Assembly: GCA_043810775.1 (NCBI GenBank)
Contig: JBDRNU010000012.1
Span: forward strand, 1-18,484
Length of the DNA: 18,484 nt
DNA from: an archaeon
Lineage (GTDB): Archaea; Nanobdellota; Nanobdellia; Pacearchaeales; GW2011-AR1
Reading direction: 5' to 3'
This document shows positions 1-18,484 of this stretch, in pieces (position 1 is the stretch's first letter; each line of letters starts with the position of its first letter). The notes beneath the pieces are model-generated. The model had not been told where the DNA came from. It saw only the letters and a program-made list of their open reading frames with translations, and did not search any database. The translations under genes and the position numbers were made by a program.

Positions 1-1
1 A

Positions 2-340
2 AGAGAATTAGGTAATATGGGGAGTCCCTTTGCGAATTCTAAGTTGCAAGAAAGAGGAGTTGTGCCGATTGGGGATGAACTTGATTTTGAGTTAATTATA
101 GGCGAGAAGTATATTAGAGGCTTATCAGATCCTGGTGTAGATGGTCTTTCTGAAGCGATTATAAGACTTAGACTTAGAAATGAATTAACAAAGTATGTAG
201 AGAATAATCCTAATGGAGCAGAAGCATATTCCTACAATGGGATAAATTGCGACCAATCCAGAACGTCTAAAATATTTGGGATTTCTAGTACATCAATTAG
301 AGCTAATGTTAGAGTCCAATTTTATAGATTTGCTGATTAA
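2..340 (+). CDS. Hypothetical protein, probably 5'-truncated by the window edge
   Basis: Frame is open from position 2 (RELGN) through ATG 17 to TAA 340; no recognisable motif. Confidence 0.6.
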   Translation, partial: RELGNMGSPFANSKLQERGVVPIGDELDFELIIGEKYIRGLSDPGVDGLSEAIIRLRLRNELTKYVENNPNGAEAYSYNGINCDQSRTSKIFGISSTSIRANVRVQFYRFAD

Positions 341-347
341 TTCCTTT

Positions 348-372
348 AAAACAAACAATCAGATGATTTTTT
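348..372 (+). repeat. Intergenic direct repeat copy 1 (core AAACAATCAGATG 353-365)
   Basis: 22/25 identical to 1719-1743; both lie at or just after a stop codon. Confidence 0.5.
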
Positions 373-417
373 GGGTGATGACGGTAGTTTTATAAATGAG
401 AAAAGTGCCATAAAAAA

Positions 418-990
418 ATGAAGAATCCGCTTCAATTAGTAGATGATACATTAATGAATGGAGTAAATAAAGGTGTAAGGGCTTGGAATTGGACTACTGG
501 CAAGACTAAGGAGGATCTGGCAAAGTACATGCTTACTGTTGCTCCAATCTTTGAATGTACTGGATTTGCAACACTTGGCGGACCCCTATTATATCTTGGT
601 ATACCTTTATCTTTATACCTTTCGCACATAGATATTAATGAAAATAAAGAAATTGCAAATTTAGAACAAAAAGCTATTGAAGGCGGATGTTTGTCTAAAA
701 AAGTTGAAAATTCTAAAGAAAGAAATAAATTATTTGGATACTATTTTGGTGGGTCTGGTTTATTTAATATTGGTGTAGGTGAGCCAACAGGAAGTTTCTC
801 AAGTACACTTTTTGGTACTGGGTTCTTTATTAGGGGTAGTGCATATCATATAATGAGAGCAAATTCGTTACCCCCAAGAAAAAGTGTATTTTCAAGAACT
901 AAAGGTAAAATAGTTGAATATTTGCAAAGGCCTACTTTAGAGCCAGCTTTTGAACATGCTCAAATTCAAACGGATTTAAGAAGTTATTAA
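418..990 (+). CDS. Hypothetical membrane protein
   Basis: 190 aa with hydrophobic Gly-rich segments; TTTATAAA at 389, 29 nt before the ATG. Confidence 0.75.
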   Translation: MKNPLQLVDDTLMNGVNKGVRAWNWTTGKTKEDLAKYMLTVAPIFECTGFATLGGPLLYLGIPLSLYLSHIDINENKEIANLEQKAIEGGCLSKKVENSKERNKLFGYYFGGSGLFNIGVGEPTGSFSSTLFGTGFFIRGSAYHIMRANSLPPRKSVFSRTKGKIVEYLQRPTLEPAFEHAQIQTDLRSY

Positions 991-1089
991 AATTAAGAAA
1001 ACTTAAGAAAATAAAGAGTGTATAGAAAAACTAAATAATCACTAGATTTTTTACAATAACCTTTTAAATGTGACTTCTTTAATTAAATC

Positions 1090-1725
1090 ATGTCTATAAA
1101 TAAATACTTGTGTCCAATAAAAGAAGGAGATATTAAGGATATACCCACTCATTCTTCACTACATGTTGGAAATTTAAGAAATTCAGTTGATTTTACTTGT
1201 AATGAAGGGACAGAAATTGTAGCTGCTAGAGGGGGAGAGGTAGTGTGGATTAAGGATGATTCTAATGTGGGAGGATTGGATAAGAAATATATGAATGATG
1301 GAAATAGGGTAGTTATTAAACATGATAATGGAGAGTATACTGCTTACGAGCATTTAAAATACAAGGGTGTGACAGTAAAAGTTGGAGATAAAGTAGAAGA
1401 AGGAGAACTTGTAGGTTATGCAGGAAATACAGGGTACAGTTCTGCTCCACACTTACATTTTGAAGTATTTAAATGGACTAAAAAAAATCCTGACCCAACA
1501 AGAGACTTCGAGACTGTTGAAGTATCTTTTAAAAGGGGGAATGGAAAAGGTTTAGAACAAAAATTAGCTCTTGTAGTCTTATTTGGAGCTAGTTTGCTTT
1601 TTTTATCTTCTAATCTTACTGGTAACACCATTAGTAATCTATCTAGTACTACAATTAATTGGTTTGGAGGAGTTTTATTAGCTATTGGATTAATTGCAGC
1701 ATTCTTTTATTTTAAGAGAAAATAA
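1090..1725 (+). CDS. M23 family Zn metallopeptidase with a C-terminal two-helix membrane anchor
   Basis: HxxxxxxxxD (HVGNLRNSVD), GNRVVIKH, YEHL, G..GNTGYSSAPHLHFEV (HxH); two hydrophobic helices around LTGNTI and a basic KRK end. Confidence 0.92.
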   Translation: MSINKYLCPIKEGDIKDIPTHSSLHVGNLRNSVDFTCNEGTEIVAARGGEVVWIKDDSNVGGLDKKYMNDGNRVVIKHDNGEYTAYEHLKYKGVTVKVGDKVEEGELVGYAGNTGYSSAPHLHFEVFKWTKKNPDPTRDFETVEVSFKRGNGKGLEQKLALVVLFGASLLFLSSNLTGNTISNLSSTTINWFGGVLLAIGLIAAFFYFKRK

Positions 1726-1743
1726 ACAATCAGATGGTTATTT
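1719..1743 (+). repeat. Intergenic direct repeat copy 2 (core 1724-1736)
   Basis: AAAATAAACAATCAGATGGTTATTT overlaps the M23 stop codon; imperfect palindrome. Confidence 0.5.
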
Positions 1744-1781
1744 ATAATCACATTTTTATACTTCTCTTATTTAATTAAGAA

Positions 1782-2429
1782 ATGCTCCCAAAAGAATATA
1801 CAAACGCCCCTATTAAAGGCACATTTAGATATGCTTATGAAACTATTGAATATGTATTAAAAAATCTTAATGGGAAAAAGGCTCTTGATTTTGGATGTGG
1901 AACAGGGAGATCTTCAAGAGTATTAAAAAAATTGGGGGCAGAGGTTACTGGGGTAGATATAAGACAAGATATGATTAAAGGATGTAAGGAACAGTTCCCA
2001 GATTCTAAGTTTGTATTGATTGGGAATAAACTTCCTTTTCAAGATAATTCTTTTGATATTGTAATAGCTAGTTTTGTTCACCTTGAAATATCTAATTTAG
2101 TTAAAATCAATGAATTCACAAAAGAAATTTTTAGAGTTTTAAAACCAGGAGGAAATTACTTAATATTGACTGCAAATCCAGAAATGTGGGGAAATTCCTA
2201 TGAAACTTTCTCTTCTGGTTTTCCAGAAAATTTTAATTATAAAAGTGGAGAAAAGGTAAATATTACAATGAAAACAATTCAAGGAGAGATAACTTTTCAA
2301 GACCATTATTGGAAAGAAAAAGATTACACTAGAGTCATTGAAAATATAGGATTTAAAGTCAAGAAAATAAGGAAAATAAGTGCTGAAAAATTCCCTGAAC
2401 CATTTTTATTAATAAGTAGCTTTAAGTAA
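1782..2429 (+). CDS. Class I SAM-dependent methyltransferase
   Basis: ALDFGCGTG motif I, GVDI motif II, LPFQDNSFDIV, RVLKPGG. Confidence 0.93.
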   Translation: MLPKEYTNAPIKGTFRYAYETIEYVLKNLNGKKALDFGCGTGRSSRVLKKLGAEVTGVDIRQDMIKGCKEQFPDSKFVLIGNKLPFQDNSFDIVIASFVHLEISNLVKINEFTKEIFRVLKPGGNYLILTANPEMWGNSYETFSSGFPENFNYKSGEKVNITMKTIQGEITFQDHYWKEKDYTRVIENIGFKVKKIRKISAEKFPEPFLLISSFK

Positions 2430-2498
2430 AGAATCGAGCAATCATTTGAAAAGATTTAAAAGTTTTAAATTCTTATACAATTATATGGTGGAACAAAA

Positions 2499-2666
2499 AT
2501 GAAGTTATTATCTAGAAAAACTGGTGTAATTCTTATTATTATTGGAGTATTAATGCAATTTATAAACATTATAACATATGGGTATTGGGGGATTGATATT
2601 GATATTTTCGGAGCTATTATTTTAATAATTGGTGTAATATTAACAATTGTTCGGTGGAAACATTAA
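2499..2666 (+). CDS. Small 55-aa two-TM membrane protein (not in ORF track)
   Basis: MKLLSRKTGVILIIIGVLMQFINIITYGYWGIDIDIFGAIILIIGVILTIVRWKH; GGTGG SD-like at 2487-2491; BRE/TATA-like GAAAAGATTTAAA near 2448-2460. Confidence 0.75.
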   Translation: MKLLSRKTGVILIIIGVLMQFINIITYGYWGIDIDIFGAIILIIGVILTIVRWKH

Positions 2667-2710
2667 GAGTAAACACTCAAGTAATTATTTATTTCACTTA
2701 CAGAATTAAA

Positions 2711-3583
2711 CTATAACCTAGCCTCTCCACGCTTTCTCATCCTATCAACTCGCTTTTTCTTTCTTGAAAAGAACCACCAAAAAAGACCAGTAACCACAAC
2801 TAGAAGAAGAATAATATAAATAATAGTCATTGATGAGCCATCCACTTTAGTGTAATTAAAATAAGAAGAATCAAAAGTCAGTGTCTTGCTCAATTCACGC
2901 CTTGTCCCTGTCTGGTCAGTATAAAGAATATTAATCAGTATTTCTCCGTCTTTAGGGATGGCTTTAAAATCAGCAGTAGTATACTCATTTGAATCTAGGT
3001 CACCTACAACAACCCTATTTGCACCTTCAATCTCAATATTGTCCTGCTTTGGAATTTCTAGAGTCAGGGCTTCTATATCTGTATCAGCAATATTCAGCAC
3101 TTCAATTACAAGCTCCTGAGTAGCATAGGAATACTTATCAATATGGAGCTCAAACTCAGCTCTTGAATCTTCAATATAAATTCTAAATTGTTTTGATATA
3201 ATCATGTCTTTGTTGGCATATTGAATTAGGGTTTCAATTGGATTATCTCCTTTTAACGCAGAATTATCTATGCGCACCTTATAAGGTGCTATTAAAAATG
3301 AGCCAAAATCTCGCTGATAAAATCCTGAATCTATAGTTACTTTTGCATTAGTATTAGGGTCAAAAATCAGGGGATATTTTTCTAAAAGCTCAAAAGACAT
3401 TGTAGCGCATTCTGGATTTGAAATATTGCTTACTTGAAAAACTATTTTAGCATACTCTCCTGGAATTGCAGGATATGGGTCCTGGCTAATCAGTGCTATG
3501 TAAGGATTGCAAATTTCTGCACTTACAAGTGCTAGATTCAGAATCATAACAAGCAAGATAATACTAAACACTCCTCTTTTCAT
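2711..3583 (-). CDS. Membrane-anchored surface protein, COG1361 S-layer-like
   Basis: N-terminal signal peptide (..LVSA|EI), QDPYPAIPGEY motif, beta-rich body, C-terminal TM followed by a basic tail. Confidence 0.7.
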   Translation of the reverse strand: MKRGVFSIILLVMILNLALVSAEICNPYIALISQDPYPAIPGEYAKIVFQVSNISNPECATMSFELLEKYPLIFDPNTNAKVTIDSGFYQRDFGSFLIAPYKVRIDNSALKGDNPIETLIQYANKDMIISKQFRIYIEDSRAEFELHIDKYSYATQELVIEVLNIADTDIEALTLEIPKQDNIEIEGANRVVVGDLDSNEYTTADFKAIPKDGEILINILYTDQTGTRRELSKTLTFDSSYFNYTKVDGSSMTIIYIILLLVVVTGLFWWFFSRKKKRVDRMRKRGEARL

Positions 3584-3604
3584 ATTTATTAAAATTTAAC
3601 ATAG

Positions 3605-3633
3605 TTTATAAAGTTTGGGGAAAAGTCTAAATA
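3605..3633. promoter_or_regulatory. Back-to-back archaeal BRE/TATA promoters
   Basis: TTTATAAA 3605-3612 is 29 nt from the minus-strand ATG 3583; GAAAAG-TCTAAATA has TATA at 3626, 29 nt from ATG 3655. Confidence 0.7.
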
Positions 3634-3654
3634 TTTCCTGATTCTAGAATTTGC

Positions 3655-4617
3655 ATGAAAAAGATTGTAACTTTTGGCGGTGGAGGTGGGCATGCAAAAG
3701 TGCTTAGAGCATTGAGAGATATAGAAGATATAACTATTACTGGAATCTGCCCTAGCACTGACTCTGGAGGCTCAACTGGTATTTTGCAAGAGCACTATGA
3801 TGGAAAAGGCTATTTAGGAGACCTGACTAAATGCATTGTTACCCTTTGCAAGGATGAGTTGCTCGCAAATGCGCTTTCTTATAGATATGAATCTGGTGCA
3901 CTGCACGGGCATTCTGTAAAGAATATACTTTTTCTTGCACTTGAAAAAACAGGGGATATTGACAAGGCTCTGAAAACAATATGGAAAATGTGTGATTTAG
4001 GAAATCATAGAATCATTCCTGTTACAAATGAAAAAGTAGAGCTTCATGCAAAACTAGACATTGGAAATCAAGTAATTGGAGAGACTAATATTGATAAAAT
4101 TGCTCAAAATCCTTTGTGGAATCCTGAAGTTCACTCTATTTCTGAGATACACTTGCATCCAGAAGTCAGAGCTTCAAATGATTCTATAAATGCCATCAAA
4201 GAGGCAGATTATATAATAATCTCTCCAGGAGACTTGTATTCGAGCATTATTCCGGTGCTTCTGCCTGTTGGAATTAAGGAGAGCATTCAAAATTCTAGTG
4301 CAAAAATTATTCTTATTCTTAATATTATGACAAAAAAAGGAGAAACCCATAATTATACAGCTGAAGATTTTATAGATAAAATAGAGAACAGGCTAGGAAG
4401 AAAAGCAGATTTTATATTCTGCAATAATGCTCCTATATCTGAGGGCATACTTCTAAAATACTCTCTAGAAAGCAAGATAGAACTAAGCTTGCCAGATTCA
4501 TCTAAAGATAAGAGAATAATACAAATGCCTCTTGCTGCTGTTGGAGAGGATGGGCAGATATATAGTAATCCTGAAGTTATTAAAAAGGCAGTTACAGACA
4601 TTTTCTTTAATAAATAA
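3655..4617 (+). CDS. yvcK: YvcK/GlmR (UPF0052, CofD-like) family protein
   Basis: IVTFGGGGG, DSGGSTGIL, GDL, GHSVKN, GETNID, ADYIIISPGDLYSSIIP, NIMTKKGET. Confidence 0.88.
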   Translation: MKKIVTFGGGGGHAKVLRALRDIEDITITGICPSTDSGGSTGILQEHYDGKGYLGDLTKCIVTLCKDELLANALSYRYESGALHGHSVKNILFLALEKTGDIDKALKTIWKMCDLGNHRIIPVTNEKVELHAKLDIGNQVIGETNIDKIAQNPLWNPEVHSISEIHLHPEVRASNDSINAIKEADYIIISPGDLYSSIIPVLLPVGIKESIQNSSAKIILILNIMTKKGETHNYTAEDFIDKIENRLGRKADFIFCNNAPISEGILLKYSLESKIELSLPDSSKDKRIIQMPLAAVGEDGQIYSNPEVIKKAVTDIFFNK

Positions 4618-4667
4618 TGGTAAAATCAAAACATAAACTTTAAAATATTTGTTTTCTTAATTATTCT

Positions 4668-4859
4668 ATGGATGAAAAAATAATTACAGGAATTATATTA
4701 ATTGCAGTGGGAATATTATTTTTCTTTAATAATAAGAATATTGGAGAGGGGGCTTATAAATTCTACAAATGGTTCTATACAAAAGAAAGATTAAAAATTA
4801 TGTTTAAGGTTTTAGGAGTTTTTTTAGTTCTTGGCGGACTGGCTTTGATTTTTCTTTAA
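4668..4859 (+). CDS. Small two-TM membrane protein
   Basis: 63 aa, two hydrophobic helices; TATA at 4639, 29 nt upstream. Confidence 0.75.
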   Translation: MDEKIITGIILIAVGILFFFNNKNIGEGAYKFYKWFYTKERLKIMFKVLGVFLVLGGLALIFL

Positions 4860-4902
4860 ATACAGAGATTAAGTTTATAAAGGAATATCTTATAGCAAAA
4901 TT

Positions 4903-5733
4903 ATGGCTAAGAAAACAGGGCTCTTAATATCAGGTGGAGGAAGCAAGACTGCGTGGATGGCAGGAACTTTAGGGGCCTTAGCAGAGATTCATGAATTTAT
5001 AGCAGATGTAATTATTTGCGGAAGCGGAAGCACAGTTTCAGCGGCACATTATTTATACAGAGATATAAAATCTCTGGAAATGGCCTGGAAAGAGGGAAAA
5101 GTAGCAGATAAGAATTTTATTAGCTATAAAAGAATGCCCTGGAACTGGGTGGACTTAGATTATTTACTTTATGATATTTGCGGAAAGCAGATTCCTTTTA
5201 ATGAACAAGCTTATCTTGAATCTGCAACTAAATTATTTATTGCAGCTACTAATAGGAATACTGGGGAAGTGGAGTATTTTGAAAAACCTCATCCTGATAA
5301 TCTTCCTGAAGTATGCAAGGCTTCATGTGCAATCCCAGGATTAAAGTGGGGCGGGGTTGGGATAAACGGGGAAATTTATTGTGATACCTATATTTCATCT
5401 TCACCGTTTTTCCATAAAAAGAAAGCAAAACAAGAGGGTATTGAAAGAAATATTATAATTAGTCCTGGAAAGCACAATAAGATTACTACTAGGCTAGAAA
5501 AATACTGGGTAAAAACAATGCCTAAAGAGTTTCAGAAAAGATATTATGAACAGCAAGAAGAGGCAAGAAGTTTAGAAAATAATATGGGAAATGAAGAAAT
5601 GCTAATAATTCCTAAAACTCCTCTAATTATAGATACATTTAGCAGAGATGCTGAAGAAATGAAGGAAGCTTACTTGCAAGGATATTCTGAAGTTGCAAGT
5701 GATAAAAATTTAATAGAATTTTTAAAGGAATAA
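4903..5733 (+). CDS. Patatin-like phospholipase family protein (variant motifs)
   Basis: LLISGGGSK, CGSGS nucleophile elbow, IAATN..TGEVEYF, ASCAIP, YCD. Confidence 0.85.
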   Translation: MAKKTGLLISGGGSKTAWMAGTLGALAEIHEFIADVIICGSGSTVSAAHYLYRDIKSLEMAWKEGKVADKNFISYKRMPWNWVDLDYLLYDICGKQIPFNEQAYLESATKLFIAATNRNTGEVEYFEKPHPDNLPEVCKASCAIPGLKWGGVGINGEIYCDTYISSSPFFHKKKAKQEGIERNIIISPGKHNKITTRLEKYWVKTMPKEFQKRYYEQQEEARSLENNMGNEEMLIIPKTPLIIDTFSRDAEEMKEAYLQGYSEVASDKNLIEFLKE

Positions 5734-5752
5734 TTAAAAAAAGCAAGAAAGC

Positions 5753-6514
5753 TTAAATCTTGAATAAAGGGGTGGGAAGTTCTCTTTCTGATACAGATAT
5801 TCTGGGGGAGAGATCTTTTCTTTCTTTTAGCACTTTAAAAGTTCCTAAAGCAAAGTCAGGAGTATTATTAACCTGGCTAAGGTGAGATAGAAGAATGTTG
5901 TTTAACTTAGGGGGGGCGTGCTCTAAAATACATAAAGCAGACTGTAAATTTGATAAATGCCCTTTATCACTTTTTATCCAGTTTTTCAGGAAATAAGGAT
6001 AAGGGCCACTTTCAAGCATCTGAATGTCGTGATTGGATTCAATGCAGAGAAAATCAGAATCAGATATATTATTAATTATATTTTGGCAGGCATAACCTGC
6101 ATCAGTTATAATTGAGACTTTTTTTCCATTAGAGACAGAGTAAGATACTGGGTCTTGCCCTAAATGAGATTTTGGAAAAGCCTGTATTTTCATGCCAGCT
6201 AGGCTGATTGTCTCATTATTTTTTATTAAGTTTAAATTATCATCTGAGCAAAGGAATCTGCTTTTTGCTGTTTTCTTAGTTGCATAGACTGGAATATTCA
6301 GCTGTCTAGATAAAACATCAGCTCCCCTTATATGATCTGAGTGCTCGTGAGTGATAAAGATTCCTTTTAGGTTTTCAGGAGATTCTTTAATACTAGCCAG
6401 TCTAAAGCAGATTTGTTTTGCACTTATTCCTGCATCTATTAAAATAGCTTCTTTGTCTTTTACAATGTAAAAGCAGTTTCCTGAAGATCCTGAAGATAAT
6501 GCTGAAATTTTCAT
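5753..6514 (-). CDS. MBL-fold metallo-hydrolase, YycJ/WalJ-like
   Basis: SGSSGNC, LIDAG, THEHSDH, ESNHD, GHLSN, HLS..NN. Start MKIS (6514) is favoured over 6532 by the TATA position (6546-6552). Confidence 0.9.
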   Translation of the reverse strand: MKISALSSGSSGNCFYIVKDKEAILIDAGISAKQICFRLASIKESPENLKGIFITHEHSDHIRGADVLSRQLNIPVYATKKTAKSRFLCSDDNLNLIKNNETISLAGMKIQAFPKSHLGQDPVSYSVSNGKKVSIITDAGYACQNIINNISDSDFLCIESNHDIQMLESGPYPYFLKNWIKSDKGHLSNLQSALCILEHAPPKLNNILLSHLSQVNNTPDFALGTFKVLKERKDLSPRISVSERELPTPLFKI

Positions 6515-6601
6515 TGTCTCTTTTTTTTTCATTAGATAGTGTAGATTATAAAGCTTGGGGTGGGGGGAAAGTTTTATAATATACCCTTTCTAAAAATAAT
6601 T

Positions 6602-6889
6602 ATGGATGAAAAGAGAGTAGAAAAGATGGGAATCTTAGAAAGAGGGGCGCTTGCTTTCTATATAGGCATGCAAGCGGGAATTCTGTATCCTCTTAATCGT
6701 ACAATAGGTAGGGGAATTGAGTGGTTTTTTAATGTAACCTTAGATAAAATTGATAAAGATTATAGGCCTATGAGAGTTGTTGAAAAAGAAAGGAAAGAGT
6801 TATGTAATAGTATAAGGAATGGCCTTAGAGCTGTCAGGGAAAATAATTCTAGAATTTATTATGATGATATTCTTCTGTATGGTCCTTGA
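6602..6889 (+). CDS. Hypothetical protein
   Basis: ATG 6602 lies 29 nt after TTTATAA (6573); the track's GTG 6560 is upstream of that promoter. Confidence 0.65.
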   Translation: MDEKRVEKMGILERGALAFYIGMQAGILYPLNRTIGRGIEWFFNVTLDKIDKDYRPMRVVEKERKELCNSIRNGLRAVRENNSRIYYDDILLYGP

Positions 6890-6959
6890 TTAAGGAAGGG
6901 GAAAGGCGGGGAGGTGGAAAATTAGAAAGGCTTAAAATTCTATATTACTACTCTTAATT

Positions 6960-7763
6960 ATGATAATAGACGCGCATTTACACCTGCCTTCAGTAAAAAA
7001 AGGGGAGAGTTTTGAAGATTCTAAAAAGAAGCTTCTTTCTGATTTAAAAGAAAGTAAGGTGGATTATGCTATAGTGATTCCAGATAATATTCATGGAGCT
7101 CCTATTGGAGATTTAGACACTAGCTTGAAATTATTTGAAAAAGAGAAAAATATATTCTTGCTTGGAACAATTGATATAAGAATAGAGGGAAAAGAAACAA
7201 TAGATAAATTAGATAAGTTAATGGAAGTGGGAAAAATTAAAGGTATTAAGATTTTTCCTGGGCATGACCCTATTTATCCAATTGATGAAGGACTATCTCC
7301 ACTATACAGACTCTGCATAAAATATGATTATCCCCTAGTGATTCACACTGGTTGTAACTCAGCCAATCCTGAAGCTGCAAAATATAATGATCCAAAGTAT
7401 ATTGTAGAAATAGCTAAAAAGTATCCTAAATTGAAAATTGTAATTAGCCATTATTTCTGGCCAGAAGTTGAATACTGCTACAAGCTAACTATAAAATTAG
7501 ATAATATTTACTATGATACTTCAGCTTTGGCTGACAAGGAAGTACTTGAAGAAACAGGAGAAAAAATAATGAGAAAATTTTTAACTAATACTATTGAAGA
7601 AAAACCAAGTAATGTAATGTTTGGAACTGATTATGCGATGTGCAACATTAAAGACCATATTAATTTGATTAACTCATTGAAAATTTCCAAAGAAAATAAA
7701 GAAAAAGTATTTTGGAAAAATGCAGTTAAGCTGTATAGGTTAAAGTTAAAAATAAAAAATTAA
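6960..7763 (+). CDS. Amidohydrolase_2 family metal-dependent hydrolase (COG2159-like)
   Basis: IIDAHLH, GIKIFPG, LVIHTG, VISH, YYDTS, MFGTDY. Confidence 0.92.
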   Translation: MIIDAHLHLPSVKKGESFEDSKKKLLSDLKESKVDYAIVIPDNIHGAPIGDLDTSLKLFEKEKNIFLLGTIDIRIEGKETIDKLDKLMEVGKIKGIKIFPGHDPIYPIDEGLSPLYRLCIKYDYPLVIHTGCNSANPEAAKYNDPKYIVEIAKKYPKLKIVISHYFWPEVEYCYKLTIKLDNIYYDTSALADKEVLEETGEKIMRKFLTNTIEEKPSNVMFGTDYAMCNIKDHINLINSLKISKENKEKVFWKNAVKLYRLKLKIKN

Positions 7764-8242
7764 GGTCGGAATTGAGACTGCTGATAATACTTATTGCATA
7801 GTTCTTGGTTTCTCCTGATTTCTGGTGTATAGTTTGGAGCAATCACAGGCATTCCAGGACGCGCATAACTAGAATTTCTGTTCTGAAGCGCTTGTAACCT
7901 ACCAGCTTCCTGACAGTGCTGTCTGCTAAGTTCAATCTGGCTAAAATGCCCCATACCTATATTTGCAGCCATTCCAGCTGCTCCAATTGCGCGAGGATTT
8001 GGAATAGGCTGGTGATGATTAAATACAGGCTGGCTGTTGTTGTAACATCTTAGATTTATATGTGATCCGTAAGGCGGATGCTGGTTATATTGCATTTGAC
8101 ACTCTGTCCCAGGTCTTATGCCTGCCCTAATTCCTCCAGGCATGGGGGCAATAAATGGTCCCTGAGCTTCAGCAGATTTAGAAAAACCAAAAGCAGTGGC
8201 TAAAGTTATTGCAGCAATTACAATTTTTTTTTCTAAATTCAT
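7760..8242 (-). CDS. Secreted Gln/Asn/Pro-rich hypothetical protein
   Basis: Likely start MNLEKK at 8242 with AGGAGGT SD (8248-8254); signal peptide ending AEA|Q; four Cys. Confidence 0.75.
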   Translation of the reverse strand: MNLEKKIVIAAITLATAFGFSKSAEAQGPFIAPMPGGIRAGIRPGTECQMQYNQHPPYGSHINLRCYNNSQPVFNHHQPIPNPRAIGAAGMAANIGMGHFSQIELSRQHCQEAGRLQALQNRNSSYARPGMPVIAPNYTPEIRRNQELCNKYYQQSQFRP

Positions 8243-8345
8243 TTTAAACCTCCTATAGATTAGAGATATATTTAGTATATAAAAGATAACCAACGTAATT
8301 GACGGCGACAAAAAAGTTTATAAGCTAGAAACACTAAATAACTAA

Positions 8346-9095
8346 ATGGATACCCAAATATTCGTAGACCTTGGAATGACCAAAACTGAAGCTGAGATCT
8401 TTATTGAAATATTAAAACTAAAGGAGACCTTGATAGGGTCCTTAATAAAAAGGACGGGAATGCATAGAGGGACAGTTTATAATTCTGTAAACAACCTGAT
8501 TAAAAAAGGTTTTGTTTGTTTTTCTGATAGGTCTGGAAAAAGATACTATAAGTATTCAGGTGAAAAGATTTTTGAGACAGTTATTGATGAAAAAGAGAGG
8601 AAACTTGAGGAAGAAAAAAAAGAGATAAACAACTTTTTAAAAGAGATAAGTAAAATTAGTGGAGAAGTTAGTAATAAAGTTCAAGTCTTTTATGGAGTTG
8701 AGGCTTTTAAAATGCTTTTCTTAGAAATTTATGAGGAGTGCAAAAAGAATAATTGTGAGTATTTATTTTTAGGAAGAGGGGGAGAAATGCAGGATGCGGC
8801 AGGAGAGAGTTTTTATAAGTATACTCAGAAACTTAAAAAGAAGCTGAAAGTAAAATGTAGGGTTATATTAGATAAACAAACTACTTCACACCCTTATCAT
8901 AAAGTTATAGAGGGAAATTTAAAGTATATTCCAAGTAAGATATACAGCCCAGTCAACTTCTGGATTTATCAAGATACTATACTTTTAGTATTATTTGGAG
9001 GTTTGCCCTTAGTAAGCATAAAGATAAAAAGTAAAGATCTTGCAGATGGATTTAGAAATTATTTTGAATATTTGTGGAAAATGGCTAAAAAATGA
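8346..9095 (+). CDS. TrmB-family transcriptional regulator
   Basis: LGMTKTEAEIF..wHTH (GMHRGTVYNSVNNLIKKGFV), coiled linker, VFYGVE, ending FEYLWKMAKK. Confidence 0.9.
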   Translation: MDTQIFVDLGMTKTEAEIFIEILKLKETLIGSLIKRTGMHRGTVYNSVNNLIKKGFVCFSDRSGKRYYKYSGEKIFETVIDEKERKLEEEKKEINNFLKEISKISGEVSNKVQVFYGVEAFKMLFLEIYEECKKNNCEYLFLGRGGEMQDAAGESFYKYTQKLKKKLKVKCRVILDKQTTSHPYHKVIEGNLKYIPSKIYSPVNFWIYQDTILLVLFGGLPLVSIKIKSKDLADGFRNYFEYLWKMAKK

Positions 9096-9796
9096 CAGCA
9101 AGATACAATATAGGCCTATACTGGAAAGGCAAAAAACAGCCCTTAGAAGTAAGAAAAAAGAATTCTAAAAGCTTAAAGAAAGCATATAAGGAAGGAAGGC
9201 ATAAAAAAGTCTGGGAAGGAAAGCATTTTTCTAAGGAACATAAAGAAAAGCTTAGAAAAAGCAATATAAAAACATGGCAAGATGAAAAGCTAAGGCAGAA
9301 AGTAGACAAGATAATGACTGATTGGTGGAAAGAACATCCGCATATAAAGAAAGCAAGAAGTGAACAGCTGAAAAAATACTATAAAGAAAATCCTAAGGCA
9401 TTCAAGGAATTCATGGAAGGCGGAAAGAATTCCTCACAGCTGACTAGAAAAACTAAATTCAGCTGGAAAGTCAGAAGTATTGGGGAGCAGAAAATAGCTA
9501 ATTTTCTCTATGAGAGAAAAATTAAGGCAGAATATGAAAAAATTACTCTCAAGCTTGACAGCTGGCTGTGCACACCTGATTTTTATCTACCTAGTTTCAA
9601 CGTGTTCGTTGAATATTATGGAGGACATCCTAAAGCTGAAAAAAAGAAACGAAAAAAGAACAAGCTTTATAAAAAATACAAGATTCCTGTAATTGCAATT
9701 ACTCCAGCGGAATTGCGGAATCTTGATAAGCATCTGATTAAGGATGCTGAGAAAAATAAAAGCAAGAATTTTTCCTGGAGGAGATTTAGGATATGA
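9092..9796 (+). CDS. NUMOD3-repeat protein with a C-terminal PD-(D/E)XK-like nuclease domain
   Basis: Two NUMOD3-like motifs (WKGKKQPLEVRKKNS, WEGKHFSKEHKEKLR); VRSIGEQKIANFL..EYE..TPDFYL..VEYYG; ATGA overlap with the TrmB gene. Confidence 0.75.
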   Translation: MTARYNIGLYWKGKKQPLEVRKKNSKSLKKAYKEGRHKKVWEGKHFSKEHKEKLRKSNIKTWQDEKLRQKVDKIMTDWWKEHPHIKKARSEQLKKYYKENPKAFKEFMEGGKNSSQLTRKTKFSWKVRSIGEQKIANFLYERKIKAEYEKITLKLDSWLCTPDFYLPSFNVFVEYYGGHPKAEKKKRKKNKLYKKYKIPVIAITPAELRNLDKHLIKDAEKNKSKNFSWRRFRI

Positions 9797-9912
9797 AAAC
9801 TAACTGGAAAAAAGTCTTTGTAATAATTGTACTATTACTTTTATTTGGGGTAGTAATTACTATTGCCCTAGGAAACATTGACAAGATTGCTATATTATGG
9901 AAGACTCCTTGA
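9793..9912 (+). CDS. 39-aa single-TM peptide (not in ORF track)
   Basis: MKTNWKKVFVIIVLLLLFGVVITIALGNIDKIAILWKTP; ATGA overlap with the upstream stop; ends just before the next promoter. Confidence 0.6.
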   Translation: MKTNWKKVFVIIVLLLLFGVVITIALGNIDKIAILWKTP

Positions 9913-9950
9913 TGCGAAAAGTCTAAAAATTAATATTAACTCTAAGGTTA

Positions 9951-10331
9951 ATGAAAGCGCTCTCTTTAAAACAACCTTGGGCTGAATTAATCCTCCAAGG
10001 AAAGAAGAAAGTTGAAATCCGAAAATGGAATACAAAGTTCAGGGGAGAATTCTTTATTCATGCTTCTAAAGTCCCAGATGAAAAAGCCATGAATAAATTT
10101 AATTTCGCGGAACTGCCTTGTGGATTTATTGTAGGAAAAGCCAGACTGGCAGATGTAAAGAAGTATAAGGATTCTGAAGAATTTAAGAAAGATAAAGAGC
10201 TTCATCTGGCTACAAGTGACTGGGGAGAGTATGGATTTATTCTTGAGAAGGTGGAAAGGGTGGAGGGGGTGGCGTGCAAGGGGAAGTTGGGATTTTGGGA
10301 ATTTAATGGAAAGGTCTTAAAGATTCTCTGA
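9951..10331 (+). CDS. ASCH domain protein
   Basis: KALSLKQPWAELILQGKKKVEIRKW (GxKxxExR), IHAS, KGKLGFWE. Confidence 0.92.
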   Translation: MKALSLKQPWAELILQGKKKVEIRKWNTKFRGEFFIHASKVPDEKAMNKFNFAELPCGFIVGKARLADVKKYKDSEEFKKDKELHLATSDWGEYGFILEKVERVEGVACKGKLGFWEFNGKVLKIL

Positions 10332-10824
10332 CACTTACAATCAACTTATCCTGCATACTTTTATCAAAAGATTTGAATAAAACAACATCTCTTCTATCTT
10401 CTTCATATAGATTCAATTTAGATAAAATTGAGTATCCCATACATCCCATTAATTCTATTAAATCATGCTGAGTTTCTCTTGCATCTACTATCATTGCATC
10501 ACAGTCTCTTTTATCTTCTACTTCTGCTTGTCTAATGAGAAATTGAGCGAGATATCTTCCCCTAGCCTGAGGATTTATTCTGAGATTTTTCATCTCTCTT
10601 ACTCTTGGAAGTTCCTTATGCAGTTGCCAAACAATATCTCCTACTAAAATTCCATTAGAATAAGCGAGGCCTGCTCTTTTGTATCCTGAATGCAGTTCTG
10701 ATTCTGCCTTTTGCACCCATTCATCATAATGTGGATATTGTAAATCTTGTCTTGCGAGAAAATCTACTGTTTGTCTTACTTCTTCTGCAGTTTGTACTGA
10801 TCTAAAGGCGAAGTCAAATGGCAT
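10303..10824 (-). CDS. GNAT family N-acetyltransferase
   Basis: MKNLRINPQARGRYLAQFLI acetyl-CoA motif A-like; MGY motif; N-terminal YPHYDEW. Confidence 0.78.
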   Translation of the reverse strand: MPFDFAFRSVQTAEEVRQTVDFLARQDLQYPHYDEWVQKAESELHSGYKRAGLAYSNGILVGDIVWQLHKELPRVREMKNLRINPQARGRYLAQFLIRQAEVEDKRDCDAMIVDARETQHDLIELMGCMGYSILSKLNLYEEDRRDVVLFKSFDKSMQDKLIVSVRESLRPFH

Positions 10825-10881
10825 GACTATTTATCTTATTTAGATTTATAAGAATTATTATGTTGGAAGATATATGGTGAG

Positions 10882-10934
10882 TAAAATGCCAATTTAGAAA
10901 ATAGCCGCCGCCACGCTCGCTGAAGGCGAGCGTG
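10882..10934 (+). repeat. Dispersed GC-rich hairpin repeat, copy 1
   Basis: CACGCTCGC (10912-10920)-TGAAG-GCGAGCGTG (10926-10934) is a perfect 9-bp stem; 10898-10921 is 23/24 identical to 18461-18484. Confidence 0.85.
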
Positions 10935-10997
10935 CACCGAAAGATTTATTGCTTTCTAGTATAGAATTATTTAAATACCTTAAAATAAACCAAAAGC

Positions 10998-11420
10998 ATG
11001 GGAAAGGCTAAAAATACAACTCAAGCAGCTGCAGAGAGAGGAGAGTACGATATTTTAGGAAATACAGTAGAAGAGCTTGCTGGAGAGTTTTATTTCTGGG
11101 ATGTTATAAAAGTGTTTAAAGCAGAGCATGGACTAGACGAAATTGATTATAGTGATAGAGTTCCAGTACAAGTAGGAAAGAGAAAAGGAGAGTATAGGGG
11201 TATTGAGCAGCATATTGATGCACCTCAAGCAATAACAGTTGAATTAAGAAAGCCACTAGGGGGAGAGAAAGTCAAACCTCAGATAGTAATTCCTTCAACT
11301 TTTGAATATAAAGGGCATAATATTCCTGTAAGAGGGTGGTATGATGAAAGATTTCCAGAGGGTTTTGGAGGAAATCATGGATCTTTTCATTATGGAGCTG
11401 ATGGTGCTCTTTATGGTTAA
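10998..11420 (+). CDS. Hypothetical protein
   Basis: 140 aa; TTTAAATA at 10970, 28 nt upstream; Gly/aromatic C-terminal tail. Confidence 0.75.
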   Translation: MGKAKNTTQAAAERGEYDILGNTVEELAGEFYFWDVIKVFKAEHGLDEIDYSDRVPVQVGKRKGEYRGIEQHIDAPQAITVELRKPLGGEKVKPQIVIPSTFEYKGHNIPVRGWYDERFPEGFGGNHGSFHYGADGALYG

Positions 11421-11459
11421 CAAGGTAGTGGGCAAGCTAGATTGCAATTAAGAGAAAAT

Positions 11460-12206
11460 TTATTTCTTAGCTATTTTCCAGAGTAGATTAAACTGTTCCT
11501 TAAAATCATTGGTCATTTCTTTATTTTTAATTAAAATAGTAATTATAGGATCTTTTTCAATAGTTATCAAAGTTACATCACCTAAAGTTTGAATAGAAGT
11601 CATTGAAGGATGGGGAAGATATTTGATTTTGGAATTATCCTGAGAGTAAAATTTATCTTTTCTTGCTTCTTCTGCTGCAATCTTTAAAGTTTTTAATTTC
11701 AATTCTTTTCTTTTTTTATAAACATAAAACTCAAGTAAATTCTGGAGCTCTTTAGAATATTTTTTTCTTTCAACAATACTATATACAAAAAGATTCTTAT
11801 CCTTATCAGCTTCTTTGAATAATAAAGAATAAGCTGTTCTTTGCCCTTGAACTCCAAAGAATATCTCTACAAAAGTTTTTTCTTTAACTTGATTATATCT
11901 TTGCTTTAATTTTGGAAGTTCTTGATTAAACTCTTTTCTTTTTTCTAAAAGGCTATTAATATTTTCAGTTACATAATCAGTTATTCTGTCAGGGGGAGAA
12001 GGCACGAATAATTTGACTTTATTCTTCACAATATAGCTAACTAATCCTTTTCTTTTTAGTGAATCAAGAACTTCGTATATCCTGCCAGAATTTAATCCTG
12101 CTTTCTTAAGTATATCGCCTGATTTTGCCTCTCCTAAATCTAACAAAGCAAGATAAACTTTAGACTCAGTGGGAGTTAAGCCTATTTTCTCTAATATTTC
12201 TTTCAT
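11460..12206 (-). CDS. TrmB-family transcriptional regulator
   Basis: LEKIGLTPTESKVYLALL, RIYEVLDSLKRKGLVS, IFFGVQG, FNLLWKIAKK. Confidence 0.92.
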   Translation of the reverse strand: MKEILEKIGLTPTESKVYLALLDLGEAKSGDILKKAGLNSGRIYEVLDSLKRKGLVSYIVKNKVKLFVPSPPDRITDYVTENINSLLEKRKEFNQELPKLKQRYNQVKEKTFVEIFFGVQGQRTAYSLLFKEADKDKNLFVYSIVERKKYSKELQNLLEFYVYKKRKELKLKTLKIAAEEARKDKFYSQDNSKIKYLPHPSMTSIQTLGDVTLITIEKDPIITILIKNKEMTNDFKEQFNLLWKIAKK

Positions 12207-12240
12207 AACTTATCAAAATCAATCTCCTATATAAATCTTA

Positions 12241-12271
12241 TTATTACTCCACACTGTAGGTGGGGTAATAA
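12241..12271. promoter_or_regulatory. Inverted repeat, putative operator between the TrmB and J-domain genes
   Basis: TTATTACTCCAC-N7-GTGGGGTAATAA (11/12 paired), next to the TrmB gene's TATA at 12228-12235. Confidence 0.65.
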
Positions 12272-12312
12272 ATAAAAGCAGGAAACTAGAGTCAGAGTCA
12301 GGAGAAAATAAA

Positions 12313-12975
12313 ATGATAAATATGACTTTAGACGATGCTTGCAGAATTTTGAATATATCTGGAGATGCAGATATAGGTTCAATAAAAAAAGCTTATAGAA
12401 AAAAAGCTATTGAAACTCATCCAGATCTAACTAAAGATAACGGGGAAAGATTTAAATTAGTGAATACTGCTTATGAATTTCTCAAAAACAATTTTAGCTT
12501 TCTGAAAACAAAGAAAGTTGTAGATATTCCTGTAAATCCTGATAATTACTGGGATGGCTTGATTATGCGCATGGATCCTATAGAAAAAAGATTTAGATTT
12601 AGTGCAGATGTGCCTGACTGTGAATGGGATTTAAGAAATAAGTATGTCCTGCTTAAGGGTGTAGGAGCTATTAGCAAGCAGTGGGGAGTTATATTAGTTT
12701 CATATGATATTGATAGGTGCCCTATTCATTATAATTTAATATGGGAATATAGGAATCATGTAGATAACGCTCGTGTAGATTGTTTAGGAGGAGGCTGGCT
12801 GGATATTGATTGGAGCAGAAACTTAGATAGTGGAGATGCCACAATAAAAACATATGGGGAAAGTGGAGATTATGGACCGCCTGCAAGCTTGTTATTAGTC
12901 AGGACTTGCCTGGATTCAATGGTTAATGACTATCTTGGATATACTAAAGAGTATATGACTTTTGATATTAAGTGA
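12313..12975 (+). CDS. J-domain protein fused to a Janus/Ocnus (PHPT1-like) phosphohistidine phosphatase-like domain
   Basis: IKKAYRKKAIETHPD J-domain (aa 5-58); C-terminal KYVLL, H139, CLGGG, YGESGDYGP; GGAG SD at 12301. Confidence 0.8.
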   Translation: MINMTLDDACRILNISGDADIGSIKKAYRKKAIETHPDLTKDNGERFKLVNTAYEFLKNNFSFLKTKKVVDIPVNPDNYWDGLIMRMDPIEKRFRFSADVPDCEWDLRNKYVLLKGVGAISKQWGVILVSYDIDRCPIHYNLIWEYRNHVDNARVDCLGGGWLDIDWSRNLDSGDATIKTYGESGDYGPPASLLLVRTCLDSMVNDYLGYTKEYMTFDIK

Positions 12976-12999
12976 GGGGGAAAAGTCTAAAAATTGCCA

Positions 13000-13614
13000 T
13001 TAGACTTCTAATCTTTCTATTGACCTTTTAAGATTTCCTCTTGCTTGCTGCTCATATTCGGTGAAGAAAAAATCAGTCAAATAAATTCTCTGACTTAAAA
13101 ATCTTTGAAGAATCTGTTTCCTATGAGTCTTGTAAACTTCTTCAGGCACCCAGCTATATTCCTGCCTAATTCCTGTATCAATTTTGAAATAAGGGTCTGG
13201 CTTTCCTAACATTGACAAATCAATATCAAGCATTAATTTACCATCAATATCTTCAGGAATTTCTAAGTATTTTGTCAAAAGAATAAGTCTTGAAACTTCA
13301 TCTGCAAATTCATTTGGCATTTTAAGCTTCTGACAAAGTAAACAAGCAAATTCAGCACTTTTTTCCTCATTGTCTGAACGAGTTGTATCATAAATAATAT
13401 CATGAAACCACAATGCAAATTCCAATTCATTAGGATTGGCTGCAAATTCCTTAACTCTATCAAATTCACTAATTGAGTTAGCAATATGCCAATCAAGTGT
13501 GTGGTAATATCTTAAAGGATGAGAGTATGCTTGCTCAATTAATTTAAAATAGTAGTCAGAATTGCCCTGAGCTCTAACATTTTCAAAAAATTCGTTCCAT
13601 CTATCTTGTATCAT
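13000..13614 (-). CDS. Predicted HD-superfamily metal-dependent phosphohydrolase (COG4339-like)
   Basis: RYYHTL..HI, ALWFHDIIYD, NEEKSA, LDIDLSMLG, IRQEY, R..ILQRFL. Confidence 0.88.
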   Translation of the reverse strand: MIQDRWNEFFENVRAQGNSDYYFKLIEQAYSHPLRYYHTLDWHIANSISEFDRVKEFAANPNELEFALWFHDIIYDTTRSDNEEKSAEFACLLCQKLKMPNEFADEVSRLILLTKYLEIPEDIDGKLMLDIDLSMLGKPDPYFKIDTGIRQEYSWVPEEVYKTHRKQILQRFLSQRIYLTDFFFTEYEQQARGNLKRSIERLEV

Positions 13615-14156
13615 TTTCCAAACCTATCGGCAAACATTTGGTAAACCTCCTCAGGAACATACTTCTTGATTACGTCCTGCCAACCTTCAGGACCAATCAA
13701 ACCTTTAACTAAGCTAGAACTAATCTCTGCAGATTTTCTTGGAGGAATTAAAAAAATAGTAGTTATACCATATTCATTTCCGTTAGAAAAATTTATGATA
13801 TCTTCATTTATATAGCGCATTGCCCTCTCATATTCATAATCTTGGTTGTTCCTTATCCCCCTAATAAGATATTTAGCGTCCTTTGATTTTGCATATTGTA
13901 CAAGATATTTGAAATCAAAGCTGTCAATCTCAATATTAGGACAATCTTTAGTCACTTGAGCAATCATAGAAATCCTTTCTTCTAAAGAAAACATTGAAGC
14001 TTTTGCAGGATTAATACCTACGGCAACAATTAGATTATCGAACATATAAGAACCTTCCTGCATCATCCATAAATGTCCGTTAGTTACAGGGTCAAAACTC
14101 CCAGCATATACTGCCTTTATTGGGGTGCTTCTATCTTGTAAGTTTTTATCAACCAT
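13611..14156 (-). CDS. coaD: Bacterial-type pantetheine-phosphate adenylyltransferase
   Basis: AVYAGSFDPVTNGH, FSLEER, LIRGIR...DYEYE, ISSSLVK, YVP. Confidence 0.9.
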   Translation of the reverse strand: MVDKNLQDRSTPIKAVYAGSFDPVTNGHLWMMQEGSYMFDNLIVAVGINPAKASMFSLEERISMIAQVTKDCPNIEIDSFDFKYLVQYAKSKDAKYLIRGIRNNQDYEYERAMRYINEDIINFSNGNEYGITTIFLIPPRKSAEISSSLVKGLIGPEGWQDVIKKYVPEEVYQMFADRFGK

Positions 14157-14207
14157 GACTAATTAAATATTACTATCAAAATAAAATCTTCGAGAGTAAT
14201 TTTTGAG

Positions 14208-14241
14208 AAAAAGGTAAAATTTATAAATATATTACCTTTTT
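14208..14241. promoter_or_regulatory. Perfect 10-bp inverted repeat enclosing the TATA box of the Lrp gene
   Basis: AAAAAGGTAA (14208-14217)-N14-TTACCTTTTT (14232-14241); TTTATAAA at 14220 is 29 nt before ATG 14249. Confidence 0.7.
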
Positions 14242-14248
14242 TAGATAT

Positions 14249-15202
14249 ATGGACTTAATAGATAAAAAATTGATATGCGAACTTGATTTAAATTGCAGAC
14301 TGCCCTTGACAAAAATAGCAAAAAAACTCAGAGTGGGAAGAAATGTTGCTGACTATAGAGTAAAAAATCTTGAAAAACAAGGGATAATAAGAAGATATAT
14401 TTGCTCAGTAAACCTAGGAGTGCTTGGATATAAAACCTATAAAATTTATTTTAAAACAAGAAACATAAAGATAAAAGAGCAAAATTTCATCAGATATATC
14501 TTGAAAGATAAAAGAGCAATACACTTTTTAAAAACAGAAGGAGAGTATGATTATTCTGTAACTGTGGCTGTTAAAAACATTCTCGAATTGGATAAATTTA
14601 TGATGGATTTGAAAAATAAATTCAGAGAACTAATAAAAGAGTATTCAATAAGTATTGTGGTTTATTCAAAAATATTCAAGTTTCAGAAGCTATTCTTAAA
14701 CAACATAAAAGAGGTGAAATTTGAGAGATATTCTGGAGAGGAGAAAATAATTAAGATAGATGAAAAGGACAAGAGGATAATAAATCTTCTTTCACAAAAT
14801 GCTAATTTGCCACTTGTAGATATTGCTGAGAAACTAAGGCTTTCAATAGATATTGTTAAATATAGGATGAAAAATCTATCAAAAAATGTAATAAATTCAT
14901 ATAGGGTAATAATAAATTTCGATAAAATTGGGTATTATCACTATGTTATTATGCTACAAATAAAACAAGCCACTAAACAAGATGAAGAAAAACTGATTTC
15001 TTATTGTTCTCAAAAAAAGAATATTATGTATTGTGTCAAGAGGATAGGAGTATATGATTTTGAAATCAATGCAGCAATTACTGATATAAATGATCTAAAT
15101 AATTTCCTTTCTGAAATCAAGGAAAAATTTGGAGGAATAATTGATTCTTATGGTATTCTGATAAATAGCGAACTAATAAAGCTAAATTATGTGCCTTTTT
15201 GA
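14249..15202 (+). CDS. Lrp/AsnC family regulator with an internal tandem duplication
   Basis: Two HTH+RAM units: MDLIDKKLICELDLNCR..IAKKL..YRVKNL and IDEKDKRIINLLSQNA..IAEKL..YRMKNL; GEYD and GVYD motifs. Confidence 0.92.
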   Translation: MDLIDKKLICELDLNCRLPLTKIAKKLRVGRNVADYRVKNLEKQGIIRRYICSVNLGVLGYKTYKIYFKTRNIKIKEQNFIRYILKDKRAIHFLKTEGEYDYSVTVAVKNILELDKFMMDLKNKFRELIKEYSISIVVYSKIFKFQKLFLNNIKEVKFERYSGEEKIIKIDEKDKRIINLLSQNANLPLVDIAEKLRLSIDIVKYRMKNLSKNVINSYRVIINFDKIGYYHYVIMLQIKQATKQDEEKLISYCSQKKNIMYCVKRIGVYDFEINAAITDINDLNNFLSEIKEKFGGIIDSYGILINSELIKLNYVPF

Positions 15203-15214
15203 GGTTTAAACAGC

Positions 15215-15937
15215 CTATTTTTTAGCAATTTTCCATAATAATTGAAACTGTTTTCTATAAGTTTGAGCAAGAAATTTACTTTCAATAAGCAATCCATGAA
15301 GAGGTTCAGTAAAAGTAATAATAGCCACTTTATCTCCATAAATAAAAGTGGATGTAGGATCAAAGTACTGTTTAGGGAGAAATCTATAGGTAGTAGTTTC
15401 TTTATGCCCAGGAAGATAATTATCTCCTTCTCTAACTAAGACTTTTTCTTTTAATTTACTCTTTTTCATCTGAGAAAAAAACTGTTCCATGATAATAGAG
15501 TCAGTTTGCATGAATTTCTTTTCATCTACTCCAATTACTAAACTTTCCTGACCTTTTTTTAAAGTAGTGAGGATATCTTTTTGAATTACTCTTACTACTT
15601 TTTTTCCAGAATAAAGTGAAGCTTTAGTTTCTTCTTTAGAAGATTTTTGAAACTCCTCAAGTTTGGGAATTACTTCCTCTAATTCTTTAAGTTTGTCTCT
15701 TTCAATTTCAATCAGATGTGAGGGAGAAGCTGCTTCAAAGAATCTTTTATTATCTTTGATTATAAAAGAAGTTAGTCCTTTTTCTTGCAATCTCTCTAAA
15801 GTATCATATACATAAGGCCTATACAAGCCAGATCTTTCAGCTATTTTAGAAACAGTAGAAGGCCCTATTTTCAACAAAGTAAGATAAACTTGGATCTCAT
15901 TTTCAGTTAACCCAGTTTGTTTTAGTATTTCTTTCAT
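15215..15937 (-). CDS. TrmB-family transcriptional regulator
   Basis: GLTENEIQVYLTLL, GLYRPYVYDTLERLQEKGL, IYGDKVAII, FQLLWKIAKK. Confidence 0.92.
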   Translation of the reverse strand: MKEILKQTGLTENEIQVYLTLLKIGPSTVSKIAERSGLYRPYVYDTLERLQEKGLTSFIIKDNKRFFEAASPSHLIEIERDKLKELEEVIPKLEEFQKSSKEETKASLYSGKKVVRVIQKDILTTLKKGQESLVIGVDEKKFMQTDSIIMEQFFSQMKKSKLKEKVLVREGDNYLPGHKETTTYRFLPKQYFDPTSTFIYGDKVAIITFTEPLHGLLIESKFLAQTYRKQFQLLWKIAKK

Positions 15938-15960
15938 AATTTATGTAGGAAGTTAATGTT

Positions 15961-15999
15961 TTTAAAGTTGTCGCTAATTGTACGACAATACTTTAAATA
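15961..15999. promoter_or_regulatory. Divergent TATA boxes flanking a palindromic operator
   Basis: TTTAAAG-TTGTCG-N9-CGACAA-TA-CTTTAAATA; the left TATA is 29 nt from the TrmB ATG. Confidence 0.7.
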
Positions 16000-16028
16000 G
16001 TGATATTAGGATGCTCTGAAGAGTTAAA

Positions 16029-16712
16029 ATGAAGAAAATTAATAGAAGCCTGCAATCTTTAGAAGAAGAAGTTCAAGCTGAAAAAGATAGAAGAGAGTAT
16101 GAGGAAGAAGTAAAAGATCTTAGTAATAAAATAGTGAGTATTAGAATGCATAATCCTTCTTTTGGAAAAATAAGAGAATTGGAATTAGATTCTGAAAAAA
16201 TAGAACTCTATGGGGAGCTTGTAAGAGGTATTGACAATAGAATACATCCTTCTAAATCTCTAAATTATGTTCTTAAAGGCGTCACTTATTTGGGAGGACT
16301 TGTAGGCATGCTTTTAGGGATAGCTGGATGCTTATATGGGCTTTCATTATTAGATTTGCCTGAAAGTGAGGAAGGGGGCTTGGCCCTACTTGGGGTACTT
16401 TTTGGAGTTTTTGGAGATATTGGTTGTGGAGTGGCTGCTCTGCAATATTTAGATGAAAGCCATATGCAAAAAAAAGTAGCCAAACAGATATTAGAACATC
16501 AAGATTATCTATCTGGATTAGTAGAAGATTTTAGTAATCTTTCAAATCAAAGTAGGTACTTTTTAGAAGAAATTGAAAATAGAAAACAGAAAAATTTTTA
16601 TGTTAAAACTGCTAAAAAATTATACAGAGAGATTAAACCTATTGAAAGAGGGTTAAAAGGGAATATAGGTGCTGTAAAGAGATATTGTGAAGTTGTGGAT
16701 TCTTTTATTTAG
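16029..16712 (+). CDS. Hypothetical membrane protein (two Gly-rich TM helices, charged helical flanks)
   Basis: 227 aa; LGGLVGMLLGIAGCLYGL and LALLGVLFGVFGDIGCGVAAL. Confidence 0.75.
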   Translation: MKKINRSLQSLEEEVQAEKDRREYEEEVKDLSNKIVSIRMHNPSFGKIRELELDSEKIELYGELVRGIDNRIHPSKSLNYVLKGVTYLGGLVGMLLGIAGCLYGLSLLDLPESEEGGLALLGVLFGVFGDIGCGVAALQYLDESHMQKKVAKQILEHQDYLSGLVEDFSNLSNQSRYFLEEIENRKQKNFYVKTAKKLYREIKPIERGLKGNIGAVKRYCEVVDSFI

Positions 16713-16792
16713 GGCGGCAAAAGTAGAAAAGCTTAAAAATACTTAAAATATACAAGTTCAACCTGGTAGAAAGAGTTCTTGATAAATTTAAA

Positions 16793-18403
16793 ATGAGATT
16801 TGATGAGGAGCCAGAAAAGATTTTGGGAAGGATGCTACAAGATCCACTTGAAAATTTAGAATCTATTTGTTTGTTTAATGATATGTGGGAAAGAGATTTG
16901 GAGTATGCTCAGAAAGGCAGAATTGGAAGGCTTCTATCTAGAACTAAAAATAGACTTACTCCTAAAAGAGTTCTTCTTGCGCAGCCTGAAAAACATTCAA
17001 CTACAAGAATAAGGCAAGAAGCAAATATATTTGTGAGATATGCTTATTTAGCAGAGACTTTATGTAAAAATTTAGGATGGAAAGACGCAGAGGGAGCCCA
17101 CTGGTATCAAGGGAAAATTGAACCAACGGAACAAGAAGTAGAAGATACTCCTTTAATGATGTCAGAAAATATGGATAGAGTCTCAACTGATATGGTTGTA
17201 AGCAAGGAAATTATTCCTGTAATAAAAGAAGAAAGAATATTAGAGGTATTTTTTGATGGATATTATAGAGAGCCTAATATAATTCGTCCAAAAGTTAGAT
17301 TTGAACTTAAGCAAGAAGTTGATGGAGAATATGTAACAATATCTAGAGCTTTTCCTGTAAATGAATTCCAAACTGCACTGAGTGATCAAGGTTTGGCTCA
17401 ACGTAGGCGTCCTCCAGTAGAAGAAGAACTGATGGAAAGTGCGGTTATAAATCCTTGGTTTGTATGGCAGGGATTAGAACAAGAAATGACTCCAAGTTTA
17501 GTTTATGAAGCTTTTGTTGAACATTATAAAAAGAAATTTTTTGAAATGATGAATACTCCAGGATACTTTTATCATAATCATCTTTTGAGATTTAGATCAA
17601 TTGCTAGTAATATAAGTGGTCTTGATCCCGAATCTAATGGATTAAATATACCAATTGAAGAATTAAGAAACTTAGAAGAAGCGCTTGAGGAAATAGACCA
17701 TTCTGGTGAATTACTAGGAATTAAAATCCATAGAGCAGAGAGAACAATTGAGATGCTGACACAGAAATACTCTCGATTAAAATATAGTAAAAGAGGGGGT
17801 AAAGAAGAAGGTGAAGAAGGAGAAGCTGTGTATGAAGAACCTGATGCAGATATAAGAGAAGATGTACAAGAGTCTCCTTTAGAAGCAGAAACTAAGAAAG
17901 AGAGAGATTCTGGAAAGAGAAAAATGGGAAGAGTGCAAGATACAGAGGCATATTCAATTAATGGATTTAGAAGAGATATTGGAATTTCAGTTAGGTCTAT
18001 GTGGGAAGCTAACTATGCAAGAATACTTATGTATGATGGGGTAGATTTTGAATATGAGCCAGATACATTTGTACTGGACGTGCCAGAAAGTGCAAGGCCT
18101 CTTTTTGATGGAAAAGAGCAAGTAAGATATACTCCTGATTTTCATATTACTGGGACTCATAGATATGTGGAAGTAAAAGGTGAATGGCATGATGCTCATG
18201 GACAGGAAACTGCTCATAAAATAATGCTTTTAAAAGCAAAGCATCCTGAAATTACTGTGGAGACGGTAAGTACTGATGATTATAGAAAATTAGATGCAGA
18301 ATATAGAGAGAAAATTAATGATTCTGAGGATTTTGTGAGATGGGAATATGGTGGAAGAAAAAGAGGCCGTAATTTAGCTACTCATCCTGATGAGTTTAAG
18401 TAG
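16793..18403 (+). CDS. Large acidic protein with a C-terminal PD-(D/E)XK endonuclease domain
   Basis: RSMWEANYARIL (R401), FEYEP, YTPDF (D449), YVEVKG (E460, K462); N-terminal ~330 aa not recognised. Confidence 0.8.
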   Translation: MRFDEEPEKILGRMLQDPLENLESICLFNDMWERDLEYAQKGRIGRLLSRTKNRLTPKRVLLAQPEKHSTTRIRQEANIFVRYAYLAETLCKNLGWKDAEGAHWYQGKIEPTEQEVEDTPLMMSENMDRVSTDMVVSKEIIPVIKEERILEVFFDGYYREPNIIRPKVRFELKQEVDGEYVTISRAFPVNEFQTALSDQGLAQRRRPPVEEELMESAVINPWFVWQGLEQEMTPSLVYEAFVEHYKKKFFEMMNTPGYFYHNHLLRFRSIASNISGLDPESNGLNIPIEELRNLEEALEEIDHSGELLGIKIHRAERTIEMLTQKYSRLKYSKRGGKEEGEEGEAVYEEPDADIREDVQESPLEAETKKERDSGKRKMGRVQDTEAYSINGFRRDIGISVRSMWEANYARILMYDGVDFEYEPDTFVLDVPESARPLFDGKEQVRYTPDFHITGTHRYVEVKGEWHDAHGQETAHKIMLLKAKHPEITVETVSTDDYRKLDAEYREKINDSEDFVRWEYGGRKRGRNLATHPDEFK

Positions 18404-18447
18404 GGCGTCAGAGGGGCTGAAGGTTTTTATAGTTCTTTACCCTAACT

Positions 18448-18484
18448 TAAAATGCCAAGAAAAATAGCCGCCTCCACGCTCGCT
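18448..18484 (+). repeat. Dispersed GC-rich hairpin repeat, copy 2 (truncated by the window end)
   Basis: TAAAATGCCAA..AAAATAGCCGCCTCCACGCTCGCT matches 10882-10921. Confidence 0.8.

What the first reader, a model, noticed from the sequence alone, without database searches (positions are those of the whole stretch)
12313..12975. J-domain fused to a PHPT1/Janus-Ocnus-like phosphohistidine phosphatase domain in an archaeon
Seen: an intact HPD J-domain (aa 36-38), then from aa ~99 VPDCEWD..KYVLLK, IHYNL, DCLGGGWL, IKTYGESGDYGP. Recalled knowledge: human PHPT1 has, in the same order, IPDVDID..FKYVLIR, YHADI (catalytic His53), ECLGGGRI, IHVYGYSMAYGP. Equivalents of Lys21, His53 and Ser94 appear kept (K110, H139, S184), while Arg78 appears replaced by Trp. 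The family is best known from eukaryotes and I do not know of a J-domain fusion. Inference: an Hsp70-coupled pHis/N-phosphate phosphatase controlled by the divergent TrmB, possibly acting on self or host signalling proteins.
Basis: partly seen in the sequence, partly recalled or inferred. Interest (0 to 1): 0.85.

Follow-up and report, generated by a model that had tools for sequence, protein, structure and literature searches.

The report
J-domain fused to PHPT1-like domain
A small archaeal gene joins a chaperone-recruiting J-domain to a distant relative of the human phosphohistidine phosphatase PHPT1, a rare pairing found in genomes in which no Hsp70 chaperone was detected.

Summary
ORF 12313-12975 (+, 220 aa) has a J-domain above Pfam's cut-off with HPD at aa 36-38. 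Its C-terminal ~140 aa are homologous to the Janus/Ocnus (PHPT1) family. The direct Pfam hit is sub-threshold (E 0.0021, 18.6 vs 23 bits). The link goes through standalone archaeal Ocnus proteins: hhalign E 5e-13 and 1.1e-9, and those proteins hit PHPT1 structures at E 4e-15.

K110, H139 and S184 align with PHPT1 Lys21, His53 and Ser94. Arg78 is Trp162.

The family is very rare. I found about ten cluster representatives, six with a J-domain, among 1.84 billion representatives. It was in 0 of 60 nearest relatives and 1 of 400 phylum genomes.

No Hsp70 was found in this 80%-complete genome or in the one other genome carrying the fusion. "Hsp70-coupled" is therefore unproven.

Catalysis is plausible but untested.

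Verdict: a real, new domain architecture and a divergent PHPT1 subfamily in DPANN-type archaea. Interest 0.6.

The parts
12300..12304 (+). AGGAG ribosome-binding-like motif 9 nt upstream of the ATG
   Evidence: Read directly. The L015 homologue has a near-identical upstream stretch (GCAGGAGAAAAATAAAATG). This supports the start at 12313.
12313..12975 (+). Whole ORF, 220 aa plus stop (P0001): J-domain, linker, PHPT1-like domain
12343..12489 (+). J-domain, aa 11-59
   Evidence: Pfam DnaJ 47.7 bits against cut-off 27.8. Same span found by the genome search. PDB J-domains down to E 7.8e-08.
12418..12426 (+). HPD tripeptide, aa 36-38
   Evidence: HPD is present in all 6 J-fused family members (sequences).
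12490..12549 (+). Variable linker, aa 60-79
   Evidence: Poorly conserved and variable in length in alignment A1.
12550..12972 (+). PHPT1/Janus-Ocnus-like domain with family-specific N-terminal extension, aa 80-220
   Evidence: Family profile A2 matches 12550-12972 at E 3.5e-58. hhalign to archaeal Ocnus profile E 1.1e-9 and 5e-13. The Pfam Ocnus sub-threshold match covers aa 103-189, i.e. 12619-12879.
12640..12642 (+). K110, aligned with PHPT1 Lys21
   Evidence: Lys in 9 of 12 rows of A5.
12727..12729 (+). H139, aligned with PHPT1 His53 (general base)
   Evidence: His in 11 of 12 rows of A5.
12784..12798 (+). L158-G159-G160-G161 loop followed by W162, which aligns with PHPT1 Arg78
   Evidence: LGGG is invariant in A1 and A2. 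The Arg78 position is W/E/I/D/K/K/C in the family. No Arg occurs in any of the 12 rows of A5.
12862..12864 (+). S184, aligned with PHPT1 Ser94
   Evidence: Ser in 10 of 12 rows of A5.
12886..12909 (+). Family-specific conserved helix S192...R197..C199-L200-D201. S192 aligns with PHPT1 His102.
   Evidence: S192 is invariant in A1. C199 is invariant in A2. A basic residue is present at position 197 in all 8 rows of A2, read.
11460..12206 (-). Divergent TrmB-like HTH regulator, 248 aa; possible but unproven regulator
   Evidence: Pfam TrmB 58.3 bits. A similar divergent neighbour is seen in L016, but it is not a specific orthologue.

Best explanation
The gene encodes a class-C (type III) J-domain protein. 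Its function-specifying module is a divergent member of the PHPT1/Janus-Ocnus superfamily.

Shown:
- The N-terminal 60 aa are a J-domain with an intact HPD.
- Residues ~80-220 are homologous to phosphohistidine phosphatase 1 over nearly its whole length.
- They keep the equivalents of the general-base His53 (H139), Lys21 (K110), Ser94 (S184) and the Gly-rich LGGG loop.
- The fusion is conserved at 33-44% identity in at least six proteins from uncultured archaea, so both halves have been kept together.

Inferred:
- The C-domain binds a phosphoryl group. It most likely hydrolyses a P-N bond (phosphohistidine, perhaps phospholysine or a small phosphoramidate) by the PHPT1 mechanism, in which His activates water.
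- The J-domain, through HPD, docks onto an Hsp70 in its ATP state and triggers ATP hydrolysis. This would tie the phosphatase-like module to an Hsp70 or to its clients.
- The organism's own NDK is the most obvious phosphohistidine-bearing protein available.
- The Hsp70 partner was not found in the assembled genome. It is either in the unassembled ~20% or belongs to another cell.
For: J-domain:
- Pfam DnaJ 47.7 bits against cut-off 27.8. PDB J-domains from E 7.8e-08.
- HPD is kept in 6 of 6 J-fused members. DnaJ scores are above the cut-off in all of them.

Homology chain to PHPT1:
- C-domain to P0011, E 5.7e-4 in 1.84 billion proteins. P0011 scores 61.7 bits on Pfam Ocnus and hits 2ai6_A at E 8.8e-4.
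- A2 against P0011: hhalign 96.9%, E 1.3e-10.
- A2 against A6: 97.9%, E 5e-13.
- Window C-domain against A6: 96.4%, E 1.1e-9.
- A6 against PHPT1: E 4e-15.
- Combined profile A5 against PHPT1: E 1.1e-12, covering chain residues 13-123 of 125.
- Sub-threshold Ocnus hits also appear in P0003 (20.2 bits) and P0006 (19.5 bits).

Residues:
- Spacing is similar. K to H is 29 residues against 32 in PHPT1. H to the first Gly of GGG is 20 against 22.
- Passages of PMC4817053 name Lys21, His53, Ala54, Arg78, Ser94 and Ala96 as the catalytic-site set. Passages of PMC11277029 give His53 as the general base.

Context:
- It is chromosomal in archaea. L015 and L016 carry ribosomal proteins, an aminoacyl-tRNA synthetase, GINS and FtsY.
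- There were no phage, plasmid or viral-contig matches.
- NDK is present in the genome.
Against: Homology evidence is weaker when taken directly:
- The direct Pfam Ocnus score is below the curated cut-off, 18.6 against 23 bits.
- The family profile alone found no PHPT1 in the PDB; the best hits were unrelated at E 0.32.
- The single sequence found only J-domains in the PDB.

Catalytic residues are incomplete or variable:
- Arg78 is Trp162, and that position is unconstrained in the family.
- No clear equivalent of Arg45 exists (read by eye).
- The His is lost in one J-fused member, P0007 (Arg). It is also lost in three J-less subfamilies. P0009 is seen. P0013 and P0014 were read by eye.
- P0004, P0005/P0015 and P0007 lack the Lys. 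P0004 and P0007 lack the Ser.
- So activity is not universally required in the family.

Partner and substrates:
- No Hsp70 was found in G000, which is 80.1% complete, or in G456, the other genome with the fusion, whose completeness is not given.
- Only 5 of 27 high-quality and 3 of 36 other genomes of the same family have Hsp70.
- No histidine kinase was found. The HATPase_c hits are GyrB and a HATPase_c_3 protein.

Other:
- No structural test was possible.
- The Atlas's own model is poor, pLDDT 0.42.
- The gene is missing from all 60 nearest relatives searched, so it is not a core function.
Confidence: 0.5

Rival explanations
1. The PHPT1-like domain is a non-catalytic binding module (pseudo-phosphatase). 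It recognises a phosphorylated or anionic ligand or protein, and the J-domain hands that client to an Hsp70. The protein would be an adaptor, not an enzyme.
For: - Arg78 is replaced, and that position is variable: W/E/I/D/K/K/C.
- The catalytic His is Arg in the J-fused member P0007 and is absent in P0009, P0013 and P0014.
- Lys and Ser equivalents are missing in some members.
- The most conserved family positions lie outside the PHPT1 catalytic set: W124-G125, Y146, S192, C199.
Against: - In this protein K110, H139, S184 and LGGG are all present.
- His is kept in 11 of 12 rows of A5 and Ser in 10 of 12.
- 5 of 7 standalone archaeal proteins that pass the Pfam cut-off also lack the Arg, so its loss need not mean loss of function.
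Confidence: 0.28
2. The J-domain does not work with an Hsp70 of its own cell. The lineage is a small-genome DPANN-type archaeon. The protein would act on the Hsp70 of a partner or host cell, or the J-domain has been co-opted for an Hsp70-independent role.
For: - No Hsp70 in G000 or G456.
- Hsp70 was found in only 5 of 27 and 3 of 36 genomes of the same family, against 317 of 400 in the phylum sample.
- By my cross-reading of the lists, 11 of the 83 Hsp70-less genomes that are at least 90% complete still carry a J-domain.
- Several Hsp70-less relatives carry other short HPD proteins with unrelated C-termini: G007, G018, G029, G036, G039.
Against: - G000 is only 80% complete, and the dnaK-dnaJ-grpE genes usually sit together, so one missing contig would hide them all.
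- Among same-family high-quality genomes with a J-domain, 5 of 6 also have Hsp70.
- No signal peptide or secretion feature is evident at the N-terminus, read. No transfer route is known for this lineage.
Confidence: 0.15
3. The ORF is a chance open frame or a decaying gene, and the PHPT1 resemblance is coincidental.
For: - The Pfam Ocnus hit is sub-threshold.
- No RNA holder was listed; this is recorded under Tried and rejected only.
Against: - Full-length homologues at 33-44% identity come from independent metagenomes and keep both domains.
- The upstream AGGAG and start are conserved with L015.
- Profile-profile E-values to bona fide Ocnus proteins range from 1e-9 to 5e-13.
Confidence: 0.02

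Closest known systems
Human PHPT1 (14 kDa phosphohistidine phosphatase; PDB 2AI6, 2HW4, 2NMM, 2OZW, 2OZX), Pfam Janus/Ocnus PF05005
   Same: It is homologous over nearly the whole 125-aa chain through profile links. The motif order is the same. Lys21, His53, Ser94 and the LGGG loop are kept.
   Different: The direct score is below the Pfam cut-off. Arg78 is Trp. There is no clear Arg45 equivalent. It has a ~20-aa conserved N-terminal extension (D..I..MS..D.R.RF.AD) and family-specific W124-G125, S192 and C199. It is fused to a J-domain, whereas PHPT1 is a single-domain protein. Activity is untested.
Standalone archaeal Ocnus-family proteins (~105-130 aa) in the same phylum (e.g. P0011, and genes in L018, L019, L020, L060, L064, L065)
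   Same: These are its nearest bona fide family members (hhalign E 5e-13). Most also carry a hydrophobic residue at the Arg78 position; 5 of 7 lack the Arg. They share the Y in 'H..I..aY' and the SG.YG.P motif.
   Different: They have no J-domain and no N-terminal extension. They score 45-61 bits on Pfam Ocnus against 18.6 here. They were found in 13 of 400 genomes of the phylum sample and in none of 27 of the window's own family.
Class C (type III) J-domain proteins, such as DnaJ-Fer (J-domain plus ferredoxin) of Thaumarchaeota and plants (PMC3564930; search listing, start of abstract, and one term search that found none of my five phrases), and auxilin/GAK with a PTEN-like phosphatase-like domain (recalled, not checked)
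   Same: The layout is a J-domain with HPD joined to an unrelated domain that specifies function, with none of the Gly/Phe, zinc-finger or C-terminal client-binding domains of DnaJ. The TIGR02349 match covers the J-domain only, 43 bits against a cut-off of 377.
   Different: The partner domain here is PHPT1-like. I found no description of this: searches 'phosphohistidine phosphatase'+'DnaJ', 'PHPT1'+'archaea'+'homolog' and 'Ocnus'+'phosphohistidine' returned nothing relevant. Those are title/abstract listings only. No Hsp70 was detected in the host genome.
Bacterial SixA (recalled): the classical prokaryotic phosphohistidine phosphatase
   Same: The proposed chemistry is the same: removal of phosphate from histidine.
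   Different: It has an unrelated fold (histidine phosphatase superfamily; recalled). No similarity was sought or seen here.

Membership tests
J-domain proteins (Pfam DnaJ PF00226) | Profile match above the curated cut-off | tested here: met
   47.7 bits against 27.8, aa 11-59, model positions 4-55 of 63. The last helix is not covered.
J-domain proteins (Pfam DnaJ PF00226) | HPD tripeptide between helices II and III | tested here: met
   H36-P37-D38. Kept in all 6 J-fused homologues.
J-domain proteins (Pfam DnaJ PF00226) | An Hsp70 partner encoded by the same organism | tested here: inconclusive
   PF00012 gave 0 matches in G000, which is 80.1% complete in 26 contigs, and 0 in G456. The control search matched 12 of 14 reference genomes. 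An incomplete assembly cannot prove absence.
J-domain proteins (Pfam DnaJ PF00226) | Stimulation of Hsp70 ATPase | not testable with these tools
   Needs a biochemical assay.
Canonical DnaJ (class A, TIGR02349) | Full-length match with Gly/Phe region, zinc finger and C-terminal domains | tested here: not met
   43.3 bits against a cut-off of 377.2. Only aa 11-59 match.
Janus/Ocnus (PHPT1) family, Pfam PF05005 | Profile match above the curated cut-off (23 bits) | tested here: not met
   18.6 bits, E 0.0021, aa 103-189 against model positions 7-90 of 108. It should be filed as a divergent relative within the superfamily, not as a Pfam-defined member.
Janus/Ocnus (PHPT1) family, Pfam PF05005 | Significant homology to bona fide members | tested here: met
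   hhalign E 1.1e-9 for the window alone and 5e-13 for the family profile against 7 archaeal proteins that pass the cut-off. phmmer E 5.7e-4 to P0011 in 1.84 billion proteins.
Janus/Ocnus (PHPT1) family, Pfam PF05005 | General-base histidine (PHPT1 His53) | tested here: met
   H139 aligns with His53.
Janus/Ocnus (PHPT1) family, Pfam PF05005 | Lys21 and Ser94 equivalents | tested here: met
   K110 and S184.
Janus/Ocnus (PHPT1) family, Pfam PF05005 | Arg78 equivalent (substrate anchoring or transition-state stabilisation) | tested here: not met
   W162. No Arg at this column in any of the 12 rows of A5. Arg in only 2 of 7 standalone archaeal members.
Janus/Ocnus (PHPT1) family, Pfam PF05005 | PHPT1 fold with His, Lys and Ser lining one pocket | not testable with these tools
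The Atlas model is poor, pLDDT 0.42, with no meaningful structural neighbour; best TM 0.37.
Janus/Ocnus (PHPT1) family, Pfam PF05005 | Phosphohistidine or phosphoramidate hydrolase activity | not testable with these tools
   Needs an enzyme assay.

The most novel reading that the evidence does not exclude
Small-genome DPANN-type archaea that have lost their own Hsp70 keep a set of HPD J-domain proteins as effectors that commandeer the Hsp70 of the cell they live on. This protein would use that grip to bring a PHPT1-like N-phosphatase to the partner's phosphohistidine-based signalling or nucleotide metabolism. It would be a prokaryotic counterpart of viral J-domain hijackers.
Probability: 0.08. 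Interest if true: 0.9.

Novelty: new variant of a known kind. Interest (0 to 1): 0.6.

Why it matters
Phosphohistidine phosphatases of the PHPT1 type have been studied almost only in animals. All papers my searches returned on Ocnus/PHPT1 were on eukaryotes.

This work shows two things:
- The superfamily exists as standalone proteins in about 3% of a DPANN archaeal phylum sample.
- One divergent branch has been wired to a J-domain.

If the C-domain is active, this is the first link between the Hsp70 cycle and removal of N-linked phosphate. It also gives a compact two-domain protein with which to ask what PHPT1-type enzymes do in prokaryotes.

The apparent lack of an Hsp70 in both genomes that carry it raises a testable question: what does a conserved HPD J-domain do without a resident Hsp70?

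Profile databases currently see only the J-domain, so the architecture is invisible in annotation.

Tried and rejected
- Word-index homologue search with the whole protein found only itself.
- PDB search with the whole protein found only J-domains.
- PDB search with the family-only profile A2 found nothing relevant; best E 0.32.
- ESM Atlas gave no usable feature hit. Its own model has pLDDT 0.42, and structural neighbours have TM at most 0.37 and are unrelated.
- A search for longer fused forms with A5 gave no hit among 8000 scored candidates of 281-2000 aa. The tool itself calls this weak evidence, and the known 282-aa member was not recovered.
- Viral contigs gave 0 relatives. Phage and plasmid records gave no match. 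PADLOC gave nothing for P0001 or its neighbours beyond weak HTH hits. A mobile-element or defence reading was dropped.
- Sigma-70 promoter and intrinsic terminator scans of 12100-13100 found 0 and 0. These scans are not informative for an archaeon.
- Sequencing runs: no RNA holder was listed. I draw no conclusion on expression or habitat.
- Synteny with the same-genus genome G001 by DNA matched only an unrelated 424-bp stretch and two weak pieces. The J-Ocnus locus itself did not match.
- TrmB orthology across loci is not specific.
- Complex prediction was not used. J-domain with Hsp70 is a textbook pair that would pass by likeness, and enzyme-substrate pairs are rarely informative.
- Fold search was not used because there was no model.
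- Supplementary Table 3 of PMC8204110 (DPANN protein families including DnaK/DnaJ/GrpE) was not opened and may bear on how J-domain families are distributed.
Full report
**What is there**

The window carries an ORF at 12313..12975 on the + strand, 220 aa. An AGGAG lies 9 nt before the ATG. The homologous gene in locus L015 has an almost identical upstream stretch, which supports this start. GC content here (0.34) is like the rest of the window.

The genome (G000) is 995 kb in 26 contigs, 80.1% complete. It is archaeal: ribosomal protein S3Ae is present, and that family matched only the four archaeal control genomes. Its relatives have genomes of 0.4-1.4 Mb. The one named record carrying a homologue is titled Candidatus Woesearchaeota archaeon.

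**The J-domain**

- Pfam DnaJ scores 47.7 bits against a cut-off of 27.8 over aa 11-59.
- phmmer against the PDB returns only J-domains, the best at E 7.8e-08.
- HPD is at aa 36-38.
- NCBIfam DnaJ models match only this segment and fall far below their cut-offs.

This is therefore not a DnaJ orthologue. It is a J-domain joined to something else.

**The C-terminal domain**

I ran an exhaustive phmmer of aa 61-220 against 1.84 billion representatives. It gave 11 proteins at E up to 1e-3:
- the query itself;
- eight relatives (P0002-P0007, P0009, P0011);
- two long repeat proteins (P0008, P0010), matched in many short stretches, which I dropped as spurious.

P0011 (121 aa) is a bona fide Ocnus protein: 61.7 bits, and it hits human PHPT1 2ai6_A at E 8.8e-4.

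The profile tests were as follows:

| Comparison | Result |
|---|---|
| A2 (8 family C-domains, no bona fide Ocnus) vs P0011 | hhalign 96.9%, E 1.3e-10 |
| A2 vs A6 (7 standalone archaeal proteins, each above the Pfam cut-off) | 97.9%, E 5e-13 |
| Window C-domain alone vs A6 | 96.4%, E 1.1e-9 |
| A6 vs PHPT1 structures | E 4e-15 |
| Merged profile A5 vs PHPT1 | E 1.1e-12, chain residues 13-123 of 125 |

Against this, A2 alone found no PHPT1 in the PDB. The relationship is real but distant and needs the archaeal intermediates.

**Residues**

I used the PHPT1 chain as printed by the tools and alignment A5. The equivalences are:

| This protein | PHPT1 |
|---|---|
| K110 | Lys21 |
| H139 | His53 |
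| Y140 | Ala54 |
| W162 | Arg78 |
| E183 | Tyr93 |
| S184 | Ser94 |
| G185 | Met95 |
| D186 | Ala96 |
| S192 | His102 |

Passages of PMC4817053 list Lys21, His53, Ala54, Arg78, Ser94 and Ala96 as the catalytic-site set; Ala54 and Ala96 act through backbone NH groups. Passages of PMC11277029 describe His53 as the general base that activates water.

Across the 12 rows of A5:
- His is kept in 11 (P0007 has Arg).
- Ser is kept in 10.
- Lys is kept in 9.
- The Arg78 column holds no Arg at all.

Among the 7 standalone archaeal proteins only 2 have that Arg. The J-less relatives P0009, P0013/P0017 and P0014 lack the His. P0009 is seen in the alignments; the other two were read by eye.

The family has its own invariant positions: Y111, W124-G125, Y146, LGGG 158-161, S192 and C199. 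It also has a conserved ~20-aa N-terminal extension that PHPT1 lacks.

**How common, and where**

Six proteins carry the J-domain plus this C-domain: P0001, P0002, P0004, P0006, P0007 and P0015. P0015 is the full-length form of the cluster of P0005. All have DnaJ above the cut-off and HPD.

J-less forms are P0003, P0009/P0016, P0013/P0017-21 and P0014.

| Search | Result |
|---|---|
| Family profile in nearest relatives | 0 of 60 |
| Hits to the family profile, phylum sample (genomes at least 90% complete) | 4 of 400: one J-less, His-less family member (G251 = P0017) and three weak hits (E 7e-7 to 6e-6) that are standalone Ocnus proteins |
| Pfam Ocnus above cut-off, phylum sample | 13 of 400; none of 27 in the window's own family |
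| Viral contigs, phage records, plasmid records | no relative |

The two other loci with context are ordinary archaeal chromosome. L015 carries FtsY, phosphoglycerate mutase, GINS and S3Ae. L016 carries ArgRS, a MiaB-like enzyme and what look by eye like ribosomal protein S2 and other housekeeping genes.

**Neighbours**

In the window the divergent neighbour is a TrmB-like regulator (11460-12206). Downstream, convergent, are a weak HD-domain protein and a bacterial-type CoaD.

L016 also has a divergent TrmB-like gene, 29% identical at E 7e-22. However, the window holds three such paralogues, and the L016 protein is closest to a different one: 89.7 against 77.8 bits.

In L015 the divergent neighbour is a double AsnC-type regulator. 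Its homologue (27% identity, E 8e-36) lies 1.3 kb downstream in the window.

A regulator next door is a recurring theme, but no specific pairing is established.

**The Hsp70 problem**

- PF00012 finds nothing in G000 or in G456, the genome of L015.
- In the window's taxonomic family, Hsp70 occurs in 3 of 36 relatives and 5 of 27 high-quality genomes.
- In the phylum sample it occurs in 317 of 400. This fits the statement in PMC8204110 (abstract and passages) that many DPANN have the complete DnaK-DnaJ-GrpE system.
- J-domains occur in 323 of 400.
- By cross-reading the two lists I count 11 of the 83 Hsp70-less genomes that still have a J-domain match.
- In the same family, 5 of the 6 J-bearing high-quality genomes also have Hsp70.
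- Hsp70-less relatives carry other short HPD proteins with unrelated C-termini.

My rough estimate is about one chance in four that G000 has an unassembled dnaK. This is my own arithmetic from those frequencies and 80% completeness, not a tool result. The partner of this J-domain is therefore open.

**Possible substrates**

The genome has an NDK, split over two contig ends, and two or three receiver domains. It has no histidine kinase; the HATPase_c hits are GyrB and a HATPase_c_3 protein.

**Reading**

The best-supported account is a class-C J-domain protein whose specifying module is a divergent PHPT1-like domain. That domain probably still binds phosphate and may hydrolyse P-N bonds through H139.

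- The architecture and the homology are shown.
- Catalysis, the Hsp70 coupling and regulation are inferred.
- The main rival is a non-catalytic binding role for the C-domain.
- The boldest reading not excluded is use of another cell's Hsp70.

**Limits**

- No expression data were obtained (recorded under Tried and rejected only).
- The literature searches were of titles and full text by keywords. I read only passages, not whole papers, and no supplements.

Noticed in passing
L002:1483-1800 (= G000:C9, about 8434-8751), + strand: A second, weak Ocnus-like ORF in the same genome (P0012, 105 aa). Pfam Ocnus E 1.3e-3, 19.3 bits. hhalign to the archaeal Ocnus profile gives only 66.7%, E 5e-5. It keeps the His and the Ser equivalent but lacks the GGG loop and the rest of the SG.YG motif. 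It sits next to a small ferredoxin-like ORF and a Cys-rich membrane ORF.
   Followed up: partly
window 10998-11420 (+); L066:1538-1957 in G001: This 140-aa ORF of unknown function has a 96%-identical DNA copy (424 bp) in the same-genus genome G001, in a different gene context. The rest of the 7-kb query did not match, or matched only at 68-73%. The two copies differ at the C-terminus. It may be a mobile or recently exchanged gene. It has no Pfam or NCBIfam family.
   Followed up: partly
L010:1435-2556 (G018) and L021:1438-2523 (G456): Another J-domain family of about 360-375 aa, with HPD followed by a ~300-aa C-terminal region similar by eye in the two proteins. It occurs in two genomes in which no Hsp70 was found. 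The C-terminal region was not characterised.
   Followed up: no
window 8346-9095 (+), 11460-12206 (-), 15215-15937 (-), 14249-15202 (+): Three paralogous ~245-aa TrmB-like regulators (24-29% identical to each other) and a double AsnC-type regulator lie within 7 kb. This is an unusually regulator-dense stretch for a 1-Mb genome.
   Followed up: partly
window 13611-14156 (-): A bacterial-type pantetheine-phosphate adenylyltransferase (CoaD, TIGR01510, 165 bits against a cut-off of 103) in an archaeal genome. It overlaps by 4 nt an ORF with a weak HD-domain hit (13000-13614).
   Followed up: no
window 16793-18403 (+): A 536-aa ORF with a sub-threshold Phage_endo_I match in its C-terminal part (E 3.9e-05, 23.8 bits against a cut-off of 29.1). 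No PADLOC hit.
   Followed up: no
G228:C7:42768-46038 and G228:C37:77304-77591: One genome of the phylum sample has four Ocnus-family matches, three of them within 3.3 kb on one contig in open frames of 160-167 aa. This looks like a local expansion of the family.
   Followed up: no
G000:C23:4765-5277 and G000:C11:1404-1925: Two separate matches to ribosomal protein S3Ae in a genome reported at 0.33% contamination. They are either paralogues or a sign of a mixed bin.
   Followed up: no
G365:C6:59622-59849: An Ocnus match (E 1.3e-8) lies inside a 527-aa open frame. It may be another fusion of the PHPT1-like domain. Not examined.
   Followed up: no
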